Source: a virus | Lineage: Duplodnaviria; Heunggongvirae; Uroviricota; Caudoviricetes | Reading direction: 5' to 3' (one strand) | IMG/VR virus record: IMGVR_UViG_2690316149_000014 | Coordinates: 1-17,767 of that record | Length of the DNA stretch: 17,767 nucleotides | In this document: piece after piece, positions 1-17,767 of the stretch | Layout of the letters: each line of letters opens with the position of its first letter | How positions within the stretch are numbered: the first letter of the stretch is position 1 | Made by a program: the position numbers and the translations under genes | Notes under the pieces: model-generated | Told to the model about the DNA's origin: nothing | The model's input: only the letters and a program-made list of their open reading frames with translations | Database searches by the model: none

Positions 1-1248
1 ATGGCACTGAATATTCCATTCAGAAATGCGTACTATCGTTTTGCATCCAGTTACTCATTTCTCTTTTTTATTTCCTGGTCGCTGTGGTGGTCGTTATACG
101 CTATTTGGCTGAAAGGACATCTAGGGTTGACAGGGACGGAATTAGGTACACTTTATTCGGTCAACCAGTTTACCAGCATTCTATTTATGATGTTCTACGG
201 CATCGTTCAGGATAAACTCGGTCTGAAGAAACCGCTCATCTGGTGTATGAGTTTCATCCTGGTCTTGACCGGACCGTTTATGATTTACGTTTATGAACCG
301 TTACTGCAAAGCAATTTTTCTGTAGGTCTAATTCTGGGGGCGCTATTTTTTGGCTTGGGGTATCTGGCGGGATGCGGTTTGCTTGATAGCTTCACCGAAA
401 AAATGGCGCGAAATTTTCATTTCGAATATGGAACAGCGCGCGCCTGGGGATCTTTTGGCTATGCTATTGGCGCGTTCTTTGCCGGCATATTTTTTAGTAT
501 CAGTCCCCATATCAACTTCTGGTTGGTCTCGCTATTTGGCGCTGTATTTATGATGATCAACATGCGTTTTAAAGATAAGGATCACCAGTGCGTAGCGGCA
601 GATGCGGGAGGGGTAAAAAAAGAGGATTTTATCGCAGTTTTCAAGGATCGAAACTTCTGGGTTTTCGTCATATTTATTGTGGGGACGTGGTCTTTCTATA
701 ACATTTTTGATCAACAACTTTTTCCTGTCTTTTATGCAGGTTTATTCGAATCACACGATGTAGGAACGCGCCTGTATGGTTATCTCAACTCATTCCAGGT
801 GGTACTCGAAGCGCTGTGCATGGCGATTATTCCTTTCTTTGTGAATCGGGTAGGGCCAAAAAATGCATTACTTATCGGAGTTGTGATTATGGCGTTGCGT
901 ATCCTTTCCTGCGCGCTGTTCGTTAACCCCTGGATTATTTCATTAGTGAAGTTGTTACATGCCATTGAGGTTCCACTTTGTGTCATATCCGTCTTCAAAT
1001 ACAGCGTGGCAAACTTTGATAAGCGCCTGTCGTCGACGGTCTTTCTGATTGGTTTTCAAATTGCCAGTTCGCTTGGGATTGTGCTGCTTTCAACGCCGAC
1101 TGGGATACTCTTTGACCACGCAGGCTACCAGACAGTTTTCTTCGCAATTTCGGGTATTGTCTGCCTGATGTTGCTATTTGGCATTTTCTTCTTGAGTAAA
1201 AAACGCGAGCAAATAGTTATGGAAACGCCTGTACCTTCAGCAATATAG
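1..1248 (+). CDS. cscB: Sucrose:H+ symporter, LacY / oligosaccharide:H+ symporter family (CscB-like), 415 aa
   Basis: Full ORF from ATG at base 1 to TAG 1246-1248; polytopic hydrophobic profile typical of 12-TM MFS permeases; recalled similarity to LacY/CscB. Gene symbol rests on recalled identity, not a search. Confidence 0.8.
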   Translation: MALNIPFRNAYYRFASSYSFLFFISWSLWWSLYAIWLKGHLGLTGTELGTLYSVNQFTSILFMMFYGIVQDKLGLKKPLIWCMSFILVLTGPFMIYVYEPLLQSNFSVGLILGALFFGLGYLAGCGLLDSFTEKMARNFHFEYGTARAWGSFGYAIGAFFAGIFFSISPHINFWLVSLFGAVFMMINMRFKDKDHQCVAADAGGVKKEDFIAVFKDRNFWVFVIFIVGTWSFYNIFDQQLFPVFYAGLFESHDVGTRLYGYLNSFQVVLEALCMAIIPFFVNRVGPKNALLIGVVIMALRILSCALFVNPWIISLVKLLHAIEVPLCVISVFKYSVANFDKRLSSTVFLIGFQIASSLGIVLLSTPTGILFDHAGYQTVFFAISGIVCLMLLFGIFFLSKKREQIVMETPVPSAI

Positions 1249-1256
1249 ACGTAAAC

Positions 1257-1301
1257 TTTTTCCGGTTGTTGTCGATAGCTCTATATCCCTCAACCGGAAA
1301 A
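1257..1301. repeat. Perfect 11-bp inverted repeat (TTTTCCGGTTG ... CAACCGGAAAA) with ~23-nt spacer, 9 nt after the cscB stop
   Basis: Seen directly. No T-run follows the stem on either strand, so it is not a canonical intrinsic terminator. Confidence 0.6.
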
Positions 1302-1689
1302 TAATAATAGTAAAATGCTTAGCCCTGCTAATAATCGCCTAATCCAAACGCCTCATTCATGTTCTGGTACAGTCGCTCAAATGTACTTCAGATGCGCGGT
1401 TCGCTGATTTCCAGGACATTGTCGTCATTCAGTGACCTGTCCCGTGTATCACGGTCCTGCGAATTCATCAAGGAATGCATTGCGGAGTGAAGTATCGAGT
1501 CACGCCATATTTCGCTATCAGGATTCTGTGTGATGGTTACATCGCCCGGCTCAGGGCTGTTTAGTCATCAGCGCTTTCTGACAGTGCTGAGATTTCAACC
1601 TGTTGCAGTAAAAATGAGTAGATATAAGGCAAGTGTGCTGCCAAACCCATCTTTTACGGGGTGAAGGTAGATTTCGTTTGAAGGGTATC

Positions 1690-1704
1690 TGGTGTCCCCT
1701 GCAG
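1690..1704 (-). other. Attachment-site core (attR-like): 15-nt copy of the 3' end of tRNA-Arg argW (CTGCAGGGGACACCA on minus strand); chromosome/prophage boundary
   Basis: Plus strand reads TGGTGTCCCCTGCAG, the reverse complement of the recalled argW 3' end. Chromosomal gene (cscB) on the left, phage genes on the right. No intact tRNA is present. Confidence 0.6.
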
Positions 1705-1777
1705 ACATCTACTTGACGAGGCAGGGGATTGATTGGAATGGTGTTTTTTAGATATGAGAAATATTTTACCCGCTATT

Positions 1778-1978
1778 TTACCCATTGGCGCGGCTTAAGA
1801 GCTTATTTTTGAATTCACAATGGTCACGATATAACCATCTTGCTCGCCCGTGGATAACTTTGGCTTTAGGCAGGTCCCCGGACTTAATCCGGTCATAGAT
1901 GAAGGTTTTACCGAAGCCAGTATCGGCCATGATGAATTTCAAATCAACCAGTGAATCAGGCTGTAGTTCGTGTTGCAT
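1778..1978 (-). CDS. torI: Excisionase / recombination directionality factor, AlpA-TorI family, 66 aa
   Basis: 66-aa ORF 73 bp inside the att core; size and basic winged-helix-like sequence (…FGKTFIYDRIKSGDLPKAKVIHGRARW…) match recalled TorI of KplE1. GGAG about 10 nt upstream of the ATG. Confidence 0.7.
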   Translation of the reverse strand: MQHELQPDSLVDLKFIMADTGFGKTFIYDRIKSGDLPKAKVIHGRARWLYRDHCEFKNKLLSRANG

Positions 1979-1997
1979 GAGTGCTATCTCCGAATAG

Positions 1998-2013
1998 GGA
2001 ATCGAACCTGCAA
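1998..2013 (-). other. Second argW-derived block: 16-nt match to the tRNA-Arg T-arm (TTGCAGGTTCGATTCC), contiguous in the tRNA with the 1690-1704 block
   Basis: Plus strand GGAATCGAACCTGCAA is the reverse complement of recalled argW nt 45-60. Lies 20-35 nt upstream of the torI ATG. Confidence 0.55.
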
Positions 2014-2022
2014 ATCAGGCAA

Positions 2023-2044
2023 TAAAAAAACCGCATTGATGCGG
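2023..2044 (-). terminator. Putative intrinsic terminator (minus strand): CCGCA/TGCGG stem followed by a T8 run
   Basis: Plus strand shows A8 then CCGCATTGATGCGG; on the minus strand this is hairpin plus U-run, 60 nt after the stop of the 2104..2475 gene. Confidence 0.45.
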
Positions 2045-2103
2045 CAATGGCAGGTCTGGATATCTTGAGAAATGAACAGGCCTCATCGAGTGTGAGGCTG
2101 TGG

Positions 2104-2475
2104 TTAGTCCTTGCGTAACTCGCTAATTCTTCTGTAAGTCTCTGGTGCTTTGTTTCCGTGTATCTTCATTTCAGACTTCAACAGAGCAACGAGGGAATCC
2201 CATTCGTTGAGGATGCCTTTGAATGCCGGAACGCGCTTTGCAACCTTGTCGAATGAATCTCTGATTTCTGGGATCTGCTCAACAAGTGCAACGCATCGTC
2301 GGAAATCGGCTGCGTCATGTGGAGCGCCGAAGTGATGACCATAGATATTCTTTTTCAGTCCACATGCGATTGAGGCAAGAGTTGCGCTACTGATGCCGAC
2401 ATCGCCAGTCGATTGCCATTTCAAAACCTTCATAGCCAAATCTGACATTTCTTGTCTCCAATAAAAAACCGCCAT
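2104..2475 (-). CDS. Hypothetical phage protein (123 aa from ATG 2475; 114 aa if started at ATG 2448)
   Basis: ATG 2475 overlaps the upstream ORF stop as TGATG (translational coupling); the internal ATG at 2448 has RBS GGAGACAAG. No family recognised. Confidence 0.5.
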   Translation of the reverse strand: MAVFYWRQEMSDLAMKVLKWQSTGDVGISSATLASIACGLKKNIYGHHFGAPHDAADFRRCVALVEQIPEIRDSFDKVAKRVPAFKGILNEWDSLVALLKSEMKIHGNKAPETYRRISELRKD

Positions 2476-2482
2476 CAGGCGG
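2463..2482 (-). terminator. Short terminator-like hairpin (CCGCC-ATCA-GGCGG plus T6 on minus strand) overlapping the 2475 start codon
   Basis: Seen directly; 5-bp GC stem only, so it may simply be coding sequence. Confidence 0.3.
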
Positions 2483-2642
2483 CTTGGTGTTCTTTCAGTT
2501 CTTCAATTCGAATATTGGTTACGTCTGCATGTGCTATCTGCGCCCATATCATCCAGTGGTTATAGCAGTCGTTGATGTCCTCTGCTTCGATAACCCTGTC
2601 GAATGGCTCTCCATTCCATTCACCTGTGACTCGGAAGTGCAT
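2475..2642 (-). CDS. Hypothetical small protein, 55 aa (MHFRVTGEWNGEPFDRV…)
   Basis: Below the 60-aa track cutoff. ATG 2642-2640 preceded by RBS GGAGATGA; stop overlaps the next start (TGATG). Confidence 0.4.
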   Translation of the reverse strand: MHFRVTGEWNGEPFDRVIEAEDINDCYNHWMIWAQIAHADVTNIRIEELKEHQAA

Positions 2643-2714
2643 TTATCATCTCCATAAAACAAAACCCGCCGTAGCGAGTTCAGATAAAAGAAATCCCCGC
2701 GAGTGCGAGGATTG

Positions 2715-2804
2715 TTATTGTCTTTTCTTCGTGCATTTGTCGCACTTTCGGCACCATCCAGATAGGCACATCCGTCCGCAATTAACACATATAGGCCACA
2801 TCAT
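2715..2804 (-). CDS. Cys-rich micro-protein, 29 aa (MMWPICVNCGRMCLSGWCRKCDKCTKKRQ), zinc-ribbon-like
   Basis: Below the track cutoff. RBS AGAGGA; ATG overlaps the upstream stop as ATGA; four CxxC-type pairs. Confidence 0.35.
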   Translation of the reverse strand: MMWPICVNCGRMCLSGWCRKCDKCTKKRQ

Positions 2805-3079
2805 TTTTCCTCTTTTGGTTTATGAATCTGAATGGTCATGCCGCTTTGAGTGGTGACTACAATGACAGAACCAGGCTGAAGACTGTTAAGATTGAATGCT
2901 TCGTAAAACGAATCCAAGGCCAGCGTTTTTTTATTCTTTCGGTTCCACCAACGCCATCCCTTGCTACAGGCTACACTGACAATCCACTGCCCACTCCTGT
3001 AAGCCATATAAAACCAGATGAGCAAAACCTGAAGGAATGCTATCCAGTCAATAATCGTATATTTCGCGAAGGAGTCCAT
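2801..3079 (-). CDS. Hypothetical protein, 92 aa, N-terminal hydrophobic helix
   Basis: Track ORF 2801..3082 begins at GTG; the ATG at 3079 has RBS GAGGTG and overlaps the upstream stop (TGATG). Confidence 0.5.
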   Translation of the reverse strand: MDSFAKYTIIDWIAFLQVLLIWFYMAYRSGQWIVSVACSKGWRWWNRKNKKTLALDSFYEAFNLNSLQPGSVIVVTTQSGMTIQIHKPKEEK

Positions 3080-3945
3080 CACTTCACCTCCTGCTGCGGT
3101 GCTGCTGGCATTTCACGCCAGTGCGTAACTGAGTGCGGATCCGGATATTCAGTGCCATCATCCCAGCGATTGCCATTCCACATTGCAGACCACATCTCAC
3201 CGTCTTCATACATGACCATTACCGGAATTAACTTATCCGGCATTCGCTCACTACAGCTTATCCAACCATCCGGAGTTACCGGAACTTGCGGAATGGCTGT
3301 CTGCTCTCGAACGTCATTAGGCGCTATAGGTTCTGCTGCCAACTGACTGGCATATTTGTTAATGGTAACGATAAGCTCTTGCTCAGCCTCATCCAGACAA
3401 TCACCGATACCTCGCCTGTCACCGTCAAAATCATCGAAATCGGCACGAATCTTGGCAACCTTCAGGATTGCGGACAACACTTCACTAGGAATTACCGGAT
3501 AGTTGGTTGACGTTTCCGCGATTTCCCGAAAATTATTGGTTGACGAATTCTTATTTTCCCGAAAGTTTCCGGACTGAAGCATGGCGGCGCGGCAGGCGTT
3601 CCAGCCTCTCACCTCTGCAATAGCGGCAACAGCATCAACCGCGTACATGCTAAGAGGATTAGGCATTGGTTTTTCTTCCGGTACTACTGGAACGGGGGGA
3701 GCGGCGTAGACCTCAATAATTCCATTATCAATAGGCCATTCTCCATCCTTGAGGTAGTCACTTGTGCCGTCAACTTGCTGTTCTGCAATGTGGAATGCAC
3801 CTATTGGTTTTGCTTCCAGCGATGCCAGAGCAATCCGTGCCAGTTCTTCCGCTTCTTCTGCTGGCAGTACAACGTTGCTACCCGGTCCGTATGTTTCGCG
3901 CCACTGCTTGATTGTCAGCAGTCGCTCTTTGGTTATAGTGGTCAT
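3079..3945 (-). CDS. Phage protein with C-terminal DUF551-like domain, 288 aa
   Basis: C-terminus (…DGWISCSERMPD…VTHWREMPAAP) resembles the recalled DUF551 signature of lambdoid early-region proteins; N-terminal two-thirds unassigned. Confidence 0.65.
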   Translation of the reverse strand: MTTITKERLLTIKQWRETYGPGSNVVLPAEEAEELARIALASLEAKPIGAFHIAEQQVDGTSDYLKDGEWPIDNGIIEVYAAPPVPVVPEEKPMPNPLSMYAVDAVAAIAEVRGWNACRAAMLQSGNFRENKNSSTNNFREIAETSTNYPVIPSEVLSAILKVAKIRADFDDFDGDRRGIGDCLDEAEQELIVTINKYASQLAAEPIAPNDVREQTAIPQVPVTPDGWISCSERMPDKLIPVMVMYEDGEMWSAMWNGNRWDDGTEYPDPHSVTHWREMPAAPQQEVK

Positions 3946-3955
3946 TTGTTATGCC

Positions 3956-4153
3956 TCAATACACGAAATCTGTTTTAAATTCATGGTTACATTCTGGACA
4001 GCATGTTTCGTAACCTTTTATTTCTTCACATGCCTGTTTAGCTCCAGAAAACTCCCAGAAATCTGGATCACAAAGCAGATCGAAATTGTGACCACATTTG
4101 GGACATTCGGTATCAAGTGACAGACTCCAGTAGGCAGTGATGTTTTTATCCAT
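3956..4153 (-). CDS. Small zinc-ribbon-like protein, 65 aa (two CPxCG-type pairs)
   Basis: Track ORF 3956..4186 overlaps the upstream gene; the internal ATG at 4153 has RBS AGGAG and sits 1 nt after the upstream TGA. Motifs CPKCGH…CCPECNH. Confidence 0.55.
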   Translation of the reverse strand: MDKNITAYWSLSLDTECPKCGHNFDLLCDPDFWEFSGAKQACEEIKGYETCCPECNHEFKTDFVY

Positions 4154-4154
4154 A

Positions 4155-4655
4155 TCACTCTCCTTTGATGCGAATGCCTGTTGCAATGCTGTTTATGATG
4201 CTGTCAGTGCATGGGGTAGAAAGCTGGGCATCTCCAGCAATTTTCATGACCTCAACATCTGCATATCGAATACCGAGGTGTATCAGACCGGCTATGCCTG
4301 ACTTAAGCCGAGCATTTTCCATAAATAGAACTTTTGCCCGCTGTTTTTCTGCTTCAAGCTCAACACGCAGCTTCCCTACCGTTAGCGCAATATCCTCGTT
4401 CTCCTGGTCGCGGCGTTTGATGTATTGCTGGTTTCTTTCCAGCTCATCCAGCAGCGCCCGAACTACATCAGCGGTTTTCTGGCACTGGTCAACAATGCTA
4501 ACGTCACAACCAGTATCGAAACCGTCCTCAGTTTCAAAGCGGAGCTCTACAGAGTCGCCGTCGATATCAGATGGTTCGAACCCGGCAATGTTTTCCAGAA
4601 TGCCGATTATGCTTTCTGCGCTATGACGTAATGCGCGTTTGTCGATGTTGCTCAT
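4155..4655 (-). CDS. Hypothetical phage protein, 166 aa, acidic N-terminus and coiled-coil centre
   Basis: RBS GGAGG 7 nt upstream; start overlaps the upstream stop as ATGA. Confidence 0.6.
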   Translation of the reverse strand: MSNIDKRALRHSAESIIGILENIAGFEPSDIDGDSVELRFETEDGFDTGCDVSIVDQCQKTADVVRALLDELERNQQYIKRRDQENEDIALTVGKLRVELEAEKQRAKVLFMENARLKSGIAGLIHLGIRYADVEVMKIAGDAQLSTPCTDSIINSIATGIRIKGE

Positions 4656-4933
4656 TGGGCGGCCTCCGGTATTTTTCTTGCGCTGAATTGAGGTACATGT
4701 TCCATTTCAACCGTGAATACACCTACGCTCTCACCGTCAATGAATAGCTCGATATCCAACGGCCAGTCAGATTCCAAGCCGTCATGATTGTCAAAATAAT
4801 CAAGGGAGGCATCCTGAGACAAGCATTCCAATTCCCACTCAGAAATGAGCTCATCGATGTGTCGAGGATCGAGAAAAAACGCATCCTCAGGAAACGTGCC
4901 TGCATCTCTAACTACGTACTGGATTACGCTCAT
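4652..4933 (-). CDS. Hypothetical acidic protein, 93 aa
   Basis: Track ORF 4652..4987 trimmed to the ATG at 4933, which has RBS AGGAGG and overlaps the upstream stop as ATGA. Confidence 0.55.
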   Translation of the reverse strand: MSVIQYVVRDAGTFPEDAFFLDPRHIDELISEWELECLSQDASLDYFDNHDGLESDWPLDIELFIDGESVGVFTVEMEHVPQFSARKIPEAAQ

Positions 4934-5373
4934 TGGTTGCCTCCTTTGCGAAGCTGGGCAGCAATACTTACGCATATCTCTGCGCATCTAATCAGCCCCG
5001 GAACGTTCTTGTTTGGCCCAACTTCACCATCAACAAAATCAATCATCGCGTTACGAGCCATCTCCACACCCTGCGCCCGCACTTCAGCCAGGAAGGCGTC
5101 GGTGGCTGGGGTTCCCTCTACCACTAACCCTACTGGAGCTAGATATTCTTTCATCCCCGCATTCTCCACAGCCAGCGCCGCGCACTTGGCCTCAAGGTTA
5201 TCAATCGTGATTCCAGCAGAACGACACTCACGCAACGCTGTTTCTAGTTTTGATTCAAGTTCACCGAACTTACGCACCAGATATTCAGCGTTTGTTTCGT
5301 TAACCTTTAAATCACTTGGGATGCATTTACCTTTCAGAAATCCATCCATCTCAATTAGTGACATTTGTTTCAT
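4930..5373 (-). CDS. Hypothetical phage early protein, ~147 aa
   Basis: Track ORF 4930..5391 starts at GTG with no RBS; the ATG at 5373 follows GGAG/GGGAAG. Start uncertain. Confidence 0.55.
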   Translation of the reverse strand: MKQMSLIEMDGFLKGKCIPSDLKVNETNAEYLVRKFGELESKLETALRECRSAGITIDNLEAKCAALAVENAGMKEYLAPVGLVVEGTPATDAFLAEVRAQGVEMARNAMIDFVDGEVGPNKNVPGLIRCAEICVSIAAQLRKGGNQ

Positions 5374-5668
5374 TTCTTCCCACTCCGCCACATCGCATTC
5401 AGATATTTGTTTTGATTCACTGATGCTTAAGAATTTCTCTTAAGCAATTCCTCTCTCGATGGCATTGGCTTTACGCGTTGGCGAATAATCATTTCTGCCG
5501 GAAGAATGCCGGGATTGTATGCAAGACCTCTCATGATTTACTCTCCACGAACTGGTCAATAGCCATGCTAAGTGACACACCTAAAGTCTCGATATGCTGC
5601 TGAATATCCTGTAGCGTCTGCGCCTGAGATAACAGGATTTCACGGTTGCATAACTCTTTAACCAGATG

Positions 5669-5821
5669 CTAAAACTTGCTGTAATAACCGATACGGCTTA
5701 GTGTTTCTTTCCCTGCATTCTCGCCTTCTTTGATAATTCCTCTTTCGCTAAGAATCAGATCGTGTTTTGTTCCGGTAATAACGTATTTTCCGAGGTCGAT
5801 GTTTAGCTTCATTGTTTTCAT
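5669..5821 (-). CDS. Hypothetical small protein, 50 aa
   Basis: Track ORF 5669..5971 overlaps the upstream gene for 140 nt; the internal ATG at 5821 has RBS GAGGAA and sits just after the upstream TGA. Confidence 0.4.
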   Translation of the reverse strand: MKTMKLNIDLGKYVITGTKHDLILSERGIIKEGENAGKETLSRIGYYSKF

Positions 5822-5831
5822 TGTTAATTCC

Positions 5832-6125
5832 TCAGTCATTACTGATAGCGCCATAGCGTGAGCGGTAATTACGCAGGCGCGGGTCGATTTCAGGGAAGTG
5901 GGTATATGTGGCTTTGCGGAATGGTCGGATTGATGTCTGGTAAATTCGCTCTCGTTCTTCTTTCTCTGCAAGCCATATGCAGTGGCGAAACTCCTTTTCC
6001 TCTTTCGTTTCCTGCGGTAGAGACATTATTCGATCGTAGTTTTTTCTGAATTTATCCAGCACCTCCGATACGGAATTGCCGGAACAGCGGCGCGGGTCAT
6101 CCGCACCATATAGAGGCGCTGGCAT
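5832..6125 (-). CDS. Hypothetical phage protein, 97 aa
   Basis: RBS AGGAGAA 5 nt before the ATG at 6125; operon position between the exonuclease and downstream accessory genes. Confidence 0.55.
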   Translation of the reverse strand: MPAPLYGADDPRRCSGNSVSEVLDKFRKNYDRIMSLPQETKEEKEFRHCIWLAEKEERERIYQTSIRPFRKATYTHFPEIDPRLRNYRSRYGAISND

Positions 6126-6141
6126 GGTTTTCTCCTGTTGA

Positions 6142-6690
6142 TTATTTAGCTAACTTTTTCCAGATCGCTGAAACGTATTTGGCTTGGTGGATGGCATCAT
6201 CAAGCGCGTTGTGGCGAGTTCCTTTGAATGGCATATCTCGCTTAGGATCGAATCCTATTACCTTCCCAAGTTCGACGATTGTTCTTACGTCGCGGTCATT
6301 CCACCACTGCCACGGAACTGGCTGCCCTGTCAGCGAATAACTGTTGCGGAGAATAACGCAGTCAAATGATGCTCCATTCCCCCAAACCTGAACGAGTTTG
6401 TGGTTGGCGTTCTTTATGATGAATTCAGATAACCATGAAAGAGCCGTTGAAAGCTCTTGAGTGTTGCTGGTTAGCGATTTTCTGGCTTCTTCACTCTGTT
6501 CCATCCACCATAAAATCGTTGAAGCGTCAGGACGCGCCCGATATCGCATTGATGACTCAAGCGAGATATTTACCGAGAACTCTTCTCCTGTTTCTCCGGT
6601 ATTCGGGTCAAAGAATACCGCCCCAATAGAAATAACTGGCGCATATGGCCCGTTGCCCATTGTTTCAAGGTCAACCATTAAGTGATTCAT
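6142..6690 (-). CDS. 3'-5' exonuclease, DnaQ-like DEDDh family, 182 aa
   Basis: Exo I motif MVDLETMG near the N-terminus and Exo III-like H…ALDDAIHQAKY near the C-terminus; RBS AAGGA. Confidence 0.8.
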   Translation of the reverse strand: MNHLMVDLETMGNGPYAPVISIGAVFFDPNTGETGEEFSVNISLESSMRYRARPDASTILWWMEQSEEARKSLTSNTQELSTALSWLSEFIIKNANHKLVQVWGNGASFDCVILRNSYSLTGQPVPWQWWNDRDVRTIVELGKVIGFDPKRDMPFKGTRHNALDDAIHQAKYVSAIWKKLAK

Positions 6691-6698
6691 GTAAGTCC

Positions 6699-7205
6699 TT
6701 AAATTGCGTGAATAGCGTGACGAGGGAAGGGGAGAGTTACTGGTGCAAAGGGTATATCGTCGTCAAAATCCATCGGAGGTTCGTTGTGTTGTGCTGGTGA
6801 TGATTGCTGCTGTGGTTTCTGTGATTGCCTGCTGGCTGCTTGTTGTTTGCTGTCGCCAATGCCGCCAAGCATTTGCATCACGCCATTAATTCCGACATGA
6901 ACCTCGGTTGTGTAACGGTCTTGCCCTGACTGGTCTTTCCACTTTCTGGTTCTCAGCATTCCCTCGAAATAAACCTGATCACCTTTTTTCACATACTGCC
7001 CCACGACCTCAGCCAGTTTCCCGGATACAGCAACACGATGCCATTCAGTCAATTCCTTTTGCTCGCCAGTATTTTTATCTCGCCATTGTTCTGACGTGGC
7101 TATTGTCAGGTTAGCGAACGCTGTTCCTGATGGTGAGTATCGAACTTCCGGGTCTTGTCCTACCCGACCAAGGATAATCACCTTATTTACGCCTCTGCTT
7201 GCCAT
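6699..7205 (-). CDS. ssb: Single-stranded DNA-binding protein (phage SSB), 168 aa
   Basis: N-terminal OB-fold signature ([23 protein letters not shown]…), Gln/Pro-rich linker and acidic C-terminal tail …MDFDDDIPF. Confidence 0.9.
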
Positions 7206-7913
7206 TTATGCCGCCTGTTTTAGTTCGTTAACTCTGATGTTCATTACCTGAACGCATTTAGCCTGCGCATCCTCATTGCCAGCCATTAATTGCCAGTCAT
7301 GCTGATAACGTTCTATGAGTTTTTTCTTGTCAGTTTCTGTTGATGCATAATCGCTGAAGTCTTTCAGGATTTGTTCGCAGTCAACCGATGGAGATTTCTG
7401 GTTGGTATTTTCTGGTGATGGTTTGTTATCTGATGCTGGGATTGCCCATCCCGGCAGCGATGGAGGGAGCCAGTAAAATCCTGTTCCATCTTTCAGTTTT
7501 GCCCTGTGCCATCCCTGCTTTTTATCGAGAGATGTTTGTGCGAAACCTTCCTCAAGGTTATACAGATACCGACCGATTCCCCATTGAACGGCAGCACGCT
7601 TCATTGCACCGGAACGACCACCTTTGACGGCTTCTACCTGCGTGTTTTCAGCAGCATCCCATTTGGTTACCCATTCGGAATCAATCTTGATTGATATGCC
7701 GCATTCAACTCCGCCGTTGTTGGGAATATCGCGGTATTCATTGCGCCATCCTGCTTTGCCGCAAACATCGTCCAGGCGTTTCATGATTGCCCTGTTCGTG
7801 ACATAAGCCAGCACCATAGCCCACACCTTTCCATCGCGTGTTTTACCGCTTTGCTGTATTCGCCATTCGATATCTTCAGGGCTGAATGGCTCATCGAATT
7901 TATTCAAATCCAT
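7206..7913 (-). CDS. Single-strand annealing protein, Rad52/22-like family, 235 aa
   Basis: Motif …GGRSGAMKRAAVQWGIGRYLY… recalled as typical of phage Rad52/22-type recombinases; RBS GAGGTGA; stop abuts the ssb ATG (TAAATG). Confidence 0.65.
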   Translation of the reverse strand: MDLNKFDEPFSPEDIEWRIQQSGKTRDGKVWAMVLAYVTNRAIMKRLDDVCGKAGWRNEYRDIPNNGGVECGISIKIDSEWVTKWDAAENTQVEAVKGGRSGAMKRAAVQWGIGRYLYNLEEGFAQTSLDKKQGWHRAKLKDGTGFYWLPPSLPGWAIPASDNKPSPENTNQKSPSVDCEQILKDFSDYASTETDKKKLIERYQHDWQLMAGNEDAQAKCVQVMNIRVNELKQAA

Positions 7914-8000
7914 AATTCACCTCAGAATGGACATGGCCCAAGGAAATAACGCTGATTTAATACTTCAGTCTTTGCCGCATTTAAAAATACGCGAACACCT

Positions 8001-8171
8001 TCACGATCTCCCTTCTGGCGATACATTAACGCCTGCTGCGTGTACATGCGTCTCTGTAACTTGCTCTCCTTCACTGTGGTTGCAAGTGACATGAATATCT
8101 CCTTCGTTACCGATTAATTCTTTCATCTGACGAATGAATTCTTCGTCTGACCAGTTATCTGTAAAACTCAT
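8001..8171 (-). CDS. Hypothetical small acidic protein, 56 aa
   Basis: Track ORF trimmed to the ATG at 8171, which overlaps the kil-like stop as ATGA. No family recognised. Confidence 0.4.
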   Translation of the reverse strand: MSFTDNWSDEEFIRQMKELIGNEGDIHVTCNHSEGEQVTETHVHAAGVNVSPEGRS

Positions 8172-8320
8172 TTCCTGCGATACCACGGAAGGTTGATAGC
8201 TGATTTCATCGCTTTATTTGCTTCAAGCCACATTTTCGAATCACCAATAAATCTGGCTATTACTGCTTTGTTCTGTGCAGCACGAAGCATCTGGTGATTG
8301 ATGGCTATTTCATTGCGCAT
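8168..8320 (-). CDS. kil: Kil-like small protein, 50 aa (MRNEIAINHQMLRAAQNKAVIARFIGDSKMWLEANKAMKSAINLPWYRRK)
   Basis: Below the track cutoff. Immediately downstream of and overlapping cIII, as kil is in lambda; FIGDxKM motif recalled from Kil proteins. Recollection only. Confidence 0.45.
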   Translation of the reverse strand: MRNEIAINHQMLRAAQNKAVIARFIGDSKMWLEANKAMKSAINLPWYRRK

Positions 8321-8436
8321 AATAAGACCTCAACTCTTTTCCATCCGTCACGTAATTTACGGGTGATTCGTTCAAGTAAAGATTCATTTAGTTGGAAGGC
8401 ACCCATGCGAGCGCCTCCCGCGATTGCGTAAATCAT
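8305..8436 (-). CDS. cIII: CIII-like protein (FtsH/HflB inhibitor), 43 aa (MIYAIAGGARMGAFQLNESLLERITRKLRDGWKRVEVLLCAMK)
   Basis: Below the track cutoff. RBS AAGGA; the core …ESLLERITRKLRDGWKR… matches the recalled central amphipathic helix of lambda CIII. Confidence 0.7.
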   Translation of the reverse strand: MIYAIAGGARMGAFQLNESLLERITRKLRDGWKRVEVLLCAMK

Positions 8437-8460
8437 GGGTGGTTCCTTATGTTGGTTTTA

Positions 8461-9429
8461 TTAGTAGGTTATTTTTGTTGCGAATACTTCGCCTTTTACG
8501 ATGGCTGTTATGATATTTTTAGCAACATCTTCTGATGCGCCAACCTTGATAAGGTCAGCAAGTATTTTGTTATTTACTTCTTTCCGGTGAGCTTTATCCT
8601 TTGCTCTACGCTCTTCTTCGTCCTTGATTCTTTTTTCTTCTGCTATTCTGGCTTGCTCTTTTGCTTCAGCCTCGCGACGGGTTCGTTCAGCCTCCTCCTG
8701 TGCTTTTCTGCGTTCTGCTTCAATTGCTGCCTGCTTTTCTCTTTCAGCTCGTTCTGCTGCCTCTTTTGCTTCGCGCTGTGCTCGTTGCTCGGCTTCAATG
8801 CGTTCACGCTCTGCACGTTCCGCTGCGGCCTTAGCTTCTGCTTCTCGCCTTGCTGCTGCTTCAATTTCGGCTTTTGCCTTTGCTTCGGCTTCTGCTCTGG
8901 CTTTCTCTTCAGCTTCTCTTTTTAATCGTTCTTCATGCTCTCGCTTTTCCTGCTCCGCTTTGAGTCTTGCCTCTTCTCTTTGGCGGTCAAATTCGCGATC
9001 CATCAAAATCGCTATTTCATGGTCAGACTCAATTTGCTTTGCGAGAGCTTCAGCTGCTGCCTTAGCTTCTTCTTCGGCTTTAATCCGCGCCTGTTCTTCC
9101 TCATAATCAGTAAGAGGCTGGCGCGCCTTGGCTTTCAGTTCATCAAGGCGATCACGCACTGTCTTGCGGTTGGCATCAATTAGCTTTGGAATTTCCTTAA
9201 GTTCAGCAACAAGGTCTTTGCCAATACCATCGAGATATGTTTTCGTCTGCGCAACTTTATACGCCAGAGAAGCGATCTCCTTTCTGCCCTTTGCCGTTGT
9301 GATATCAGGCACAAAGGACATAACTTCACGTTCAACCTTTTGAAGGATTTCTTCAATCTGGTCGGCAGACTGAAATACAGTCATTGCATTTGCTTTTTCA
9401 ATAACAACTAAATCTGTTACTTCACTCAT
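8461..9429 (-). CDS. Hypothetical phage protein, 322 aa, with long Glu/Ala/Lys/Arg-rich low-complexity coiled-coil centre
   Basis: Strong RBS GGAGGA; central ~150 aa are EAKR repeats, with matching GC-rich DNA repeats at 8600-9000. Confidence 0.65.
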   Translation of the reverse strand: MSEVTDLVVIEKANAMTVFQSADQIEEILQKVEREVMSFVPDITTAKGRKEIASLAYKVAQTKTYLDGIGKDLVAELKEIPKLIDANRKTVRDRLDELKAKARQPLTDYEEEQARIKAEEEAKAAAEALAKQIESDHEIAILMDREFDRQREEARLKAEQEKREHEERLKREAEEKARAEAEAKAKAEIEAAARREAEAKAAAERAERERIEAEQRAQREAKEAAERAEREKQAAIEAERRKAQEEAERTRREAEAKEQARIAEEKRIKDEEERRAKDKAHRKEVNNKILADLIKVGASEDVAKNIITAIVKGEVFATKITY

Positions 9430-9441
9430 ATATCCTCCATC

Positions 9442-9468
9442 AAAAAAATTGCCCTCACATTAGAGGGC
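9442..9468 (-). terminator. Intrinsic terminator in the leftward early operon (tL1-like): GCCCTC-loop-GAGGGC stem plus U-run
   Basis: Minus strand reads GCCCTCTAATGTGAGGGCAATTTTTTT. Lies between the 156-aa gene and the RBS of the 322-aa gene. Confidence 0.6.
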
Positions 9469-9530
9469 AAAGAAGATTTCCAATAATCAGAACAAGTCGG
9501 CTCCTGTTTAGTTACGAGCGACATTGCTCC

Positions 9531-9558
9531 GTGTATTCACTCGTTGGAATGAATACAC
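9531..9558. other. Perfect 9-bp inverted repeat GTGTATTCA-N10-TGAATACAC
   Basis: Seen directly; the arms contain operator-like half sites (GTATTC/GAATAC) in everted order; no U-run follows. Confidence 0.4.
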
Positions 9559-9572
9559 AGTGCTTATTCGTA

Positions 9573-10043
9573 CTAATAAAACACCCAGTTTTCTGTTTCT
9601 TGGTTGTGTCCAAAGTTATATTCAATATCTGGTGTTGATGTATCAATATTCTTCATCCCATCAACAAGAGTTGATACAACAGCCAAATCTTGTTTGATTC
9701 TCATTAAATGGTATTTCTTCCGGCGCAATAAACTCTCAATGGCAAGTTTCTTCGTTGGGAATGCAAAAGATCTTTCTGCATTTTTTGCTACTTTCTTAAT
9801 TGCATATCTATTTCTCCTTTGTTTCCATTCCTGTAACCACTGATTTGGTGCTGGTTTAAAATTAACAATCCAATGCGCAGGAACCAACCATGCATAATGC
9901 TCTGTCTGATGAAAAGCTATATATTGAAGTGCGAATATTTTTATCCCATCTTCTTCAACTGTCGCCTGGAATCTCCAGAAAACAGGCATTCCATCATGTT
10001 CAGTTTCTGATTCAGGAAAAGGTACGCTCCATGATTTTGTCAT
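9573..10043 (-). CDS. Hypothetical protein, 156 aa, in an AT-rich segment (moron-like)
   Basis: RBS GAGGTGAG; starts 8 nt after the N stop; local GC visibly lower than flanking genes; no recognisable motif. Confidence 0.65.
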   Translation of the reverse strand: MTKSWSVPFPESETEHDGMPVFWRFQATVEEDGIKIFALQYIAFHQTEHYAWLVPAHWIVNFKPAPNQWLQEWKQRRNRYAIKKVAKNAERSFAFPTKKLAIESLLRRKKYHLMRIKQDLAVVSTLVDGMKNIDTSTPDIEYNFGHNQETENWVFY

Positions 10044-10051
10044 ATCTCACC

Positions 10052-10351
10052 TCAAATAAGTGGTTTGCTGCCTAATTTCATTTTCTGGCGACCAACACAA
10101 GTCACACCCATTTCACTGCGTGGCTTGCGGTAGTAAATACGATTCTGTTTACTCTCTACTTCTTCTGCCTTCTTGCAGCGAAGGCTTCCGAGTGATGCTG
10201 CTTTATCTGCTCTGACGCAACCAGAGAGCTTTAGCGCAATTTTTCGCGCCAGTCGCTGCTCTTGCATTGCCTGTTCACGTTGAGCCTGTCTGCGTGCTCT
10301 GCGGCGATTTCTGGCGTTATCGTCAGCCAGATATGTAATGACTACTGTCAT
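10052..10351 (-). CDS. N: N-family transcription antiterminator, 99 aa, with arginine-rich motif
   Basis: Track ORF 10052..10423 trimmed to the ATG at 10351 (RBS GGAGG). N-terminal ARM …NARNRRRARRQAQREQ…; first gene downstream of pL/nutL; matching boxA/boxB sites on both sides of the immunity region. Confidence 0.65.
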   Translation of the reverse strand: MTVVITYLADDNARNRRRARRQAQREQAMQEQRLARKIALKLSGCVRADKAASLGSLRCKKAEEVESKQNRIYYRKPRSEMGVTCVGRQKMKLGSKPLI

Positions 10352-10391
10352 GTTGACCTCCGGGAAGGTACACATCCTTGTGTGTCGATGA

Positions 10392-10511
10392 TTATTTGTT
10401 TTTGCGTTCCCACATCCAGTCATCTACTTCAGACCAGATAGTGAAACCGAAGCAGATGGCGAATGTGGTAACTAAACCACCGAGAATTGGGTTGGTCATG
10501 ATGTCTAACAT
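10392..10511 (-). CDS. Possible small hydrophobic peptide, 39 aa, in the pL leader between nutL and N
   Basis: Below the track cutoff. RBS GAGGAA 6 nt before the ATG; one predicted TM helix. Could be a chance ORF. Confidence 0.25.
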   Translation of the reverse strand: MLDIMTNPILGGLVTTFAICFGFTIWSEVDDWMWERKNK

Positions 10512-10681
10512 TTTCTGTTCCTCAGATGATTAGCTTTGGTGGTGTGGTAGGTGGGAGACCCATTTCGACCCGCTTCGTCCGACTTCAATTCGGCAATAGT
10601 CCCGCAGGCCTCGCCGCTTTACGTGCGACATATTCCCGTCCATGAACCCTTCACCACACCCCAAAGCCAACTACTCTTTGG

Positions 10682-10724
10682 TTCCCGCATTTCGGCGGGA
10701 CAATCCCATCAATGTTAAAGAGCC
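10682..10724 (-). promoter_or_regulatory. nutL-like site: boxA (GGCTCTTTAACA) plus boxB hairpin (UCCCGC-CGAAAU-GCGGGA) in minus-strand transcript sense
   Basis: The boxB RNA is identical to the one at 12381-12398 on the opposite strand; boxA matches the CGCTCTTTA-type consensus. Confidence 0.6.
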
Positions 10725-10770
10725 TGCCAATCTTTTCCGTTTGGCTTCCAGCGTCCTGCTGATGGCTAAA

Positions 10771-10855
10771 GAATACTGTAGGTATTTTATTGTGTAAATA
10801 CCCAAGGTATTTATTTTTGATGAAATAATGATAAACAAATGAATACAAAGGATAT
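10771..10855. promoter_or_regulatory. OL operator cluster / pL region: three sites of form GAATAC-N5-GTATT
   Basis: Sites at ~10771-10786, 10797-10811 and a weaker one at ~10841-10855 share half sites with the OR operators. Confidence 0.55.
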
Positions 10856-10943
10856 TTATTTTTTCCGGTGTCTGCTTGTTCAGTGCTTTTTATGCGGGAT
10901 ATGTGAAGTGGATCCCGATAGCTATTGCTGCCGGGATTATGGG

Positions 10944-11312
10944 TTAGTCAGCGAAGGTTAAGACGAGAATTACCTTAATGATGTCTGCTACAACAGACAC
11001 GGCCATAGATAAACCAAAGACGATCCAAGCCATAGAGATGTCTTCACTACCATCGTATAGGGTTCCGTAATCACTGGTGTAAGGCGTAAATGTCGCGCCT
11101 TGATACAATAGGTATAAGCTTGATCCATAGAGGATAAATGCAGATATCCCTTGTATTGCTATGATCACTAGAATCATGAAACGAGCTGATCTATGCGCCC
11201 AAGCCTGGCTTATTTTTTCTGATAGAGATTTCGCAATAAAAGCATGCGCTAAGCCGTAAATTGTTGAGATTGCCAACATCCCCAAAAAGCTTGCTATAGC
11301 GGTTCCAACCAT
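10944..11312 (-). CDS. Small polytopic membrane protein, 122 aa, ~4 TM helices, in the rex position immediately downstream of cI
   Basis: RBS AAGGGGG; begins 19 nt after the cI stop on the same strand, upstream of OL/pL. No family recognised. Confidence 0.65.
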   Translation of the reverse strand: MVGTAIASFLGMLAISTIYGLAHAFIAKSLSEKISQAWAHRSARFMILVIIAIQGISAFILYGSSLYLLYQGATFTPYTSDYGTLYDGSEDISMAWIVFGLSMAVSVVADIIKVILVLTFAD

Positions 11313-11330
11313 AAGCGCCCCCTTGCGTGA

Positions 11331-12047
11331 TCAAACCAGTCTGAGTTTTGTCTCAATTGCAACGCCTATAATCTTGCAGTTTCCATTGATTGGCACGAGA
11401 GGCCATGCAGGATTAAGTCCCTTGAGGTATTTATTTCCGCCGTCGATTATCAGCTTCTTGAATGTTGCTTCGTTAGAGTCAGAAAGTTTTGCTATGACCA
11501 AGCTGCCGTTGATCGCCTCCCTTCCGGTATCGAAAAGAACGAATGTTCCCTCTGGAATGCTTAACCCAACCGGTGCCGTCATTGAATCACCTTCCACTTT
11601 AAGCCAGAACGCATTACCTTGAATATGCGCGTCAGACTCAAGCCAAACATCTATGTCTTTAATGGTGTATGGTTCGCATGCTTCACACCACGAGCCAGCC
11701 TGGATACTGCTTAACACCGGATACCTCTTTCCTGCTCTGTATTCCCCTGCATACCTTACGTTGGCATCGCTCTTAAGGCTTTCTGCCTGTTCTGCAACCT
11801 TGGCAGCAATTGACTGGCTAAAATCAGCAATTGAGACTTGCAACAATCGTGCAAAACCAGATGCAACCTCAACGTTTAGCGCGTTTCTGCCATTAAGATA
11901 ATGCCCTACCGCTCCTTGGGTGATACCCAGTTCATCAGCGATTGAGTATTGGGTTATTCCCAATTCTTTCTTTTTTGACTCATACAAAGCCTTAAGCCGC
12001 TTAGCGTCTTCGAGCTGTTCTGTCGTCAGTGATTTTTTATTTTCCAT
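11331..12047 (-). CDS. cI: CI-type prophage repressor: N-terminal XRE-family HTH plus C-terminal LexA/S24-like autocleavage domain, 238 aa
   Basis: HTH …QYSIADELGITQGAVGHYLNG…; C-terminal S24 signature …GDSM…/…KL…; no SD before the ATG (leaderless, as for lambda pRM); divergent from cro across an operator region. Confidence 0.9.
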   Translation of the reverse strand: MENKKSLTTEQLEDAKRLKALYESKKKELGITQYSIADELGITQGAVGHYLNGRNALNVEVASGFARLLQVSIADFSQSIAAKVAEQAESLKSDANVRYAGEYRAGKRYPVLSSIQAGSWCEACEPYTIKDIDVWLESDAHIQGNAFWLKVEGDSMTAPVGLSIPEGTFVLFDTGREAINGSLVIAKLSDSNEATFKKLIIDGGNKYLKGLNPAWPLVPINGNCKIIGVAIETKLRLV

Positions 12048-12082
12048 AGCTTAATTCTAATAGCTAAGGTACTTAAACTAAA

Positions 12083-12123
12083 AATACCCTGAGTATTGAT
12101 TGCTTTGAATACCTGTAGTATTC
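12083..12123. promoter_or_regulatory. OR operators with divergent pRM/pR promoters
   Basis: Two sites, AATACCCTGAGTATT (~12083-12097) and GAATACCTGTAGTATTC (~12107-12123), with centres ~25 bp apart. Candidate pR -35 TTGATT / -10 TATTCT; candidate pRM -10 TAGAAT placed for a leaderless cI start. Confidence 0.6.
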
Positions 12124-12153
12124 TTTGTTCATGGTTAATAACGGAGAGTGCAT

Positions 12154-12348
12154 ATGATTCGAATGACACTTGCCGATTACGCCAAAATCCATGGACAGGC
12201 TAAAGCAGCCAGTGACTTTGGTGTAATCCAGTGCGCTATCAGCAAGGCCATTCTGGCAGGCCGTAACATCATGGTTACGGTAAAGCCTGATGGCAGTGTG
12301 ATTGGAGAGGAAGTTCGTCCTTTCCCAAGCAACAAGAAAAACAAATAG
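12154..12348 (+). CDS. cro: Cro repressor, 64 aa from ATG 12154 (track ORF begins at GTG 12148)
   Basis: Recalled similarity to lambda Cro throughout; RBS GGAGAG upstream. Confidence 0.85.
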
Positions 12349-12354
12349 TAACAC

Positions 12355-12398
12355 CGCTCTTTAACAGTCATGGTCCTCATTCCCGCCGAAATGCGGGA
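12355..12398 (+). promoter_or_regulatory. nutR-like site: boxA (CGCTCTTTAACA) plus boxB hairpin (TCCCGC-CGAAAT-GCGGGA)
   Basis: Immediately downstream of the cro stop; boxB identical to the nutL copy in transcript sense. Confidence 0.6.
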
Positions 12399-12456
12399 AT
12401 ACAACGCGCATAAGTTGATGCGCATAACTTCTTATTAGTTAAGGAAATACTTACAT

Positions 12457-12735
12457 ATGCAACTTACAAGTACTCGCAAGAAAGCGAATGCAATTACAAG
12501 CAACATCCTGAATCGAATTGCTGTACGTGGTCAGCGAAAGGTTGCCGACGCGTTAGGGATTAATGAATCGCAAATTTCGCGATGGAAAGACAGCTTCATC
12601 CCAAAAATGGGAATGCTTCTGGCTGTTCTTGAATGGGGTGTTGAAGACGAGGAGTTGGCGGAACTGGCTAAGAAAGTAGCCAGAATGCTGACAAAAGAAA
12701 AAGCCCCGAAGAACGGCGAATTCTTCGAGGCCTGA
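12457..12735 (+). CDS. cII: CII transcriptional activator, 92 aa
   Basis: Recalled similarity to lambda CII (…SQISRWK…IPK..MLLAVLEWGV…); position right after cro/nutR. Confidence 0.85.
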   Translation: MQLTSTRKKANAITSNILNRIAVRGQRKVADALGINESQISRWKDSFIPKMGMLLAVLEWGVEDEELAELAKKVARMLTKEKAPKNGEFFEA

Positions 12736-12769
12736 TGTAGAAAGACTGGATCAATCCACAGGAGTAATT

Positions 12770-12931
12770 ATGACAAAACGTCGTAAGAAATACCAGGAAA
12801 AAGAAGAGATTCGACACCCTGATTCACCTGAGGGATTAGTGGTAGCCGCAGCAAATAACAGGGCGTTCGCAGAGCGCCTTGTTGGTGTTTACAGACTAGC
12901 CAAAGCAGGAGTGAAACATGGGCGTCGTTAA
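12770..12931 (+). CDS. Hypothetical small basic protein, 53 aa (MTKRRKKYQEKEEIRHPDSPEGL…)
   Basis: Below the track cutoff. RBS AGGAG 6 nt before the ATG; 3' end overlaps the initiator gene start by 14 nt. Confidence 0.4.
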   Translation: MTKRRKKYQEKEEIRHPDSPEGLVVAAANNRAFAERLVGVYRLAKAGVKHGRR

Positions 12932-13808
12932 GTTAGCTGATTACAGGCATAACCCTGTACAACATCAGGAGGCATCCAGTATGGGGTATGTCTCTATACA
13001 CCGCCAGTTTATGGACAGCAGGCTCTATAAGGACTCTCAGGCAGTACATCTTTGGCTTCACTTAATCCTCAAGGCTAATCACGAATCTACTGTCGTCAAT
13101 ACGGATATCGGTCCGATAACTGTTGAGCGCGGTCAGATGATAACTGGACGCCCGTCGCTGGTCAGAGAAACATTCATCCCCGACAACAAAGTTCGGAGCT
13201 TATTACGGACTTTTGAGTCGAAAGGTATGCTTAATATTTGCTCGATGGGGAAGAAATTTAGCCTGTTTACAATCGTTAAATATGACGATTTTCAGGCAAA
13301 AAATTGTCCAACGGTTGTCCAACAGTTGTCCAACGCAAACACCAGTAATGGTGCGGCTCTCAGCGGAGATTGTCCAACGGTTGTCCAACAGTTGTCCATA
13401 AACAATAATATAAATAATATCTCTAATACTGACGTATTAGAGAGTGCTACAGCAGACAAAAAGTCTGACAAGAAAAAACCTTCCGTCAGCTGTCAGGATG
13501 TTGTCGATGCTTACCACGAAATCCTTCCTGAAGCGCCAAGAATCCGCGCACTGAATGACAAGCGTAAAAACCAGATCCGAACGTTCTGGCGCAAAGCCGG
13601 AGTGATAACCCGCCAGCTTGACGGGCATGGGTTCACGATGCAGGACTGGAGAAATTATTTGAGCTACGTAGGCGAAAATTGCCGATGGATGTTCGAAGAA
13701 CGCCCAAACCATCAACGCGGAACCGTCTGGCACAAAAAGGGATTTGATTTCCTGCTTAACGACAATACCTACCTGAAAGTTCGTGAGGGTGAACACGATG
13801 ACCGATAA
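12918..13808 (+). CDS. Replication initiation protein (O-like; P22 gene 18-type), 296 aa, with origin iterons inside the coding sequence
   Basis: Position after cII and before a DnaB-type helicase; internal iterons and AT-rich tract; the tandem peptide repeat NCPTVVQQLSN is the translation of the iterons. Confidence 0.75.
   Translation: MGVVKLADYRHNPVQHQEASSMGYVSIHRQFMDSRLYKDSQAVHLWLHLILKANHESTVVNTDIGPITVERGQMITGRPSLVRETFIPDNKVRSLLRTFESKGMLNICSMGKKFSLFTIVKYDDFQAKNCPTVVQQLSNANTSNGAALSGDCPTVVQQLSINNNINNISNTDVLESATADKKSDKKKPSVSCQDVVDAYHEILPEAPRIRALNDKRKNQIRTFWRKAGVITRQLDGHGFTMQDWRNYLSYVGENCRWMFEERPNHQRGTVWHKKGFDFLLNDNTYLKVREGEHDDR
13304..13445. repeat. Replication origin: six TTGTCCAAC iterons in two triplets (13304-13334 and 13370-13400) followed by an AT-rich tract (13400-13445)
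   Basis: Seen directly; 11-bp periodicity within each triplet; the triplets are a ~36-bp direct repeat. Confidence 0.7.
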
Positions 13809-15234
13809 TTTTTATGCGCCGCCCCATAGCATCGAGGCAGAGCAGGCGGTGATTGGTGGATTGCTTCTGGATGATGACAGCAGTGAGCGCGTCCAGAAAG
13901 TTCTGGCGATGCTGAAGCCTGATTCATTTTACAGCCGACCACACAAAATCCTTTTCGAAGAGATAACCAGAATGCACCGGGAGCAAAAGCCAGTAGATGG
14001 CCTGACGCTTTTCGATGAACTGGAGCGTAAATCGTTAACGGCGTCTGTTGGCGGTTTTGCTTATATCGCTGAGATCGCAAAGAACACGCCAAGCGCAGCA
14101 AACATCGTTGCCTATGCAATGCAGGTTCGCGAAACCGCAATGGAACGCTACGCCATCAACCGCATGACTGAAGCGACGGAATTGCTCTATTCCCGCAACG
14201 GAATGACTGCAACGCAGAAGTACGAAGCTATTCAGGCGATTTTCACGCAACTGACAGACCATGCAAAAACCGGATCGCGTCGCGGACTTCGCTCATTTGG
14301 TGAGGTCATGGAAGACTGGGTTAGCGACCTTGAGAAGCGTTTTGACCCGTCAGGCGAACAACGAGGAATGAGCACAGGGATCCCATCGCTGGACAGGATG
14401 CTGTCACCGAAAGGTCTGGTGAAAGGCTCTTTGTTTGTCATTGGCGCTCGCCCTAAGATGGGGAAAACGACGCTATACAGCCAGATGGCAATCAACTGCG
14501 CAGTGCATGAGAAAAAGCCCGCTCTGATGTTCAGCCTTGAAATGCCAGGTGACCAGATACTGGAAAAACTGGTAGGGCAAAAGTCAGGTGTTAACCCCAA
14601 TATTTTTTACCTTCCGGCGACAAATGACGCTGATGACGGCTATCAGGGTGATTACGATGGTGACTTCAACAGGGCGATCGAAACAGCTAATCGCTTGAGT
14701 GAAATCGACATGCTTTACATCGACGACACGCCGGGATTATCTCTGGCTCAAATCGTCAGCGAAAGCCGTCGAATCAAGCGAGAAAAAGGATGTGTTGGCA
14801 TGATTCTGGTCGATTACCTGACACTAATGACCGCTGAGAAGGCCGATCGCAACGACCTTGCTTACGGCATGATCACCAAAGGACTGAAGAACCTTGCCAA
14901 AGAGCTTGATTGCGTTGTTGTGCTTCTGACGCAGCTTAACCGCGCACTGGAAAGCCGAACCAATAAACGCCCATTACCAAGTGACTCACGAGATACAGGG
15001 CAGATTGAACAGGATTGCGATTATTGGGTTGGGATCCATCGTGAAGGCGCTTTTGATGACAGTGTTCCACCTGGTGAAACCGAACTAATCCTTCGTCTCA
15101 ATCGTCATGGCAATACCGGCACGGTGTATTGCATTCAGGCAAATGGCGCTATTTATGACACAGACCAACAGTCTGCTGAAATGCGCCGACGTGAACGCGA
15201 GGAACCGCAGTCCAAGAAGAAAGGAGGATTCTGA
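13798..15234 (+). CDS. Replicative DNA helicase, DnaB family, 479 aa from ATG 13798
   Basis: DnaB N-terminal signature PHSIEAEQAVIGGLLLD, Walker A GARPKMGKT, Walker B-like ILVDYLTLM; RBS GAGGGTG. The track ORF starts 15 nt earlier at a non-ATG codon. Confidence 0.9.
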   Translation: MTDNFYAPPHSIEAEQAVIGGLLLDDDSSERVQKVLAMLKPDSFYSRPHKILFEEITRMHREQKPVDGLTLFDELERKSLTASVGGFAYIAEIAKNTPSAANIVAYAMQVRETAMERYAINRMTEATELLYSRNGMTATQKYEAIQAIFTQLTDHAKTGSRRGLRSFGEVMEDWVSDLEKRFDPSGEQRGMSTGIPSLDRMLSPKGLVKGSLFVIGARPKMGKTTLYSQMAINCAVHEKKPALMFSLEMPGDQILEKLVGQKSGVNPNIFYLPATNDADDGYQGDYDGDFNRAIETANRLSEIDMLYIDDTPGLSLAQIVSESRRIKREKGCVGMILVDYLTLMTAEKADRNDLAYGMITKGLKNLAKELDCVVVLLTQLNRALESRTNKRPLPSDSRDTGQIEQDCDYWVGIHREGAFDDSVPPGETELILRLNRHGNTGTVYCIQANGAIYDTDQQSAEMRRREREEPQSKKKGGF

Positions 15235-15309
15235 TGACCATCTACATCACTGAGCTTGTAACAGGCCTGCTGGTAATCGCAGGCCTTTTTATTTGGGGGA
15301 GGGTAAATC

Positions 15310-15516
15310 GTGGTTGAGTTTATGCTCGTCGCACTCAAATTCGTTGGCGTTGGATGGATTCTTCTGACGTTTTTTATTTTTCTGCATAGCTACATTCGCC
15401 TTGTGAATGACGGTAAAGATCCATGGTATACGTTGTTTGGCGCTGCATTTGTCTGGGTGATTATCGGTGTTATGCCTGTCGCTGTAGCAAAAATGGCGTG
15501 GCGTTTTGTGAGTTGA
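15310..15516 (+). CDS. Small membrane protein, 68 aa, two predicted TM helices
   Basis: GTG start with RBS GGAGGG; hydrophobic hairpin topology. Follows a 27-aa hydrophobic mini-ORF (15234..15317) coupled to the helicase stop. Confidence 0.5.
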   Translation: MVEFMLVALKFVGVGWILLTFFIFLHSYIRLVNDGKDPWYTLFGAAFVWVIIGVMPVAVAKMAWRFVS

Positions 15517-15533
15517 ACTGAGGGTAAGTATCG

Positions 15534-15800
15534 ATGGACGAATCAAGAAAGCAGTTTGAAGAATGGTTTGAAAATTACACCGGATGTGATCCTAAAAATA
15601 AAATATACGCCAATATGGTTGAGATGTATTGGCAAGCGTGGCAGGCATCGCGAGCAGCTATCGAGATTGAGTGTCCTGGAAAAAGAGAGCGTGAGGCATT
15701 TTCTACCGATTTCGAGGATGGGGTCACATTTGGTTATAACGACGCAATTAGTGAATGCGAAGGACGGATTCGCGCTGCTGGAGTCAAAGTGAAGGGGTGA
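15534..15800 (+). CDS. Hypothetical protein, 88 aa (paralogue A of the MDESRKQFEE family)
   Basis: Shares N-terminal MDESRKQFEE, central W.AWQASRAAIE and C-terminal IRAAG.K motifs with the 16258..16614 product. Confidence 0.65.
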   Translation: MDESRKQFEEWFENYTGCDPKNKIYANMVEMYWQAWQASRAAIEIECPGKREREAFSTDFEDGVTFGYNDAISECEGRIRAAGVKVKG

Positions 15801-15802
15801 GC

Positions 15803-15988
15803 ATGAGTCGACGAAGTAGCTTTTTGGGGTTTGTAATATTCCTGTTCTGCACTGGTTACATCGTAATCTGGTCAATTTCGAACATTGACCGTAGCGGGGA
15901 ATATCTCATTGTAATGTTCTTTCCTTTGTTTCTTGGGTGGTACGCCGCAAGGTTGCTGGAAGAATGGGGTTACAGGCATAAAAAATAA
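15803..15988 (+). CDS. Small membrane protein, 61 aa, two predicted TM helices
   Basis: Track ORF 15755..15988 trimmed to the ATG at 15803 (RBS GAAGGGG), 2 nt after the paralogue A stop. Confidence 0.45.
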   Translation: MSRRSSFLGFVIFLFCTGYIVIWSISNIDRSGEYLIVMFFPLFLGWYAARLLEEWGYRHKK

Positions 15989-16047
15989 AGGAGTGTTCAG
16001 TGAAGCAAACCCTTTTTTATTGGATTAAGAGCGAGTGGTAATTACCG

Positions 16048-16230
16048 ATGGTAAATGCATTTATTTGTAGTTTATTTCTTGTCGCGATTTTTCATGGATT
16101 CCTTCTGATGATGAGTTTTGTTCTCTGGAATAATGGATATCGCATATTGGGAGTAGGTTTTGTTTTACGGTTTTCAGTTGTCTGCGCGTTGCTACCGATA
16201 ATTATGGCGACTATCAAATATTATTGGTAA
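16048..16230 (+). CDS. Small membrane protein, 60 aa, two predicted TM helices, AT-rich
   Basis: Hydrophobic profile; weak RBS; preceded by a 13-codon mini-ORF that has a strong AAGGAG RBS. Confidence 0.4.
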   Translation: MVNAFICSLFLVAIFHGFLLMMSFVLWNNGYRILGVGFVLRFSVVCALLPIIMATIKYYW

Positions 16231-16257
16231 CCCAAAAAATCATCGATGGAGAGTGAT

Positions 16258-16614
16258 ATGGACGAATCAAGAAAGCAGTTTGAGGAATACGTTGCCAAAA
16301 AATTGAGATTACCATTCGAGATGATAACCGAGGCAAGAAATGGTGATAGGTACTTCGCATTTTCAAGCATGGATATTCGTCACTCCTTAAATGAGTGGTG
16401 GACTTTATGGCAGGCATCGCGAGCAGCTATTGAACTGGATATCGACTGGCCAGAATCGAATGACGACTTTTGGAAAGATGGTGAAGAAGGTGCTTATGCG
16501 ATGGGTTATGAGGATGGGCGTGACAAAACGGTAATTGCAGTAATGAAAGCTATCAGAGCCGCTGGAATTAAAGAGAAGAATTTCGATGAAGCAAACAATC
16601 TTCCTCCGAAGTAA
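16258..16614 (+). CDS. Hypothetical protein, 118 aa (paralogue B of the MDESRKQFEE family)
   Basis: Track ORF 16246..16614 trimmed to the ATG at 16258 (RBS GGAGAG); shares the three paralogue A motifs. Confidence 0.65.
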   Translation: MDESRKQFEEYVAKKLRLPFEMITEARNGDRYFAFSSMDIRHSLNEWWTLWQASRAAIELDIDWPESNDDFWKDGEEGAYAMGYEDGRDKTVIAVMKAIRAAGIKEKNFDEANNLPPK

Positions 16615-16996
16615 GCAACAACAGCAAGCCGCAATAAATGCCATCCTCGCAACACCACTCGATAAAGACAAGCCAGTCACCATCCGCATTACTGACTACA
16701 AGCGCAACCTTGACCAGAACGCAAAATTTCACGCGATGCTGGCGGATATCGCTCGTCAGGTTCAATGGTGCGGCAAATGGTTAAAACCGGAACAATGGAA
16801 GGTTTTGTTGATCAGCGGTCATGCAGTGGCAACAAAACAGGAAGCTGATGTTTTGCCCGGGCTTGAAGGCGAATACGTCAACATTCGCGAAAGTAGCGCG
16901 CAGATGAGTGTGAAGCGTATGGCAAGTCTGATTGAGTACACGACAGCATGGGCTATTGGTCAGGGTGTCAGATTTACCGACAGGAGGTACGAATGA
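16586..16996 (+). CDS. ninB: NinB (Orf-family recombination mediator), 136 aa
   Basis: Recalled similarity to lambda NinB (…[25 protein letters not shown]…); first gene of a ninB-ninE-ninF run. Confidence 0.8.
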
Positions 16997-17169
16997 GACG
17001 ACAGCGACGAAGTTTCACCGACATCATCTGCGAAAACTGCAAATACCTTCCAACGAAACGCTCCAGAAATAAACGCAAGCCAATCCCAAAAGAATCTGAC
17101 GTAAAAACCTTCAACTACACGGCTCACCTGTGGGATATCCGGTGGCTAAGACATCGTGCGAGGAAATGA
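16993..17169 (+). CDS. ninE: NinE-like protein, 58 aa
   Basis: Track ORF 16948..17169 trimmed to the ATG at 16993 (RBS AGGAGG; ATGA overlap with the ninB stop); recalled NinE-like sequence [30 protein letters not shown]…. Confidence 0.7.
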
Positions 17170-17513
17170 CAATGGATTATTCACAGTTAAGTGATTTTGA
17201 AATTAACAGAATGGTAGGAGACATAATTTTTAAGGGCCTTTGGGCATGTAAGCCGGAAACGTCAGGGAATAATACCAACAAATGGTATTACGGAAACGCT
17301 GATACAACTTTTGAGCCATTAAACCATTTACCTGACTACTGCAATGATCCGAGTGCCTCATGGCCGATTATTGAGAAACACAGGATTTCTATCTTAGACC
17401 AGTTAACTGAATGGTGTGTGGATGCAAAAGGCGTAAGCCCAATATTTGATACCAGACCTCTCCGCGCCGCCATGATTGTCTTTCTCATGATGCAGGACGC
17501 CAATAATGCTTAG
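17166..17513 (+). CDS. Hypothetical nin-region protein, 115 aa, in the ninX position between ninE and ninF
   Basis: Track ORF 17130..17513 trimmed to the ATG at 17166 (RBS GAGGAA; ATGA overlap with the ninE stop). Assigned by position only. Confidence 0.5.
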
Positions 17514-17682
17514 CCCATCCCAATCCCTCCAATACCAGAAAGAAAGCGTCGAGCGGGCTTTAACGTGCGCTAACTGCGGCCAGAAGCTGTATATGCTGGA
17601 AGTTCACGTGTGTGAGCACTGCTGCGCAGAACTGATGAGCGATCCGAATAGCTCAATGTACGAGGAAGAAGACGATGGCTAA
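17506..17682 (+). CDS. ninF: NinF-like protein, 58 aa (…[41 protein letters not shown])
   Basis: Below the track cutoff. Recalled near-identity to the lambda NinF C-terminal region; start overlaps the upstream stop. Confidence 0.7.
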
Positions 17683-17767
17683 ACCAGCGCGAAGACGATG
17701 TAACCGTAAAAGAGAAGATTTAACTGTTAAAAGGATATTTGAGTTACTAAGTTTCGATAAATCTACC
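17675..17767 (+). CDS. NinG-like protein, N-terminal fragment ([14 protein letters not shown]…), truncated by the window end
   Basis: ATG overlaps the ninF stop; the first residues MAKPARR match the recalled lambda NinG N-terminus, then diverge. Only 31 codons visible. Confidence 0.4.
   Translation, partial: MAKPARRRCNRKREDLTVKRIFELLSFDKST

Follow-up and report, generated by a model that had tools for sequence, protein, structure and literature searches.

The leader of torI, the gene for the recombination directionality factor (RDF) of KplE1/HK620-type modules, carries a short box whose sequence is that of the argW T loop; in attB, this loop directly adjoins the crossover core on its left. 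In the window (the whole 17,767-nt stretch of viral DNA analysed here) this box belongs to a 16-nt exact match to argW, block 2, and a second match of 15 nt, block 1, is the attR copy of the core. On balance, we favour the view that block 2 is how a discrete box of the torI leader, GTTCGATTCC(C), appears in E. coli; the box is conserved in its own right, would be tRNA-derived, and would act in cis on TorI expression.

The argW reference was taken from an empty site, that of E. coli STEC17-190 (locus L003, 1441-1515; gtcctcttagttaaatggatataacgagcccctcctaagggctaattgcaggttcgattcctgcaggggacacca). Compared to this authentic gene, both blocks given in the first-pass annotation match, and at this empty site they are present only as part of the tRNA itself. 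Block 1, CTGCAGGGGACACCA (minus strand, 1704 to 1690), is exactly argW nt 61-75, as had been claimed. Block 2, TTGCAGGTTCGATTCC (minus strand, 2013 to 1998), had been assigned to nt 45-60: the identity with the tRNA holds, and the numbering is off by one, the 16 nt being nt 46-61. The two blocks had also been described as contiguous in the tRNA, but they share C61 and overlap by one base. Chance does not account for them, in agreement with the earlier estimate: allowing 2 mismatches, block 1 is still the sole match in the window and block 2 is still unique (0.03 and 0.01 matches expected, respectively, from dinucleotide shuffles). With one mismatch allowed, the likeness of block 2 to argW reaches A44. 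The only other k-mer of at least 10 nt shared between argW and the window is one 10-mer (14120-14129), which is at chance level, and no tRNA gene was found in the window by ARAGORN. Between the blocks lie 293 bp (1705-1997; about 290 in the first-pass annotation) which hold the whole of torI with its Shine-Dalgarno sequence as well as the P arm of attP. As a description, the statement that in the phage att region the RDF gene is flanked on either side by argW homology is correct.

On the attR side of the region, the features are the following:

1300..1689, minus strand: host flank on the csc side, identical to the sequence directly after argW at the empty site.
1642 to 1628, minus strand: terminator-like hairpin within this flank.
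1690..1704, minus strand: attR copy of the KplE1/HK620 att core, CTGCAGGGGACACCA, equal to argW nt 61-75.
1705..1710, minus strand: putative Int core-type C half-site, AGATGT followed by C, beside the presumed 7-bp overlap TGCAGGG (both from conservation).
1721..1728, minus strand: P-arm inverted repeat TCCCCTGC, exact complement of GCAGGGGA in the core, conserved and compensated across relatives.
1764..1783, minus strand: two direct GGGTAAAA repeats directly after the torI stop, read as IntS arm-type sites (TAAA motif).
1778..1978, minus strand: torI, recombination directionality factor of 66 aa, with a 100% identical protein at four genome loci.

The identity of block 1 is established: it is the crossover core that a recombination module of the KplE1/HK620/Sf6 type derived from argW, here in its attR copy. 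The core is the 3' end of argW and is followed by host sequence: after ...ACACCA the window reads gataccc ttcaaacgaaatc..., the same as the DNA 3' of argW at the empty site, which places the prophage/host junction at base 1690. The TorI-type RDF gene points toward the core, and TAAA arm-type repeats lie between them. The TAAA motif of the arm sites is known from KplE1 (PMC2951348), and the GGGTAAAA repeats are conserved in relatives. Among the four loci with identical TorI, three are named E. coli, and RefSeq calls the homologous gene of K-12 W3110 torI. As a side observation, a first-pass scan of viral contigs by TorI alignment returned E. coli copies with identical TorI only.

It is equally established that the module is part of a P22-like/lambdoid prophage sitting between argW and the csc genes. 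From 2045 to 1690 the window is 96-98% identical to HK620, Sf6, IME10, Kapi1, and others, and the attP core is annotated at the same position in the HK620 and Sf6 records. The remainder is the early region of such a prophage, with CI (11331-12047), a CII-like gene (12457-12735), and O and P genes. In strain AHM8C212RI, where the 1.2-kb junction is 98.6% identical, the prophage spans about 40 kb to argW-intS at its far end; the corresponding end of our prophage is outside this window. The first-pass annotation had remarked that there is no integrase at this end, which is right as a layout and carries no information, because attP lies between xis and int in the normal arrangement of KplE1/HK620 modules (PMC2951348, PMC8787464).

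Core, torI, arm sites, and gene order thus follow textbook KplE1/HK620 and are already known. The module is like those of KplE1 (CPS-53), HK620, Sf6, CUS-3, and Kapi1 in its core sequence, 100% identical TorI, GGGTAAAA repeats, xis-attP-int order, and target tRNA (PMC2951348, PMC3509656, PMC8787464). It differs from KplE1 in the host flank and in the length of the direct repeat. A cscB-type sugar transporter (1-1248) opens the window, so here the csc sucrose locus abuts attB, and not dsdC as in K-12. The KplE1 core is 16 nt long (CTGCAGGGGACACCAT; PMC2951348), whereas the repeat is 15 bp here, and not 16-17 bp, because the host flank goes on with G and not T.

Block 2 has no place in this known picture. 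The KplE1 and Kapi1 papers define the att sites without it (PMC2951348, PMC3509656, PMC8787464), and about 190 bp separate it from the attR that is functional in vitro, a fragment of 135 bp starting at the 3' end of torI with primer CTCTTAAGCCGCGCCAATGG (PMC3509656). A T-loop-like box upstream of torI is unmentioned in these three papers, and a full-text sequence search came back empty; an earlier description elsewhere is possible.

We considered whether the two blocks could be halves of one site. The first-pass annotation had proposed, as one of two options, that torI was inserted into an ancestral 31-bp tRNA-derived core. With the corrected numbering, a contiguous attP of about 30 bp (argW nt 46-75) would have received a cassette of torI and the P arm at C61, leaving the halves 293 bp apart. 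The blocks are indeed colinear, in the same orientation, and jointly equal to argW nt 46-75, and the family consensus of block 2 resembles the tRNA along 16 nt, so that some tRNA or att origin is likely. Several observations nonetheless speak against the insertion and make it highly improbable. The blocks overlap at C61 instead of abutting, and the supposed insert would hold the entire functional P arm. Some modules do without block 2. In relatives, the core has a left half of its own: the position corresponding to 1705..1710 outside E. coli reads TTCGATGT, a degenerate T loop, and the sequence left of the core in other genera is (A/G)TTCGATGT(A/C/T)-TGCAGGGGAC, compared to GGTTCGATTCC-TGCAGGGGAC in the tRNA, so block 2 is a duplicate. 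Finally, IMG/VR yielded at least 120 matches to the contiguous 30-mer (argW 46-75); all 112 that could be evaluated are complete argW genes at prophage ends, with no partial phage copy among the matches listed.

The position of the box is best seen against the other elements of the torI leader:

1988..1991, minus strand: torI Shine-Dalgarno GGAG.
1997..2007, minus strand: conserved leader box GTTCGATTCCC, of which bases 1-10 equal argW nt 52-61 (the final G of the T stem, the T loop, and CC).
1998..2013, minus strand: block 2, the 16-nt exact match to argW nt 46-61.
2010..2022, minus strand: TTGCctgatTTGC, annotated in HK620 as the cII site of a predicted 'integration' promoter, with N5 and not N6 spacing.
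2024..2045, minus strand: intrinsic terminator (hairpin 2045 to 2030 plus T run), which ends the early-left gene block just 5' of the torI leader.

The box therefore sits between the early-left terminator and the torI ribosome-binding site, with its end 19 nt from the ATG. HK620, Sf6, and K-12 KplE1 carry block 2 in identical form. Among E. coli-type loci with identical TorI, the ten-base GTTCGATTCC is intact in 79 of 86, and the eleventh base (C) is also present in 72. To see beyond this lineage we collected RDF loci from genomes, viral contigs, and annotated phages, giving 71 unique leaders. The box is present with at most 2 mismatches in 45 of them and exact in 38 of those 45, and it is common to modules in Escherichia, Shigella, Salmonella, Citrobacter, Enterobacter, Serratia, Pantoea, Erwinia, and Edwardsiella. 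Where the box is present, it ends 18-20 nt from the ATG in 43 of 45 leaders. Box positions 0-10 (GTTCGATTCCC) are nearly invariant and both flanks vary, in a conservation table that is partly circular, since its leaders were chosen at no more than 2 mismatches to the box. The 6 nt between box and GGAG are variable (CTATTC, CAAACC, CAATCC, CTGTCC, CAGCAA, and others).

The family consensus, TT(C/G)CAG-GTTCGATTCC, agrees with argW nt 46-61 at 15 of 16 positions, and its upstream part, TT(C/G)CAG, at 5 of 6. In Serratia (L014) and Pantoea (L017) the box goes on as ...CCTG, like the tRNA, for 2 nt further 3'. The upstream match and this extension make a tRNA origin likely for a segment of about nt 46-63. 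All TorI-family modules found have argW-type cores as their target. We also looked for an argW variant with a TTCGAAT loop, and only a phage tRNA-Arg(TCT) cluster matched; in one locus (L116) no tRNA core was recognisable. More distant IntS relatives (YeP5, VW-6S, Kp4866-6, phiV10, and the F116 group) have a different gene layout or order.

Could the box be a functionless remnant of an att site or tRNA that is decaying, or a coincidence? Several lineages with an intact RDF do without it, so it is dispensable, and no structure, Rfam family, or promoter was detected in it. As an example, block 2 is missing despite an intact RDF and attP in Klebsiella phage Chronis, Erwinia phage Ehr49, L016, L018, L188, and L193-L200. 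In L016 and L188 the terminator tail ...TTATTGCCTG joins GAGATAA directly, in what looks like a 25-nt microhomology deletion. Against coincidence stands the exact 16-mer adjacent to the att core, which is far beyond chance; against decay stand the divergent modules. In Salmonella phage g341c, Erwinia phage phiEt88, L183, and L186 the box is identical at 11/11 positions and in register, with an RDF gene that has only 52-57% nucleotide identity to torI and a leader remainder that matches at 15-24 of 49 positions. Under neutrality, such identity would be expected with a probability of about 0.55^11, or 1e-3, per lineage, and it is seen in at least three lineages. Erwinia phage Midgardsormr38 even carries two tandem copies 16 bp apart. 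By comparison of these sequences, the box is an island of conservation and not the product of recent shared descent of the entire leader. Absence of function is distinctly unlikely, and the box is most probably an old tRNA- or att-derived copy kept by selection.

Known att sites offer a partial parallel. Phages that use tRNA genes bring the 3' part of their target, so that integration restores the gene, and the degenerate T loop beside the core is in keeping with the imperfect homology usually seen to the left of the crossover. What sets our case apart is a second, better-preserved copy of the T loop 300 bp off, outside the functional att site and within a gene leader. Such tRNA-derived identity blocks in attP go back to Reiter 1989, as cited in PMC8787464, and the preference for tRNA integration sites to Williams 2002, as cited in PMC2951348.

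What the box does must be sought in a module whose excision switch rests on RDF expression in a way still to be understood (PMC2951348). We propose that the box affects TorI production in cis, TorI production being the step that would decide excision, and that it probably helps to control the timing of prophage excision. Several ways of doing so can be weighed against its conservation pattern.

The box contains the pentamer GTTCG, and TorI sites such as I1-I5 on attL have GTTCG, GATCG, or GTCCG cores (PMC2951348). A TorI operator in the leader, through which the RDF would regulate its own synthesis, could be suspected from this, and some lineages have a second GTTCG or GTCCG 12 bp on. The P' arms of the modules, however, are of two types, with GTTCG/GTTCT/GATCG repeats or with (A/G)TTACC or GTAACC (phiEt88, L183, L186, L190, and L192), and the box fails to covary with them: GTTCGATTCC is unchanged in four modules with (A/G)TTACC-type repeats (L113, L183, L186, and L190). 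The 10-11 nt conserved also exceed the roughly 7 nt common to the I sites, and the repeat spacing is 12 or 16 bp, compared to 10 or 20 bp on attL. We rejected the operator as the least probable of the readings considered.

The Int arm-type repeats vary as well, between GGGTAAAA and GCGGGCATAA, and phiEt88, L183, L186, and L190 have GGGCATAA arm sites instead of GGGTAAAA with the box kept. The box is thus unchanged across both P'-arm and Int arm-repeat types, which makes the arm-binding domain of Int irrelevant to the box. Constant alongside the box are the argW-type core and the machinery of the host. Another candidate reader is the core-binding domain. The box would then be a copy of the left (B) half-site of attB, bound by the core-binding domain of IntS, and would hold torI silent in the lysogen, with a possible bridge from the arm sites just past the torI stop codon. 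From the symmetry of the sites we infer a half-site layout of G(A/G)TGT(C/A) / TGCAGGG / GACACC. Most leaders match the tRNA up to the base where the identity of attP and attB and the presumed overlap TGCAGGG start (L014 and L017 go 2 nt further), and the box stays constant, as do core and target, while RDF and arm sites change. The module is found in very different phage backbones, and its own proteins are the only trans factors that move along with it. The integrase of KplE1/HK620-type modules is always present at a low level, and repression of a promoter through IntS bound to att DNA is already documented (PMC2951348).

Other observations do not fit a site for the integrase. The C half-site of E. 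coli, GTAGATGTC, functions although it lacks TTCG, and recognition of the full box by IntS is thus not required. The box also never drifts to the consensus that the other half-sites share, G(A/G)TGTC. The distance between box and core (303, 324, or 332 bp) shows no helical phasing. In lambda-type systems, B sites are usually weak alone. We therefore consider integrase binding at the box unlikely, and more doubtful its full form, in which a non-recombining copy of the attB left half-site, read by constitutive IntS and possibly looping out the 200-bp torI, would keep the excisionase silent.

The only existing annotation of the box region is a predicted promoter, given in two phage records. In the HK620 record, both a promoter and a cII site are placed here, an annotation taken over in the Sf6 record. 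In lambda, pI is a cII-activated promoter that gives Int without Xis, and the HK620 annotators drew this analogy. Block 2 would then be the second TTGC repeat and the spacer between -35 and -10 of a cII-dependent integration promoter, with transcription running through attP into int. The position agrees, just upstream of or within the RDF gene and toward att and int, and the prophage in the window encodes a CII-like activator (match to phrog_191, E=2e-37). The second TTGC is 13 nt from TATTCG, which is also the distance in lambda pRE. The repeats themselves argue against such a promoter: they read TTGC-N5-TTGC here, and the single TTGC-N6-TTGC of the window is at the position expected for pRE, inside cII. 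About 25% of E. coli copies have TTAC in place of the first TTGC, and beyond the E. coli lineage neither the TTGC boxes nor the -10 element are conserved, the supposed spacer being what is kept. No sigma-70-like promoter scored within 1500-2600. A difference from lambda is that a dedicated int promoter lies on the P' arm in this module (PMC2951348). A pI-like role for block 2 is improbable.

The other possibility is that the box acts in RNA. Leader elements that occlude a Shine-Dalgarno sequence and translational operators that mimic a tRNA exist, e.g. in thrS. In transcripts that read through the terminator, the pyrimidine-rich leader, with UUCC of the box opposite GGAG, would mask the torI Shine-Dalgarno sequence and keep TorI low. 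The predicted pairing probability of the Shine-Dalgarno sequence is 0.85 in box-bearing and 0.53 in box-less leaders. Variants with ATTTCC give a perfect 6-bp pairing with GGAGAU, and UUCCUG of L014 can pair with CAGGAG. As in thrS-type operators, the box is a short, conserved, partly tRNA-like element directly 5' of the Shine-Dalgarno sequence that can pair with GGAG; unlike them, it has no conserved stem or covariation, is not known to bind a protein, and resembles the T loop and not the anticodon arm.

Shuffling the ten letters of the box lowers the predicted pairing only from 0.85 to 0.77, and leader folds show no extra stability over those of shuffled sequences (z -1.0 to +0.6). With so small an effect and such unremarkable folds, RNA masking leaves the fixation of all 10-11 positions unexplained. 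A structured element in the leader was also considered. The T stem is not conserved among 40 unique leaders, with 1-2 bp in most lineages and occasional 4-bp stems at chance rate. A tRNA-like RNA or T-arm hairpin was discarded, ARAGORN and Rfam being negative and the folds no better than those of shuffles. So was a leader colinear with the entire 3' end of the tRNA (GGAGAT against GGACAC), as its likeness is no more than the Shine-Dalgarno sequence accounts for. Patterns for Fis, IHF, sigma-54, sigma-E, the tor box, and complementarity to 16S, compared by eye, gave nothing convincing. Control of TorI synthesis at the RNA level thus comes first among the mechanisms as a leading but weak hypothesis. 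After it we rank a site for the integrase, then absence of function, then pI, and last a TorI operator; what is left of our expectation goes to something we have not considered.

If the box had no function, a known att core and a curiosity would remain. If, instead, it were read by the integrase, the same recognition would pick the tRNA target and lock the prophage in place, through a direct control circuit from integrase to RDF. To our knowledge, such a circuit is undescribed for the KplE1/HK620 module or for any tyrosine-integrase module. Williams reportedly sorted tRNA integration sites into sublocation classes. The identity of the box with the T loop of the target suggests either that regulation took over an old att copy or that both places are read by one factor. 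In either case, a sequence apparently derived from the tRNA or att site would have found a second use in a gene leader of a well-studied module, or at the least been kept there. Lying just 5' of the RDF ribosome-binding site, this 10-11-nt box is a concrete and mutable target for the question of how RDF expression is controlled.

Nearly all att variants (n=90 unique) carry an inverted repeat between the P arm, which separates torI from the argW-derived att core, and the core itself. In the window its two halves are:

1695–1702, minus strand: core segment GCAGGGGA, pairing exactly with P-arm TCCCCTGC
1721–1728, minus strand: P-arm repeat TCCCCTGC, complementary to core GCAGGGGA at every base

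A distance of 18 nt separates the repeat from its core partner in TorI-class modules; in the class of the Salmonella phage g341c it is 24 nt. Where the core varies, compensated pairs are found: GTAGGGGA occurs with CCCCCTAC or TCCCTTAC, and GCAGGGAA with ATCCCTGC. The P-arm repeat may serve as an additional Int core-type site; alternatively, it may give the torI 3' UTR a hairpin that resembles an acceptor stem and has a CACCA tail. The same region holds a putative coding sequence that spans arm sites and crosses the att core, so that phage and prophage would encode different C-termini for it:

1654–1785, minus strand: putative 43-aa ORF, homologous to HK620 hkaB and Sf6 gene 17 (phrog_18701)

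On the other side of torI, the leader box (a conserved T-loop-like box 19 nt before the torI ATG) varies in copy number. In Erwinia phage Midgardsormr38 (L005 1985–2015), CAGGTTCGATTCCC is present as a tandem pair, 16 bp apart, upstream of the excisionase gene. Box-less leaders, in which TTTTTTATTGCCTG is joined directly to GAGATAA, occur in comparison loci L016 (~2470–2500) and L188 and L193–L200 (~1470–1500). Their sequence fits the loss of 25 nt between CTGG microhomologies, a deletion that would have taken out the box alone.

Further upstream of torI, the minus strand of the window contains:

2024–2098 and 2462–2522: weak Rfam matches to isrK, a prophage sRNA family, coinciding with two hairpin-plus-terminator units
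2104–2475: 123-aa gene (phrog_1229) that carries hairpins of its own, an insertion separating the torI leader from the Eag gene
2466–2485 (read 2485 to 2466): terminator near-identical to the HK620 terminator directly before block 2 (window 1998–2013)

The terminator tail TTTTTTATTG occurs twice, in this terminator and in the one directly preceding block 2. Both isrK matches are sub-threshold (14 bits vs a gathering score of 50) and probably without meaning. The decamer CTGTTCATTT (~2076–2085, minus strand) agrees at 9 of 10 positions with CTGTTCATAT, the TorR tor box decamer, an agreement that chance would give about once in DNA of this length. It precedes the gene for TorI, the TorR inhibitor.

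The variable argW–dsdC island is filled by the csc locus in the window; a gene for an aminoimidazole riboside (fructo)kinase adjoins argW in related genomes.

1–1248, plus strand: cscB-type sucrose/oligosaccharide transporter, adjoining the argW flank (1300–1689)

TTGC-N6-TTGC occurs once in the window (12490–12503, minus strand), within the 5' part of the CII-like gene and on the opposite strand to it, the classical position of a lambda-type pRE.

Finally, two types of P'-arm repeat, GTTCG-like vs (A/G)TTACC-like, occupy the positions of TorI sites I1–I5, as seen by comparing the repeats of these loci:

L001: 2842–2960
L113 (phiEt88): 2296–2420
L183, L186, L190 and L192: from 1796

The two types imply a switch in the DNA specificity of the RDF within this module family, the core and leader box meanwhile staying unchanged.

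Follow-up and report, generated by a model that had tools for sequence, protein, structure and literature searches.

The segment at positions 2104-5391 of a 17,767-nt stretch of DNA (the window), which makes up one end of a lambdoid/P22-like E. coli prophage, is the 'ea' or exo-xis accessory block of a leftward early (pL-type) operon, situated between the recombination genes and the excisionase gene. Within the integrated prophage, this block is very probably a mosaic of exchangeable small-gene cassettes, whose expression would involve both translational coupling between neighbours and read-through of internal terminators. The arrangement of its genes (g1 to g9; Table 1) is ordinary for the non-essential early gene block of lambda- and P22-like prophages. 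The single notable item, and a modest novelty, is the cysteine-rich micro-protein encoded by g7, which many unrelated phages conserve although annotations nearly always omit it.

The setting of the block is that of a lambdoid early-left operon. A co-directional run of genes leads from a CI-type repressor and N-like antiterminator pair through genes for Erf, SSB, an exoribonuclease-like protein and Abc2, all on the minus strand upstream of the block, to torI, which lies downstream of the block at the distal end of the run and adjoins a host transporter gene. An earlier sequence-only reading had taken the genes here for the small, early accessory set of a lambdoid prophage, and their position downstream of the repressor and N-like genes and upstream of the excisionase gene bears this out. 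The gene directly upstream of the block, which shares its strand and belongs to its gene run, encodes a DUF2737 protein. Parts of the block are common to 602 phage records and to 3776 of 5426 E. coli genomes; at least 80% of it was found in no single record of the phage or E. coli collections. Since relatives share parts and none reaches 80%, the block is a mosaic. Its genes are all conserved and, judged by substitution patterns, under purifying selection: pN/pS in the called frame was 0.12 for g6, 0.17 for g7, 0.27 for g8 and 0.10 for g9, compared with 0.8-3.7 in other frames.

Table 1. Genes and terminator-like elements of the accessory block and its surroundings (window coordinates)
Feature	Coordinates	Strand	Start, Shine-Dalgarno sequence (SD) and evidence
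CI-type repressor gene	11331-12047	(-)	phrog_4; upstream of N-like gene
N-like antiterminator gene	10052-10423	(-)	phrog_271; upstream of block
DUF2737 gene, 35 aa	5427..5534	(-)	SD GGAGAG; PF10930, 71.7 bits (cut-off 25); phrog_1117
g1, 147 aa	4930..5373	(-)	ATG 5373; SD GGAG; phrog_614, E 1.3e-50
g2, 93 aa	4652..4933	(-)	ATG 4933 in ATGA overlap with g1 stop; SD AAAGGAGG
g3, Ead/Ea22-like, 166 aa	4155..4655	(-)	ATGA overlap with g2 stop; SD GGAGG
g4, acidic, 65 aa	3956..4153	(-)	ATG 4153; SD AGGAG; phrog_4173, E 1.1e-27
g5, C-terminal DUF551, 288 aa	3079..3945	(-)	10-nt gap after g4; SD GAGG
g6, DUF4752, 92 aa	2801..3079	(-)	ATG 3079 in TGATG overlap with g5 stop; SD AGGAGG
g7, Cys-rich	2715..2804	(-)	29 aa from ATG 2804 (ATGA overlap) or 28 aa from ATG 2801 (TGATG overlap); SD GAGG
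Tandem terminator-like hairpins with T-runs	2662..2713 (2713-2692, 2681-2662)	(-)	terminator scan
g8, acidic, 55 aa	2475..2642	(-)	SD GGAG; phrog_676, E 5.4e-39, positions 1-55 of 55
Terminator-like hairpin with T-run, end of g8	2466..2485	(-)	-13.4 kcal/mol, z -2.65
g9, basic, 114 aa	2104..2448	(-)	ATG 2448; SD GGAG
Two hairpins after g9	2030..2098 (2098-2080; 2045-2030 with T7 run)	(-)	terminator scan and folding
TorI-type excisionase gene	1778..1978	(-)	phrog_66; RefSeq 'torI: response regulator inhibitor TorI'

The block is laid out as two tight runs, g1-g2-g3-g4 and g5-g6-g7, followed by the single-gene modules g8 and g9. Within the runs, each start overlaps the previous stop or lies 1 nt past it, with its own SD inside the upstream gene. 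When the minus strand was read directly for junctions and SDs, an SD-like sequence was present 5-9 nt upstream of every accepted start. This agrees with the sequence-only reading, in which each start had an SD of its own, except at ATG 2475, which has none. Of the five overlaps cited there, the ATGA sequences at 4930-4933 (g1/g2), 4652-4655 (g2/g3) and 2801-2804 (g6/g7) and the TGATG at 3077-3081 (g5/g6) are gene junctions, with which both the SDs and the N-termini of homologues agree; the TGATG at 2473-2477 is not. A near-junction absent from that list separates the g3 stop (4155-4157) from the g4 ATG (4153-4151) by a 1-nt gap. The proposal that some predicted ORFs begin internally was likewise correct for g2, g4 and g6. 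The GTG at 5391, taken by the ORF finder as the start of g1 and by the earlier reading as the edge of the block, is GTT in nine among the related loci listed; the conserved start is the ATG at 5373 with its GGAG, which was kept.

These junctions can be regarded as real through the homology of the flanking genes and not through the motifs. PHROG profiles begin at the proposed starts. ATGA occurred 23 times against 17.4±4.0 in shuffles and TGATG seven times against 3.8±1.9, which is no enrichment, and a naive test of overlapping ORFs of at least 25 aa gave no distinction between the coding strand and either the opposite strand or shuffles.

The products of the two runs are varied. The g2 protein is very acidic (net charge -18, pI 4.1). 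Of its 10 homologue clusters, seven have the full length of exactly 93 aa and three are partial (51-75 aa). The g3 protein belongs to PF13935, scoring 74.8 bits against a cut-off of 27 over profile positions 1-139 of 139. The g4 protein contains two CxxC pairs in a zinc-ribbon-like arrangement, with sub-threshold matches to the YnfU family and the Rad50 zinc hook, and its stretch of approximately 65 codons was found, at a query cover of at least 91%, in 44 records that include phages of Salmonella, Klebsiella, Erwinia and Yersinia. Residues 227-284 of g5 match PF04448 (65.9 bits, cut-off 22), which places them in DUF551. The g6 protein, with a hydrophobic N-terminal segment by hydropathy, is a DUF4752 member (PF15944, 123.4 bits, cut-off 27). 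Most related loci retain the g6 junction cAGGAGGtgaagTGATG (AGGAGG-N6 stop/ATG) or the TAATG form of it, also where the upstream sequences differ; in a minority, TTG or ATG replaces the stop at g5/g6 and the overlap is absent. The DUF4752 gene is followed by g7 in 50 of 81 loci and by another cassette in the remainder.

For neighbouring bacterial and phage genes on one strand, translational coupling by termination-reinitiation at overlapping stop and start codons (ATGA, TGATG) is the commonest arrangement. The block has the same 4-nt and 1-nt overlaps as known termination-reinitiation systems, with the SD inside the upstream gene, and differs in that one of its five claimed overlaps is no gene junction. 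The geometry of a coupled pair (same strand, stop and start overlapping or a few nt apart, and no terminator or promoter between) was found at g1/g2, g2/g3, g3/g4, g5/g6 and g6/g7, and was absent at g7/g8 and g8/g9. From this we infer translational coupling within the runs; independent initiation is equally possible, because every accepted start has its own SD. The overlaps may instead have no regulatory role and have arisen as side effects when genomes were compacted and cassettes were exchanged at gene boundaries, with each gene initiated from its own SD. This rather unlikely alternative is consistent with the SDs, with motifs and overlapping ORFs that show no excess over shuffles or the opposite strand, and with the coincidence of junction sequences and mosaic boundaries. 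However, compaction alone would permit a spread of short distances, and in 127 of 129 instances of g7 the distance between the upstream stop and the start is -1 or +1 nt. Across six unrelated gene contexts, the coupling geometry can thus be read as a conserved trait of g7.

The single coupled operon envisaged by the sequence-only reading is thereby retained in part: the way in which most of the genes are joined fits coupling, but terminators after g7 and g8, and the one spurious junction, interrupt any continuous chain. The g5-g7 run is closed by tandem hairpins, both held within the 72-nt g7/g8 spacing, with a predicted RNA fold of -25.4 kcal/mol (z -5.1; none of 200 shuffles was as stable). 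Similarly, the 26-nt g8/g9 spacing contains a terminator. In each of the g8 and g9 modules, an SD and an ORF are followed by a terminator hairpin and its T-run, and the terminator/promoter scan found no sigma-70-like promoter upstream of either gene. The ATG at 2475, proposed as the start of g9 through the TGATG at 2473-2477, sits in the loop of hairpin 2485-2466 with a T-run behind it, and locus L016 has ATT in its place. Where g8 is missing, in five loci, unrelated sequence takes the place of the N-terminal extension from 2475, with GGAGACAAGAAATG kept. Annotated g9 homologues are 114 aa long, and in the alignment to phrog_1229, residues 1-114 correspond to profile positions 1-113 of 116.

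Two short ORFs added by the sequence-only reading, of 55 aa (g8) and 29 aa (g7), were found where it had put them. Both are kept in related phages, and the 29-aa ORF occurs in unrelated phages also; the lack of conservation that was to count against the proposed operon was therefore not found. The family of g8 is already known, its protein matching phrog_676 over the full length of the profile, and a GenBank note describes its mEp213 homologue as resembling lambda lambdap35. Among 52 DNA versions of g8, 50 are intact, and the gene is present or absent as a unit among loci, with boundaries 'TTTTAT-GGAGA'.

The g7 family, on the other hand, is unclassified. No significant match to g7 was found in Pfam, PHROG or NCBIfam (best E 0.48-5.7), in PADLOC, or among PDB chains (E 0.58). 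The motif is MWPIC-x2-C-GR-x-C-x3-WC-x2-CDK, with a family spacing of CxxC-x8-CxxC in members of 24-29 aa and the start at ATG 2801 conserved across the family. Six gene contexts, one of them directly after a TraR/DksA-type finger gene, supply 31 different DNA versions and 32 different peptides. The hosts of g7 are temperate lambdoid and P22-like prophages, virulent siphoviruses (Deseoctovirus, Skatevirus and Swiduovirus) and a 154-kb myovirus. Cysteines C5, C8 and C17 are invariant in 31 of 31 versions and C20 is present in 29 of 31, giving the paired CxxC seen likewise in g4 and in phage and prophage zinc-ribbon and finger proteins (YnfU, NF038384; TraR/DksA C4 fingers, PF01258; Zn_ribbon Pfam families), from which g7 differs in its very small size and in matching none of the searched families or structures significantly. 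The same spacing occurs in the RPC2 zinc ribbon of RNA polymerase III, a likeness at the level of the motif only, with an E-value that is not significant. Most likely, the two CxxC pairs bind one zinc ion as a minimal zinc knuckle, and the peptide probably acts by binding another macromolecule. Its spread across phages would point to a portable function, directed at some target that enterobacteria have in common.

Evidence that g7 is a gene comes from the divergent copies. The in-frame pN/pS results from a pN of 0.135 and a pS of 0.79 and compares with 1.3-1.6 in the other frames of g7; retrieval of divergent copies by peptide patterns inflates amino-acid conservation in these values, and leaves synonymous divergence uninflated. 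The invariant Gly, Arg and Cys are encoded by four, five and two codons respectively, and the invariant Ile and Asp also use several codons each. Conservation of the DNA or RNA for another purpose, for example as part of a terminator region or as a recombination boundary, would fit the location of the ORF directly upstream of the tandem terminators and its lack of a PGAP call in the 11 rows listed from among 184 E. coli genomes with the ORF. It would also fit the closely related lambdoid copies, which differ by few substitutions, most of them non-synonymous and two of them affecting the same Cys, so that the selection signal for g7 comes from the divergent copies. Such a non-coding origin is nevertheless very improbable, given the synonymous divergence, the codon diversity of the invariant residues, the pN/pS values above 1 in the other frames, and an ATG, stop codon and SD that persist also in contexts where no terminator follows. 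On balance, the comparisons favour the 24-29-aa peptide MWPIC-x2-CGR-x-C-x3-WC-x-KCDK of g7 as a real and widespread phage micro-protein that pipelines and family libraries have missed, a putative minimal zinc knuckle that would always be translated by coupling from the upstream gene.

The role in host interaction or anti-defence offered by the sequence-only reading was a guess from location. No block gene matched an anti-defence or defence family in Pfam, NCBIfam, PHROGs or PADLOC, no PDB sequence matched g1, g2, g5, g8 or g9, and no similarity to characterized anti-defence proteins (Abc2, Ral/Lar, Ocr/ArdA-type DNA mimics, Acr and others) was detected. It is unlikely that at least one gene of the chain encodes an anti-defence or host-takeover factor, for which the acidic g2 (as a DNA mimic, with its charge over 93 aa) and g7 (as an inhibitor peptide) would be the candidates. 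The region is early, non-essential and highly variable, it adjoins a bona fide anti-RecBCD gene, abc2 (PF11043), and virulent phages also carry g7 and g4, all of which would suit such a factor; against it stand the lack of family matches and the lambda exo-xis genes that have been studied, which affect the lysis-lysogeny decision and not defence (PMC3824215, PMC7093339).

Lambda and Stx phages have the closest known counterpart in their exo-xis region, which corresponds to the 'ea' region of P22-like phages (ea22, ea8.5, orf60a/61/63, lambdap35; EaA/EaD/EaE) and occupies the same place from the recombination genes to xis. The block shares with it an Ead/Ea22-family gene (g3), a lambdap35 homologue according to the GenBank note (g8) and its general character, as both consist of variable, non-essential genes of small size (PMC10695390, PMC3824215). 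Among phages, the P22-like Gally gave the best match, and its overlapping genes carry the annotations EaA/EaD/EaE. In contrast, the block is a different mosaic, with DUF551, DUF4752, g2 and the g4 zinc ribbon, and no homologues of ea8.5 or orf60a/61/63 were seen in it. Among the genes of the lambda PL operon that were tested by CRISPRi, all except N were dispensable for plaque formation (PMC10695390).

Expression of the block as an accessory segment of this operon would begin with transcription from pL. Once modified by the N-like protein, RNA polymerase would read through the internal terminators, so that the genes are expressed as delayed-early genes upon infection or induction. Within a run, ribosomes ending one gene may re-initiate on the next, which would tie the outputs of neighbours together and make a separate 5' leader unnecessary for the translation of very short ORFs. 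The conserved sequences of SD plus junction could also serve as short homologies for swapping cassettes between phages. The products would be non-essential accessory proteins: an Ead/Ea22-family coiled-coil protein, a DUF551 protein, a membrane-anchored DUF4752 protein, the acidic 93-aa protein and the 65-aa zinc-ribbon-like protein.

The overlapping-gene architecture needs no new biology, as it is the way in which lambdoid phages pack exchangeable early accessory genes. The region has been mishandled by gene callers and curators, with long-ORF starts that are wrong for at least five genes and, in two phage records, wrong-frame ORFs annotated through the terminators. The conserved SD and stop-start junctions mark the sites of cassette exchange in the region, and the g7 family, found in temperate and virulent phages alike, provides a clean, testable case of a conserved phage peptide that has a likely metal site and is shorter than 30 aa.

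On the minus strand, read from right to left, the prophage genes run in the order CI-type repressor, N-like antiterminator, Erf, SSB, exoribonuclease, abc2 and DUF2737, followed by a block of nine genes at 2104-5391 (g1 to g9, numbered in the same direction) and a TorI-type excisionase. Because of this place in the prophage gene order, the block is identified as the P22-like 'ea' region, the counterpart of lambda 'exo-xis', within the leftward early operon. Among lambdoid phages this region is well known as a variable block of accessory genes. Parts of positions 2000-5700 were matched at 90-99% identity in 602 phage records and in 3776 of 5426 complete E. coli genomes, and no record in either set covered at least 80% of that interval. 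The best phage match was the P22-like phage Gally, whose overlapping genes are annotated EaA, EaD and EaE. The block is thus a new mosaic built from widely shared cassettes.

Coordinates of the prophage genes, block genes and stop/start overlaps
Feature	Position	Strand	Remark
LacY-family oligosaccharide MFS transporter gene (host)	1-1248	+	window begins inside host gene
TorI-type excisionase gene	1778-1978	-	left of block
g9 (114 aa)	2104-2448	-	block
g8 (55 aa)	2475-2642	-	block
g7 (29-aa Cys-rich micro-ORF)	2715-2804	-	block
g6	2801-3079	-	block
g1 (147 aa)	4930-5373	-	block
DUF2737 gene	5427-5534	-	between abc2 and block
abc2, P22 anti-RecBCD gene	5832-6125	-	prophage
Rv2179c-like exoribonuclease gene	6142-6690	-	prophage
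SSB gene	6699-7205	-	prophage
Erf gene	7206-7913	-	prophage
N-like antiterminator gene	10052-10423	-	prophage
CI-type repressor gene	11331-12047	-	prophage
ATGA	2801-2804	-	g6/g7 junction
TGATG	3077-3081	-	g5/g6 junction
ATGA	4652-4655	-	g2/g3 junction
ATGA	4930-4933	-	g1/g2 junction

The excisionase gene sits 530 bp past the host transporter gene, an adjacency also found in 372 complete E. coli genomes. No integrase gene lies between the two (window 1-1978), and the whole window contains no tRNA gene. The left end presumably fits the KplE1/Sf6-type prophages, in which attP is located between int and xis, and int would therefore be found at the opposite prophage end. To the right of the block, the DUF2737 protein has 35 aa and spans positions 1-35 only of the Pfam model, which has 53 positions; the short version is frequent, with 44 related loci at 94-100% identity. 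A 50-aa ORF at 5669-5821 aligns with phrog_154 over the N-terminal half only (positions 1-51 of 112). After it come about 135 nt without an ORF, where a short open frame terminates in an ATGA overlapping the DUF2737 start. The interval 5535-5821 appears to be what is left of a truncated gene.

The sequence-only reading had described the block as a chain of genes joined by five ATGA or TGATG overlaps, each start having its own Shine-Dalgarno (SD) sequence. The junctions were checked by direct reading of the minus strand, and four of the five overlaps lie between supported genes. In addition, 1 nt separates the g3 stop from the g4 ATG, and 10 nt separate g4 from the g5 start. Every accepted start is preceded by a GGAG- or GAGG-type SD sequence, 5-9 nt upstream. 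PHROG profiles start at the proposed methionines, and among ten g2 homologue clusters seven are full-length at exactly 93 aa and three are partial. Most related loci retain the g6 junction, either as AGGAGGtgaagTGATG or with TAATG, also behind differing upstream sequence; a minority have TTG or ATG in place of the g5-side stop and hence no overlap.

The fifth overlap, TGATG at 2473-2477, is not a gene junction. It forms the loop of a hairpin (2485-2466) followed by TTTTTT, a terminator-like structure that ends g8. The start of g9 is placed at 2448 because the ATG at 2475 has no SD sequence and is ATT in one related locus (L016), because five loci lacking g8 have the putative nine-residue extension swapped for unrelated sequence with GGAGACAAGAAATG retained, and because g9 homologues are annotated at 114 aa. 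The PHROG family phrog_8038 appears to contain members called from the spurious long g9 start. Similarly, the GTG at 5391 is not the start of g1; nine of the related loci listed have GTT there, and the conserved start is the ATG at 5373. About 65 nt at this start (5345-5410, including ACAAATATCTGAATGCGATGTGGCGGAGTGGGAAGAAATGAAACAAATG) are near-identical across loci whose g1 bodies are just 45-65% identical, and the sequences upstream of this stretch are of two types. The stretch is a conserved mosaic boundary or regulatory element.

Counts of ATGA and TGATG were not beyond chance, being within about 1.5 sd of shuffled sequences, and a naive overlapping-ORF test was non-discriminating. Since the opposite strand scored equally and shuffles gave similar counts, neither was used as evidence. 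The support for the junctions is comparative and does not come from the motifs. Stop/start overlaps of 4 nt and 1 nt with internal SD sequences are normal packing in phage operons; the overlap architecture was largely read correctly, with one junction and two start sites to be corrected, and is ordinary.

Nor is the chain continuous, as terminators break it and leave two packed runs, g1-g4 and g5-g7. Two strong hairpins with T-runs follow g7 (2713-2692 and 2681-2662; -25.4 kcal/mol, z -5.1). Both g8 and g9 are single-gene modules, each consisting of an SD sequence, an ORF and a terminator hairpin, and related phages either have g8 whole or lack it entirely, with boundaries at 'TTTTAT-GGAGA'. 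No promoter-like site was found upstream of g8 or g9, and by analogy with lambda N their expression would most likely rely on antiterminated polymerase reading through the terminators. Over 1200-6200, an Rfam scan returned nothing at E <=0.1.

The small ORFs are genes and are clearly conserved in related phages. The ratio pN/pS is 0.12 for g6 and 0.10 for g9, against 0.8-3.7 in other reading frames. In g8, a full-length phrog_676 member with a homologue in mEp213 whose annotation notes similarity to lambda lambdap35, 50 of 52 DNA versions are intact and pN/pS is 0.27.

By family, g3 is Ead/Ea22-like, g5 contains DUF551, and g6 is a DUF4752 protein with a hydrophobic segment at the N-terminus. 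The 65-aa g4 protein is acidic, has two CxxC pairs, and also occurs in phages of Salmonella, Klebsiella, Erwinia and Yersinia. Opposite the Ea22 coiled-coil region, an antisense ORF (4165-4626, +) matches phrog_13760 (E 7e-17), a family probably built from mis-called antisense ORFs. Sequence comparison linked no block member to a characterized anti-defence protein. The equivalent region of lambda and Stx phages is reported to affect lysogenization and induction, with Ea22 acting pro-lysogenically (PMC3824215, PMC7093339, PMC10834534), and all tested genes of the lambda PL operon except N are reported to be dispensable for plaque formation (PMC10695390). For these reasons, the anti-defence role proposed for the block is a guess from location.

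The micro-ORF g7 had no match in Pfam, NCBIfam, PHROGs or PADLOC, and a literature search on its peptide string gave nothing relevant. Its conserved core is MWPIC-x2-CGR-x-C-x3-WC-x-KCDK, including CxxC-x8-CxxC; the only likeness to a solved structure was a non-significant motif match to the RNA polymerase III RPC2 zinc ribbon (E 0.58). The family-conserved Met is the second ATG of g7 in the window (2801), and the g6/g7 junction can therefore be read as ATGA or TGATG. Translation of g7 by programmed frameshifting out of g6 was rejected, since direct reading of GGAAAAATGA revealed no X XXY YYZ slippery site and the family retains its own ATG elsewhere. In 127 of 129 instances the family-conserved ATG is offset by -1 or +1 nt from the stop of the gene before it, whichever gene that is. 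This sequence-level regularity offers the strongest support at hand for translational coupling being a putatively selected feature. The g7 stop (2715-2717) is just 1 nt ahead of the 5' arm of the first hairpin. A ribosome terminating at this stop would cover that arm, and translation of the micro-ORF could therefore modulate termination at 2713-2692. In the virulent siphoviruses that carry g7 the hairpin starts about 7 nt past the stop, and the TraR/NinX contexts have no terminator at the corresponding position.

In E. coli, PGAP left g7 unannotated in 11 of 11 full-length rows among the matches listed, of 184 complete genomes carrying the segment; under these 11 matches only the DUF4752 gene is annotated. 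The correct peptide is carried by HK106 (as gp30) and, according to an exact-sequence cluster look-up, also by a few TPA MAG entries, whose label 'DUF1244' was not reproduced by hmmscan; the cluster itself is an artefact whose representative is an unrelated 480-aa protein. Wrong-frame ORFs, namely mEp213 gp28 (1517-1756 in L167) and phage Dewey CDS0021 (3024-3125 in L168), are annotated over g7 and span the micro-ORF and its terminators. Their window equivalents (2549-2788 and 2680-2781) had no PHROG match.

Relatives of g7 were found by tblastn, and the sequences compared here were retrieved with peptide patterns. The set comprises 31 distinct DNA versions and 32 peptides of 24-38 aa, with pS 0.79, pN 0.135 and a ratio of 0.17, against 1.3-1.6 in the other two frames; pattern retrieval inflates amino-acid conservation but cannot create synonymous divergence, and the signal is absent within near-identical lambdoid copies alone. 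An earlier set of 24 versions showed third-position variation at 20 of 23 codons. Four different codons specify the invariant Gly and five the Arg, and every Cys position uses both Cys codons. Where the usual stop is lost, variants have C-terminal extensions (35 aa in L155, 29 aa in L166).

By tblastn, intact g7 was found in P22-like and lambdoid phages. It was also found in the virulent siphoviruses Deseoctovirus C1, Skatevirus KFS-SE2, ST1UNAM and Swiduovirus CF-SP1, and in the Citrobacter myovirus Tr1. A scan of GTDB species representatives yielded a single locus, in Kluyvera. Metagenomes added 43 loci, all belonging to classes already seen and none of them fused to a larger protein. Gene-neighbourhood comparison found no constant neighbour: g7 adjoins DUF4752, proteins without a Pfam domain, a sub-threshold MazG-like protein or a DUF551-type gene end, and in prophages it is flanked by a TraR/DksA-type zinc-finger gene and a NinX-like gene. 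Variants in VOFL01000127.1 (L211/L212) immediately follow the end of a DUF551-type gene (MWPICRHCGRKCWLEWCKRCDKPS). A single finding here has some novelty: g7 is a member of a conserved family of Cys-rich phage micro-proteins that is unclassified, is almost never annotated, and is common to temperate and virulent phages.

Follow-up and report, generated by a model that had tools for sequence, protein, structure and literature searches.

Among the described systems closest to the locus analysed here is the eaA gene of phage P22, whose 317-aa product (EaA, NP_059588.1) is encoded in the early-left accessory region, with an Ead/Ea22-like gene on its upstream side and xis on its downstream side. 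The gene order in P22 is xis-eaC-eaG-eaA-eaI-eaD(Ead/Ea22-like)...abc2. The middle of EaA is a dATP/dGTP pyrophosphohydrolase domain (PF04447; aa 83-179, E 1.2e-49), which is followed by a DUF551 domain. Phage 933W has L0065, annotated as 'similar to EaA protein of P22'. The Ea22 family of lambda and the Stx phages occupies the same genome region; Ea22 is described as tetrameric and pro-lysogenic (PMC7093339, PMC10834534), its published variants are mosaics whose C-terminal domains are acidic, and the Stx-phage variant V2 ends in DUF551 (PMC10834534). The exo-xis/ea genes are described in the literature as modulating the lysis-lysogeny decision. DUF551 has been termed a 'portable' domain, present in Ea22 V2, YfdS and MazZ-type enzymes (PMC10834534). 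Deleting yfdS confers sensitivity to H2O2, and overexpression of yfdQRST inhibits replication initiation (PMC4776307, PMC10834534). Our literature search on DUF551 found no functional study of the domain.

We analysed a 17,767-nt stretch of viral DNA, referred to below as the window. It opens with a sugar transporter gene, after which a lambdoid prophage begins. The gene studied here (the target) sits in the distal accessory part of the early-left (pL) operon of this lambdoid/P22-like E. coli prophage, among the following genes:

1-1248, at the window start: LacY-type sugar transporter gene (cscB / oligosaccharide MFS transporter in RefSeq in related E. coli)
1778-1978, minus strand: TorI-type excisionase
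2104-2642, minus strand: small ORFs
2801-3082, minus strand: DUF4752 gene, directly downstream of the target
3079-3945, minus strand: complete target gene, ATG at 3945-3943 and TGA at 3081-3079, a 288-aa EaA-like ('Eaa') mosaic protein
3956-4186, minus strand: Zn-ribbon protein
4155-4655, minus strand: Ead/Ea22 homologue (PF13935, E 1.3e-20), two genes upstream of the target
5832-6125, minus strand: Abc2 anti-RecBCD protein
6142-6690, minus strand: 3'-5' exonuclease
6699-7205, minus strand: SSB
7206-7913, minus strand: Rad52-like recombinase
11331-12047: cI-like repressor

Rightward replication genes, DnaB included, lie beyond the cI-like repressor. This arrangement parallels that of P22, and the target was found at the early-left location between xis and the Ead/Ea22-like gene that is expected of an EaA. 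We looked for paralogy between the target and the neighbouring ea genes within the window and found none.

The initial annotation had described, from an ORF of 288 aa, a two-part protein in which a Trp-rich DUF551-like C-terminus is attached to an acidic, Pro/Ala-rich N-terminal part of no nameable family. The ORF is real and runs from ATG to stop on the minus strand, whereas the plus-strand reading of 3079-3945 has stops throughout and is not an ORF. From the ORF, Pfam and composition results, that observation therefore stands, with the strand, which had been left unstated, corrected to minus. With a pI of 4.47 and a net charge of -22, the protein as a whole is acidic. The acidity claimed for the N-terminal part holds as well (aa 1-226; pI 4.48, net charge -16), but its enrichment in Pro and Ala is only mild (20% of residues together). 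The identical 288-aa protein is present in NCBI on 7 contigs, for example as CTR47481.1, 'Eaa protein / DUF551 domain-containing protein [Escherichia coli]', and the target has more than 8,000 homologues in Escherichia, Salmonella, Klebsiella and Raoultella; close homologues, too, go by the name 'Eaa protein'. The target is an unremarkable, previously catalogued representative of a known prophage accessory family that lacks functional characterisation.

BLASTP aligned the target with P22 EaA at E 3e-13 (28% identity, 25% gaps); the two ends aligned and the middle did not. The N-terminal leader is common to both proteins (MTTITKER...ELARIALASL...YAAPPVP, target aa 1-90), as is the C-terminal DUF551 (PV.PGGWISCSERMPD...HW..P.PP, starting GWISCSERMP). 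In place of the PF04447 domain, the middle of the target has a helix, a linker with an 11-aa repeat and a two-helix hairpin. By its position, its leader and its C-terminal domain, the target is very probably an EaA-like mosaic from which the enzyme module of the prototype is missing. L0065 of 933W aligns with the target over DUF551, and is shorter, with a different leader variant and a different core. What L0065 and YfdS of the E. coli prophage CPS-53/KplE1 have in common with the target is DUF551, which makes up just the final 20% of the target. The findings on YfdS are not transferable to the target, as the two proteins have DUF551 cores of unrelated sequence.

The leader and DUF551 that EaA carries around PF04447, together with the occurrence of PF04447 in 3 of 150 representative homologues, would fit a target that is itself a MazG/MazZ-type dATP/dGTP pyrophosphohydrolase like P22 EaA, with a catalytic core diverged past recognition. 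We regard this as highly improbable, since the target had no PF04447 match at E<=1, its middle shares no similarity with that of EaA, and the linker repeat and two-helix hairpin found there have no sequence or fold match in the PDB. Searches of Pfam, NCBIfam and PADLOC detected no catalytic family in the target. PADLOC-DB gave no family for it at E<=0.01, which is weak evidence, as that database covers defence systems and not anti-defence.

The C-terminal domain was recognised correctly at the outset, and five Trp residues lie within the final 62 residues of the target:

3094-3267, minus strand: DUF551 (PF04448), aa 227-284 (Pfam E 6e-18; 65.9 bits, gathering score 22; the entire 68-position profile, 1-68)

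Both flank motifs of the domain, W-I-x-x-S-E-R-M-P and T-H-W-x-x-x-P-x-x-P, are present, and the invariant positions in the alignment (A3) are W8, I9, S12, P16, W56, P60 and P63. Modelled alone by AlphaFold2 (AF2) from 31 diverse sequences, DUF551 gave a small beta domain with pLDDT 83 and pTM 0.68. This model matched DUF551 models in BFVD from phages of Enterobacteria, Pseudomonas, Vibrio, Cellulophaga and Synechococcus (TM 0.65-0.81, probability 1.00). In the PDB, DUF551 alone has no sequence relative, and Foldseek returned nothing with E <0.4. Tudor, Sm/Hfq and V-ATPase N-terminal beta-barrels appeared as weak hits (best E about 1) that reflect a generic shape, and we do not claim homology to them.

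The view of DUF551 as a portable, attached module was borne out. Among the 150 best representatives sharing the N-terminal part, Pfam content was DUF551 in 46, Ead_Ea22 in 6, the dATP/dGTP pyrophosphohydrolase in 3 and no Pfam domain in the remainder; in P22 EaA, the leader and DUF551 flank PF04447. DUF551 is also joined to variable partners, as had been proposed, but variability is not confined to the N-terminal part. Between near-constant flanks, PVTPDGWISCSERMP and THWMPLPEPPQEVK, we counted about 31 types of hypervariable DUF551 core, 33-65 aa long, among 149 homologues (a rough count, in which a few cores are clipped by the search pattern). From this core diversity between the flanks it follows that, in the closest relatives, the swapped part is the DUF551 core and the constant part is the N-terminal backbone.

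For aa 1-226, the absence of a family is true for the curated domain libraries only: Pfam, NCBIfam and PADLOC gave no match, whereas a query of 1.84 billion cluster representatives returned 1,742 relatives at E<=1e-3, and PHROG families with no assigned function also matched (phrog_3323, phrog_5117 and phrog_660 over aa 1-82 to 1-127; phrog_14306 over aa 94-240). A single known full-length family, which had been named as the finding that would overturn the two-part description, did not emerge from the domain search; phrog_60 extends over target aa 1-287 but fits just 168 of its 461 profile positions. The description in two parts is itself an undercount, as the alignment, the AF2 model and the breakpoints divide the N-terminal part into at least four segments in addition to DUF551. 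The segmentation below is agreed by three lines: the alignment of close homologues, the match boundaries of the 150 representatives and the AlphaFold2 model.

3802-3945, minus strand: aa 1-48, N-terminal leader (MTTITKERL...ELARIALASLEA); AF2 helical hairpin 6-19 and 29-44, pLDDT about 65-73
3667-3801, minus strand: aa 49-93, variable beta cassette with conserved flanks LASLEA.P and VYAAPPVPVVP
3568-3666, minus strand: aa 94-126, helix module with the conserved end GWNACRAAMLQSG; HSP ends cluster at aa 123-127
3502-3567, minus strand: aa 127-148, low-complexity linker with the 11-aa tandem repeat NFRENKNSSTN / NFREIAETSTN, pLDDT <50
3328-3501, minus strand: aa 149-206, 'module B' helical hairpin (PVIPSEVLSAILKVAKIRADFDDFDGDRRGIGDCLDEAEQELIVTINKYASQLAAEP); AF2 helices 154-172 and 178-204, pLDDT about 70
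3268-3327, minus strand: aa 207-226, Pro-rich linker ending PVTP
3679-3690, minus strand: first PVxP junction, PVVP, aa 86-89; HSP starts cluster at aa 82-84
3487-3498, minus strand: second PVxP junction, PVIP, aa 150-153; HSP starts cluster at aa 146-152
3271-3282, minus strand: third PVxP junction, PVTP, aa 222-225; HSP starts cluster at aa 222

Several of these segments are exchangeable in their own right. The leader contains a cassette at aa 10-34 with alternative versions in homologues, and the beta cassette at aa 49-93 has many unrelated cores in relatives, its identity among representatives being about 0.5 in the core and 0.76-0.9 in the flanks. The GWNACRAAMLQSG motif that closes the helix module is the C-terminal end of many family members. 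The 11-aa tandem repeat is encoded by direct repeat D5 (3503-3534 and 3536-3567). Module B is also found independently in other architectures (HSP starts at aa 146-152; alignment A5), and its profile gave only chance helix matches against PDB sequences (E>=0.1). Homologues of about 400 aa have additional modules of ~110 aa inserted at the aa 207-226 linker. The helix, the hairpin and DUF551 are each preceded by a PVxP motif, and the DNA is alike at the three sites (CCAGTAGTACC at PVVP; CCGGTAATTCC and CCGGTAACTCC at the remaining two). Alignment breakpoints are concentrated at aa 44, 93, 123-127, 146-158, 205-207, 222 and 240. Identity among representatives alternates along the protein: the junctions reach 0.76-0.9, the cores no more than about 0.5, and the DUF551 core as little as about 0.2-0.3.

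The full-length AF2 model was poor overall (pLDDT 57.8), the two helical hairpins and DUF551 being its sole confident regions. Residues 49-150 and 205-224, which together make up half of the protein, scored below 50, and so did the strands 47-53 and 75-80 of the beta cassette; owing to the poor mosaic alignment, a fold in this half may have been missed. Foldseek of the full model against the PDB returned nothing with E <0.4, and a PDB sequence search with the target protein gave only a chance match (E 1.2). Structure prediction, run on the full protein and on DUF551 alone, supported a domain at the C-terminus but, with aa 49-150 below 50, no single domain in the N-terminal part. The reading of the ~200 N-terminal residues as one effector domain is not supported, since AF2 gave just two short hairpins (pLDDT about 70), at least four segments are exchanged, and no catalytic family was detected.

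With the Ea22 family the target has in common the genome region, mosaicism, an acidic portable C-terminal domain and, in some genomes, modules. An Ea22-type pro-lysogenic regulator, that is, an oligomeric coiled coil with a variable acidic C-terminal domain that biases lysis-lysogeny, has to be weighed on these grounds, all the more as the published Ea22 variants are themselves mosaic with V2 ending in DUF551 (PMC10834534), Ead_Ea22 occurs in 6 of the 150 representatives, and three homologues (P0126, P0188 and P0182) have an Ea22 N-terminus joined to target-like aa 40-226 plus DUF551. The marks of the Ea22 family are nevertheless absent from the target: no PF13935 match was obtained at E<=1, and the AF2 model contains neither a long helix nor a coiled coil. 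The window encodes a true Ea22 homologue of its own at 4155-4655, which has no significant similarity to the target. An Ea22-type regulator is in our judgement quite unlikely.

We then considered how this allele was assembled. At the nucleotide level, no phage record contained the entire target gene, and the best-covered locus in 5,426 complete E. coli genomes spans 89% of it. A chromosomal locus (L004) matches window positions 3074-3846 with 98.1% identity and, after an unmatched stretch, is similar again at 3923-3962 (87.5%). The match ends 5 nt beyond the target stop codon. Because the only unmatched stretch is the one between 3846 and 3923, L004 differs from the target only in the cassette at aa 9-33. 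A second locus (L005), on a ~100-kb plasmid, is 98.8% identical at 3234-3962; below that position, in the DUF551 core and everything downstream, it is unrelated. The breakpoints against these two loci fall at the cassette flank, the DUF551 flank and the gene boundary. The target allele thus looks, from its DNA, like a recombinant of the L004 and L005 backbones. In addition to the three Ea22 fusions, other genomes fuse target modules with the N-terminus of the ORF at 4930-5391. Taken together, these alignments show that the modules, like the DUF551 core, are swapped between phages at conserved junction sequences.

A dedicated mechanism, such as a diversity-generating retroelement or similar, could also be thought to have diversified the DUF551 core, given about 30 unrelated cores between near-identical flanks. 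We consider this scarcely credible. The cores vary by length (33 to 65 aa) instead of by point substitutions, and the flanking DNA is 98-99% identical until sharp breakpoints, as homologous exchange predicts. The ORFs scanned in the window include no reverse transcriptase, and the target, its DUF551-encoding part (3079-3267) included, takes part in no template/variable repeat pair; on these two grounds, a diversity-generating retroelement is excluded for this window.

The end of the gene carries a further sequence element:

3085-3091, minus strand: GGAGGTG, putative Shine-Dalgarno sequence of the DUF4752 gene, within the codons of the tail QQEVK

The terminal codons read cag-gag-gtg-aag-TGA-TG, which places GGAGGTG five bases 5' of the DUF4752 ATG, and the target stop overlaps the DUF4752 start in TGATG (3081-3077). 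A PQ(Q)EV-type tail ends 65 of the 150 representatives regardless of the preceding module. We infer that the tail is probably kept mainly as a ribosome-binding/coupling signal and a recombination junction, and less for protein function.

Such extreme shuffling of modules, including fusions with pieces of neighbouring genes, raises the possibility that the target is evolutionary debris, an in-frame fusion of ea fragments tolerated in a non-essential region, whose modules have no collective function. Half of the protein is predicted to be disordered, and intact homologues are labelled as pseudogene fragments in RefSeq, which would fit such debris. However, the homologues examined retain intact reading frames, and the homologues in total number more than 8,000 across four genera. 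The leader-to-tail organisation recurs, the exact allele is present on 7 contigs, and the gene has a well-placed start and, as read from the sequence, translational coupling to the DUF4752 gene. We therefore consider debris unlikely.

The joint explanation that we prefer, and consider probable, is that the target is, by position and by family, a homologue of P22 eaA, a non-essential pL accessory gene, encoding a 'beads-on-a-string' mosaic with a non-enzymatic binding or adaptor role. The beads would be the helical leader, the beta cassette, the helix, the repeat linker, the helical hairpin, the Pro-rich linker and the C-terminal DUF551. The protein would be made early from pL, would bind proteins from the host or from rival elements, and may thus act as an early adaptor or decoy with effects on host physiology, the lysis-lysogeny choice or defence. 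A binding role is suggested by the absence of a catalytic domain, the net charge of -22 and the hypervariable core on a conserved scaffold; the long flexible linkers and the short helical hairpins are likewise consistent with such a role. Neither the sequence nor the fold searches turned up a relative of known function. For the binding mechanism itself we claim only a tentative case, with the chances somewhat against it, and the binding, adaptor or decoy role is drawn from the lack of enzymatic signatures and the pattern of variation.

A more specific proposal, which we regard as doubtful though worth stating, is that the EaA-like family is a combinatorial 'cassette' protein with adaptive variation, in which the DUF551 hairpin binds a diversifying target or evades immune sensors. 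Hypervariable cores would lie between conserved junctions and be shuffled within the phage population by homologous recombination. The junctions would be the leader start, LASLEA.P / YAAPPxPVVP, GWNACRAAML, the PVxP linkers, GWISCSERMP / THWMPLPEPP and the RBS-encoding tail. The target bound by the variable hairpin, as counter-defence, could belong to the host or to a rival phage, and the sensors evaded could be host immune sensors. The hypervariability of DUF551 could also stem from weak constraint and rampant lambdoid recombination, not from an arms race.

As one allele of a very abundant, annotated prophage accessory family, the target matters little in itself. It is a clean example of how lambdoid early-region genes are rebuilt module-wise at short conserved junctions, and of how such mosaicism confuses automated annotation, since RefSeq splits intact homologues into pseudogene fragments. 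The one aspect with prospects for future work is DUF551 and its cassette-like hypervariability. Should the hypervariable DUF551 core turn out to recognise targets, the family would offer a ready-made natural library for mapping phage-host or phage-phage protein interactions across the Enterobacteriaceae, including Stx phages and phage-plasmids.

Within the EaA-like mosaic gene (288 aa; 3079-3945, minus strand), we observed a 33-nt tandem duplication (3503-3567), whose copies are 75% identical and whose product is the 11-aa repeat NFRENKNSSTN/NFREIAETSTN. This repeat forms the linker joining the helix that ends in the motif GWNACRAAMLQSG to module B, a predicted helical hairpin (aa 149-206). 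At the 3' end of the gene, the start of the downstream DUF4752 gene overlaps the stop codon in a TGATG, and a Shine-Dalgarno sequence, GGAGGTG, lies inside the last codons (both within 3077-3091). This arrangement may be the cause of the ...PQQEVK tail that is conserved across the family.

Further downstream on the minus strand, several terminator-like hairpins are clustered in the region 2030-2713:

2713-2692, minus strand, terminator-like hairpin
2681-2662, minus strand, terminator-like hairpin
2485-2466, minus strand, terminator-like hairpin
2098-2080, minus strand, terminator-like hairpin
2045-2030, minus strand, terminator-like hairpin

The region 1200-5600 has 11 terminator-like sites versus 3.7 expected. 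The hairpin 2485-2466 overlaps the mechanical start of the ORF 2104-2475, the true start of which may be further downstream; the 'Eag protein' of a related genome has a length of only 60 aa.

The left end of the window contains a host gene and an excisionase gene directly following it:

1-1248, host cscB-like LacY/MFS transporter gene
1778-1978, TorI-type excisionase gene

No integrase was found between these two genes, and no tRNA gene anywhere in the window. We take the arrangement of 1-1978 to resemble the torI end of the KplE1/CPS-53-type prophages, in which int is at the end opposite to torI. In one related genome, a DUF4942 pseudogene fragment was observed at the equivalent of about 1391-1480.

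The repressor region is flanked by a 45-nt inverted repeat (10768-10812 and 12082-12126; 73% complementary), which plausibly represents the OL and OR operator clusters. Five copies of a repeat containing TTGTCCAAC (13292-13398) form two clusters, with a spacing of 11 nt inside each, and look like origin iterons. The genes concerned are:

11331-12047, cI-like gene, between the arms of the inverted repeat
12918-13808, O-like replication gene, containing the TTGTCCAAC repeats

Two nin-region ORFs, 15534-15800 and 16246-16614, have two near-identical stretches in common:

15534-15564 and 16258-16288, 31 nt, 97% identical
15639-15664 and 16408-16433, 26 nt, 96% identical

The start codon of the first ORF falls within the 31-nt stretch. 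These ORFs could be either paralogues or a further instance of module sharing. The early-left operon also encodes a 322-aa coiled-coil protein (8461-9429), rich in Glu, Ala, Lys and Arg and having internal DNA repeats; it matched no Pfam family, and its annotation in relatives is 'TolA' or 'coiled-coil domain-containing'.

Homologues of the EaA-like gene are intact as ORFs of 282 aa in an E. coli chromosomal locus (L004, 601-1449) and 296 aa in a plasmid locus (L005, 422-1312). At both places, RefSeq/PGAP records a tiny 'DUF551 domain-containing protein' CDS together with several pseudogene pieces marked 'incomplete'. Evidence-based gene calling seems to break down on the mosaic architecture of these genes.

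EaA-like genes were also seen on plasmids of E. coli with sizes of about 93-102 kb, such as NZ_CP075059.1 (pCTX_B2_4) and that of L005. Of the 6,461 places where the gene was matched at the nucleotide level, 533 are on plasmids; among the plasmids listed, many have a size of ~95-100 kb and two DUF551 genes each. Therefore, the circulation of EaA-like genes extends to what look like phage-plasmids.

Follow-up and report, generated by a model that had tools for sequence, protein, structure and literature searches.

The closest described relatives of the locus considered here are the recombination ('Rec') modules of lambdoid phages. A 2025 survey of 325 such phages defined an 'ES18 functional type' of Rec module as a contiguous early-left set of genes for an anti-RecBCD protein, an SSB, a nuclease and a SAP, with no extraneous genes (Genome Res 2025, PMC12315714); the survey classifies the module we describe and cites the DnaQ-type nuclease of the Salmonella phage epsilon34. 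Genes 33-36 of epsilon34 were published earlier in connection with an 'Erf domain swap' in the annealase (PMC2629481), and phages in GenBank that were sequenced in 2008 or later carry the module. For the anti-RecBCD protein Abc2, the structure with RecC accompanies a model in which host RecBCD is turned into a resection nuclease and recombinase loader (PMC9836394). [quoted passage not shown]

The stretch of DNA we analyzed (17,767 nt, hereafter the window) comes from a lambdoid prophage. We suggest that positions 5832-7913 of its minus strand are a homologous-recombination module of the early-left operon, made up of four contiguous and probably co-transcribed genes (annealase, ssb, exonuclease and abc2) whose products function as their characterized homologues do; we put the probability of this reading at roughly 80%. 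The module is an already known, ordinary and catalogued P22/ES18-type prophage recombination cassette. It matters little as a discovery and is useful as a correction, in that the module is read as four genes, with the RecBCD hijacker Abc2, and in that the exonuclease is best treated as an optional add-on.

Composition and setting of the module

The original prediction placed the module at 6142-7913 and gave it three genes. That interval is filled exactly by three minus-strand ORFs, encoding an annealase (SSAP, 7206-7913), an SSB (6699-7205) and an exonuclease (6142-6690), and the tight linkage claimed for them agrees with the ORFs and with the stop and start coordinates: the SSAP stop codon TAA (7206-7208) directly abuts the ssb ATG (7203-7205), leaving a gap of 0 nt, and ssb is separated from the exonuclease gene by 8 nt. 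The cluster does not end there. A fourth gene, abc2 (5832-6125, minus strand), starts 16 nt after the exonuclease gene, giving a back-to-back cluster that spans 5832-7913, and a scan from the SSAP start to the abc2 stop found no promoter-like or terminator-like site between them. Because abc2 belongs to the cluster, the narrower interval cut off one member, and a module of annealase, SSB and exonuclease has to be replaced by one of four genes.

The 97-aa product of abc2, a RecBCD-hijacking anti-RecBCD protein, matches PF11043 over its full length (212.7 bits, E=6.1e-64) as well as phrog_656, and is 93.8% identical to P22 Abc2 over 97 aa. We compared 70 loci whose annealase is at least 99% identical to that of the window, and in every one of them abc2 adjoins the annealase cluster. 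Functionally, Abc2 corresponds to Gam, and it is a member of the same gene cluster; its presence explains why the module can do without a resection nuclease like lambda Exo. The earlier statement that there is no Gam-like gene is correct at the level of sequence homology and wrong functionally, since abc2 lies directly after the exonuclease gene. That the module is not lambda Red was well judged: homologues of lambda Exo (YqaJ-type), Bet and Gam were found neither by Pfam in the ORFs scanned nor among the genes annotated in the phage and genome regions that match. We also looked for a homologue of Abc1 and found none.

Two overlapping 56-aa ORFs on the minus strand (7922-8092 and 8001-8171) occupy the position of P22 arf, and their membership in the module is uncertain. 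Both are annotated in mEp235 and Sf6 and neither has a Pfam or NCBIfam match; ORF 7922-8092 matches phrog_1723, which is labelled 'recombinase'. We rejected them as homologues of P22 Arf, the similarity not being significant (E=0.13).

The backbone is lambdoid, with a CI-like repressor of the LexA family, CII and a DnaB-like helicase, and the module is a mosaic region within it, as had been predicted. The prophage is inserted adjoining cscB in an E. coli chromosome, and the window contains no tRNA gene that would mark the prophage end. At least 80% of the abc2-SSAP query was matched in 138 complete E. coli genomes, and RefSeq names the same genes correctly.

The SSAP (235 aa) is, by Pfam, BLASTP and AF2/Foldseek, a domain chimera, in which a Rad52/Sak-type annealing domain (aa 1-160, nt 7434-7913) is followed by a disordered linker (aa 162-176) and a P22-Erf-type C-terminal three-helix domain (aa ~177-235, nt 7209-7385). 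Residues 4-136 match Pfam Rad52_Rad22 (PF04098), for which the cut-off is 20.3 bits, with a score of 91.9 bits and E=5e-26, and all 120 SSAP homologues listed carry this family. In an alignment of 153 aa, residues 8-159 share 59.5% identity with Sak/ORF252 of Lactococcus phage ul36, which is reportedly the biochemically studied phage Rad52 homologue. An Erf-type N-terminal annealing domain was not found, Pfam giving no Erf match at E<=0.01, and for RecT/Red-beta there was no Pfam match and no such structure among the 50 Foldseek matches listed. A sequence search against PDB chains returned only spurious WW-domain matches (E~0.1), so a fold-level search was needed. With the AF2 model (pLDDT 82) as the query, the top 16 Foldseek matches in the PDB were all Mgm101 or human RAD52 (probability 0.95-1.0, E 1e-4 to 9e-3), at modest TM-scores of 0.25-0.49. 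Judged by profile and by modelled fold, the annealing domain is of the Rad52 family, as had been proposed, and not of the Erf or RecT family.

The C-terminal part has a different affinity. Residues 157-235 are 65.8% identical to residues 134-205 of P22 Erf (BLASTP) and are the only part of the protein that aligns to Erf; by these alignments the SSAP is a mosaic of a Sak/Rad52 N-terminal domain joined to the C-terminal domain of P22 Erf (the last ~80 residues). The label 'Erf-like' given to it by PHROG and GenBank is owed to this Erf-type C-terminal domain alone. When the isolated three-helix domain was submitted to Foldseek, it matched generic helical bundles only (best E=1.1). This result did not bear out a relationship to the C-terminal domain of Red-beta, and since there is no significant structural match, any partner named for the domain is a guess.

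Characterized homologues of these proteins suggest how the module most likely operates. Abc2 would bind the RecC subunit of host RecBCD, causing Chi to be ignored and the 5' strand to be resected, and the modified enzyme would leave the 3' single strand to the phage recombinase rather than to RecA. The phage SSB would coat this strand and aid recruitment of the annealase; the Rad52/Sak-type annealase would then pair it with a complementary single strand, such as that at a replication fork or a further resected end. The Erf-type helical domain of the annealase would serve for partner docking, with Abc2-RecBCD or the SSB as candidates. The exonuclease would be a dispensable accessory; in the weakest step of this proposal, it would most likely trim recombination intermediates at their flaps or at 3' ends that are single-stranded.

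The exonuclease as an optional cassette

The 182-aa exonuclease (6142-6690, minus strand) matches the Pfam Rv2179c-like family PF16473 over its full length (244.9 bits, E=5.5e-73), and its membership in the DEDDh (DnaQ/DexA-like) family predicts a 3'-5' polarity. The DnaQ-type Exo I and Exo III motifs already noticed in the sequence are there, as D7/E9 (DLET) and H160/D165 (HNALDD), and Exo II is present as D110 (GASFD). The protein matches T4-like dexA at ~30% identity, and the closest solved structure is 8KEL/8KEN, a 227-aa 'Exodeoxyribonuclease' (E=7e-14) that we take to be T4 DexA on the basis of the T4-like dexA matches and the paper on DexA crystallography (PMC12153337). Residue W130 is the counterpart of DexA W152; the tetramer contact D90 has no counterpart.

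Among the 70 loci, the exonuclease gene is present in 26 and absent from 44. It is also absent from phage HK75, which shares the annealase, ssb and abc2; against HK75 the insertion has clean boundaries and lies between the stop codon of ssb and the ribosome-binding site of abc2. We therefore read the exonuclease as an optional accessory cassette, neither a fixed partner of the annealase nor an analogue of lambda Exo. Nor is a pro-recombination role obvious, because in general enzymes of 3'-5' polarity destroy 3' tails and thereby inhibit recombination (PMC12315714).

If the exonuclease does not trim recombination intermediates, it could be an accessory nuclease directed against other DNA, either as a DexA/'HREX'-type enzyme that degrades the modified, 5hmC-containing DNA of T-even phages when they superinfect, or as a scavenger of host DNA. 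We regard this as unlikely. The homology to 8KEL/8KEN is consistent with it, as are the retention of the catalytic residues and W130 and the lack of a D90 counterpart, features reported for EcD, an E. coli homologue of DexA that digests T4 DNA and protects cells (PMC12153337); the patchy presence of the gene among near-identical modules also resembles that of accessory or defence cassettes. However, a defence gene must be expressed in the lysogen. We found no internal promoter for such expression, and lacking a promoter-like site of its own in mid-operon, downstream of pL, the exonuclease gene should be silent in a repressed lysogen. In addition, the PADLOC match is weak and to a generic DEDDh protein (E=2e-4), and the accession of EcD (HAK9828821.1) is not among the cluster members listed.

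We think it still less probable that the exonuclease is the dedicated partner of the annealase, as lambda Exo is of Bet, in a three-gene module that needs nothing beyond annealase, SSB and exonuclease. The spacing in the cluster, with neighbours only 8 nt and 16 nt away, is what such a partner would lead one to expect, and on the same grounds the 2025 survey counts the nuclease a 'very likely legitimate' member of the Rec module (PMC12315714). Against this, lambda Exo and RecE act 5'-3', whereas the 3'-5' action of a DEDDh enzyme would remove the very 3' tail that annealases use. A dedicated partner is also hard to reconcile with a gene that is missing from HK75 and from most of the loci compared and that has the boundaries of a clean cassette insertion, while abc2, which provides resection through RecBCD, is retained in all 70. 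Cooperation with an HNH homing endonuclease of the same slot, with the exonuclease processing the homing break much as DexA does in the documented case of T4 intron homing (PMC12153337), is very improbable: the two genes lie adjacent between ssb and abc2 and co-occur in Bas106 and 6 loci, but their distribution is independent (exonuclease in 6 of 21 loci with HNH and 20 of 49 without; Fisher p=0.42), and the window has the exonuclease and no HNH gene.

The C-terminal extension of the SSB

The 168-aa product of ssb (6699-7205, minus strand) is a bacterial-type SSB, matching Pfam PF00436 (OB-fold DNA-binding domain) at 125.8 bits (E=8.5e-37) and TIGR00621 at 167 bits (cut-off 54), and this form of the protein belongs to an 880-member cluster from Escherichia, Salmonella and Citrobacter. 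Bacterial SSBs recruit partner proteins via a DDDIPF tip. In the window SSB this acidic motif lies inside the protein (aa 148-153 of 168), with a further 15 residues after it; the free C-terminal ...DDDIPF-COOH expected of a bacterial SSB is not found, the motif being there and not forming the C-terminus.

The 3' end of the gene is a 45-nt boundary element, CCAGTAACTCTCCCCTTCCCTCGTCACGCTATTCACGCAATTTAA (6699-6743, minus strand), which here supplies the last 14 ssb codons and the stop; in relatives that bear a homing-type HNH endonuclease gene between ssb and the element, the same element forms the last 14 codons and stop of that gene. Its sequence shows no difference (100% identity) among the window, mEp235, epsilon34, HK75, Sf6 and Bas106. 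With the element in 401 of 5426 complete E. coli genomes, the capped form of the SSB is common. In the 70 loci sampled, the extended ssb tail occurs without exception in those lacking HNH (49/49) and in none of those with it (0/21).

We did not adopt the view that the 14-aa tail belonged to the HNH family from the outset: the alignment of distant HNH homologues ends at ~aa 140, but a second HNH allele shares the last ~45 aa, tail included. The event may therefore have run in either direction. Either the HNH gene entered an ssb that was already extended, or ssb became joined to the 3' end of HNH when HNH was lost. A search of the 44-aa SSB tail against a database of 5.8 billion proteins returned only 10 short fragments, which are of use only as anecdotal tail variants.

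We offer tentatively, as something we would not yet bet on, the idea that the window SSB is a natural 'capped-tip' variant and that the presence or absence of HNH would toggle the SSB between a free and a capped tip, changing the host or phage proteins it recruits. Any functional effect of the capping is pure conjecture; it may, for example, keep the host 3'-5' exonuclease ExoI away from recombination intermediates. Because 15 residues cap the tip, coupling between SSB and annealase may not follow the precedents of HK620 and lambda. We found no paper describing a capped SSB tail or an HNH toggle, and the observation may be new. It poses a cheap, testable question about the coupling of the SSB tip to the annealase, and this annealase and its SSB variants could find a place in sets of recombineering tools.

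Comparison with known systems

Lambda Red (Exo, Bet and Gam) occupies the same operon position and has the same task, annealase recombination guarded from RecBCD, yet at the level of the families compared none of the proteins is homologous. Resection in the window module would be outsourced to Abc2-modified RecBCD instead of being carried out by a phage 5'-3' exonuclease; the module encodes an SSB, and its nuclease, judging by its family, has the opposite polarity. [quoted passage not shown] The annealing domain is of the Rad52/Sak type in the window and of the Erf type in P22, and the window has no Abc1, no significant homologue of Arf, and an SSB and exonuclease between annealase and abc2.

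In phage ul36, the gene for the SSB (ORF141) directly follows that for Sak (ORF252), as in the window, although the annealase has a different C-terminal domain, the SSBs are 31% identical, and the annotated region contains neither Abc2 nor an exonuclease. The hkaM-sak4-ssb-abc2 genes of HK620 have the same annealase/SSB/Abc2 layout, but the HK620 annealase is the RecA-like Sak4, its SSB shows no homology to the bacterial protein, and there is no exonuclease (PMC5928155). The window exonuclease has its DEDDh catalytic residues in common with T4 DexA and E. coli EcD (PMC12153337); it differs from T4-like DexA in its length (182 aa against 227), in a sequence identity of only ~30% and in its location within the Rec module of a temperate phage.

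The nearest systems are genes 33-36 of Salmonella phage epsilon34 and the modules of E. coli phages mEp235 and mEpX2: all four genes are shared, and their order and spacing are unchanged. The DNA of the module is 98.6% identical to that of mEp235 and 90% identical to that of epsilon34, the proteins are 99-99.5% and 90-93% identical, respectively, and the annotations match. With its four genes back to back, the window module is of the 'ES18 functional type', in the sequence variant that epsilon34, mEp235 and mEpX2 carry. We see no difference of substance from epsilon34 and mEp235; the window holds a prophage copy of the module, flanked by other early-left genes.

The annealase and its gene cluster

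The interval 6142-7913 is occupied exactly by three minus-strand open reading frames, which encode a 235-aa annealase (7206-7913; Pfam Rad52_Rad22, E=5e-26, 91.9 bits against a cut-off of 20.3), a 168-aa SSB (6699-7205; Pfam SSB, E=8.5e-37) and a 182-aa DEDDh 3'-5' exonuclease (6142-6690; Pfam Rv2179c-like, E=5.5e-73, full-length match). The TAA stop of the annealase gene abuts the ATG of ssb, and 8 nt separate ssb from the exonuclease gene; the coordinates thus bear out the tight linkage claimed in the original prediction, and the family assignments are far beyond chance. [quoted passage not shown] The earlier statement that there is no Gam-like gene therefore holds for Gam homologues but overlooks a Gam analogue. 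Neither promoter-like nor terminator-like sites were found between the annealase start and the abc2 stop, which is consistent with co-transcription from pL.

Three independent lines of evidence (profile, sequence identity and model fold) assign the annealase to the Rad52 type rather than to Erf or RecT. Rad52 is the only Pfam profile it matches. Over residues 8-159 it shares 59.5% identity with Sak (ORF252) of Lactococcus phage ul36, a biochemically studied phage Rad52 homologue. In the comparison of its AlphaFold2 model (mean pLDDT 82) with the PDB, the top 16 matches are yeast Mgm101 or human RAD52 (probability 0.95-1.0); Red-beta, RecT and other SSAP structures outside the Rad52 type are absent from the 50 hits listed. 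The C-terminal part, residues 157-235, shows 65.8% identity to P22 Erf (residues 134-205) and is modelled as a separate three-helix bundle past a disordered linker; submitted in isolation, this domain gave no significant structural match. The annealase is a chimera of a Rad52/Sak-type annealing domain and a P22 Erf-type C-terminal domain, and the latter is why PHROGs and GenBank call it "Erf-like". Such a swap of the Erf C-terminal domain has been described before (PMC2629481). The reading of the module as Rad52-type, mosaic and unlike Red consequently stands, although it had missed both Abc2 and the chimera and had overstated the place of the exonuclease. As a separate observation, ssb comes directly after the annealase gene both in the window (annealing domain at 7434-7913) and in the locus holding ul36 Sak (L005, 2471-3229), and the identity of the two annealing domains, unusually high for phages of Gram-negative and Gram-positive bacteria, suggests a fairly recent domain transfer.

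Several small genes flank the cluster. Just upstream of the annealase, in the position of arf in P22, are two minus-strand 56-aa reading frames (7922-8092 and 8001-8171) that share about 90 nt, read in different frames; mEp235 and Sf6 both carry annotations for the pair as homologues of HK97 gp42/42.1, and the first matches a PHROGs family called "recombinase". Pfam and NCBIfam gave no match to either, and neither resembles P22 Arf significantly. Farther upstream (8461-9429, minus strand) lies the gene of a 322-aa protein whose long coiled-coil center is highly charged and rich in E, K, A and R (phrog_1376; a homologue of Sf6 gene 33). PGAP labels it "TolA" or "coiled-coil", it has no Pfam match, and it gives that segment its extreme AT skew (-0.42). 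Downstream of abc2 (5376-5534, minus strand) is a homologue of P22 orf56 (DUF2737; 72% identity over 53 aa), a conserved small neighbor found likewise downstream of abc2 in P22, HK75, Sf6 and epsilon34.

The exonuclease as an optional cassette

The DnaQ-type Exo I and Exo III motifs described earlier are present (D7 and E9; H160 and D165), as is an Exo II residue, D110. What did not survive is the idea that the exonuclease is a fixed member of the module. HK75 has annealase, ssb and abc2 as in the window and lacks the exonuclease, abc2 starting 13 nt after the ssb stop; the window cassette (GGACTTAC-ATG...TAAATAA) fills precisely the interval from the ssb stop to the abc2 ribosome-binding site. 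The slot can hold an HNH endonuclease gene instead, as in Sf6, or HNH and exonuclease together, as in Bas106. We collected 80 viral contigs with an annealase matching that of the window at 99% identity or more, 70 of which had enough downstream sequence to be classified: 29 have ssb-abc2, 20 the window arrangement ssb-exo-abc2, 15 ssb-HNH-abc2 and six ssb-HNH-exo-abc2. Since abc2 is present in 70/70 loci and the exonuclease in 26/70, the constant core is annealase, SSB and Abc2, and the exonuclease is an add-on.

The closest solved structure to the exonuclease is a 227-aa "Exodeoxyribonuclease" (8KEL/8KEN, E=7e-14), and T4-like dexA genes match it at about 30% identity. We take 8KEL/8KEN to be T4 DexA. 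This reading follows from the dexA matches and from a crystallographic paper on DexA (PMC12153337), and given this kinship DNA is no less plausible as a substrate than RNA, to which the Pfam name points. We favor a role in which the exonuclease would trim 3' ends or flaps of recombination intermediates, and we give this reading, taken alone, a probability of roughly 0.4. A serious alternative is a DexA-like function unrelated to annealing: EcD, an E. coli homologue of DexA, digests 5hmC-modified T4 DNA and protects cells (PMC12153337, 2025), and the window exonuclease, as described for EcD, retains the catalytic residues and a tryptophan corresponding to DexA W152 and has no counterpart of D90. 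Against this alternative, the gene sits in mid-operon without a promoter of its own, and its PADLOC match is weak and generic. A link to HNH homing, which the shared slot might bring to mind, is argued against by the independent distribution of the two genes (Fisher p=0.42, 70 loci).

The extended SSB tail

Canonical SSBs end in ...DDDIPF, and partner proteins reportedly bind the free C-terminal Phe, as in the SSB-partner complexes of the Keck laboratory. The window SSB runs 15 residues past this tip. The final 45 nt of the gene (6699-6743, minus strand; the last 14 codons) show 100% identity among the window, mEp235, HK75 and epsilon34; the comparison as a whole covers the loci L002, L003, L006, L007 and L009-L088. 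Sf6 and Bas106 have a canonical ssb that stops at IPF, and there these 45 nt belong to the HNH endonuclease gene and specify its final 14 residues. This relationship has no exception among the 70 loci: the extended tail occurs in 49/49 loci without HNH and in 0/21 with it, the tail of the latter being canonical in 21/21. The extended tail is found on two SSB alleles with just 78% identity between their cores, and also follows more divergent Klebsiella-type linkers. The element is found in 401/5426 E. coli genomes, annotated mostly as part of ssb, and the 168-aa SSB belongs to an 880-member cluster (Escherichia, Salmonella, Citrobacter).

Either HNH was inserted into an already extended ssb, or its loss fused ssb to the HNH 3' end; since distant HNH homologues lack the 14-aa tail while a second HNH allele carries it, both directions are candidates. 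The two alleles (L017 and L041, about 5140-5653, versus L011 and L003) occupy the same site after ssb and are 43% identical N-terminally, with near-identical last ~45 residues, tail included; their sequences suggest repeated exchange or replacement of a homing gene at this site. A literature search returned no paper on the capped tail or the 45-nt element, the only trace being a GenBank note that Sf6 gp26 has 14 contiguous residues in common with "E. coli SSB", and the arrangement may be new. We consider it rather doubtful that this SSB/HNH toggle of the capped tip has functional consequences; altered binding of SSB partners is a candidate.

Proposed mechanism, occurrence and known systems

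The mechanism we propose is drawn from characterized homologues, none of its steps from these exact proteins. The four genes would be transcribed together from pL. Abc2 would convert RecBCD to a Chi-independent enzyme that resects the 5' strand and makes its 3' single-stranded product available for the phage recombinase instead of RecA, and the annealase would then join the SSB-coated strand to its complement. This action of Abc2 on RecBCD is the published model, and phages encoding it "apparently lack an exonuclease function" as RecBCD supplies one (PMC9836394), which fits a module whose only phage-encoded nuclease works in the wrong direction to resect. In the syntenic module of HK620, the cognate annealase is stimulated by the phage SSB through its last six tail residues, and oligonucleotide recombineering is unaffected by Abc2 (PMC5928155). 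Chi sites are scarce in phages that carry an anti-RecBCD gene (PMC12315714), a correlation that the window fits, no Chi site (GCTGGTGG) being found on either strand of its 17.8 kb.

At the start of the window stands a complete gene for a cscB-type MFS sugar transporter (1-1248); next comes the end of a lambdoid prophage, whose genes here include xis/TorI, early-left genes, a LexA-family CI-like repressor, Cro, CII, an O-like protein, a DnaB-like helicase and nin genes. Neither an integrase nor a tRNA gene lies within it; the int-less start is consistent with an attP of the Sf6/HK620 type, between int and xis, which would put int at the opposite prophage end. The stretch from abc2 to the annealase is 98.6% identical in mEp235, 98.2% in mEpX2 and about 90% in the Salmonella phages epsilon34 and g341c, and matches 138/5426 complete E. 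coli genomes at a coverage of at least 80%. GenBank labels these phage regions Rad52/22 family protein, exonuclease, SSB and Abc2, and on E. coli chromosomes the RefSeq pipeline names the four genes likewise. The module was known before and is catalogued.

With lambda Red the module has only position and purpose in common. With P22 (arf-erf-abc1-abc2) the common features are Abc2 and the Erf C-terminal domain; the module's annealing domain is Rad52-type, and it has SSB, with or without the exonuclease, where P22 has abc1; comparison with P22 Abc1 found no homologue in the window. A 2025 survey of 325 lambdoid phages describes Rec modules as combinations of an SSB, a nuclease, a strand-annealing protein and an anti-RecBCD protein, the "ES18" functional type having all four (25 phages) and the "HK75" type lacking the nuclease (27 phages) (PMC12315714). 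The window module is the epsilon34/mEp235 variant of the ES18 functional type.

Follow-up and report, generated by a model that had tools for sequence, protein, structure and literature searches.

Two overlapping micro-ORFs in a P22/Sf6-like lambdoid prophage match cIII and kil

Introduction

Which genes occupy the short minus-strand interval between a 322-aa gene and the recombination module in the 17,767-nt window analyzed here (the whole stretch of viral DNA)? The first-pass annotation had assigned two small ORFs in this interval to cIII and a kil-like gene. In lambda, CIII is an oligomeric amphipathic-helix peptide that competes for FtsH and is itself degraded by this protease, thereby protecting CII (PMC1838920), and Kil disrupts FtsZ rings in a ZipA-dependent manner (PMC3961180). 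We examined the identity, conservation and context of the two ORFs together with the predicted structure of the cIII leader RNA.

Results

Two overlapping micro-ORFs have their own start signals

Two overlapping minus-strand micro-ORFs of 43 and 50 aa with good ribosome-binding sites were found exactly as first described:

8305..8436, minus strand: cIII coding sequence, 43 aa, MIYAIAGGARMGAFQLNESLLERITRKLRDGWKRVEVLLCAMK; lambda/P22 CIII class with a short HK022/HK97-type C-terminal tail (..LCAMK)
8168..8320, minus strand: kil coding sequence, 50 aa, MRNEIAINHQMLRAAQNKAVIARFIGDSKMWLEANKAMKSAINLPWYRRK; HK97/Sf6 subtype of the lambda Kil family
8444..8448, minus strand: Shine-Dalgarno sequence AAGGA, 7 nt upstream of the cIII ATG, read directly from the sequence
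8328..8331, minus strand: Shine-Dalgarno sequence GAGG, 7 nt upstream of the kil ATG and within the final cIII codons, read from the sequence

The two coding sequences overlap by 16 nt (8305..8320), and kil translation probably relies on its own GAGG site within the 3´ end of cIII. An AAGGA(G/A) motif also is found upstream of lambda cIII and P22 cIII. Alternative starts at M11 in either ORF are disfavored, given that the upstream ATGs have Shine-Dalgarno sequences at ideal spacing, that residues 1-10 are conserved in homologues, and that the long forms are used in all annotated records. The pair does lie between the 322-aa gene and the recombination module, but the gap also holds two further micro-ORFs, described below. 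The idea that both genes are invisible to the ORF track needs narrowing: an ORF listing at a 50-aa threshold leaves out cIII but includes kil, and the invisibility thus is an effect of the minimum-length cut-off only.

The 43-aa ORF is a CIII protein that retains the residues required in lambda

The 43-aa ORF contains the motif ESLLERITRKLRDGWKR, which had been taken for the core helix of lambda CIII. This 17-residue core is indeed identical in the lambda protein and is encoded by identical DNA, and an N-terminal AIAG motif is common to the two proteins as well. In a BLASTP comparison with lambda CIII, taken from lambda 31000..36000, 24/35 residues are identical (E=1e-13), and similarity to P22 C3 is higher still (28/39 identical, 72%, E=9e-19). 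The ORF belongs to the Pfam family PF02061 (Lambda_CIII), scoring 56 bits against a gathering cut-off of 25.7 (E=4e-15, residues 2-36), and matches phrog_550 among the PHROG profiles (E=1.6e-20). Translation of the fetched Sf6 locus gave a gp32 that is 100% identical to the window CIII; a tblastn search found the same protein, again 100% identical, in mEp043 and added HF4s. In many RefSeq phage records, CIII goes under the name "CIII anti-termination", which misnames an FtsH inhibitor.

Residues 14-37 of lambda CIII (24 residues) are essential and sufficient for activity, and the substitutions S17A, R24A, L26A, R27A and R32A each give a cIII- phenotype (PMC1838920). The corresponding region of the window protein, residues 16-39 (LNESLLERITRKLRDGWKRVEVLL versus PSESLLERITRKLRDGWKRLIDIL in lambda), is identical at 18/24 positions and lies wholly inside the ORF. 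All five loss-of-function positions are identical in the BLASTP alignment to lambda (window S19, R26, L28, R29 and R34). The final five residues of the essential region differ, LIDIL in lambda versus VEVLL in the window, though they are still mostly hydrophobic, and the peptide stops four residues further on. The helical hydrophobic moment of the window CIII at 100 degrees, a computed property rather than a structure, is 0.55, compared with a shuffle mean of 0.25 (1.8% of shuffles reach 0.55) and with values of 0.67 for lambda, 0.60 for P22 and 0.53 for HK022.

The window CIII differs from lambda CIII at its C-terminus. The lambda protein has 54 aa, and after R34 the window sequence reads VEVLLCAMK where lambda has LIDILNQPGVPKNGSNTYGYPD. 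The CIII proteins of HK022 and HK97 have the ..LCAMK tail in common with the window CIII but an otherwise different core (HESELSRRVKQLIRAAKKQLEA), are only 43% identical to it, and form a separate, recognized "HK022 class" (PMC1838920). At the DNA level, cIII is a three-part mosaic: the 5´ end and leader, including the leader hairpin discussed below, are most like P22 c3, the core is identical to lambda, and the tail is of the HK97 type, the DNA from about 8322 onward being identical to HK97. The central part is:

8337..8385, minus strand: lambda-identical cIII core, 49 nt identical to lambda cIII DNA, encoding ESLLERITRKLRDGWK

Since the LCAMK tail sits in the overlap with the HK97-type kil start, the mosaic junction resembles ordinary lambdoid module exchange. 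The Sf6-type CIII is, in sequence, a hybrid with a lambda core and an HK022 tail.

The 50-aa ORF is a Kil protein of the HK97/Sf6 subtype

The second ORF had been assigned to kil on the basis of its position and a FIGDxKM motif. The ORF reads FIGDSKM where lambda Kil has FIGDEKM, it overlaps cIII as kil does in lambda, and 17/30 residues are identical to lambda Kil in BLASTP (E=3e-9); significant similarity thus was found for both lambda proteins, in agreement with the first-pass annotation. The ORF is a member of Pfam family PF06301 (Lambda_Kil), with 72.6 bits against a cut-off of 27.6 (E=1.7e-20) over residues 9-39 and the full 31-position profile, and matches phrog_2055 (E=1.2e-35) and, more weakly, PHROGs 3924 and 2461, which likewise are Kil families. 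The translated Sf6 gp31 and HK97 Kil loci are 100% identical to the window Kil, as are the Kil proteins of HK022 and H-19B, and tblastn added HK106 and others.

With lambda Kil, the window protein has in common the AxQxK..IA.FIGDxKM..EA core, the gene position, and a predicted fold. A single-sequence AlphaFold2 model has a helix at residues 2-25, a turn at G26-D27 and a helix at residues 28-42, with a mean pLDDT of 86.3 (93-96 over residues 11-40). For lambda Kil, a helix at residues 4-18, a G19-D20 turn and a helix at residues 21-38 have been predicted, all of which are needed for activity (PMC11762379); the window Kil thus is predicted to have the same helix, G-D turn, helix arrangement. A Foldseek search with this model against BFVD gave no match at E<=0.001, the fold being too simple to inform; the top match was the Kil of Serratia phage Eta (E=0.045), followed by generic helical hairpins.

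The two proteins differ at both ends. Lambda Kil has 47 aa, whereas the window Kil has an N-terminus that is seven residues longer and a C-terminus, INLPWYRRK, that lacks RSK/RSSK; in the core, only the 17/30 residues mentioned are identical, and the lambda type falls into PHROG 3924 rather than 2055. An RSK/RSSK C-terminal motif has been reported in nearly all lambda Kil homologues and tied to full activity (PMC11762379). The motif is not part of the Pfam definition, and the WYRRK end of the window Kil is basic. Relatives have similar alternative tails (WHRK in phage Dewey, WYRKS in the Enterobacter phage), and it is possible that contacts with FtsZ and ZipA differ between lambda Kil and the YRRK-tailed HK97/Sf6-type Kil.

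We noted several further cases around kil. The 62-aa P22 Kil was considered as a homologue and rejected because its sequence is unrelated to the window Kil or lambda Kil; name and position are common, ancestry is not. The RefSeq record of HK629 (NC_019711) has an 80-aa "Kil" CDS (308..547 of the fetched segment) that covers the cIII region, with no cIII annotated. In Erwinia phage Midgardsormr38, a 38-aa ORF, MKSRYFSKAQELCREAVMYSNADKWAAAMNILRRAFQP (1335..1451 of the fetched segment), lies right after cIII in the kil position and is annotated as hypothetical; it shows a faint Kil-like pattern (AQ....A......KW.AA) and is possibly a distant relative of Kil.

Both frames are conserved and already annotated

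Codon alignments were made for cIII with P22, lambda and Erwinia phage Midgardsormr38, and for kil with phages Dewey, Enterobacter vB_Ecl_MII_001, Serratia Eta, Proteus Pm34 and lambda. Synonymous differences approach saturation (pS 0.44-0.89), while nonsynonymous differences are far lower (pN 0.16-0.39). The dN/dS ratios that could be calculated are 0.12-0.32, with 0.12-0.26 for cIII against its homologues in P22, lambda and the Erwinia phage. Purifying selection acts on both frames.

The locus is widespread. In 318 phage records, DNA identity to 7900..8800 is 95% or more, and the pair is present in 482/5426 complete RefSeq E. coli genomes (coverage of at least 80%). Among these phage records, a CIII protein and a Kil protein are annotated in mEp043, mEp213, mEp234, HK544, HK633, CUS-3, Sf101 and Sf6; both names are used for HK97 as well, and PGAP uses the names "protease FtsH-inhibitory lysogeny factor CIII" and "host cell division inhibitory peptide Kil". 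An NCBIfam scan of the four micro-ORFs matched no models, and the PGAP names presumably come from other types of evidence. In the literature found, experimental tests concern lambda CIII, lambda Kil and HK629 Kil' only, and none concern the Sf6-type CIII or the HK97-type Kil.

The pair lies in a leftward lambdoid early operon

The leftward operon is ordered putative pL, putative nutL, N-like gene, 156-aa gene, terminator-like hairpin, 322-aa gene, cIII, kil, two micro-ORFs, annealing protein, SSB and 3´-5´ exonuclease, with a cI-like repressor, Cro, CII, O and a DnaB-like P to its right. The elements that define this context are:

10770..10798, minus strand: putative pL, TTTACA-17-TATTCT, with inverted-repeat operator-like sites on its flanks, from a consensus scan
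10683..10723, minus strand: putative nutL, a boxA-like GCTCTTTAACA followed by a boxB-like hairpin TCCCGCCGAAATGCGGGA
10052..10423, minus strand: N-like antiterminator gene, phrog_271 (E=1.3e-37), at the head of the operon bearing cIII and kil
7206..7913, minus strand: Rad52-type annealing protein, downstream of the two micro-ORFs and followed by SSB and 3´-5´ exonuclease
12457..12735, plus strand: cII, Pfam Phage_CII (143.9 bits against a cut-off of 21.3), encoding the FtsH substrate for which protection by CIII is expected

Given the Phage_CII match, the CII partner of CIII is present. The putative nutL was assigned by comparison with the lambdoid nut consensus. Only 24 nt separate the 322-aa gene from cIII, with no terminator in between.

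Several observations were made on the upstream part of the operon. The N-like ORF matches the PHROG N profile from residue 13 only and has no Pfam match; the listed start is simply the first ATG that follows a stop, and the true one is uncertain. Between the putative nutL and the N-like gene, and overlapping the listed N start, there is a hydrophobic 39-aa micro-ORF (10392..10511, minus strand, MLDIMTNPILGGLVTTFAICFGFTIWSEVDDWMWERKNK) that has a GAGGA ribosome-binding site; it matches phrog_7482 (unknown function, E=8e-25) and has the appearance of a gene for a small membrane peptide in the first part of the pL operon. Immediately upstream of the 322-aa gene, a strong intrinsic-terminator-like hairpin (9449..9470, minus strand; TTGCCCTC..GAGGGCAA followed by T7) probably is a tL-type terminator that is read through by N antitermination; no family match was found for a 32-aa ORF (9426..9524) that spans this hairpin. 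The 322-aa gene (8461..9429, minus strand) is a homologue of Sf6 gene 33 with a highly charged, E/A/K/R-rich coiled-coil center and no Pfam family, and is labeled "TolA" in some records.

The cIII/kil gene order matches that of lambda, P22, Sf6 and HK97. As in lambda, cIII lies just upstream of kil in the pL operon and overlaps it, though by 16 nt rather than the 32 nt found in lambda, and kil is followed by an Arf-like gene where lambda has gam. P22 has the same c3-kil-arf-recombinase order. In Sf6, gene 33, cIII, kil, gene 30, gene 29, the Rad52-type annealing protein and SSB follow in the same order with the same 16-nt overlap, and the DNA is ~96% identical over 7900..8800; there is essentially no difference at the locus, while the flanking mosaic segments of the prophage differ.

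Two micro-ORFs occupy the space between kil and the annealing-protein gene:

8001..8171, minus strand: equivalent of Sf6 gene 30, 56 aa; phrog_2123 (E=4e-40); in 75 phage records
7922..8092, minus strand: equivalent of Sf6 gene 29, like HK97 gp42, 56 aa; phrog_1723 (E=4.5e-34); in 69 phage records

The start codon of the first and the stop codon of kil overlap in the sequence ATGA, and the N-terminus of this first ORF is Arf-like (MSFTDNWSDEEFI versus MQHEFSDEEFI in P22 Arf). The second, which overlaps the first by 92 nt in a different frame, has a homologue in Salmonella phage S9-5 (70% identity), where the upstream ORF is missing. The gp42.1 of the HK97 record results from two additional single bases (one after CATGT, one after ACACGC) that join the N-terminus of one ORF to the C-terminus of the other. 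This could be a genuine fusion or an error of early sequencing; it could also hint at frameshifting in Sf6-type phages.

At the left end of the window (1..1978), there is a complete gene for a LacY/CscB-type MFS sugar transporter (Pfam LacY_symp, 643 bits); an excisionase/TorI-like 66-aa gene comes next, and no integrase separates the two. This host-prophage junction is found in 77 complete E. coli genomes (coverage of at least 80%), and one phage record, vB_EcoP-683R2, likewise carries a "sucrose permease".

The missing integrase is one of the observations that would fit a different reading, in which the ORFs are homologous but functionally decayed cIII/kil relics in a cryptic prophage: CIII would be inactive because it is 11 residues shorter than lambda CIII and has an altered helix end, and Kil would be weakened because the RSK motif is missing. 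We consider this reading highly improbable. The tail of the window CIII does diverge from residue 35 on, but ..LCAMK is the natural tail of HK022/HK97 CIII, and the essential region finishes within the ORF, at residue 39. Lambda Kil does lose activity, about tenfold, when its C-terminal region is removed (PMC11762379), and the window protein ends in YRRK instead, yet the same proteins are found in viable temperate phages (Sf6, mEp043, HK97, HK022 and others), and the frames have stayed open, under purifying selection, across genera. The micro-genes are intact, as had been suggested: neither is truncated, and each is 100% identical to its Sf6 counterpart (gp32 for CIII, gp31 for Kil), with the CIII essential region and its five critical residues kept.

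The cIII leader is predicted to adopt two competing folds outside the lambda thermometer family

The lambda cIII leader belongs to the Rfam family RF01804 (Lambda_thermo), whereas the window leader does not. An Rfam scan of the whole window at the gathering score gave no RF01804 match, and a scan of 8250..8550 at E<=10 likewise gave no Lambda_thermo match, with only chance snoRNA-type matches at E>3. The model itself is sound, since the lambda leader used as a control scores 88.5 bits against a cut-off of 50. Lambda-style thermoregulation therefore cannot be assumed for this leader. Folding nevertheless predicts a defined structure:

8394..8419, minus strand: predicted 11-bp RNA hairpin in cIII codons 6-15 (+18..+43), present in the MFE and centroid structures, z=-2.7

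The 3´ arm of this hairpin, CAUGGGUGCCUUCC, is predicted to be able to pair instead with the Shine-Dalgarno/AUG region (GGAA...CACCCAUG), which makes the hairpin a possible translational switch. In the alternative predicted fold, GGAA and CACCCAUG (Shine-Dalgarno sequence and AUG) pair with CAUGGGUG..UUCC, and this occluding form, at -22.2 kcal/mol, is predicted to compete with open forms at -22.0 and -22.9 kcal/mol. An equivalent hairpin is predicted in P22 and epsilon34 despite sequence changes, although there are few distinct leader types and coding constraint confounds covariation. Alternative mRNA structures have been reported for lambda cIII (Altuvia et al., 1989, as cited in PMC6524683). 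On the hypothesis suggested by these folding predictions, the two competing folds of the window leader may resemble the lambda structures in principle, a likeness of function and not of family membership. We regard it as a doubtful, though conceivable, proposition that the P22/Sf6-type cIII leader is its own kind of translational switch outside Rfam, and with it the second and smaller proposal that the YRRK-tailed Kil has altered contacts with FtsZ/ZipA. If true, the leader switch would work like the RNA thermometer and RNase III-responsive switch of lambda, with another architecture.

That the main importance of the stretch lies at the RNA or regulatory level, for instance in a translational switch or a processing site, with one of the frames incidental, can be dismissed as exceedingly improbable: the stable hairpin in the cIII codons with its isoenergetic Shine-Dalgarno-occluding alternative and the curated RNA thermometer in the lambda cIII leader speak for such a role, but both frames match curated protein families strongly and have an excess of synonymous change, no Rfam family matches here, and an RNA element would supplement the coding function, as in lambda, and not substitute for it.

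Discussion

We are highly confident that the two ORFs represent cIII and kil of a P22/Sf6-like lambdoid prophage within an E. coli chromosome, located in the prophage's leftward, pL-driven and N-antitermination-controlled early operon. By homology to the lambda proteins, we infer that CIII would inhibit FtsH and that Kil would cause FtsZ/ZipA-dependent filamentation. If the order of events is as in lambda, infection or induction would lead to transcription from pL that continues past N and the 322-aa gene into cIII and kil. The 43-aa CIII would act as an amphipathic-helix peptide that is both a competitive inhibitor and a substrate of the membrane protease FtsH, and inhibition of FtsH would stabilize CII and tip the decision to lysogeny. 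The 50-aa Kil, a predicted helix-turn-helix hairpin, would disrupt FtsZ-ring assembly and cause transient filamentation during lytic growth, an effect that is ZipA-dependent in lambda. Translation of cIII may in addition be modulated by the two rival folds that its mRNA is predicted to form near the start codon.

The genes are already known. Since they are identical to the Sf6 pair and routinely annotated in hundreds of E. coli genomes, the original observation is correct but ordinary, and its significance goes little beyond correct annotation: the prophage keeps a standard lysogeny-promoting FtsH inhibitor and a division inhibitor. The locus also illustrates that short-ORF cut-offs conceal real phage genes, given that at least five micro-genes of 39-56 aa are found in this leftward operon. 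Mildly useful leads are the hybrid Sf6-type CIII, the widespread HK97-type Kil without RSK, and a cIII leader outside the curated RNA-thermometer family.

What the first reader, a model, noticed from the sequence alone, without database searches (positions are those of the whole stretch)
9573..10043. AT-rich 156-aa moron directly coupled to N, upstream of the tL1-like terminator
Seen: the gene starts 8 nt after the N stop with a strong RBS, is visibly more AT-rich than its neighbours, and ends ~100 nt before a clean intrinsic terminator. It would therefore be expressed with N at the very start of infection even without antitermination. Established: in lambda the region just downstream of N holds host-interaction genes such as ral and sieB. 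Inference: an immediate-early anti-defence or host-takeover factor. No recognisable motif.
Basis: partly seen in the sequence, partly recalled or inferred. Interest (0 to 1): 0.6.

Follow-up and report, generated by a model that had tools for sequence, protein, structure and literature searches.

The report
Conserved early phage gene, function unknown
The 156-codon gene just after the phage's N gene is real, AT-rich and probably made at the very start of infection, but it is the long-catalogued, never-characterised HK97 gp45 / 933W L0079 protein, so the anti-defence idea stays an untested guess.

Summary
On the minus strand, a 156-aa ORF (9573-10043) starts 8 nt after the stop codon of a 99-aa N gene. 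It has a 7-nt Shine-Dalgarno sequence that overlaps that stop. Its GC content is 36.5% against 45.7% for the window (GC3 29%). It ends 102 nt before an 8-bp-stem/U7 intrinsic terminator.

It is not a new gene. It is 100% identical to 933W L0079 and 99.4% identical to HK97 gp45 (PHROG 1636, function unknown). It occurs in 598 of 5,426 complete E. coli genomes and is always annotated as hypothetical.

It is under strong purifying selection (dN/dS 0.07-0.14). It belongs to a wider family of about 130-160 aa proteins in early regions of temperate and virulent phages of Vibrio, Pseudomonas, Pantoea and others.

The coupling to N is not conserved. No promoter of its own was found, so it is only moron-like.

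My best guess is a stoichiometric early host-interaction or counter-defence binder (confidence about 0.35). No homology or literature supports any specific function.

The parts
10770..10798 (-). pL-like sigma-70 promoter (TTTACA-17-TATTCT) overlapping the OL operators
   Evidence: Promoter scan, 9 of 12 matches. It is embedded in three AATACCnnnGGTATT-type operator copies at 10772-10863 that are also found in OR at 12082-12126.
10682..10723 (-). nutL. The boxA-like GCTCTTTAACA lies within 10706-10723. The boxB hairpin TCCCGCCGAAATGCGGGAA is at 10682-10700.
   Evidence: The 19-nt boxB is 100% identical, and the 18-nt boxA segment 89% identical, to a second copy downstream of cro (12356-12399, nutR). 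Sequence read.
10392..10511 (-). Small 39-aa hydrophobic ORF between nutL and N (MLDIMTNPILGGLVTTFAICFGFTIWSEVDDWMWERKNK)
   Evidence: It would be on the same immediate-early transcript. Not studied further.
10052..10351 (-). N antiterminator, 99 aa. It has an arginine-rich N-terminus (NARNRRRARRQAQ) and a C-terminus VTCVGRQKMKLGSKPLI of the lambda/21 type.
   Evidence: phrog_271 E 5.8e-36. Translation. GGAGG lies 6 nt before the ATG. The C-terminal type is recalled from memory of the lambda and phage 21 N sequences.
10044..10053 (-). N stop / Shine-Dalgarno / 8-nt intercistronic junction (T-GAGGTGA-GAT-ATG)
   Evidence: This stretch is invariant in 933W, HK97, PA28 and phi367.
9573..10043 (-). 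Target CDS: 156 aa, 18.6 kDa, pI 9.1. It is the HK97 gp45 / 933W L0079 / PHROG 1636 protein.
   Evidence: dN/dS 0.07-0.14. AlphaFold model with pLDDT 95.7.
9489..9558 (-). Structured 3' untranslated region: a 12-bp hairpin (9531-9558) followed by a second imperfect hairpin (9489-9530)
   Evidence: RNA fold of 9435-9575: MFE -49 kcal/mol against -29.5 +/- 3.4 for shuffles, z = -5.76.
9442..9470 (-). Intrinsic terminator in the position of lambda tL1 (8-bp stem, 5 G-C pairs, 6-nt loop, U7)
   Evidence: Terminator scan. Fold. The homologous element is annotated as a putative terminator in HK97.
9430..10105 (.). Mobile mosaic block shared at 98-99% DNA identity with 933W, Min27, P27 and many Stx phages. 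It comprises a 58-nt leader (here the 3' end of N), the gene, the hairpins, the terminator and the ribosome-binding site of the next gene.
   Evidence: Megablast coordinates 31-706 of query window:9400-10450. Junction alignment.
8461..9429 (-). First gene after the terminator: a 322-aa protein rich in E, A, K and R (phrog_1376, unknown function). It starts about 13 nt after the U-tract, so it is presumably N-dependent.

Best explanation
This is an early-operon accessory cassette of lambdoid phages. It consists of a leader with a strong ribosome-binding site, one gene, structured 3' hairpins and an intrinsic terminator. It has lodged directly behind N.

In this phage the gene is transcribed from pL through nutL and N, and transcription stops at the terminator at 9449-9470. 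The protein should therefore be made together with N in the first minutes of infection or induction, before antitermination is established (inferred from anatomy).

The product is a soluble, basic 18.6-kDa protein. It has an N-terminal sheet of long twisted beta strands, a 33-residue basic amphipathic helix and an ordered acidic C-terminal tail. The family-wide conserved residues are almost all hydrophobic core positions plus a few basic residues (R24, K87, K109). I therefore infer that it acts stoichiometrically, by binding a host macromolecule, and not as an enzyme. The partner would be a nucleic acid or an acidic host protein.

The most likely biological role is host interaction early in infection: neutralising a host defence or another host function. 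This is the role of its slot-mates Ral, Lar, Kil, CIII and Gam. The target and the phenotype are unknown.
For: Shown:
- It is a real gene under purifying selection: dN/dS 0.07-0.14 where synonymous sites are not saturated, and pN 0.21-0.29 against pS 0.70-0.91 in the more divergent pairs, most of them saturated.
- It is 100% / 99.4% identical to 933W L0079 / HK97 gp45.
- It is present in 598 of 5,426 complete E. coli genomes, with up to 4 copies per genome.
- It lies between pL/nutL and the first intrinsic terminator found on that strand.
- It sits in a variable slot: mEpX2 (same immunity region) and Sp5 carry other small genes there.
- Its composition is deviant: GC 36.5%, GC3 29%.
- A wider family was found by profile search: 87 representatives at E<=1e-3. 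tblastn hits from distant members back to HK97 gp45 confirm the relationship.
- Family members occur in early regions of temperate and virulent phages. In Bas81 the gene is the first one behind a 10-of-12 sigma-70 promoter. In Vibrio PvVp04 it sits at a divergent early region.
- Anti-restriction-type genes recur nearby: ral directly upstream in phi367, Lar in 2 of 18 loci, and DNA methyltransferases 2-5 genes away in LIET2, Touem01 and Medea1.
- The protein is soluble and basic: pI 9.07, 17 K/R in residues 56-130, no transmembrane segment.
- Few polar residues are conserved, and the most conserved acidic position (E46) is Q in this clade.
- The AlphaFold model is confident (pLDDT 95.7, pTM 0.83). 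It matches no solved enzyme or structural protein.
Against: - There is no homology to any characterised anti-defence or host-takeover protein. Pfam, NCBIfam, PADLOC, PDB sequence and PDB fold searches gave nothing significant.
- Immediate-early placement is not conserved. In phi367 and in the Pectobacterium and Brenneria prophages a terminator-like hairpin precedes the gene.
- The neighbourhood analysis of 18 loci found no consistent partner. Methyltransferases and Lar are common in phage early regions anyway, and no control frequency was computed.
- A basic protein could equally be a phage regulator.
- No experimental paper was found.
- Rho-dependent termination between pL and the gene cannot be excluded.
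Confidence: 0.35

Rival explanations
1. It is a phage-directed nucleic-acid-binding regulator. The basic sheet-plus-helix protein would bind phage DNA or the pL transcript and tune early gene expression or the lysis-lysogeny decision, rather than acting on the host.
For: The central region is basic, with conserved R24, K87 and K109. It is the first gene behind a promoter at divergent early regions in Bas81 and PvVp04, a typical place for regulators. It is co-expressed with the regulator N. It is followed by conserved RNA hairpins.
Against: It has no HTH, RHH or other known nucleic-acid-binding motif or fold. The gene is dispensable for the lambdoid plan, being absent from mEpX2, Sp5 and lambda-type genomes with the same regulatory circuits. 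The identical protein is paired with three different N and immunity types, which argues against a circuit-specific regulator.
Confidence: 0.22
2. It is a prophage-encoded defence or superinfection-exclusion factor that benefits the lysogen, like SieB, Rex or HK97 gp15.
For: It is AT-rich, terminator-flanked and moron-like. It is very common in E. coli prophages. In the Pectobacterium and Brenneria prophages it is isolated between terminators next to int, where a promoter of its own would be needed.
Against: No promoter was found upstream in this window, and pL is repressed in lysogens. There was no PADLOC match above chance. It has no membrane segment. Homologues occur in apparently virulent phages and as the first early gene.
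Confidence: 0.1
3. It is an accessory factor of phage recombination or replication, for example a DNA-end-binding or ssDNA-binding helper of the Rad52/Erf/Bet modules that follow it in the operon.
For: It lies in the same operon as the recombination genes here (Rad52-type gene at 7206-7913). In one distant locus it sits directly after AAA_24 and DUF3799 genes, and in PvVp04 it is adjacent to RecE. The protein is basic.
Against: The association is explained by the general content of pL-type operons. The same protein is combined with Bet/Exo, Erf, RecT and Rad52 modules alike. In this window a terminator separates it from the recombination genes. It shows no similarity to known SSB, Gam or Ku folds.
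Confidence: 0.1
4. It is a modulator of the transcription-elongation complex. A small Tudor/KOW-like beta barrel with a helix would dock on RNA polymerase, Nus factors or Rho and assist or tune N-dependent antitermination.
Confidence: 0.07
5. It is a spurious or decaying ORF in an AT-rich spacer.
For: It is AT-rich, and every database annotates it as hypothetical.
Against: dN/dS is 0.07-0.14. Full-length homologues exist at 55-85% identity with 40 invariant positions. The AlphaFold model is confident. It has a strong, invariant ribosome-binding site.
Confidence: 0.01

Closest known systems
HK97 gp45 / 933W L0079 / Stx2-phage-86 orf57 (PHROG 1636, 'Prophage protein')
   Same: It is the same protein (99.4-100% identity). 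It has the same leader, ribosome-binding site and downstream terminator, and the same place in the leftward early operon after N.
   Different: In HK97 and 933W a 58-nt non-coding spacer separates it from N. Here the N reading frame runs through that spacer, so the gap is 8 nt. None of these entries has a known function.
Lambda Ral / Rac Lar (restriction alleviation genes of the pL operon)
   Same: All are small accessory genes in the N-proximal part of the leftward early operon. ral is the immediate upstream neighbour in phi367, and Lar-family genes lie 1-2 genes away in two distant loci.
   Different: There is no sequence similarity (no Pfam Ral or Lar hit). The target is more than twice as large and has a different predicted fold. 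It co-occurs with ral, so it is not a replacement for it.
Morons of lambdoid phages (for example HK97 gene 15), as defined by Juhala and Hendrix (from my own knowledge)
   Same: It is an extra gene of deviant base composition, with its own terminator, present or absent between otherwise related phages.
   Different: No promoter of its own was detected. Here it depends on pL, so it should be silent in the lysogen.
Lambda immediate-early unit pL-nutL-N-tL1 (established knowledge)
   Same: The order is the same: promoter with operators, then boxA/boxB, then N, then the first terminator.
   Different: Two additional ORFs lie inside the unit: a 39-aa hydrophobic ORF before N, and the 156-aa gene between N and the terminator.
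PipX and other Tudor/KOW/SH3-like small-barrel proteins (nearest solved structures)

Membership tests
PHROG 1636 (HK97 gp45 / 933W L0079 family, function unknown) | Full-length match to the family profile | tested here: met
   E 2.7e-112, residues 1-156 on profile positions 1-156 of 156
PHROG 1636 (HK97 gp45 / 933W L0079 family, function unknown) | Near-identity to named members | tested here: met
   100% to 933W L0079 and 99.4% to HK97 Gp45. 74 phage records are at >=99% identity.
Moron (Juhala/Hendrix definition) | Extra gene present or absent between otherwise related phages at the same slot | tested here: met
   mEpX2, with the same cI/cro/nut region, has gp40 and gp39 there instead. Sp5 has ECs_1180.
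Moron (Juhala/Hendrix definition) | Base composition different from the surrounding genome | tested here: met
   GC 36.5% against 45.7%, GC3 29%, lowest 0.9% of windows
Moron (Juhala/Hendrix definition) | Own terminator downstream | tested here: met
   Terminator at 9470-9449 plus U7. It travels with the gene in HK97 and 933W.
Moron (Juhala/Hendrix definition) | Own promoter upstream | tested here: not met
   No sigma-70-like site on the minus strand between 10044 and 10769. This was a consensus scan only, so weak or non-sigma-70 promoters are not excluded.
Moron (Juhala/Hendrix definition) | Expression from the repressed prophage | not testable with these tools
   Needs a lysogen transcriptome or proteome
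Ral / Lar restriction-alleviation proteins | Sequence membership in the Pfam Ral or Lar_restr_allev families | tested here: not met
   No Pfam family at E<=0.1 for the protein, and none among 49 family members
Ral / Lar restriction-alleviation proteins | Alleviation of type I restriction in vivo | not testable with these tools
   Needs plating of unmodified phage on EcoKI/EcoBI hosts
DNA-mimic anti-restriction proteins (Ocr, ArdA) | Strongly acidic protein that mimics the DNA backbone | tested here: not met
   pI 9.07 and net charge +3. The central region has 17 K/R.
DNA-mimic anti-restriction proteins (Ocr, ArdA) | Fold similarity to solved Ocr/ArdA structures | tested here: not met
SieB / Rex-type prophage exclusion proteins and known defence systems | Membrane segments, or a match to a known defence-system model | tested here: not met
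   Maximum 19-residue hydropathy is 0.56, so no transmembrane segment. The only PADLOC hit is chance-level (Cas1_II, E 0.018).
Immediate-early transcription unit of lambdoid phages (pL to first terminator) | Lies downstream of pL/nutL with no intrinsic terminator before it | tested here: met
   pL-like site at 10798-10770, nutL at 10723-10682. The first terminator on the minus strand is at 9470.
Immediate-early transcription unit of lambdoid phages (pL to first terminator) | No Rho-dependent termination before the gene; transcript present before N acts | not testable with these tools
   Needs time-resolved RNA-seq or an N-minus infection

The most novel reading that the evidence does not exclude
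The protein could be the founding, structurally novel member of a widespread family of early phage proteins (Stx phages, HK97, and phages of Vibrio, Pseudomonas, Pantoea, Rhizobium, Cellulophaga and others). Such a protein would disarm a host immune system or another host function by direct binding. Because it is made with N before any other phage function, it would help determine the host range of Shiga-toxin phages.
Probability: 0.3. Interest if true: 0.65.

Novelty: new member of a known kind. Interest (0 to 1): 0.4.

Why it matters
The gene is carried by about 11% of complete E. coli genomes and by many Stx1a, Stx2a and HK97-like phages. In several of them it is one of only two or three proteins that can be made before antitermination. 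Even so, it has no name, no domain, no solved relative and no literature.

If it is a counter-defence or host-takeover factor, it would bear on how Shiga-toxin phages spread between strains, and it would add a new fold to the anti-defence repertoire. If it is a phage regulator, it would be an unrecognised component of a textbook circuit.

Either way it is a cheap, well-defined target. It is a single gene that other lambdoids lack, so it is probably dispensable, and HK97 and 933W are available as genetic systems.

Tried and rejected
Searches that gave no assignment:
- Sequence families: Pfam, NCBIfam, PADLOC and PDB sequence searches, with the single protein and with a 49-member profile, gave nothing above chance.
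- PHROGs: only unknown-function families were found (1636, 13631, 25384, 28215).
- First AlphaFold run: a shallow alignment of 20 close sequences gave pLDDT 59 and was discarded. The run with 49 sequences gave 95.7.
- Neighbourhood analysis: I scanned about 150 neighbouring ORFs from 18 loci against Pfam and found no recurrent partner. The apparent link to methyltransferases and Lar was noted but not accepted, because no background frequency was computed.
- Literature: eight searches (L0079, HK97 gp45, accession numbers, PHROG id, lambdoid anti-defence, defence triggers, morons) and a search of the supplements of the Silas et al. accessory-gene screen (PMC12373910) found nothing on this protein.
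- RNA genes: Rfam and tRNA scans of the window were empty.
- The search for related loci failed on the broad alignments because they had no conserved stretch.

Ideas rejected:
- Strict moron: no promoter.
- DNA mimic: the protein is basic.
- Membrane exclusion protein: no transmembrane segment.
- Enzyme: no conserved catalytic-type residues.
- Obligatory partner of N: the coupling is not conserved.

Full report
WHAT THE WINDOW IS

The window is the early region of a mosaic lambdoid (P22/HK620-like) phage or prophage. The main genes are:
- a cI-type repressor (11331-12047, minus strand; HTH_3 plus Peptidase_S24);
- cro (12148-12348) and cII (12457-12735);
- O- and P-like replication genes to the right;
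- a leftward operon with a Rad52-type annealing protein (7206-7913).

Three operator-like copies of AATACCnnnGGTATT lie at 10772-10863, and related copies lie in OR at 12082-12126. A pL-like promoter (TTTACA-17-TATTCT, 10798-10770, minus strand) overlaps the left set. Downstream of it there is a boxA-like GCTCTTTAACA and a boxB hairpin (10723-10682). These recur almost exactly after cro (12356-12399), so they are nutL and nutR.

After nutL, reading leftward, come:
- a 39-aa hydrophobic ORF (10511-10392);
- N (10351-10052, 99 aa; phrog_271 E 5.8e-36);
- the finding (10043-9573);
- two RNA hairpins;
- an intrinsic terminator (9470-9449 plus seven U);
- a 322-aa gene, about 13 nt further on.

CHECK OF THE OBSERVATION

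- Junction. It reads ATT-TGA-GGTGAGAT-ATG. The gap is 8 nt, and the 7-nt Shine-Dalgarno sequence GAGGTGA overlaps the N stop codon.
- Composition. The gene has 36.5% GC and 29% GC3. The window has 45.7%, and the other genes have 42-50%. Only 0.9% of equal-sized windows are as AT-rich, and all of them overlap this locus. The AT-rich tract is somewhat wider than the gene (about 9150-10050).
- Terminator. It lies 102 nt beyond the stop codon. It has an 8-bp stem with five G-C pairs and a U7 tail. The whole 3' region folds with z = -5.8 relative to shuffles.
- No other terminator-like site was found on the minus strand between pL and this terminator. The gene therefore belongs to the same unit as N. 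Rho-dependent sites cannot be assessed.

WHAT IT IS

It is not a new gene. It matches PHROG 1636 (unknown function) end to end (E 2.7e-112). It is 100% identical to 933W L0079 and 99.4% identical to HK97 Gp45. Both were deposited as hypothetical proteins. In HK97 the gene is followed by an annotated 'putative terminator'.

Distribution:
- 87 phage records encode the protein, mostly Stx1a and Stx2a phages.
- 598 of 5,426 complete E. coli genomes carry it, with up to four copies, always annotated as 'hypothetical protein'.
- The exact protein occurs on at least 1,000 contigs. The only names given are 'hypothetical' or 'Prophage protein'.

It is a real coding gene.
- Homologues at 55-85% identity in Pectobacterium, Brenneria, Cronobacter, Rosenbergiella and metagenomes keep 40 invariant positions.
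- dN/dS is 0.07-0.14 where synonymous sites are not saturated.

A profile search of 1.8 billion representative proteins found 87 relatives (E<=1e-3), mostly 130-160 aa. Two of them hit HK97 gp45 back by tblastn. They share the motif K-x-I-x-K-x-x-sRFAF-x-TK-x-x-A-x-x-x-L-x-x-RK-x-x-Q-x-x-HL-x-R-D-L.

STRUCTURE

With the 49-sequence alignment, AlphaFold gave pLDDT 95.7 and pTM 0.83. The model has:
- long strands at 19-30, 33-46 and 50-55, and a short strand at 83-86;
- short helices at 56-61 and 66-74;
- a 33-residue helix at 98-130;
- an ordered C-terminal tail carrying the conserved YNFGHNxETExWxF motif.

The protein is soluble. Its pI is 9.07, with 17 K/R between residues 56 and 130, acidic termini and no membrane segment.

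Across the whole family, the conserved positions are almost all hydrophobic. The exceptions are R24, E46, T47, K87 and K109, and E46 is Q in this clade. That pattern fits a binding protein, not an enzyme. This is an inference.

CONTEXT AND MOSAICISM

The block shared at 98-99% DNA identity with 933W-like phages runs from 9430 to about 10105. Position 9430 is exactly the start of the next gene.

An alignment of the upstream junction is informative.
- The last 58 nt before the ATG are identical in this window, 933W, HK97 and PA28.
- In 933W and HK97, N stops just before this stretch, so it is non-coding there.
- Here the N frame reads through it and ends ...VTCVGRQKMKLGSKPLI. From my memory of the lambda and phage 21 N sequences, this is the normal C-terminus of that N type.
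- The spacer in 933W and HK97 is therefore most simply a relic of such an N gene. The 8-nt coupling is one of several joints, not a property of the family.

Other arrangements:
- In phi367, ral and a terminator-like hairpin directly precede the gene.
- In PA28 a small ORF lies between it and N, and the gp17 gene follows it.
- In Pectobacterium and Brenneria prophages, the 62-63% identical homologue is the last gene before xis-int. An intrinsic terminator lies about 28 nt upstream, and in one case another lies downstream.
- In phage Bas81 it is the first gene behind a 10-of-12 sigma-70 promoter at a divergent region.
- In Vibrio phage PvVp04 the position is similar.
- mEpX2 has the same repressor, nut sites and rex-position gene, yet carries two different small genes after N. 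Sakai Sp5 carries an 83-aa gene there.

The slot after N is therefore a variable accessory slot, and this cassette is one of its occupants.

A Pfam scan of about 150 neighbouring ORFs from 18 loci gave only generic early-region content:
- integrases;
- Lar (2 loci);
- DUF3799 (2 loci);
- DNA methyltransferase-type domains;
- replication and partition genes.

No recurrent partner emerged. Anti-restriction-type neighbours do recur: ral, Lar, and methyltransferases in LIET2, Touem01 and Medea1. I computed no background frequency, so I treat this as a hint only.

HOW IT MOST LIKELY WORKS

Shown:
- It is a conserved, selected, soluble, basic protein.
- It has a confidently predicted fold not seen among solved structures.
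- It is encoded in a mobile cassette with its own ribosome-binding site and terminator.
- The cassette sits in early operons of many phages.
- In this window it lies inside the pL-N-terminator unit.

Inferred:
- It is made with N before antitermination.
- It acts by stoichiometric binding to a nucleic acid or an acidic host protein.
- Like its slot-mates, it serves host interaction or counter-defence.

I put this at about 0.35. The rivals are:
- a phage-directed nucleic-acid-binding regulator (0.22);
- prophage-encoded exclusion (0.10);
- a recombination or replication helper (0.10);
- a modulator binding RNA polymerase or Nus factors (0.07);
- a spurious ORF (0.01, refuted by conservation).

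COMPARISON WITH WHAT IS KNOWN

- The gene is a member of PHROG 1636 (tested, met).
- It is only moron-like. Its composition, its terminator and its presence/absence pattern fit the definition. The promoter test was not met, and expression in the prophage is untestable here.
- It is not a member of the Ral, Lar, Ocr, ArdA or SieB families, nor of any PADLOC family.
- No paper on its function was found in eight literature searches and one supplement search.

VERDICT

The gene is a long-catalogued hypothetical protein, and the tools gave no positive evidence for the proposed anti-defence role.

The new results are these:
- the identification with HK97 gp45 / 933W L0079;
- the extension of the family to virulent phages of distant hosts;
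- a confident model with no solved analogue;
- the finding that the N coupling is a local joint.

Interest is moderate (0.4). It is a good, cheap experimental target, but not a surprise.

Noticed in passing
window 10392-10511 (minus strand): A 39-aa ORF with one hydrophobic segment (MLDIMTNPILGGLVTTFAICFGFTIWSEVDDWMWERKNK) lies between nutL and N, so it is on the same immediate-early transcript. In phage 611R6 a CDS in the corresponding position between N and the rex-position gene carries an implausible 'proline-rich cell wall protein' label.
   Followed up: partly
window 10044-10105, compared with L001 (933W) and L008 (HK97): The 58-nt non-coding spacer upstream of L0079/gp45 in 933W and HK97 is identical to the 3' end of this window's N gene. 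It looks like a relic of a lambda/21-type N C-terminus left by recombination inside N.
   Followed up: yes
window 10944-11312 (minus strand): A 122-aa multi-pass membrane protein (phrog_6534, unknown function) lies directly downstream of cI, in the position of lambda rexAB. It is also present in mEpX2, HK620-like phages and phi367. It is a candidate prophage-expressed exclusion gene.
   Followed up: no
window 8461-9429 (minus strand): A 322-aa protein has a long E/A/K/R-rich central region that is probably coiled coil. This region produces an extreme AT skew (-0.74) at 8700-9000. The protein is labelled 'TolA protein' in one phage record but is PHROG 1376, unknown function. Its AT-rich N-terminal 115 aa form a separate PHROG module.
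   Followed up: no
window 9489-9558 (minus strand): A perfect 12-bp hairpin without a U-tract and a second imperfect hairpin lie between the stop codon and the terminator. They may be a processing or stability element. They travel with the cassette.
   Followed up: partly
window 10682-10723 and 12356-12399: nutL and nutR share a 19-nt boxB hairpin (100% identical) and a boxA-like segment (89% identical). The OL and OR operators share an AATACCnnnGGTATT core.
   Followed up: yes
L019 and L020 (Brenneria alni and Pectobacterium betavasculorum prophages), 2950-3540: The 62-63% identical homologue sits next to xis-int. An intrinsic terminator lies about 28 nt upstream, and in L020 another lies downstream. 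The gene is therefore an insulated unit there and may have a promoter of its own.
   Followed up: partly
L034 (E. coli Sakai prophage Sp5) 5721-5972, and L035 (mEpX2) 3644-4113: Other small uncharacterised genes occupy the same slot after N: ECs_1180 (83 aa) in Sp5, and gp39 and gp40 in mEpX2. The N-proximal slot is a hotspot of unknown accessory genes.
   Followed up: no

Follow-up and report, generated by a model that had tools for sequence, protein, structure and literature searches.

A predicted membrane-peptide gene in the nutL-N leader of a minority of lambdoid prophages

Few regulatory leaders in molecular biology have been studied as closely as the nutL-N interval, which is regarded as non-coding. 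Lambda is not known to have a coding sequence there, and neither HK620 nor 933W carries an annotated gene at the corresponding place. The question raised by the locus described here is whether a 39-codon open reading frame in this interval, termed ORF39, is a gene at all, and if so what a phage might gain from placing it there. The frame was noticed in a 17,767-nt stretch of viral DNA, referred to below as the window. A first-pass annotation, made from the letters alone, had left the choice between a chance ORF and a small membrane peptide that is expressed with N. On a single sequence the two are inseparable, because the region holds many ORFs of at least 30 aa, and our argument is hence largely a comparative one.

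The pL transcript and its first cistron

The left arm of a lambdoid immunity region lies on the minus strand of the window, as do all the features described in this section. From 10860 to 10649 the window is 98.6% identical to HK620, in which tIMM, OL1-3, pL and nutL are annotated. Homology to HK620 pL/OL1-3 identifies the pL promoter (TTTACA-17-TATTCT, 10798..10770) within the OL operators, and a homolog of the annotated HK620 nutL follows at 10723..10684, made up of boxA (GCTCTTTAACA, 10723..10713) and a boxB that folds as the hairpin CCCGC-CGAAAU-GCGGG (10699..10684). Next comes a large stem-loop with a G-rich and a C-rich arm (GGCUUUGGGGUGUGGUG...CACCACACCACCAAAGC, about 10668..10532), which ends just before the Shine-Dalgarno (SD) sequence of ORF39. 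Phage 933W has this stem-loop in its N leader at 95.7% identity, with the N ATG 11 nt beyond its end; in the window, the leader as a whole folds with z=-3.8. The large stem-loop appears to be the counterpart of the RNase III hairpin in the lambda N leader. In one related locus (L003) it is shorter, with compensated arm sequences, and another (L040) has a short version of it between ORF39 and N.

ORF39 occupies 10511..10392, from an ATG to a TAA stop at 10394..10392, and is preceded by the SD GAGGAA (10523..10518) with a 6-nt spacer (10517..10512). Its 39-aa translation, MLDIMTNPILGGLVTTFAICFGFTIWSEVDDWMWERKNK, is that of a predicted single-pass membrane peptide belonging to the family phrog_7482. 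The frame, its translation, the GAGGAA with its 6-nt spacing from the ATG and the one transmembrane (TM) helix were all found exactly as the first-pass annotation had given them, and its placement of the ORF between nutL and N agrees with the HK620-type pL and nutL upstream and the N-like gene downstream. That annotation had also put the end of the frame about 40 nt before the N ribosome-binding site; the figure is right for the distance to the N ATG at 10351, whereas the N SD (GGAGG, 10361..10357, conserved in alignments) is only some 30 nt away. The N gene itself (10351..10052) encodes a 99-aa protein with the arginine-rich motif NARNRRRARRQAQ, which matches phrog_271, 'anti-termination protein N-like', at E=1e-36, and the Pfam family N_peptide weakly (E=0.004).

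A 156-aa ORF (9573-10043; phrog_1636, no assigned function) starts 8 nt after N and has a strong terminator-like hairpin with a T run behind it. It is followed by the gene for a 322-aa protein (8461-9429) with a long, highly charged E/A/K/R-rich repeat region, which matches phrog_1376 and phrog_21365, both without assigned function, and has a relative named 'cell envelope biogenesis protein TolA' by PGAP. A terminator scan found no minus-strand terminator-like site between pL and N, the first intrinsic-terminator-like site on the pL transcript being an 8-bp stem followed by a T run at 9470..9449; ORF39 would therefore lie in the N-independent segment of that transcript, and the presumed N-independent unit consists of ORF39, N and the 156-aa ORF. 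Its position, downstream of pL/OL and of the nutL boxA and boxB and upstream of N, is that of a member of the lambdoid pL immediate-early unit.

On the other side of tIMM lies the gene for a cI-type repressor with S24 and HTH domains (11331-12047, Pfam). The position between cI and tIMM, which is that of rexB, is taken by a gene for a 122-aa multi-pass membrane protein (10944-11312; phrog_6534, no assigned function), the equivalent of HK620 hkaS. In the lysogen it is probably transcribed together with the repressor, and it is therefore a candidate for a prophage-expressed exclusion or defence gene.

Coding status and family of ORF39

Lambdoid copies of ORF39 were gathered from searches of 5.8 billion proteins and of IMG/VR, giving a comparison set of 45 loci with 23 distinct DNA versions and amino acid identities down to 59%. 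The frame runs through all 45 loci at 39 codons without a stop or an indel; a further relative (P0020) has 40 aa, with one additional in-frame residue after the start. The first-pass annotation had pointed to conservation in related prophages as a check on its own proposal, and ORF39 proves intact in all diverged lambdoid copies and under purifying selection. It had also named frameshifts or stops in otherwise identical relatives as the observation that would speak against a gene. Two truncated copies turned up (P0006 and P0007) and no point disruptions; we considered both as refuting frameshifts and rejected them, as each is the junction of a large deletion or rearrangement that also removes N.

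We do not, however, regard an intact frame as decisive. The antisense frame -2 is equally open in 23 of 23 versions, and openness by itself is for that reason weak evidence. In its place we relied on dN/dS, on conservation of the start codon and SD, and on distant homologs. Across the 23 versions, variable sites fall 19/14/32 on the three codon positions, and the median dN/dS is 0.18 (NG86), a rough value given 39 codons and partly saturated dS; this is half of the 0.35 obtained for the antisense frame -2 control, which has neither a conserved start nor conserved ends. Every version keeps the ATG and, 5-10 nt before it, a GAGG-, GGAG- or AGAGG-type SD, even where, as in several of them, the leader further upstream is non-homologous. 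In the window the open antisense frame is a 51-aa ORF that overlaps ORF39 (10378-10533, plus strand, TTG start), which on comparative evidence is a by-product of the constraint on the sense frame.

These results bear on the possibility that ORF39 is a chance ORF, or a frame that stays open only because the RNA or the opposite strand is constrained. Such a reading can appeal to the abundance of ORFs in the window, to the open antisense frame and to the fact that PGAP never calls ORF39. It would nevertheless leave unexplained the difference in dN/dS between the two strands and the retention of ATG and SD where the flanks have been exchanged. A long hairpin predicted within the coding region depends on lineage-specific codons and is not conserved; the predicted RNA structure inside the frame differs between lineages, and we have discarded it as a source of constraint. 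Finally, ORF39 matches phrog_7482, and it has homologs in unrelated virulent phages (28-46% identity) in which stops interrupt the antisense frames. We thus judge a chance origin to be very nearly negligible in probability, and posit that ORF39 is almost certainly a real protein-coding gene.

The match to phrog_7482, a PHROGs v4 family without assigned function, is strong (E=8.1e-25, 87.5 bits) and aligns residues 1-39 with positions 1-39 of the 46-position profile. The same profile is matched by proteins of the virulent Mooglevirus (for example Shigella phage Sf18 gp86, a 'putative membrane protein') and Avunavirus groups, which are full-length homologs of 45-46 aa (45 aa in the Avunavirus, or Av-05, type). 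With these, ORF39 has in common the pattern MLDIxxNPILxG, or more broadly M(L/I)(D/E)I..NPIL(G/C)G, one TM helix, the motif SEIxD or SE(I/V)xD and a basic tail, and hence the architecture of the family, in which an N-terminal NPIL is followed by a TM helix and by an acidic and then a basic tail. Two relatives (P0020 and P0021) are intermediates that bridge the lambdoid and virulent groups. The proteins are of similar size and are early and promoter-adjacent in both settings, but the lambdoid copies have 39 rather than 45-46 aa, a C-terminus of their own, DWMW(E/D)RKNK, which the virulent homologs lack, and a place in the pL leader before N, and they are unannotated in the E. coli genomes of RefSeq. 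In both virulent groups the homolog lies right behind a sigma-70-like promoter (TTGCAA-17-TATAGT), after an intergenic gap of about 200 nt; since the virulent homologs directly follow a promoter, it is promoter-proximal early expression, as the leading gene behind an early promoter, and not N, that is common to all contexts.

The alignment of the family and the predicted fold agree on a simple peptide. The best 17-residue Kyte-Doolittle window, ILGGLVTTFAICFGFTI (residues 9-25, mean 2.04), marks a single hydrophobic segment, and AlphaFold2, run with the family alignment, predicts a short helix at residues 2-6, a break at N7-P8 and a continuous helix from 8 to 38 (mean pLDDT 84). N7, P8 and D31 are invariant throughout the family, and I9, L10 and G12 nearly so. 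Among lambdoid copies hardly any variation is seen in FTIWS or in the tail DWMW(E/D)RKNK; the core of the TM helix is variable and always hydrophobic. As predicted from these data, ORF39 consists of a short N-terminal tail with NPIL(G/C)G, one TM helix and a juxtamembrane tail, SE(V/I)xDWMW(E/D)RKNK. The basic cluster lies at the extreme C-terminus, which suggests an N-out/C-in topology.

The family is very narrow, with 37 clusters among the 5.8 billion proteins searched, and all named sources of its members are Escherichia, E. albertii or Citrobacter, or phages of Escherichia, Shigella or Citrobacter. An exhaustive profile search of 1.84 billion representative proteins returned only 13 matches at E<=1e-3, none of them a new or an annotated relative, and tblastn against 50,697 deposited phage genomes recovered virulent-phage homologs and zero lambdoid copies. 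Scans of the GTDB species-representative genomes with a protein pattern and with a DNA pattern gave no confirmed copy; searches of Pfam, NCBIfam, PADLOC and PDB sequences with the peptide and its profile gave nothing meaningful; and a search of the literature turned up nothing relevant on the peptide strings, phrog_7482 or an ORF in the nutL-N leader. Of the first-pass alternatives, then, the chance ORF is contradicted, and the small membrane peptide expressed with N is supported by the phrog_7482 match, the selection on the sequence, the preserved SD, the fixed place on the pL transcript and the virulent homologs.

Two side observations concern the wider family. A 130-aa metagenomic viral protein (L052, 3001-3393) starts with MLDILKNPVIIGLFATAITYGYLLW and shows 50% identity to ORF39 over 26 residues, beyond which it runs on into another hydrophobic segment and then a hydrophilic tail. 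It could be a remote relative that has gained a domain, or the resemblance could be due to chance. In Sf18 (L005), nearly every small early gene between 343 and 2617 stands behind an identical 17-18-nt ribosome-binding context, (A/T)TCCTAAACTGGAGAATC. We had considered the 18-nt repeat that flanks the Sf18 homolog as an insertion scar, and rejected this reading, as the repeat is the standard ribosome-binding context there, with 7 copies in 3.1 kb. Sf18 gp86 has its own TTGCAA-17-TATAGT promoter before it and a GC-rich hairpin behind it, a layout that to our minds recalls the promoter/stem-loop shuffling cassettes of T4-type phages.

A variable slot in front of N

In every one of the 45 lambdoid loci, ORF39 precedes an N gene at a distance of 37-58 nt. 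The adjoining N genes nonetheless carry at least six unrelated classes of arginine-rich motif, namely the window type (NARNRRRARRQAQ), the P22 gp24 type (GNAKTRRHERRRKLAIER), a 933W-like type and three others (NSVTRRYLKRGELMAKRR, MTNREHKKLLRAIRHQQ and DNAKRRKYLKTG), and the repressor/Cro modules and the upstream leader sequences also differ among the loci. ORF39 is present in 31 of 5426 complete E. coli genomes. Two close relatives with identical nutL and N type lack it: one (L003) has a short leader, and in the other (L004) the nutL-N interval is filled by an unrelated segment of about 370 nt (1700-2079), in which we found no convincing small gene. The nutL-N interval is, as judged from this comparison, a variable slot, and ORF39 an optional accessory gene with a fixed position before N in lambdoid phages.

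ORF39 does not travel alone. Between its stop and the N SD the window has a small hairpin, ACACA-AGGA-UGUGU (10383..10370, minus strand). In diverged loci this hairpin starts 5-9 nt after the ORF39 stop and ends about 8-12 nt before the N SD; one compensatory pair is seen across them, two loci (L016 and L033) have other hairpins at this place, and leaders without ORF39 also lack the hairpin. Together the two form what the comparison identifies as a compact cassette that has been passed around lambdoid phages differing in immunity region and in N/nut specificity. The heptamer AATCATC occurs twice in the window, just before the ORF39 SD (10524-10530) and overlapping the TAA stop (10387-10393), and the ORF39-less L003 reads CAAAGTCAATCATCGGAGGTCAACATG at 1760-1790, which resembles an empty site. 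The heptamer pair may be a microhomology joint left by insertion of the cassette; the upstream copy is missing in other lineages. From this comparison of sequences we regard four points as established: ORF39 is a real gene, its protein sequence is under selection, its position is fixed, and it is optional.

Possible roles of the peptide and its hairpin

We suggest that ORF39 probably encodes an immediate-early, N-independent, single-pass inner-membrane peptide that acts in trans on a membrane target of the host. As the first cistron on the pL transcript, with its own SD and ahead of both N and the first terminator, it would be silent in the lysogen, where CI is bound at OL, and would be made immediately upon infection or induction without any need for N. 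The peptide would then contact a component of the host inner membrane through helix-helix and juxtamembrane interactions, and the outcome could be host takeover, superinfection exclusion (of DNA), counter-defence or modulation of a host membrane protein. Related copies would fill a similar place in the promoter-proximal early cassettes of virulent myophages. Because N7, P8 and D31 are common to phages with no downstream N, a function in trans that is independent of context is favoured; selection on the peptide sequence, the motifs shared with N-less phages, the lack of a co-occurring phage-encoded partner and the dispensability of the gene also fit this reading. We infer the timing of expression, the topology, the action in trans and the kind of target from these features; the target itself and the biological role are conjecture.

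The nearest points of comparison are small membrane proteins made early by phages, such as T4 Imm and Sp, HK97 gp15 and P22 SieA, and host analogs, such as MgrB, AcrZ and SgrT. They are likewise small, with a single TM helix, and made early, and binding to a larger membrane protein is presumed on both sides. We found no sequence similarity between such proteins and ORF39, however, and the likeness would be functional only. Exclusion proteins of temperate phages are typically prophage-expressed; the promoter ahead of ORF39, in contrast, is repressed in the lysogen.

A peptide of this size with a single hydrophobic helix could also be typical of a cruder agent, a small type I-toxin-like or holin-like toxin that depolarizes or permeabilizes the inner membrane without a specific partner, and the place of ORF39 behind pL/OL would keep such a toxin repressed in the lysogen. 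We consider this distinctly unlikely. Synthesis of the peptide would fall at the outset of the lytic program, when membrane damage would harm the phage, and ORF39 lies outside the lysis cassette. Conservation moreover extends beyond hydrophobicity to the polar motifs NPIL, SExxD and DWMW. A crude consensus scan detected no promoter-like sites on the opposite strand between 10000 and 11400, and an Rfam search of the whole window matched no family; with no antisense promoter or partner RNA found, ORF39 does not have the makings of a type I toxin system.

A different possibility arises from the RNA. Compared with a lambda-type N leader, the window has the same order at the same place on pL, with boxA and boxB upstream, a long stem-loop ending before the first SD, and N downstream, but here the large hairpin and the N SD are set apart by the insertion of a predicted cistron and of a further, small hairpin. 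The small hairpin carries ACAAGGAUGU (10381-10372), the core of the CsrA SELEX consensus RUACARGGAUGU, with the GGA in the loop; this pattern has one match in the window against 0.05 expected. It is retained in several lineages (L007, L028, L042-44 and L056), including some with other N classes, though not in all, and a second GGA lies within the N SD itself, 16 nt downstream of the hairpin motif. CsrA may accordingly control the translation of N.

One could go further and propose that ORF39 is a cis-acting leader ORF, the translation of which mainly serves the expression of N. In one variant, its translation would keep the leader of about 410 nt translated and shield it from Rho; in another, a ribosome terminating 8 nt before the hairpin would melt it or displace a repressor, for example CsrA bridging the hairpin GGA and the N SD. 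Synthesis of N would in that event be coupled to translation of ORF39 or to membrane insertion of the peptide. The constant distance of ORF39 from N irrespective of N class is in keeping with such a role, as are the hairpin that co-travels with it and is absent from leaders without it, the compensatory pair and the identity of ACAAGGAUGU with the CsrA consensus core. A terminating ribosome would indeed reach into the small hairpin, and the last nine residues of the peptide are almost invariant in lambdoid copies and not shared by virulent homologs. Yet selection at the protein level acts over the whole peptide, and NPIL and D31 are common to virulent homologs that have no N. In the window, 8 nt separate the end of the hairpin from the N SD and the two do not pair, so that the SD is not sequestered in the conserved structure; in the lineages with P22-type N and in the L033 lineage, UUCA or another loop takes the place of the GGA loop; and most relatives express N without an ORF39 cassette. 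On balance we think a mainly cis-acting role unlikely, albeit the main rival to action in trans.

Leader peptides of the MifM, SecM and VemP type offer a related model, in which an N-terminal membrane segment and a conserved C-terminus near the stop are followed by a hairpin and the SD of the next gene. ORF39 resembles these in outline but differs in that its hairpin excludes the downstream SD, in that no arrest motif is recognizable and in that its C-terminal motif is absent from virulent homologs; because the hairpin does not sequester the N SD, ORF39 departs from the MifM/SecM class in structure. A speculative long shot would be that ORF39 and its hairpin form a dual-purpose module, in which the peptide is a membrane effector in trans and its translation or membrane insertion also gates the synthesis of N via the CsrA-type hairpin. 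Were this true, the antitermination switch would be coupled to the physiological (Csr) or membrane state of the host, a layer of control of which we know no instance for lambda N.

We still prefer the reading of ORF39 as a membrane effector acting in trans. The family phrog_7482 was already catalogued as a phage protein family. What is new here is a selected cistron in the nutL-N leader that is first on the pL transcript, linked to the early cassettes of virulent phages and missing from annotation. Standard annotation with PGAP misses it in 31 of 31 carrier E. coli genomes. A minority of lambdoid prophages, in E. coli, E. albertii and Citrobacter, hold this gene, the product of which would be the very first protein made from pL, ahead of N and independent of it. 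ORF39 hence offers a natural case for the study of upstream-cistron effects on the translational control of N, as well as a small and well-defined candidate for studies of host takeover, exclusion or counter-defence, and the presence of the same family beside early promoters in two groups of virulent myophages points to a general need, very early on, at the inner membrane of the host.

Follow-up and report, generated by a model that had tools for sequence, protein, structure and literature searches.

The general mechanism of N-dependent antitermination is well described: the arginine-rich motif (ARM) of N binds the boxB hairpin, the central domain of N binds NusA, and nutR overlaps the rut site of the terminator tR1 (PMC3526286). 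Within the 17,767-nt stretch of viral DNA analyzed here (hereafter, the window), the region around the immunity genes shows 98.5% identity to phage HK620, and the GenBank record of that phage (AF335538, 2001) annotates the same sequences that are discussed below as putative nutL and nutR. It is very probable that the two hairpins of the window are the nutL and nutR of an HK620-type lambdoid E. coli prophage that employs a lambda-like N/boxB mechanism with a specificity class of its own. The nut sites as such are already known from the HK620 annotation of 2001, and because they belong to a common prophage type and were annotated in that phage, the observation is correct but ordinary.

The 18-nt element TCCCGCCGAAATGCGGGA occurs exactly twice in the whole window as an exact match, once on each strand (Table 1), so that the plus-strand copy and the exact reverse complement reported in the initial annotation are both present as described. 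No further copies with up to two mismatches were found in the window, and two matches were obtained in 0 of 200 dinucleotide-preserving shuffles. With up to one mismatch, GCTCTTTAACA likewise has only two occurrences in the window, at 12356-12366 (+) and 10713-10723 (-). In transcript sense, it lies upstream of the hairpin at both sites, where a boxA-like sequence had been noticed previously; on the RNA, this is a boxA of the CGCUCUU(U)A type (GCUCUUUAACA), located 5' of boxB with a spacer of 12 nt at nutL and 14 nt at nutR. Taken alone, boxA is weakly significant because 11 of the 200 shuffles also reach two matches; the combination of boxA and boxB is no chance event. Each early transcript contains one nut site: nutL is located between pL and N, and nutR, between cro and cII, starts 7 nt past the cro stop codon. 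In HK620, lambda, P22 and 933W, nut sites are annotated at the same positions.

Table 1. Coordinates of the nut sites and neighboring features in the window.
Feature	Position	Strand	Description
Leftward intrinsic terminator	9449..9470	-	8-bp stem followed by 7 T; downstream of N; corresponds to HK620 tL2A, the homologous region annotated as a terminator
N gene, 99 aa	10052..10351	-	GGAGG ribosome-binding site; start as in the annotated HK620 N
39-aa hydrophobic ORF	10392..10511	-	GAGGAA ribosome-binding site; phrog_7482, E = 8e-25
N-leader long hairpin	10533..10667	-	933W-type sequence, -53.9 kcal/mol, z = -2.4
nutL boxB	10683..10700	-	UCCCGC-CGAAAU-GCGGGA in the pL transcript; exact match, inside the HK620 nutL feature
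nutL spacer	10701..10712	-	UUGAUGGGAUUG, 12 nt, read from the sequence
nutL boxA	10713..10724	-	GGCUCUUUAACA; 12/12 identical to phi21 nutL boxA
pL promoter	10763..10798	-	-35 TTTACA, -10 TATTCT, overlaps OL operators; promoter scan and position from the HK620 annotation
cI repressor	11331..12047	-	Pfam HTH_3 and Peptidase_S24; HK620 cI; immunity cassette between the nut sites
cro	12154..12348	+	Pfam Cro, E = 4e-26; HK620 cro
nutR boxA	12355..12366	+	CGCUCUUUAACA
nutR spacer	12367..12380	+	GUCAUGGUCCUCAU, 14 nt
nutR boxB	12381..12398	+	Same as nutL boxB; inside the HK620 nutR feature
cII	12457..12735	+	Pfam Phage_CII, E = 2e-43; first gene 3' of nutR/tR1
Rightward intrinsic terminator, strong	15263..15286	+	8-bp stem with 6 GC pairs, then TTTTATTT

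The boxB 18-mer is predicted by RNAfold to form a 6-bp stem with a 6-nt loop (-9.7 kcal/mol, z = -2.9; 6 of 200 shuffles fold as well), and the hairpin is also present when a 61-65-nt context of either transcript is folded, in the minimum free energy structure as well as in the centroid; at nutR, flanking bases lengthen the stem to 8 bp. Folding of the two transcripts and comparison of the loops, two of the checks proposed in the initial annotation, yield the same stem and hexaloop in each context and a loop, CGAAAU, unlike those of lambda, P22/933W and phi21. The loop might take the form of a GAAA tetraloop on a closing C-U mismatch. No Rfam family matched the window at the gathering threshold; to our knowledge, Rfam includes no nut or boxB family. 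A second potential hairpin 3' of the nutR boxB (GCGCAU-AAGUUG-AUGCGC, 12406-12423) was rejected as a conserved element, given an uncompensated pair-breaking polymorphism (G to A opposite C).

A GC-rich 6-bp inverted repeat could also be an intrinsic terminator or attenuator, or else a DNA palindrome recognized by a phage DNA-binding protein, and the HK620 annotation indeed places tR1 directly after nutR. The terminator reading is rejected because neither copy has a 3' U-tract (nutR is followed by AUACAACG and nutL by ACCAAAGA); furthermore, the terminator scan calls neither copy. As for a palindrome, the operators of cI and Cro consist of another motif, 17 bp long, and a DNA-level site needs neither a boxA nor a loop oriented with transcription, so that this explanation is hardly credible. 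No sequence-recognizable tR1 was found downstream of nutR, and this terminator is presumably Rho-dependent. The intrinsic terminators identified in the window lie farther away; the strong rightward one is 3' of a DnaB-like replication gene, in a tR2-like position.

N is the product of the first substantial gene in the pL operon and has an ARM inside residues 1-33, with 7 arginines within residues 14-25. The protein is similar to PHROG 271, 'anti-termination protein N-like' (E = 1e-36), and to chain N of PDB 6GOV, the lambda N of the antitermination complex (E = 9e-4); its C-terminal 35 residues (65-99) are 54% identical to residues 74-107 of lambda N (E = 4e-10). The Pfam N_peptide model scores 18 bits, below its gathering score of 27.9 bits. 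The lambda-style arrangement of boxA, boxB and an N ARM suggested initially finds all its sequence-level counterparts here, and the prophage appears to carry an intact early antitermination circuit.

Under the reading of the hairpins as nut sites, RNA polymerase initiating at pL or pR would transcribe boxA (GCUCUUUAACA) and then boxB (UCCCGC-CGAAAU-GCGGGA). The hairpin would be bound by the ARM of the prophage's own N (residues ~11-30, DNARNRRRARRQAQREQAMQ), with host NusB/NusE on boxA and NusA on N and the spacer, and the tethered complex would render the polymerase resistant to tR1 and distal intrinsic terminators in both early operons. This scheme is modeled on lambda, and we infer that N binds the RNA, depends on Nus factors, acts in antitermination and is orthogonal, including to phi21 N. 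The pL transcript would include additional elements between nutL and N. The long N-leader hairpin, which shares 95% identity with the N leader of 933W, retains a stem of ~20 bp in two other leader sequence classes of related loci and is likely an RNase III-type processing or translation-control structure comparable to the lambda N leader. The 39-aa ORF, an insertion in the leader, occurs in the classes with leaders of 331 and 427 nt (8 loci in addition to the window); it is a passenger on the N-modified transcript, outside the nut system proper.

The relationship between boxB and the ARM was traced across loci that were collected by full-length N searches. Among the loci with an HK620-type ARM and both sites in view, 81 of 81 have the boxB of the window at both nutL and nutR; this set comprises IMG/VR loci together with the window, HK620, mEpX2 and vB_EcoP-611R6. 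The IMG/VR search yielded 80 loci with an HK620-type N, 78 of them with both sites in view; in every one of these 78, boxA and boxB are identical at nutL and nutR; two contigs stop short of nutR, and one locus (L048) is rearranged, with neither site present. The nut sites flank at least five unrelated immunity cassettes among the 81 loci, with inter-nut distances of 1135-3380 bp. In the reciprocal group, 64 of 64 loci with a phi21-type ARM carry boxBs of the phi21 type, whose hexaloop contains CUAA, and none has CGAAAU (one locus is without nutR in view). Altogether, boxB type follows ARM type in 145 related loci with zero exceptions. N residues 1-30 and both nut sites are common to HK620, mEpX2 and the window, but the C-terminus of N is different in each of the three. 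The HK620-type nut type is common in E. coli: among 5426 complete genomes, 501 contain its nutL.

Polymorphism in these loci avoids the hairpins, with 0 of 36 polymorphic columns in boxB versus 23 of 122 in the spacers and flanks (Fisher p = 0.002 for loci that are not independent). The perfect conservation of the 18-mer partly reflects recent common ancestry because the related loci are close relatives. The 11-nt core of the nutR boxA is invariant in 80 loci and the nutL spacer shows no polymorphism in the 81. The repeats might alternatively be recombination linkers ('boundary sequences') that mediate exchange of the immunity module, without any role at the RNA level. Homology between unrelated immunity cassettes does start just 5' of each boxA, the CUS-3 record marks the nutL region as a 'boundary sequence', and gene conversion between the two copies is seen in one locus (L029). 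A linker, however, would not account for the invariance of boxA and boxB next to an intervening nutR spacer with 4 of 14 columns polymorphic among related loci, for the asymmetric loop and boxA being oriented alike relative to transcription at both sites, for the 12/12 match to the phi21 nut boxA, or for the ability of the N ARM to predict boxB type. A linker role could accompany nut function as a by-product, but as the sole explanation it is insufficient and very improbable.

A natural swap is seen between one locus, L005, and phi21. The stretch from cro through OR, cI and OL to pL is 86.9% identical in the two, both boxAs match at 12/12 positions, and N codons 34-100 are 97.5% identical, whereas identity drops to 55% in the nutL boxB, 56% in the nutR boxB and 58% in N codons 1-33. 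The differences are confined to N codons 1-33 and to the two boxBs with the spacers and flanks belonging to them, with cro, cI, pL, the boxAs and N codons 34-100 at 87-100%. On the nutR side, divergence runs on rightwards into cII, so the nutR boxB difference is part of a larger replaced block rather than a targeted patch. The HK620-type inheritance unit has three parts, namely the nutL boxB, the nutR boxB and N codons 1-33, and the phi21 pair seems to have been exchanged for the HK620-type pair in an imm21 background that is nearly isogenic in other respects.

Genuine nut sites could lack a private specificity if the HK620-type and phi21-type ARM/boxB pairs cross-reacted because of their shared architecture. 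Both boxBs are 18-20 nt long, with 5' UC, 3' GA and a 6-7-bp stem, both hexaloops have an initial C and AA at loop positions 3-4 (CGAAAU and CUAACC), and the boxAs are identical; the N proteins align without gaps, with A13, K/R14, R16, A19, R20 and R21 in common and DNA 97.5% identical from codon 34. Nevertheless, the two types differ at 11 of the 18-20 positions of boxB and at the majority of those in the ARM, and the perfect segregation in the 81 and 64 loci holds even among loci with a common imm21-like cassette and N C-terminus, where mixing, if tolerated, would be easy. Cross-reaction accordingly seems improbable, although less so than the linker or terminator explanations.

An apparent counter-example, mEp213, was considered as a phage with the ARM but without matching nut sites, and was dismissed as such. 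The first N after pL in mEp213 has a lambda ARM and both its nut sites are lambda-type; the HK620-type N is an orphan second copy accompanied only by a broken boxB, with no boxA. The segregation of the 81 and 64 loci, the natural three-site swap and the case of mEp213 all support a cognate relationship between N and boxB. The complete N system with its own boxB specificity that had been proposed at first is thus well supported in its sequence elements and their co-inheritance; the specificity itself is something we infer. Co-inheritance also lends good support to the view that this pair would represent a specificity class separate from those of lambda, P22/933W and phi21. Searches of the accessible literature found no experimental paper on the pair and none with the ARM sequence or the HK620 nut sites.

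We see about an even chance that the ARM NARNRRRARRQAQRE together with the boxB hexaloop C-GAAA-U forms a fourth, structurally uncharacterized mode of N-peptide/boxB recognition, orthogonal to those of lambda, P22 and phi21. If so, the exchange of pairs would offer a before-and-after view, from nature, of a switch in specificity, and the pair might serve as a new RNA-tethering tag that is orthogonal. The value of the finding lies in correct annotation of the sites, which bound an exchangeable immunity cassette, and is modest beyond that. In addition, the comparison of phi21 with the HK620 type provides a clean natural specificity swap that can be used for studying or engineering orthogonal peptide-RNA pairs.

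Compared with the known systems, the window shares with lambda the order boxA-spacer-boxB, the location of the sites after cro and in the pL-N interval, and the A-x-x-RRR-x-RR pattern of the ARM. The lambda boxBs (nutL GCCCUGAAGAAGGGC and nutR GCCCUGAAAAAGGGC in the records), however, carry a GAAAA/GAAGA pentaloop on a 5-bp stem, and lambda has a non-consensus boxA, CGCUCUUA. Its ARM begins at residue 1, whereas in the N of the window ~10 residues precede the motif; lambda Trp18 aligns with Ala28, and residues 1-33 of the window N contain no Trp. P22 gp24 has an MTV(V)ITY N-terminal lead-in like that of the window N, and P22 has a consensus-type boxA (CGCUCUUUA); the P22 and 933W/H-19B boxBs, in contrast, carry a GACAA pentaloop on a stem of 5 bp, the ARM sequence is unlike that of the window, and the nutL and nutR boxBs of P22 differ from each other whereas those of the window are identical. 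With a hexaloop on a 6-bp stem, the window falls outside both the lambda-type and the P22/933W-type classes. The phi21 system is closer, with the same genome layout, identical 12-nt boxAs, a homologous pL-boxA region and leader, 97.5% identity in N codons 34-100, and similar boxB geometry (a 6-7-bp stem and a hexaloop with an initial C). The phi21-type class is nevertheless defined by the loop CUAACC and the ARM GTAKSRYKARRAELIAERR, and the window has CGAAAU, different stems and the ARM DNARNRRRARRQAQREQ, with only 55-56% identity in boxB and 58% in N codons 1-33. The N C-terminus is phi21/lambda-like in the window (99 aa), whereas HK620 (Clark et al. 2001, J Mol Biol 311:657) has a 90-aa N with a P22/933W-like end; the nutL-to-N leader is 331 nt long in the window, with the 933W-type hairpin and the 39-aa ORF, versus 107 nt in HK620. 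HK620 and the window have the same boxA, spacer and boxB at each site and do not differ in N residues 1-56, and their cI, cro, operators and cII show 98.5% identity; both class features, the boxB UCCCGCCGAAAUGCGGGA at both sites and the N start MTVVITYLADDNARNRRRARRQAQREQAMQ, are present in the window exactly as in HK620.

The paired 18-nt inverted element described in the initial annotation is borne out in all details. The boxB 18-mer TCCCGCCGAAATGCGGGA is found exactly twice in the window, in opposite orientations, with no third copy there at up to two mismatches; two copies were obtained in 0 of 200 dinucleotide-preserving shuffles. The boxA GCTCTTTAACA is confined to these two sites and lies 5' of the hairpin in both transcripts, 14 nt away at nutR and 12 nt at nutL. 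TCCCGCCGAAATGCGGGA is predicted to fold into a hairpin whose 6-bp stem carries the hexaloop CGAAAU (-9.7 kcal/mol, z = -2.9), and this hairpin is recovered for each of the two longer contexts in both the MFE and the centroid structure. Neither copy is followed by a U-tract or called by the terminator scan. The N-like ORF is indeed an N homolog, as indicated by its matches to PHROG 271 'anti-termination protein N-like' (E = 1e-36) and to the lambda N chain in the antitermination complex structure 6GOV, and by the 54% identity of its final 35 residues to lambda N 74-107; its Pfam N_peptide score is under the cut-off. The predicted membrane protein encoded in the same region occupies the position of lambda rexB; its gene is a candidate for an exclusion or conversion function expressed by the prophage. 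The window is an E. coli prophage adjoining the sucrose transporter gene cscB.

Features of the immunity region and flanking operons in the window
Feature	Position	Strand	Remarks
Strong intrinsic terminator	9470-9449	-	Leftward operon, downstream of nutL
N	10052-10351	-	99 aa, begins MTVVITYLADDNARNRRRARRQAQREQAMQ; GGAGG ribosome-binding site
N leader	10352-10682	-	nutL boxB to N start
39-aa ORF	10392-10511	-	Hydrophobic, MLDIMTNPILGGLVTTFAICFGFTIWSEVDDWMWERKNK; GAGGAA ribosome-binding site
Long leader hairpin	10533-10667	-	-53.9 kcal/mol, z = -2.4
nutL boxB	10683-10700	-	TCCCGCCGAAATGCGGGA
nutL boxA	10713-10723	-	GCTCTTTAACA
Predicted membrane protein	10944-11312	-	122 aa; HK620 hkaS, phrog_6534; directly downstream of cI
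cI	11331-12047	-	HTH_3 and Peptidase_S24 domains (Pfam)
cro	12154-12348	+	ORF and Pfam
nutR boxA	12356-12366	+	GCTCTTTAACA
nutR boxB	12381-12398	+	TCCCGCCGAAATGCGGGA
cII	12457-12735	+	ORF and Pfam
Strong intrinsic terminator	15263-15286	+	Rightward operon, downstream of nutR, after DnaB-like gene

These nut sites have been annotated before, and their arrangement is a textbook one. The region shares 98.5% identity with phage HK620, whose GenBank record labels 'nutL; putative N-utilization leftward' and 'nutR; putative N-utilization rightward' over boxA-spacer-boxB sequences identical to those of the window, along with pL, pR, the operators and tR1; boxAs are marked also in the mEpX2, HK630 and HK140 records. 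This nut type is common: the nutL is found in 501 of 5426 complete E. coli genomes, and the 26 phage records that contain it all have the nutR as well. No experimental work on the HK620-type ARM/boxB pair was found in the literature searched; the pair may represent a fourth orthogonal mode of recognition.

Whether the N ARM and boxB form a cognate pair was approached by four independent comparisons, namely mosaic N proteins, cassettes, a reciprocal phi21-type set and a natural swap. HK620, mEpX2 and the window have N residues 1-30 and both nut sites in common but three different C-terminal parts of N. Among the 80 IMG/VR loci that encode the window-type N, boxA and boxB are identical at both sites in all 78 with both in view; two contigs stop short of nutR, and the rearranged locus L048 contains neither site. 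The DNA between the nut sites consists of at least 5 unrelated cassettes (1135 to 3380 bp), and homology from cassette to cassette begins immediately upstream of each boxA. Across 81 loci (IMG/VR loci together with the window, HK620, mEpX2 and vB_EcoP-611R6), polymorphic columns number 0 of 36 in boxB, 1 of 22 in boxA, 4 of 26 in the spacers and 9 of 38 downstream of nutR; the difference between boxB and the remaining columns (Fisher p = 0.002) is to be taken as indicative, since the loci are related. Reciprocally, where the motif is of phi21 type (MVTIVWKESKGTAKSRYKARRAELIAERR and close variants; 64 loci), the boxBs are phi21-type without exception, having UCUCAAC or UCACCU stems and the loop CUAACC or close variants (nutR is not in view in one locus), and the CGAAAU hairpin occurs in none of the 64. 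In the boxB loops of the phi21-type loci (L090-L157), the first four bases, CUAA, are invariant whereas the last two are CC, CA, CU or UC, which hints at the positions important for phi21 N.

The natural swap is seen in the related locus L005, compared with phi21 as represented in a lambda imm21 record. The segment comprising cro, OR, cI, OL and pL is 86.9% identical, both boxAs match at 12/12 positions and N codons 34-100 are 97.5% identical, in contrast to 55% for the nutL boxB, 56% for the nutR boxB and 58% for N codons 1-33. Similarity is likewise below that of the cassette in the spacers (50-64%) and in the nutL leader (73.5%). By these identities, the three elements expected to interact have been exchanged together in an otherwise common background; the divergence runs from nutR into cII, so that the nutR boxB change belongs to a larger block.

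Several individual records deserve mention. In L048 (IMGVR_UViG_2731957842_000007, 3500-4010), unrelated sequence directly precedes the window-type-ARM N and its ribosome-binding site, and neither nutL nor nutR is found within 4 kb; this prophage is probably rearranged or defective. In the nutR of L029 (IMGVR_UViG_2718218171_000002), the 12-nt nutL spacer TTGATGGGATTG replaces the 14-nt nutR spacer, a sign that the two inverted copies of nut have undergone gene conversion. The pL operon of phage mEp213 (JQ182733) contains two N genes (2016-2348 and 3501-3773). This phage resembles an exception to ARM/boxB matching but conforms to it: the first N after pL has the lambda ARM, and both nut sites are lambda-type. 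The second N, of HK620 type, follows 1.5 kb further downstream, preceded by a broken boxB GCCCTCCGAAATGCGGGA and no boxA; it may be a remnant of recombination or an N that lacks sites of its own. A 235-bp segment of the 254-kb jumbo-phage record of Aeromonas phage AP1 (MT713136, 832-1066), spanning the cro 3' end, nutR and the start of cII, is 99.6% identical to window 12214-12448; it sits in the unannotated last kilobase of the record and is thus most likely an assembly chimera or contamination.

The leader between the nutL boxB and N is an insertion hot spot, ranging from 107 to 564 nt across the 81 loci with the same N and nut sites and composed of interchangeable blocks. In the 331-nt leader of the window, 23 nt of the HK620-type leader are combined with a hairpin of 933W type and a segment with the 39-aa ORF. 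This ORF, a member of phrog_7482 (E = 8e-25), is shared by the window with 8 related loci, and its expression from pL would precede that of N. The long hairpin matches the 933W N leader at 95% identity, and a stem of ~20 bp is kept with different sequences in two other leader classes (HK620-type, z = -4.6; 'AUUGGAUG' type, z = -6.2); by position, it is presumably comparable to the RNase III site in the leader of lambda N. Further inserts are found in related loci (e.g., L037, L004) but not in the window, among them a ~205-nt block with a strong Shine-Dalgarno sequence, then ATG-TGA (AGGAGGATTTATGTGA), and a GC-rich hairpin, and a 251-nt block 2 nt past boxB.

In lambda-type antitermination, the N ARM contacts boxB on the nascent RNA and the central part of N binds NusA (PMC3526286). 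By homology with lambda, the ARM of the window N would bind boxB of the nascent RNA, its central part would hold NusA, boxA would recruit NusB/NusE, and the modified polymerase would pass tR1 and the downstream terminators. The nut elements are present and co-inherited in the related loci; boxB binding, Nus dependence and read-through we infer for the window system. The sites are very probably functional nut sites for the resident N.

boxA and boxB sequences read from the phage records
System	boxA	boxB
lambda	CGCUCUUA	GCCCUGAA(A/G)AAGGGC
P22	CGCUCUUUA	GCGCUGACAAAGCGC (nutL), CCGCCGACAACGCGG (nutR)
933W	not identified	GCGCUGACAAAGCGC (nutL), UCGCUGACAAAGCGA (nutR)
phi21	(G/U)GCUCUUUAACA	UCUCAACCUAACCGUUGAGA (nutL), UCACCUCUAACCGGGUGA (nutR)
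window	(G/C)GCUCUUUAACA	UCCCGCCGAAAUGCGGGA (both sites)

Compared with the classical systems, the CGAAAU hexaloop is unlike the boxBs of lambda, P22 and phi21, and the two boxBs of the window are identical whereas those of nutL and nutR differ within each of these phages. That the specificity of the window pair is private, and not common to phi21, seems likely, albeit with less assurance than the function of the sites. In architecture, phi21 is the nearest system, with the same boxA and a C-initial hexaloop, and the two N proteins align gap-free with A13, R16, A19, R20 and R21 in common; the window pair has a loop and stem unlike those of phi21 and differs from it at most ARM residues.

Follow-up and report, generated by a model that had tools for sequence, protein, structure and literature searches.

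A predicted HK620-type pL/OL operator cluster in a lambdoid prophage and a probable correction of its third operator

The interval 10763-10864 of the window, the 17,767-base stretch of DNA analyzed here, is very probably the leftward promoter and operator cluster (pL and OL) of a lambdoid prophage with the immunity module of coliphage HK620, a function predicted from sequence. The interpretation as pL/OL is not new, being already on record in the HK620 annotation. The analysis adds a single point, a probable correction to that annotation, since its OL3 and tIMM features appear to be misplaced and the third operator is likely to lie at 10841-10857.

Operators, promoter and match to HK620

The original prediction had placed three related strings in this segment, GAATACTGTAGGTATT (10771-10786), AATACCCAAGGTATT (10797-10811) and a degenerate GAATACAAAGGATAT (10841-10855), and direct reading of the window agreed. 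As 17-mers, these are OL1, GAATACTGTAGGTATTT, at 10771-10787, the promoter-proximal site at -8 to -24 from the inferred pL start; OL2, AAATACCCAAGGTATTT, at 10796-10812 (-33 to -49); and the proposed OL3, GAATACAAAGGATATTT, at 10841-10857 (-78 to -94). Between the divergent cI and cro genes lie OR3 (TAATAGCTAAGGTACTT, 12058-12074), OR2 (AAATACCCTGAGTATTG, 12082-12098) and OR1 (GAATACCTGTAGTATTC, 12107-12123). All three OL and three OR sites conform to a 17-bp dyad with the consensus RAATAC-N5-GTATTY, which bears out the claim that OL and OR share their half-sites. The centers of OL1 and OL2 are 25 bp apart and those of OL2 and the proposed OL3 45 bp apart, while the spacings in the OR cluster (12058-12123) are 24 and 25 bp. 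The first site had also been described as a near duplicate of an OR site, and the reverse complement of OL1 indeed matches OR1 at 14 of 17 positions and OR2 at 13 of 17.

The exact motif AATAC-N5-GTATT was found four times in the whole window, with starts at 10772, 10797, 12083 and 12108, and every match was inside OL or OR (OL1 and OL2 among them). By our estimate (17,753 positions × 4^-10), about 0.02 exact matches are expected by chance. The third OL site was the sole match in the window with one mismatch. A repeat search conducted without prior input recovered a 22-nt family at 10772, 10797, 10842 and 12083, in which the OL members are 25 and 45 bp apart, as well as a 45-nt inverted repeat (10768-10812 against 12082-12126) that pairs OL1-OL2 with OR2-OR1.

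A promoter had been expected on the minus strand of this segment, and a consensus scan of 10400-12500 gave one sigma-70-like match there, from 10798 to 10770. It consists of a -35 hexamer TTTACA (10798-10793), a 17-bp spacer and a -10 hexamer TATTCT (10775-10770). The two hexamers agree with the consensus at 9 of 12 positions, and matches of this kind are no more numerous in the region than chance would produce. OL1 overlaps the -10 hexamer, and OL2 overlaps or touches the -35 hexamer. The predicted promoter falls inside the pL annotation of HK620 and reads away from cI, into nutL and N. In diverged relatives, described below, the -35 (TGTAAA on the plus strand) is invariant and the -10 reads AGAATA or AGAGTA on the plus strand. 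The window's +1 was placed at A10763 on the minus strand, 7 nt past the -10 hexamer, since the start-site sequence GCGTCCTGCTGAT is identical to that of lambda. The lambda position sharing this sequence is presumably the +1 of lambda pL.

A -10-like hexamer, TAGAAT, is also present on the minus strand at 12059-12054, 6 nt ahead of the cI ATG at 12047 (region 12045-12059). This spacing suggests a leaderless cI mRNA made from a pRM-like promoter that OR3 overlaps, as in lambda. The HK620 record carries no annotation of this hexamer.

The match to HK620 is close. Bases 10658-10865 are identical to the phage base for base except for an SNP at 10734, and the immunity region as a whole (10649-12779) shows 98.4% identity over 2.1 kb. 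The bases of the OR region are identical to those of HK620 and mEpX2. The reference record for HK620, GenBank AF335538 (genome: Clark et al. 2001, J Mol Biol 311:657, as cited in PMC2629481), already labels pL, OL1, OL2, OL3, tIMM, nutL, N, hkaS, cI, OR3-OR1, cro, nutR and cII. When mapped from the record onto the window, nutL falls at 10683-10724, pL at 10763-10798, OL1 at 10771-10787, OL2 at 10796-10812, OL3 at 10818-10834 and tIMM at 10831-10861. The record thus annotates OL1 and OL2 at the same bases as the first two predicted sites, and these sites are therefore the annotated OL1 and OL2. With the record's pL also lying across them and a single SNP separating the two sequences, the reading of the segment as pL/OL stood. 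The operator and promoter features of HK620 were themselves apparently assigned from sequence, and a search of the accessible literature for published footprint, reporter or transcript-mapping data on HK620-type operators found none.

The expected ligand of OL and OR is the cI repressor (11331-12047, minus strand), in which Pfam recognized HTH_3 and Peptidase_S24 domains. Over its first 109 residues it shows 100% identity to the repressors of HK140, phage HF4s and an Stx2c phage, and 80 IMG/VR loci share its residues 1-90 exactly. Compared to lambda cI, it shows 50% identity over residues 4-103 and 44% overall. Q33, Q44 and N55 are conserved between the two proteins, but residues of helix 3 differ (S45G, G46A and A49H); its Ala-Gly site and Ser/Lys dyad have aligned counterparts in lambda cI. 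The expected second ligand is Cro, encoded at 12154-12348 on the plus strand and belonging to the lambda Cro family (PF09048, E = 3.6e-26). Between cI and OL lies a gene for a membrane-like protein of 122 aa (10944-11312, minus strand; phrog_6534, E = 1e-78) that matches hkaS of HK620, and cII was also recognized in the protein family searches.

The window therefore holds the parts of a lambdoid OL/pL region: half-sites shared by the two flanks of cI, operators overlapping promoter hexamers (these being a consensus match only), an adjacent HTH and S24 repressor with a Cro, and nutL followed by N. Its OL and OR sites are identical to those of HK620, and the first 109 residues of its repressor to those of other phages with this module, which places it in the HK620 immunity type. 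These findings confirm the presence of a genetic switch of the standard lambda type that has the specificity of HK620. The module is common among E. coli prophages, Stx2c-converting phages included; it was found in 146 of 5,426 complete E. coli genomes at a coverage of at least 80%, and mEpX2, HK140, HK630 and HF4s carry it as well.

nutL, the leader and N

The cluster had been predicted to lie upstream of nutL and N, and both were located on the minus strand. nutL (10684-10723) is made up of boxA, GCTCTTTAAC, and boxB, CCCGCCGAAATGCGGG, and HK620 annotates nutL at this place. The combined boxA and boxB pattern matched solely nutL and its exact twin nutR (12356-12397), and the two were also recovered as inverted repeats by the repeat search. 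Among the regulatory genes of the pL operon, that for the N antiterminator (10052-10351; phrog_271, E = 1e-36) comes first. Bases 10160-10362, comprising the N-terminal part of N and 11 nt upstream, are 99.5% identical to HK620 N. The N region (10052-10423) is a hybrid, differing from HK620 outside 10160-10362.

Mosaic junctions concentrate on the immediate downstream side of nutL; 68 loci have theirs at about 10649-10657 and 8 loci at 10681. Since they lie just past nutL, the block from nutL to nutR travels as a unit. A 139-nt block at 10530-10668 is a separate mosaic module common to 933W-like and lambda-immunity phages. The leader between nutL and the next ORF (10525-10675, minus strand) folds into a long stem with a dG of -61.5 kcal/mol and a z of -3.7. 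The base of this stem, GGCUUUGGGGUGUGG...CCACACCACCAAAGC, resembles a sequence of the lambda N leader that we take to be an RNase III site. In Hafnia phage Pocitis76 (L003), a tRNA-Gly lies within the equivalent leader stem (3923-4002 of that locus). A tRNA scan of the window from 10300 to 10900 found none, and an Rfam scan of 10000-12800 in E-value mode returned only a spurious match to a eukaryotic snoRNA (E = 0.64). Between the leader stem and N, a hydrophobic ORF of 39 aa, MLDIMTNPILGG..., whose ribosome-binding site is good, is encoded at 10392-10511 on the minus strand. Its match is to phrog_7482 (E = 8e-25), a family of unknown function, and HK620 lacks such a gene at that position.

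Placement of the third operator

The degenerate third site of the original prediction is likely to be a real OL3, occupying 10841-10857. Motif score, polymorphism and conservation in diverged relatives all support it. For the motif score, a symmetric 17-bp position weight matrix was trained on the five sites other than the third OL site. The proposed OL3 scored 11.4, which placed it sixth of 17,751 positions in the window and above all others outside the training set. The other five sites scored 17-24, so the proposed OL3 is weaker. Local dinucleotide shuffles reached 11.4 in 85 of 20,000 trials with a 131-nt segment and in 19 of 20,000 with a 60-nt segment of 23% GC, giving p ~0.001-0.004. 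The OL3 of the GenBank record, at 10818-10834, scored -19 and has no motif.

Polymorphism was examined in 81 same-immunity loci, taken from 80 IMG/VR contigs with cI residues 1-90 identical, HK620 and mEpX2, one of which had no match. The IMG/VR scan gave only loci with these residues identical, so the set is informative on polymorphism and not on covariation. Among the 81 loci, the 17-mer of the proposed OL3 had one singleton variant. In the stretch annotated as OL3 in GenBank, A and G occurred about 50:50 at position 10820 and 4 loci lacked 1 bp at 10818, and this stretch was not conserved in the diverged relatives. Lacking the motif, polymorphic and not conserved, 10818-10834 finds no support as an operator. 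It lies at -55 to -71, close to the -53 to -69 of lambda OL3, and was therefore probably assigned by positional analogy with lambda. The window and HK620 are identical at 10818-10834, so the lack of support for an operator where AF335538 puts OL3 counts against the annotation and not against membership of the HK620 type. An adjacent OL3 in the lambda style, about 20-24 bp from OL2, was not found, the best third site being 45 bp away.

The proposed OL3 lies within the stretch that GenBank labels tIMM. Over 10818-10861, which corresponds to 7888-7931 of AF335538, the OL3 and tIMM features look misplaced, and the misplacement has likely been passed on to related records. OL3 and tIMM features derived from HK620, propagated since 2001, probably mislabel the third operator.

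More distant relatives provided the test of conservation. One scan of GTDB genomes gave 21 prophage loci, 20 of them with cI N-terminal domains 67-84% identical to that of the window. In Pocitis76, this domain is 79% identical, the recognition helix is nearly identical and the Cro HTH is identical. In most of these relatives the same motif recurs on both sides of cI, three times immediately upstream (OR) and as a cluster downstream (OL). The distance from OL2 to OL1 is 25 bp in all these lineages, while that from OL3 to OL2 varies: it is 45 bp in the window and in Serratia (L004), Pantoea (L007) and Tatumella (L009 and L010), 29 bp in Pocitis76, and 21 bp in Pectobacterium (L006) and Pantoea (L008 and L011). 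The genes between cI and OL3 are different in every locus of the 45/25 arrangement.

The five 45/25 sequences, the window and four relatives, were aligned without gaps and mean pairwise identity was calculated. The half-site columns of OL1, OL2 and OL3 were 97%, 95% and 83% identical, respectively, in contrast to 42%, 36% and 46% for the five central columns of the same sites. Conserved half-sites around variable centers are the pattern of an operator that binds a dimeric HTH protein and is kept by selection. The 28-bp spacer that holds the GenBank OL3 had an identity of 57%. Abutting and overlapping the proposed OL3, at 10854-10864 or -91 to -101, is a T-run, ATTTATTTTTT, that reads AAAAAATAAAT on the pL strand, and the same 11-mer is found at -91 to -101 from the pL start in lambda. 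The T-run is kept in the diverged relatives, and past it, in the 20 bp that start 10 bp beyond OL3, identity falls to 26%. The T-run also marks the boundary where similarity vanishes and morons are inserted. In the 21-bp lineages and in lambda, a TGAATTTA-type sequence occupies the 45-bp position with the left half-site missing, and each lineage therefore has a single third site.

Relatives from Morganella, Providencia and Proteus were not used as support for the 45-bp spacing, their HTH and site arrangement being different. Four Morganella loci (L018, L020, L021 and L023) and L022 have an HTH of the type QQSIAD... and are more distant. In L018 and L020-L023, OL comprises two strong sites 45-47 bp apart directly past the cI terminator, with the T-rich flank oriented oppositely, which is a different OL architecture.

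Two features temper the assignment of the third site. The 45-bp spacing amounts to about 4.3 helical turns and offers no obvious phasing argument for cooperativity. The right half-site overlaps the T-run, which even lambda retains outside any operator, so part of the conservation of OL3 could have another cause. Inspection by eye and the promoter scan gave no convincing candidate for a further promoter across OL3, whichever the strand, and no convincing IHF core was found in the 28-bp OL2-OL3 spacer, which is not conserved.

Another explanation, which we regard as unlikely, is that OL1 and OL2 are real operators but the third dyad is an AT-rich terminator hairpin (tIMM) ending the cI-hkaS transcript, with the true OL3 at 10818-10834 or absent altogether. 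The dyad does reach into its flanks (AAATGAATA...TATTTATTT), a U-rich stretch follows on the minus strand, and RNA folding pairs the third-dyad region within a longer imperfect hairpin. However, that hairpin is almost all A-U, the structure obtained by folding 10800-10960 is weak, AU-rich and only marginally ahead of shuffled sequences (z = -1.98), and a terminator scan made no call in the OL region. The GenBank coordinates of tIMM (about 10831-10861) and OL3 (10818-10834) agree with this explanation, but the latter stretch has the score, polymorphism and lack of conservation described above. Phages of the 933W type are reported to manage with two OL sites, which also speaks for it. Against this, the columns kept at the 45-bp position in the relatives are the operator half-sites, with the center variable, and in relatives with a 21-bp OL3 the terminator is a distinct, GC-rich one lying further upstream, with no left half-site at 45 bp. 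Operator and terminator roles are not mutually exclusive, and the third dyad, while serving as the probable OL3, may also belong to a weak hairpin rich in A and U.

The original prediction also held that the 65-aa ORF at 10651-10848 (minus strand) is not a gene, and this is most likely correct. The ORF starts with a TTG inside OL3 and spans OL1, OL2, the pL start and nutL. We consider it very improbable that read-through of the cI-hkaS transcript expresses it as a genuine small gene, with the dyads partly coding. It is open at 65 aa in most same-immunity loci, but it is frameshifted in 5 and truncated in 8 at the alternative mosaic junction, and its SNPs in these loci (9 synonymous and 28 nonsynonymous, spread over the codon positions as 10/14/13) give no coding signature. 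Some phage submissions place hypothetical proteins in the interval, yet the ORF was called neither by the authors of the HK620 record nor in a RefSeq PGAP annotation. Pfam and PHROG searches gave no match for the ORF, while every neighboring gene has a family. The TTG has no visible ribosome-binding site, and the relatives have the operators but not the ORF. Furthermore, the ORF contains the pL start, and pL transcripts therefore cannot encode it. For annotation, it should not be called as a gene.

That the dyads are chance palindromes of AT-rich intergenic DNA with no regulatory role is hardly credible and has already been effectively refuted: the DNA is indeed AT-rich (23% GC across 10813-10872) and, with two mismatches allowed, the window holds 14 motif matches against 7.7 expected, which is not significant, but all four exact matches sit in the two expected control regions flanking the repressor gene, the sites and the promoters are arranged as mirror images, even the weakest site beats local shuffles (p ~0.001-0.004), and the sites are conserved across genera.

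Proposed mechanism and comparison with HK620, lambda and HK022

In the lambda scheme, cI occludes pL, its autocleavage releases the promoter, and N acts at nutL. By analogy, cI dimers in the lysogen would bind OL1 and OL2 cooperatively, covering the -10 and -35 hexamers and excluding RNA polymerase. This binding would silence the leftward operon, that is, nutL, the 39-aa ORF, N and the recombination genes. Upon RecA-stimulated autocleavage of cI, pL would fire and N would modify RNA polymerase at nutL, and Cro would bind the same operators during lytic growth. OL3, at -78 to -94, would most likely add cooperative repressor occupancy, on the model of lambda and HK022. Such occupancy could act through a small loop to OL1-OL2, through the OL-OR loop of about 1.3 kb, or through both, and would help to set cI expression. 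OL and OR, about 1.3 kb apart, probably loop. Loops between OL and OR are established experimentally for lambda, HK022 and phiKO2 (PMC8053113). Repressor binding, cooperativity, looping and promoter activity are all inferred here from the lambda biology behind this mechanism (PMC8951638, PMC3708714, PMC8053113).

A distal UP element has been described near lambda OL (PMC3708714, PMC8053113), and the T-run may be its counterpart in the window. The proposed OL3 adjoins this T-run, which matches -91 to -101 of lambda, and its occupancy might therefore gate the element, a speculation that we consider doubtful. In its full form, OL3 would have been relocated in the HK620 lineage from the lambda position (-61) to -86, where bound repressor would gate the UP-like tract. 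If this were true, repressor at OL3 could switch off UP-assisted firing of pL, and OL3 could control a UP-dependent, loop-mediated boost of pRM. The autoregulation of cI would then be wired differently from the OL3-OR3 tetramer of lambda, and the presence of one third site per lineage, at 21, 29 or 45 bp, would represent operator turnover under a conserved requirement.

Compared to HK620, OL1, OL2, pL, nutL, hkaS, cI, OR1-3 and cro of the window map one-to-one. The two differ to the left of a mosaic junction at about 10657, beyond which the sequences diverge, and in the hybrid N gene of the window.

In lambda, a cI octamer loops OL to OR, and the pL region of that phage is visibly homologous to that of the window. 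Compared to lambda, the window shares the position of O1 on the -10 and O2 on the -35, with OL2 at -33 to -49 in both, as well as the start-site sequence GCGTCCTGCTGAT, the T-run at -91 to -101, the 17-bp dyads, and nutL and N downstream. It differs in the half-site, which is RAATAC(C/T) in the window and TATCACC in lambda. The center of OL3 is at -86 in the window, 45 bp from OL2, compared to -61 and 20 bp in lambda, and OL and OR are separated by about 1.3 kb instead of 2.3 kb.

The closest parallel to the proposed OL3 is HK022, where 53 bp separate OL2 and OL3 and loop-like DNase I sensitivities are seen in the gap (PMC8053113). In both, a third lambdoid operator is set apart from OL2 by a long gap. 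The gap in the window is shorter, at 28 bp, and the repressor specificity and operator sequence differ from those of HK022. If the placement at 10841-10857 is correct, the distant OL3 would be the second natural non-adjacent third operator after that of HK022 and would bear on the short and long DNA loops formed by lambdoid repressors.

Follow-up and report, generated by a model that had tools for sequence, protein, structure and literature searches.

hkaS, a conserved orphan of the HK620-type repressor operon, is predicted to encode a small inner-membrane protein

We asked what a short orphan gene lying directly behind the cI repressor gene might do for the phage that carries it, taking as our case a 17,767-nt stretch of caudoviral DNA (the window, meaning the whole stretch that was analysed) in which a single small open reading frame (ORF) fills the space between cI and the left operator. 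The interval between cI and N is a hotspot of mosaic diversity whose cargo is expressed from the repressor promoter: it holds rexAB in lambda, stk in 933W, hex in 434 and bstA in BTP1 (PMC3564112, PMC8585504), and the orphan genes past the repressor of epsilon34 were taken in its genome paper to be prophage-expressed "like rexA and rexB" (PMC2629481). The original prediction, made from the letters of the window, had placed an orphan membrane protein with four helices in this rex slot, and in treating the position as a slot for such cargo it adopted what is the field-standard view (PMC8585504, PMC3564112, PMC2629481).

The gene itself proved to have a name. It is hkaS of coliphage HK620 (GenBank AF335538, protein AAK28867), entered in 2001 with the product "unknown" and 99% identical in nucleotide sequence to the window ORF; the family profile, PHROG 6534, whose function is annotated as unknown, spans residues 1 to 122 of the 122 at E 1.1e-78, and the RefSeq entry (WP_000233129.1) reads "hypothetical protein". 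The same gene is labelled "HkaS protein" in the record of HK630 and hypothetical in those of mEpX2, HK140, HF4s and two Stx2c phages, and no paper in the literature searched mentions hkaS or its accessions. It has thus been known as an annotation since 2001 and never studied, and is not a newly discovered gene; the term orphan is apt for a protein without detectable homologues, but not if it is taken to mean unannotated. Over the 1.7 kb of the immunity segment, nucleotide identity is 98.6-99.5% to HK620, HK630, mEpX2, HK140, HF4s, several vB_EcoP phages and two Stx2c-converting phages. In the window hkaS occupies the same position between cI and OL as in HK620, whereas the flanking N region is mosaic and unlike that of HK620, and the window allele differs from the commonest allele by F10L, T93S and V94M.

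The surroundings of the gene are those of an immunity region (Table 1), with a repressor that carries Peptidase_S24 (E 5e-24) and HTH_3 (E 8e-10) domains. A search for the operator motif AATAC-N5-GTATT, allowing one mismatch, returned five sites where 0.43 would be expected, a count that none of 200 shuffles reached. Together with a pL-like promoter these sites set the ORF between cI and OL, in the orientation of cI and upstream of OL and pL as had been claimed, so that hkaS lies within the immunity block that runs from OR to OL. Between the cI TGA and the hkaS ATG is an 18-nt spacer (11313-11330), TCACGCAAGGGGGCGCTT, which means that the ATG starts at the 19th nucleotide after the stop, and the ribosome-binding motif named in the original prediction is present within it.

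Table 1. Features of the immunity region. Positions are those of the window, except in the last row, where they are those of the L093 sequence.
Feature	Position	Strand	Basis or remark
hkaS, 122-aa predicted three-TM inner-membrane protein, PHROG 6534	10944-11312	minus	ATG start; ORF list
cI repressor, HK620 immunity type, 238 aa	11331-12047	minus	Pfam; AF335538 annotation
cro, divergent from cI	12154-12348	plus	Pfam Cro E 4e-26; HK620 annotation
Shine-Dalgarno AAGGGGG of hkaS	11318-11324	minus	ends 5 nt before ATG, inside spacer
OL1	10772-10786		operator-motif search; HK620 annotation
OL2	10797-10811		operator-motif search; HK620 annotation
OL3	10842-10856		operator-motif search; HK620 annotation
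OR1	12108-12122		motif search; HK620 annotation
OR2	12083-12097		motif search; HK620 annotation
OR3 (2 mismatches)	~12059-12073		motif search; HK620 annotation
pL-like promoter, -35 TTTACA, -10 TATTCT	10798-10770	minus	promoter read; HK620 annotation
Putative pRM, -10 TAGAAT	12054-12059	minus	sequence reading; 17-nt spacer to -35
Putative pRM, weak -35 TTTAGT	12077-12082	minus	sequence reading
Stem-loop 6 nt past hkaS stop, candidate tIMM analogue	10912-10937	minus	RNA fold -14.1 kcal/mol, z -2.3
HkaS homologue (55% identity) with 215-aa cI, L093 (uncultured Buttiauxella, CBCPKK010000004.1)	1833-2910		

On the far side of cI, inspection of the sequence showed no Shine-Dalgarno upstream of the start codon. 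The -35 of the putative pRM abuts OR2 and its -10 ends 6 nt before the cI ATG, a distance of 6-7 nt also found in the Salmonella (L003) and Hafnia-type (L008) lineages; we take this arrangement to match the geometry of lambda pRM. Although pRM carries no annotation in AF335538, a leaderless cI whose transcript starts at or next to its ATG is plausible. Within the putative operon, a promoter scan of the minus strand from 11313 to 12047 found no promoter-like site and the 18-nt gap between cI and hkaS no terminator, while hkaS is the sole cI-strand ORF between cI and OL, here and in all homologous loci, in agreement with the predicted absence of a RexA-like partner. The stem-loop that follows hkaS, which has no clear U-tract in the window, may be the 3' end or the terminator of a cI-hkaS transcript; a search for Rfam RNA families returned none in the window. 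Of the claim that hkaS is co-transcribed with cI, the operon layout stands (no internal promoter, a hairpin after the gene, and the same order in eight lineage contexts, described below), and we infer the transcription itself. As the distal cistron of the cI operon, HkaS is probably made in lysogens.

Two details of the region differ from the deposited record of HK620, which puts OL3 and tIMM at the equivalents of ~10819-10835 and ~10832-10862. Our third operator match, which is kept in other lineages, lies instead at the OL3 position of Table 1, and the stem-loop listed there is the sole strong hairpin after hkaS, so both features may have to be re-annotated in that record. Elsewhere in the window, a 39-aa ORF (10392-10511, minus), MLDIMTNPILGGLVTTFAICFGFTIWSEVDDWMWERKNK, with a GAGGAA Shine-Dalgarno, one hydrophobic helix and no Pfam family, is part of the pL transcript and immediately precedes, with a slight overlap, the long N ORF (10052-10423). 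A 322-aa ORF (8461-9429, minus) without a Pfam match, named 'TolA protein' in ON470594, has a long coiled-coil-like region rich in Glu, Ala, Lys and Arg, and its repetitive composition accounts for spurious overlapping ORFs on both strands there. At the left end (1-1248, plus), adjoining the phage early-left genes, is a complete LacY-family sugar/H+ symporter gene (Pfam E 1.6e-193), annotated as sucrose permease within the phage records vB_EcoP-683R2 and -611R6; the phage carries it as metabolic cargo, unless this end of the window is host DNA from the edge of a prophage.

We then considered the protein. The four hydrophobic helices of the original prediction are there in part: AlphaFold2, run on an alignment of six sequences (mean pLDDT 91.6, pTM 0.78), models four helices at residues 2-29, 31-38, 41-74 and 89-121 and a short beta-hairpin at 78-86, but Kyte-Doolittle hydropathy has three hydrophobic segments, and model and hydropathy together show only three predicted membrane spans, at about 2-29, 41-74 and 89-121, with 31-38 modelled as a short amphipathic helix. 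Loop 1 (28-44) holds four to seven basic residues in each of the six aligned lineages, and loop 2 (71-91) two to four acidic and at most one basic. By the positive-inside rule this charge bias leads to a predicted topology of N-out and C-in, with loop 1 in the cytoplasm and loop 2 in the periplasm. The most conserved features are an invariant C-terminal ILVLTFAD tail, a Y-L/M-L-Y-Q/K-G-A-T-F/Y motif at the periplasmic end of TM2, a cytoplasmic K-I-x-Q-A-W-x-H-R/K-x-A-R-F segment, and three polar or charged residues inside the membrane, Q54, D110 and K113.

The family had not been recognised from the sequence at the outset, and profile and fold searches found only PHROG 6534, its sole family match. 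Searches of Pfam, NCBIfam and PDB sequences gave nothing significant for HkaS, the defence models of PADLOC-DB 2.0 yielded no family at E up to 1, no Pfam or PHROG model of SieA-, SieB- or Imm-type exclusion proteins matched, and fold searches with the AlphaFold model returned no informative match; among annotated PHROGs at E up to 10, none recurred across four divergent family members. Nor did Pfam, NCBIfam, PDB or fold searches turn up a characterised non-defence homologue, which the original prediction had named as contrary evidence. Matches to Cation_ATPase_C (E 0.001) and TssN lay below cut-offs and were absent in four divergent homologues, and we regard them as chance. A word-indexed search of 5.8 billion proteins retrieved 11 clusters, and an exhaustive profile search of 1.84 billion representatives retrieved one full-length 50%-identity cluster, one fragment and one protein of 5,949 aa. 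We rejected this last, a YD/RHS-repeat protein (P0014), as a relative, its match being compositional and confined to loop residues 71-96. Nine stretches of P0014 (~4028-4055) match the HkaS profile (E 2.8e-7), all by the periplasmic-loop motif ATFxPYxSxYGxxYxG; they probably reflect a Tyr/Gly/Asp compositional likeness to YD repeats, and the HkaS loop may adopt a YD-like beta-hairpin.

The obvious comparison is with lambda RexB, and one reading makes HkaS a RexB-like effector that would be inactive by itself, its sensor being encoded at some other place in the prophage or by the host. RexB has 144 residues and a reported four transmembrane helices, as against 122 residues and three predicted spans in HkaS. 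The two share the slot between cI and OL, the cI strand, presumed transcription from pRM and pRE, and the character of a small polytopic inner-membrane protein (PMC8585504), and the conserved intrahelical Q54, D110 and K113 would fit an effector of this kind. Homology to RexB was considered and rejected, with an hhalign probability of 0.3% over 13 aligned columns and the RexB Pfam family unmatched at E up to 1; given this and the three spans, the description of HkaS as RexB-like does not hold. Moreover, HkaS has no RexA-like partner between cI and OL, and across mosaic phage backbones it has no conserved neighbour except cI. We therefore think a dependence on a distant sensor very unlikely.

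How widely, and in what company, the gene occurs bears on what it might do for its own prophage. Among complete E. coli genomes 146 of 5,426 (2.7%) carry hkaS, always on the chromosome and in prophages, and one of 185,579 species-representative genomes does, that of an uncultured Buttiauxella. Eight lineage contexts, drawn from Escherichia, Salmonella, Hafnia and Buttiauxella, share the order cI, an 18-20 nt gap, hkaS, hairpin, pL and N; the contexts examined were four Salmonella-type loci, four Hafnia-type loci, L076, L093, L094 and L095. Every one has a cI-type HTH_3/S24 repressor 18-20 nt upstream of the HkaS homologue and Cro divergent on the other side of cI, and in loci long enough to judge, ~350-650 nt carrying operators and promoters separate the homologue from N. 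Although their spacers have diverged, the Salmonella, Hafnia and Buttiauxella lineages keep a Shine-Dalgarno, AAGGA or GAGGGA, at an unchanged distance from the start. A stable hairpin begins 6-20 nt past the stop in all six lineages folded (z -2.3 to -4.4), its sequences unrelated, and is trailed by a U-tract in L093 (terminator scan, 2889-2910) and L094 (read by eye from the fold output). The gene and its immunity module are found on podovirus (HK620), siphovirus (HK630) and Stx-phage backbones, a spread from which we conclude that its function would be independent of virion type.

The linkage to cI is not a linkage to one immunity specificity. In L093 the cI is only 60% identical and the operators are different, TAAATTTAAGT-like repeats, yet hkaS is present, followed by a textbook intrinsic terminator (2889-2910); conversely, fifteen loci with cI relatives of 76-78% identity have no hkaS, and both of the two that were checked, L077 and L080, share the operator motif of the window. 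For these reasons we take hkaS to be tied to its position, and the idea that operator matching locks it to cI as the sole reason for their linkage is weakened. In L080 an opposite-strand gene (3748-4134, minus) fills the slot, its 128-aa product having a signal peptide and matching no Pfam family, and in L077 there is no adjacent ORF (3715-4015), which shows turnover of cargo in the cI-N slot.

These loci bear directly on the idea that HkaS tunes the cycle of its own prophage, through lysogen stability, induction or lysis. RexA and RexB reportedly act in the transition from the lysogenic to the lytic state. In the same slot, 434 Hex prevents RecA-mediated repressor cleavage and so stabilises the lysogen, a precedent (PMC3564112), and the association of HkaS with a cI-type S24 repressor in every lineage examined points the same way. 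But cI relatives with the same operator motif manage without hkaS, which means that it is dispensable for the switch, and a protein this small, integral to the membrane and with only tiny loops outside it, would be an unlikely direct partner of CI or RecA. Hex, in addition, was purified as an MBP fusion and so handled as a soluble protein (PMC3564112), whereas HkaS is predicted to be membrane-integral, a contrast drawn by description only. A role in the prophage's own switch accordingly strikes us as improbable.

Is the gene needed at all, or is it an ORF without function, a hitchhiker caught between cI and the OL operators? The family is indeed very narrow, as the single full-length cluster attests, and its amino-acid divergence outpaces that of cI: between the window and a Hafnia-type homologue protein identity is 82% for HkaS and 96% for CI. 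The substitution ratios nevertheless tell of constraint. For that pair dN/dS is 0.15 in hkaS (dS 0.66) and 0.03 in cI, and between the Hafnia and Salmonella types it is 0.21 in hkaS and not computable in cI, where dS is saturated; the hkaS range of 0.15-0.21 is itself reported at saturated dS. The minus-strand, ATG-initiated ORF of 122 codons claimed for the window is real by this measure and by its integrity, being intact in 63 of the 63 IMG/VR loci that have a 100%-identical cI together with an hkaS match (the only other locus with such a cI, L043, stops at the cI stop codon). Across six lineages, down to 49-51% identity, the protein stays 121-122 aa long with some 45 positions invariant, the Shine-Dalgarno is conserved, and AlphaFold is confident from an alignment of six sequences. 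We conclude from these comparisons that hkaS is under purifying selection, and regard a functionless ORF as extremely unlikely.

Within the sampled E. coli phage contigs, segregating changes number 26 nonsynonymous to 20 synonymous in hkaS and 6 to 33 in cI, and the 63 copies encode 24 protein variants. This raised nonsynonymous share might be mistaken for the signature of an arms race, yet the amino-acid variants are mostly singleton conservative swaps (A/S, I/V/L/M, S/T), and for that reason we do not claim positive selection; we read the polymorphism as weaker constraint on transmembrane helices, with no evidence of an arms race. Separately, an alternative frame overlapping the 5' part of the gene (11191-11334, minus) supplies the N-terminus (MITQGGAYGW...) of three database proteins, P0005, P0008 and P0009, whose clusters have only one or two member sequences each; this indicates that they are 5'-frameshifted copies of hkaS, either rare pseudogenes or sequencing errors.

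Conservative variation, and a gene present in a few per cent of E. coli genomes within chromosomal prophages, would also suit a factor of lysogenic conversion that has nothing to do with phages: an orphan immunity protein against pore-forming bacteriocins or against contact-dependent or T6SS membrane toxins, or else an envelope-stress or fitness factor. Immunity proteins against such toxins are inner-membrane proteins of about 100-180 aa with three or four TM helices. HkaS fits in size, in its three-span topology and in its conserved periplasmic loop, and constitutive low-level expression from the repressor operon would serve an immunity protein well. Against this, the colicin and microcin immunity families of Pfam are unmatched at E up to 1-10 in five family members, the lone sub-threshold match, to Imm17 (E 0.016), arose in one member and was not reproduced in the others, no toxin gene was seen in the window, and the known cargo of the slot is directed at phages or at the switch. 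We consider such a conversion factor unlikely.

Taken together, hkaS is, as far as its sequence and context tell, a genuine accessory gene of the moron type, the last cistron of the HK620-type repressor operon. Transcription from pRM, activated by CI in the lysogen, would yield a leaderless cI-hkaS mRNA ending at the hairpin before OL3, and during the establishment of lysogeny pRE would give the same message. HkaS would then be translated from its own Shine-Dalgarno and inserted into the inner membrane with three spans, its basic amphipathic loop (28-44) predicted to face the cytoplasm, its acidic, Tyr/Gly-rich beta-hairpin loop (71-91) the periplasm, and its ILVLTFAD tail the inside of the cell.

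Most characterised small membrane proteins of lysogeny modules exclude superinfecting phages; SieB of P22 and lambda, Imm of T4, gp15 of HK97 and Sie2009 of lactococci are all small inner-membrane proteins that act alone. P22 SieA is likewise a prophage-encoded inner-membrane exclusion protein (PMC10883804). HkaS resembles these five in being a small inner-membrane protein, as predicted, encoded by a prophage or lysogeny module, although the genes for SieA and SieB lie elsewhere in the genome, outside the cI operon, and hkaS lies inside it. Because the small membrane proteins of such modules mostly exclude, and because hkaS moves with the immunity module, exclusion is the most likely role: HkaS, unaided, would counter superinfecting phages at the inner membrane, a reading to which we give a probability of about 0.42. 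It could do so by obstructing the entry of the superinfecting genome, as do P22 SieA, T4 Imm and HK97 gp15, or, in the manner of an abortive effector of the SieB or RexB type that has no partner, by making the membrane collapse once a phage has infected. We slightly favour a block to entry, since HkaS has neither a sensor-sized soluble domain nor a partner gene.

This defence reading, which the original prediction also proposed, is a plausible conjecture drawn from position and topology. Position is circumstantial here, because the slot also holds Hex, a lysogen stabiliser rather than mainly a defence protein. The genes hex, stk, bstA and epsilon34 genes 44 and 45 are, like hkaS, accessory and often orphan, and each follows the repressor gene, with which it shares a transcript or would be expected to. 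Their products, compared by description only, are of other kinds: Hex was handled as a soluble fusion, Stk is a kinase and BstA acts where phage DNA is replicated, while HkaS is predicted to be integral to the membrane. A bolder form of the exclusion reading would make HkaS the founder of a one-protein, membrane-embedded anti-phage family, a pared-down counterpart of Rex that lacks a sensor, is made from the repressor transcript and blocks entry or collapses the membrane alone; we hold this to be rather doubtful.

In its genomic setting hkaS is unexceptional, one more piece of orphan cargo in the familiar cI-N hotspot, and its protein family is a truly isolated one. If HkaS has another role, it would still be a conserved, lysogen-linked orphan, on record since 2001. 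If it does exclude phages, a very small single-gene membrane determinant would join the defences of prophages, and its 122 residues, with their confidently modelled structure, would offer a tractable model for sensor-less recognition of infection or for a block to DNA entry; carried in 146 of 5,426 complete E. coli genomes and by Stx-converting phages, it could then affect host range in phage therapy and the spread of Stx phages.

What the first reader, a model, noticed from the sequence alone, without database searches (positions are those of the whole stretch)
12048..12147. OR operator pair and a leaderless cI start
Seen: two palindromic sites with consensus (G)AATAC-N5-GTATT(C) lie between the divergent cI and cro starts. 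The cI ATG has no Shine-Dalgarno and has a TAGAAT hexamer at -12 to -7. Established: lambda cI is translated from a leaderless pRM transcript. Inference: the operator half site AATAC defines this phage's immunity specificity.
Basis: partly seen in the sequence, partly recalled or inferred. Interest (0 to 1): 0.4.

Follow-up and report, generated by a model that had tools for sequence, protein, structure and literature searches.

The report
Known HK620-type phage immunity operators
This is the lysis/lysogeny control region of a common E. coli prophage: repressor-binding sites lie between the repressor gene cI and its antagonist cro, and cI probably starts transcription at its own start codon as in phage lambda; it is base-for-base identical to the region already annotated in phage HK620, so it is ordinary.

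Summary
AATAC-N5-GTATT occurs exactly at 12083-12097 and 12108-12122, between cI (minus strand, ATG at 12047) and cro (ATG at 12154). The window holds 4 exact copies against 0.01 expected. TAGAAT lies at -12..-7 of the cI ATG, and there is no Shine-Dalgarno sequence.

It is not new. Positions 12040-12160 are 100% identical to phage HK620, and cI is 237/238 identical. The HK620 GenBank record already annotates these sites as OR2 and OR1. It also annotates a degenerate OR3 (12058-12074), pR, and OL1/OL2 at the other two exact copies.

cI and Cro are lambda orthologues. The promoter/operator register matches lambda PRM base for base: TTTAGT-17-TAGAAT-TAAGCT-ATG against TAGATA-17-TAGATT-TAACGT-ATG.

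In 25 relatives from about 14 genera, the three operators, the A and T of the -10 hexamer, an ATG start and the lack of an SD are conserved. The spacers vary.

The leaderless start and the repressor binding remain inferences, because no transcript or footprint data exist. The half-site marks a broad repressor family, not this phage alone.

Novelty: already known. Interest: low.

The parts
11331..12047 (-). cI repressor gene, 238 aa (HTH_3 plus Peptidase_S24). It keeps a lambda-like N-terminal arm, a QAG cleavage site and the GDSM/FKK catalytic motifs.
   Evidence: ORF list. Pfam. 237/238 identical to HK620 cI. 43% identical to lambda cI. Best solved relative is lambda repressor 3bdn/1lmb.
12047..12047 (-). 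Predicted PRM transcription start, the A of the cI AUG (leaderless mRNA).
   Evidence: Inferred. It is the 7th nt after the -10 hexamer, in the same register as lambda PRM. The geometry is conserved in relatives. The first 18 nt of the mRNA are predicted unpaired.
12054..12059 (-). PRM -10 hexamer TAGAAT.
   Evidence: A(-11) and T(-7) are invariant in the 20-sequence alignment.
12077..12082 (-). Putative weak PRM -35 hexamer TTTAGT, 17-bp spacer, abutting OR2.
   Evidence: Ungapped register with lambda TAGATA. Only 3 of 6 match the consensus. Inferred.
12058..12074 (.). OR3, TAATAGCTAAGGTACTT. It is degenerate (2 core mismatches), centred at -19 from the cI A, and overlaps the first 2 nt of the PRM -10.
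   Evidence: Annotated OR3 in HK620. PWM trained on relatives gives 12.8 bits, 5th best in the window, with 0.13 expected per shuffle. A site at -18..-20 is present in all 25 relatives.
12082..12098 (.). OR2, AAATACCCTGAGTATTG, centred at -43 from the cI A. It overlaps the PR -35.
12107..12123 (.). OR1, GAATACCTGTAGTATTC. It overlaps the PR spacer and -10.
12096..12131 (+). PR: -35 TTGATT (12096-12101), 17-bp spacer, -10 TATTCT (12119-12124), probable start at A 12131.
   Evidence: The HK620 pR feature maps exactly. It matches 8 of 12 consensus positions, below the scan tool's threshold.
12154..12348 (+). cro, 64 aa, lambda-type Cro with recognition helix I-Q-C-A-I-S-K. SD GGAG at 12143-12146.
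   Evidence: Pfam Cro 3.6e-26. 63% identical to lambda Cro. PDB 6cro/5cro.
10771..10787 (.). OL1, GAATACTGTAGGTATTT. It overlaps the PL -10 (TATTCT, 10775..10770, minus strand).
10796..10812 (.). OL2, AAATACCCAAGGTATTT. It overlaps the PL -35 (TTTACA, 10798..10793, minus strand).
10841..10857 (.). Candidate OL3, GAATACAAAGGATATTT (1 core mismatch), 45 bp from OL2.
   Evidence: 0.43 sites with at most 1 mismatch expected per window. PWM 10.5 bits, 6th best in the window. The same 45-bp spacing occurs in L009 and L028. HK620 annotates OL3 elsewhere.

Best explanation
This is the right operator (OR) of an HK620-immunity lambdoid prophage. It is a lambda-type bistable switch with a different DNA specificity.

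Shown by sequence: three 17-bp pseudo-palindromes of consensus nAATACY-N3-RGTATTn lie between divergent cI and cro. These are OR1 (12107-12123), OR2 (12082-12098) and a degenerate OR3 (12058-12074).

Inferred by homology with lambda:
- In a lysogen, cI dimers fill OR1 and OR2 and occlude PR (TTGATT-17-TATTCT).
- The dimer at OR2, centred at -43, abuts the weak PRM -35 and activates PRM.
- At high concentration cI fills OR3, which overlaps the PRM -10, and shuts off its own synthesis. This is probably helped by the matching OL cluster 1.3 kb away.
- PRM (TAGAAT at -12..-7) starts transcription at the A of the cI AUG, giving a leaderless mRNA that is translated without a Shine-Dalgarno sequence.
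- Cro, a lambda-Cro orthologue, binds the same sites during lytic growth.
- The changed recognition-helix residues of both proteins account for the changed half-site (AATAC instead of lambda's ATCAC) and so for heteroimmunity to lambda.
For: - Motif count: 4 exact copies against 0.01 expected. All four lie in the OR and OL positions with 25-bp spacing.
- Identity to HK620: the intergenic region is 100% identical. The HK620 record annotates OR1-3, pR, OL1-2 and pL at these bases.
- Protein families: cI has HTH_3 plus Peptidase_S24, and Cro belongs to the Pfam Cro family. They are 43% and 63% identical to the lambda proteins.
- Distances from the cI A to OR3/OR2/OR1 starts are +11/+35/+60, against +11/+34/+58 in lambda. 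The promoter register is identical: -35, 17 nt, -10, 6 nt, ATG.
- Lambda cI mRNA from pRM is leaderless (PMC10491246).
- In 25 relatives (Enterobacterales and Microbulbifer, 43-76% cI identity) with helix (T/S)QG(A/G)(V/I)(G/A)HY, OR1 lies at -65..-69 in all. OR2 lies at -41..-44 in 23. OR3 lies at -18..-20 in all, and is in most loci the most degenerate of the three sites.
- A TAnnnT hexamer lies 5-7 nt before an ATG in all of them. Their only SD-like 4-mers lie at -18/-19, at -4/-5 or inside that hexamer, none at functional spacing. Most of their cro genes have a GGAG-type SD.
- Alignment A1: half-site bases, A-11, T-7 and the ATG are invariant. The N5 centres, the inter-operator spacers and the 6 nt before the ATG are not.
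- Two relatives with a different helix (L045, L047) carry different palindromes.
- A PWM trained only on relatives ranks OL2, OR2, OL1, OR1, OR3 and OL3 as the six best sites in the window.
- Anti-SD pairing is -0.6 kcal/mol for cI against -7.0 for cro.
- Cro helix residues Q-H1, A-H3 and K-H6 predict A2, A5 and C6 under the published Cro 'evolutionary code'. The half-site nAATAC has exactly these.
Against: - I found no transcript 5' end, footprint or immunity test for this region in the tools or papers available. The HK620 operator annotations give no experimental basis, and the HK620 record annotates no pRM.
- The PRM -35 is poor (3 of 6). Neither PR nor PRM passes the generic promoter scan; only PL does.
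- OR2 is centred at -43, against -42 in lambda.
- The OR3 match (2 mismatches) is not significant by count alone: 14 sites with at most 2 mismatches against 7.7 expected.
- The first two bases of the -10 hexamer lie inside OR3, so part of their conservation could be operator-driven.
Confidence: 0.85

Rival explanations
1. The operators are real but cI is not leaderless. On this view, maintenance transcription starts further upstream or comes from the cII-dependent PRE, and the SD-less AUG is used internally, for example through S1 binding to an A/U-rich leader.
For: There are no TSS data. The PRM -35 is weak and the promoter scan did not call PRM. PRE transcripts (HK620 pRE maps to 12441-12480) must in any case translate this same SD-less AUG from within a long leader.
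Against: The -10 A and T are invariant at a fixed 5-7 nt from the ATG in all relatives, while the intervening bases vary. The register with lambda PRM is exact. All 26 start codons are ATG. The 5' end of the mRNA is predicted unstructured.
Confidence: 0.1
2. The palindromes bind only Cro, or another factor. The repressor would then recognise something else, so AATAC would not set immunity.
For: No binding data exist. Microbulbifer relatives keep the sites with a quite different Cro.
Against: That same Microbulbifer case argues for cI. The sites track the cI helix (T/S)QGAVGHY even where Cro is replaced, and they are replaced by other palindromes in the two full-length relatives examined where the cI helix differs. 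The sites sit over PR, PL and PRM exactly as in lambda.
Confidence: 0.03
3. The repeats are chance matches in an AT-rich intergenic region.
For: The region is AT-rich. Matches with 2 mismatches are common.
Against: There are 4 exact copies against 0.01 expected, and no shuffle reaches 4. The sites are conserved across about 14 genera.
Confidence: 0.01

Closest known systems
Immunity region of coliphage HK620 (GenBank AF335538; Clark et al. 2001 J Mol Biol 311:657). The same region is found in mEpX2, HK630, HK140, phi296/phi367 and some Stx2c phages.
   Same: The cI-cro intergenic region is 100% identical, cI is 237/238 identical, and every annotated HK620 feature (OR1-3, pR, OL1-2, pL, nutL/R, pRE) maps exactly onto the window.
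   Different: Nothing differs in the operator region. Outside it, the window has about 230 extra bp between nutL and N. The HK620 record has no pRM feature, and its OL3 lies on a sequence that does not resemble the motif.
Phage lambda OR/PRM/PR switch with leaderless cI mRNA
   Same: The cI and Cro proteins are orthologous. There are three 17-bp operators. OR3 starts 11 nt from the cI A in both. The PRM layout is identical (-35, 17 nt, -10, 6 nt, ATG). OR3 overlaps the -10 by 2 bp. OR2 abuts the -35. OR1/OR2 lie over PR. A second OL cluster exists.
   Different: The half-site is nAATACY instead of TATCACC. Operator spacings are 24 and 25 bp instead of 23 and 24, so OR2 is centred at -43 instead of -42. 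cI helix 3 is QGAVGHYLNGRN instead of QSGVGALFNGIN, and the Cro helix is QCAISK instead of QSAINK. A small membrane protein (hkaS) replaces rexAB. The OL3 candidate is 45 bp from OL2 instead of 20. Binding and the TSS are not experimentally shown.
Cro 'evolutionary code' (Hall, Cordes et al.; summarised in PMC6649833)
   Same: Gln-H1, Ala-H3 and Lys-H6 pair with A2, A5 and C6 of the half-site, exactly as in lambda.
   Different: Positions 3 and 4 of the half-site differ (A-T instead of T-C), along with helix residues H2 (Cys/Thr instead of Ser) and H5 (Ser instead of Asn). These positions are not covered by the code. Proteus relatives have Gln at H6 yet keep C6.

Membership tests
HK620-type immunity region | Repressor essentially identical to HK620 cI | tested here: met
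   237/238 identical.
HK620-type immunity region | Same OR and OL operator sequences | tested here: met
   12040-12160 is 100% identical. The OR1-3 and OL1-2 strings are found exactly in the window.
HK620-type immunity region | Homoimmunity with HK620 in a plating test | not testable with these tools
   Needs a superinfection assay.
Lambda-type tripartite OR switch | Divergent cI (HTH plus S24 autopeptidase) and Cro genes | tested here: met
   Pfam HTH_3, Peptidase_S24 and Cro. Orthology to the lambda proteins.
Lambda-type tripartite OR switch | Three 17-bp pseudo-palindromic operators about 24 bp apart in the intergenic region | tested here: met
   Centres at 12066, 12090 and 12115. Conserved in relatives.
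Lambda-type tripartite OR switch | OR1/OR2 overlap PR, OR3 overlaps PRM, and OR2 abuts the PRM -35 | tested here: met
   Sequence positions. The promoters themselves are predicted, not mapped.
Lambda-type tripartite OR switch | Matching OL operator cluster over PL | tested here: met
   Two exact sites 25 bp apart over TTTACA-17-TATTCT.
Lambda-type tripartite OR switch | Repressor and Cro bind these sites; cooperative binding and OL-OR looping | not testable with these tools
   Needs footprinting, EMSA or reporter assays.
Leaderless mRNA of the lambda PRM-cI type | The -10 hexamer ends 6-7 nt before the A of the start codon | tested here: met
   TAGAAT-TAAGCT-ATG. The distance is 5-7 nt in all 25 relatives.
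Leaderless mRNA of the lambda PRM-cI type | AUG start codon and no Shine-Dalgarno sequence | tested here: met
   ATG in 26 of 26 sequences. Anti-SD duplex energy -0.6 kcal/mol.
Leaderless mRNA of the lambda PRM-cI type | Transcript 5' end mapped at the A of the AUG | not testable with these tools
   No transcript data are available. Needs 5' RACE or dRNA-seq of a lysogen.

The most novel reading that the evidence does not exclude
The (T/S)QGAVGHY-helix, AATACY-half-site repressors form a lambda-orthologous switch family. This family has kept the PRM/OR3/OR2 geometry and the leaderless cI start to within 1 bp, from E. coli to Microbulbifer (43% cI identity). Meanwhile Cro was replaced by an unrelated HTH protein, and the third OL site moved between 21, 30 and 45 bp from OL2. 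If this has not been described, it would be a ready-made natural data set on what constrains leaderless repressor expression and cI/Cro co-recognition.
Probability: 0.4. Interest if true: 0.25.

Novelty: already known. Interest (0 to 1): 0.1.

Why it matters
It matters little beyond correct annotation. The region identifies the prophage's immunity type as HK620/mEpX2-like, which is present in 146 of 5426 complete E. coli genomes and in some Stx2c phages. That predicts which phages a lysogen will exclude. The comparison across genera adds sequence-level support that a leaderless cI start is a conserved, selected feature of lambda-type switches. It also suggests a small correction to the OL3 annotation of HK620.

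Tried and rejected
- The generic promoter scan called only PL. PR and PRM match 8 of 12 consensus positions, below its threshold, so the scan gives them no independent support.
- The count of sites with at most 2 mismatches cannot by itself support OR3. A PWM and conserved position were used instead.
- The HK620-annotated OL3 position (10818-10834) was tested and rejected as a motif match (PWM -22.6 bits).
- I could not read Clark et al. 2001 or Hall et al. 2011; neither is held. I therefore cannot say whether those authors discussed a leaderless cI or listed HK620 Cro.
- Literature searches for experimental work on HK620 operators found none.
- PMC10742460 (lambda CI on related operators) does not mention this motif.
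- Rfam found nothing in the window.
- Folding the first 50 nt of the cI mRNA shows an unpaired 5' end, but it is not different from shuffles (z = 0.74), so this is only weak support.

Full report
**Observation**

The window encodes a 238-aa ORF on the minus strand (11331-12047) and a divergent 64-aa ORF on the plus strand (12154-12348). The plus-strand ORF is preceded by GGAG at 12143-12146.

The exact pattern AATAC-N5-GTATT occurs four times in the 17.8-kb window against 0.01 expected, and no shuffle out of 200 reaches four. The other two copies are at 10772 and 10797. They have the same 25-bp spacing and lie downstream of cI.

On the minus strand the sequence before the cI start reads TAGAAT-TAAGCT-ATG, so the hexamer occupies -12..-7. 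An in-frame TAA two codons upstream, with no start codon after it, makes this ATG the most upstream possible start, and HK620 annotates the same start. Pairing of the 16S anti-SD sequence with the 22 nt upstream is -0.6 kcal/mol for cI.

**What it is**

The 2.3 kb around the finding matches phage HK620 at 98.4% identity and mEpX2 at 99.0%. It also matches HK630, HK140, phi296/phi367 and two Stx2c-converting phages. It covers at least 80% of the query in 127 complete E. coli genomes. The 141-bp OR fragment alone is present in 146 of 5426 genomes, in 139 of them at 99% identity or more.

Positions 12040-12160 are 100% identical to HK620 and mEpX2, and cI is 237/238 identical to HK620 cI. The HK620 GenBank record already carries these features, and each maps exactly onto the window:
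- OR3 at 12058-12074
- OR2 at 12082-12098
- OR1 at 12107-12123
- pR at 12096-12131
- OL1 at 10771-10787
- OL2 at 10796-10812
- also pL, tIMM, nutL, nutR and pRE

**Relation to lambda**

cI carries HTH_3 and Peptidase_S24 domains, and the divergent gene belongs to the Pfam Cro family. They are 43% and 63% identical to lambda cI and Cro. Their closest solved structures are the lambda proteins.

Using the lambda record, the distances from the A of the cI ATG to the starts of OR3/OR2/OR1 are 11/34/58 nt in lambda and 11/35/60 nt here.

Anchored at the ATG without gaps, lambda reads TAGATA-17-TAGATT-TAACGT-ATG and the window reads TTTAGT-17-TAGAAT-TAAGCT-ATG. The -10 hexamer, its 2-bp overlap with OR3, and the abutment of OR2 to the -35 are thus in the same register. 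The lambda cI transcript from pRM is leaderless (PMC10491246).

PR (TTGATT-17-TATTCT) and PL (TTTACA-17-TATTCT) both have their -10 inside O1 and their -35 overlapping O2.

**Comparative test**

A scan of one genome per species with cI returned 80 loci. Twenty-five of them have a full-length relative (43-76% identity) that keeps the recognition helix (T/S)QG(A/G)(V/I)(G/A)HY. They come from Lelliottia, Siccibacter, Enterobacter, Tatumella, Lonsdalea, Serratia, Pantoea, Providencia, Proteus, Yersinia, Pectobacterium, Scandinavium, Kluyvera and Microbulbifer.
- All 25 have a near-perfect site centred at -65..-69.
- 23 have one centred at -41..-44.
- All have a weaker site (1-3 mismatches) centred at -18..-20 from the ATG.

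Sites with at most one mismatch otherwise occur almost only in a second cluster 0.8-3.1 kb downstream of cI. Two relatives with a different N-terminal helix (L045, L047) carry different palindromes.

Every locus has a TAnnnT hexamer 5-7 nt before an ATG start. The few SD-like 4-mers upstream of cI lie at -18/-19, at -4/-5 or inside the hexamer, not at functional spacing. Most of the neighbouring cro genes have a GGAG-type SD.

In the 20-sequence alignment the invariant columns are the half-site bases, the A(-11) and T(-7) of the hexamer, and the ATG. The operator centres, the inter-operator spacers and the nucleotides between the hexamer and the ATG vary. T(-7) lies outside OR3, so its invariance cannot be credited to the operator.

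A PWM trained only on relatives ranks the six best sites in the window as OL2, OR2, OL1, OR1, OR3 (12.8 bits, 0.13 expected per shuffled window) and 10841-10857. It also refines the half-site to nAATACY.

**Mechanism**

*Shown by sequence:* the layout described above.

*Inferred by orthology with lambda:*
- cI dimers at OR1 and OR2 occlude PR.
- The OR2-bound dimer (centre -43) activates the weak PRM.
- OR3 occupancy, possibly helped by OL, represses PRM.
- PRM starts at the A of the AUG and gives a leaderless mRNA.
- Cro uses the same sites during lytic growth.

The Cro helix (I-Q-C-A-I-S-K) has Gln-H1, Ala-H3 and Lys-H6. In the published Cro 'evolutionary code' these pair with A2, A5 and C6 (PMC6649833), and nAATAC has exactly these bases. 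The half-site differs from lambda at positions 3 and 4. The helices differ at H2 and H5 in Cro and at the Ser45/Gly46 equivalents in cI, which plausibly explains the new specificity.

cI keeps the QAG cleavage site and the Ser/Lys motifs, so SOS induction is expected.

**Limits**

I found no transcript 5' end, footprint or immunity test. The HK620 operator features give no experimental basis, and that record annotates no pRM. The PRM -35 matches 3 of 6 positions, and the generic promoter scan calls neither PR nor PRM. I could not read Clark et al. 2001 or Hall et al. 2011. The statement that AATAC 'defines this phage's immunity' is too narrow, because the half-site is shared by a broad repressor family. 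Whether those phages are homoimmune is untested.

**Verdict**

However, this is a textbook lambda-type switch in a region already annotated in HK620. It is rated already known, with low interest.

Noticed in passing
window 10818-10857: The OL3 annotated in the HK620 record maps to 10818-10834 (TGATGAAATAATGATAA) and does not resemble the operator motif (PWM -22.6 bits). A much better site, GAATACAAAGGATATTT, lies at 10841-10857 inside the annotated tIMM, 45 bp from OL2. The same 45-bp spacing occurs in Tatumella L009 and Kluyvera L028; other relatives have a third site at 21 or 30 bp.
   Followed up: yes
window 1-2000: The window starts with a LacY-family permease (1-1248). In a matching E. 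coli genome this is the last gene of a csc sucrose-utilisation cluster. It is followed directly by a DUF4942 fragment and a torI-like excisionase gene (about 1778-1978, minus strand). No integrase lies between them, so this prophage end may be truncated.
   Followed up: partly
window 10392-10650: The window has about 230 bp more than HK620 between nutL (10683-10724) and the N start (internal ATG near 10351; the N-terminal 64 aa are 98% identical to HK620 N). The extra DNA holds a 39-aa hydrophobic ORF (10392-10511, minus strand, MLDIMTNPILGGLVTTFAICFGFTIWSEVDDWMWERKNK). Its right part (about 10527-10668) is shared with the N-leader regions of many lambdoid and Stx phages. Its function is unknown.
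   Followed up: partly
window 10944-11312 (minus strand): hkaS is a 122-aa strongly hydrophobic protein of unknown function (phrog_6534, no Pfam match). It sits directly downstream of cI in the position of lambda rexAB and has a strong SD. It is presumably co-transcribed with cI in lysogens and is a candidate exclusion or conversion gene.
   Followed up: partly
L062, L064, L065 (Microbulbifer): These loci keep the cI recognition helix, the three AATAC-type operators and the ATG-proximal hexamer. Their divergent 'cro' is a different HTH protein of about 90 aa (ITQGMVSAW), not a lambda-type Cro.
   Followed up: no
L018, L019 (Yersinia), about -51 from the cI ATG: The OR2 position carries a different palindrome (GCTACTACAAGTAGG) instead of an AATAC site, although OR1 and OR3 are of the AATAC type.
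   Followed up: no
L016, L017 (Proteus): Cro has Gln at recognition-helix position H6 (HQTAISQAL), yet the operators keep C at half-site position 6. This is contrary to the published Lys-H6/C6 versus Gln-H6/G6 rule.
   Followed up: no
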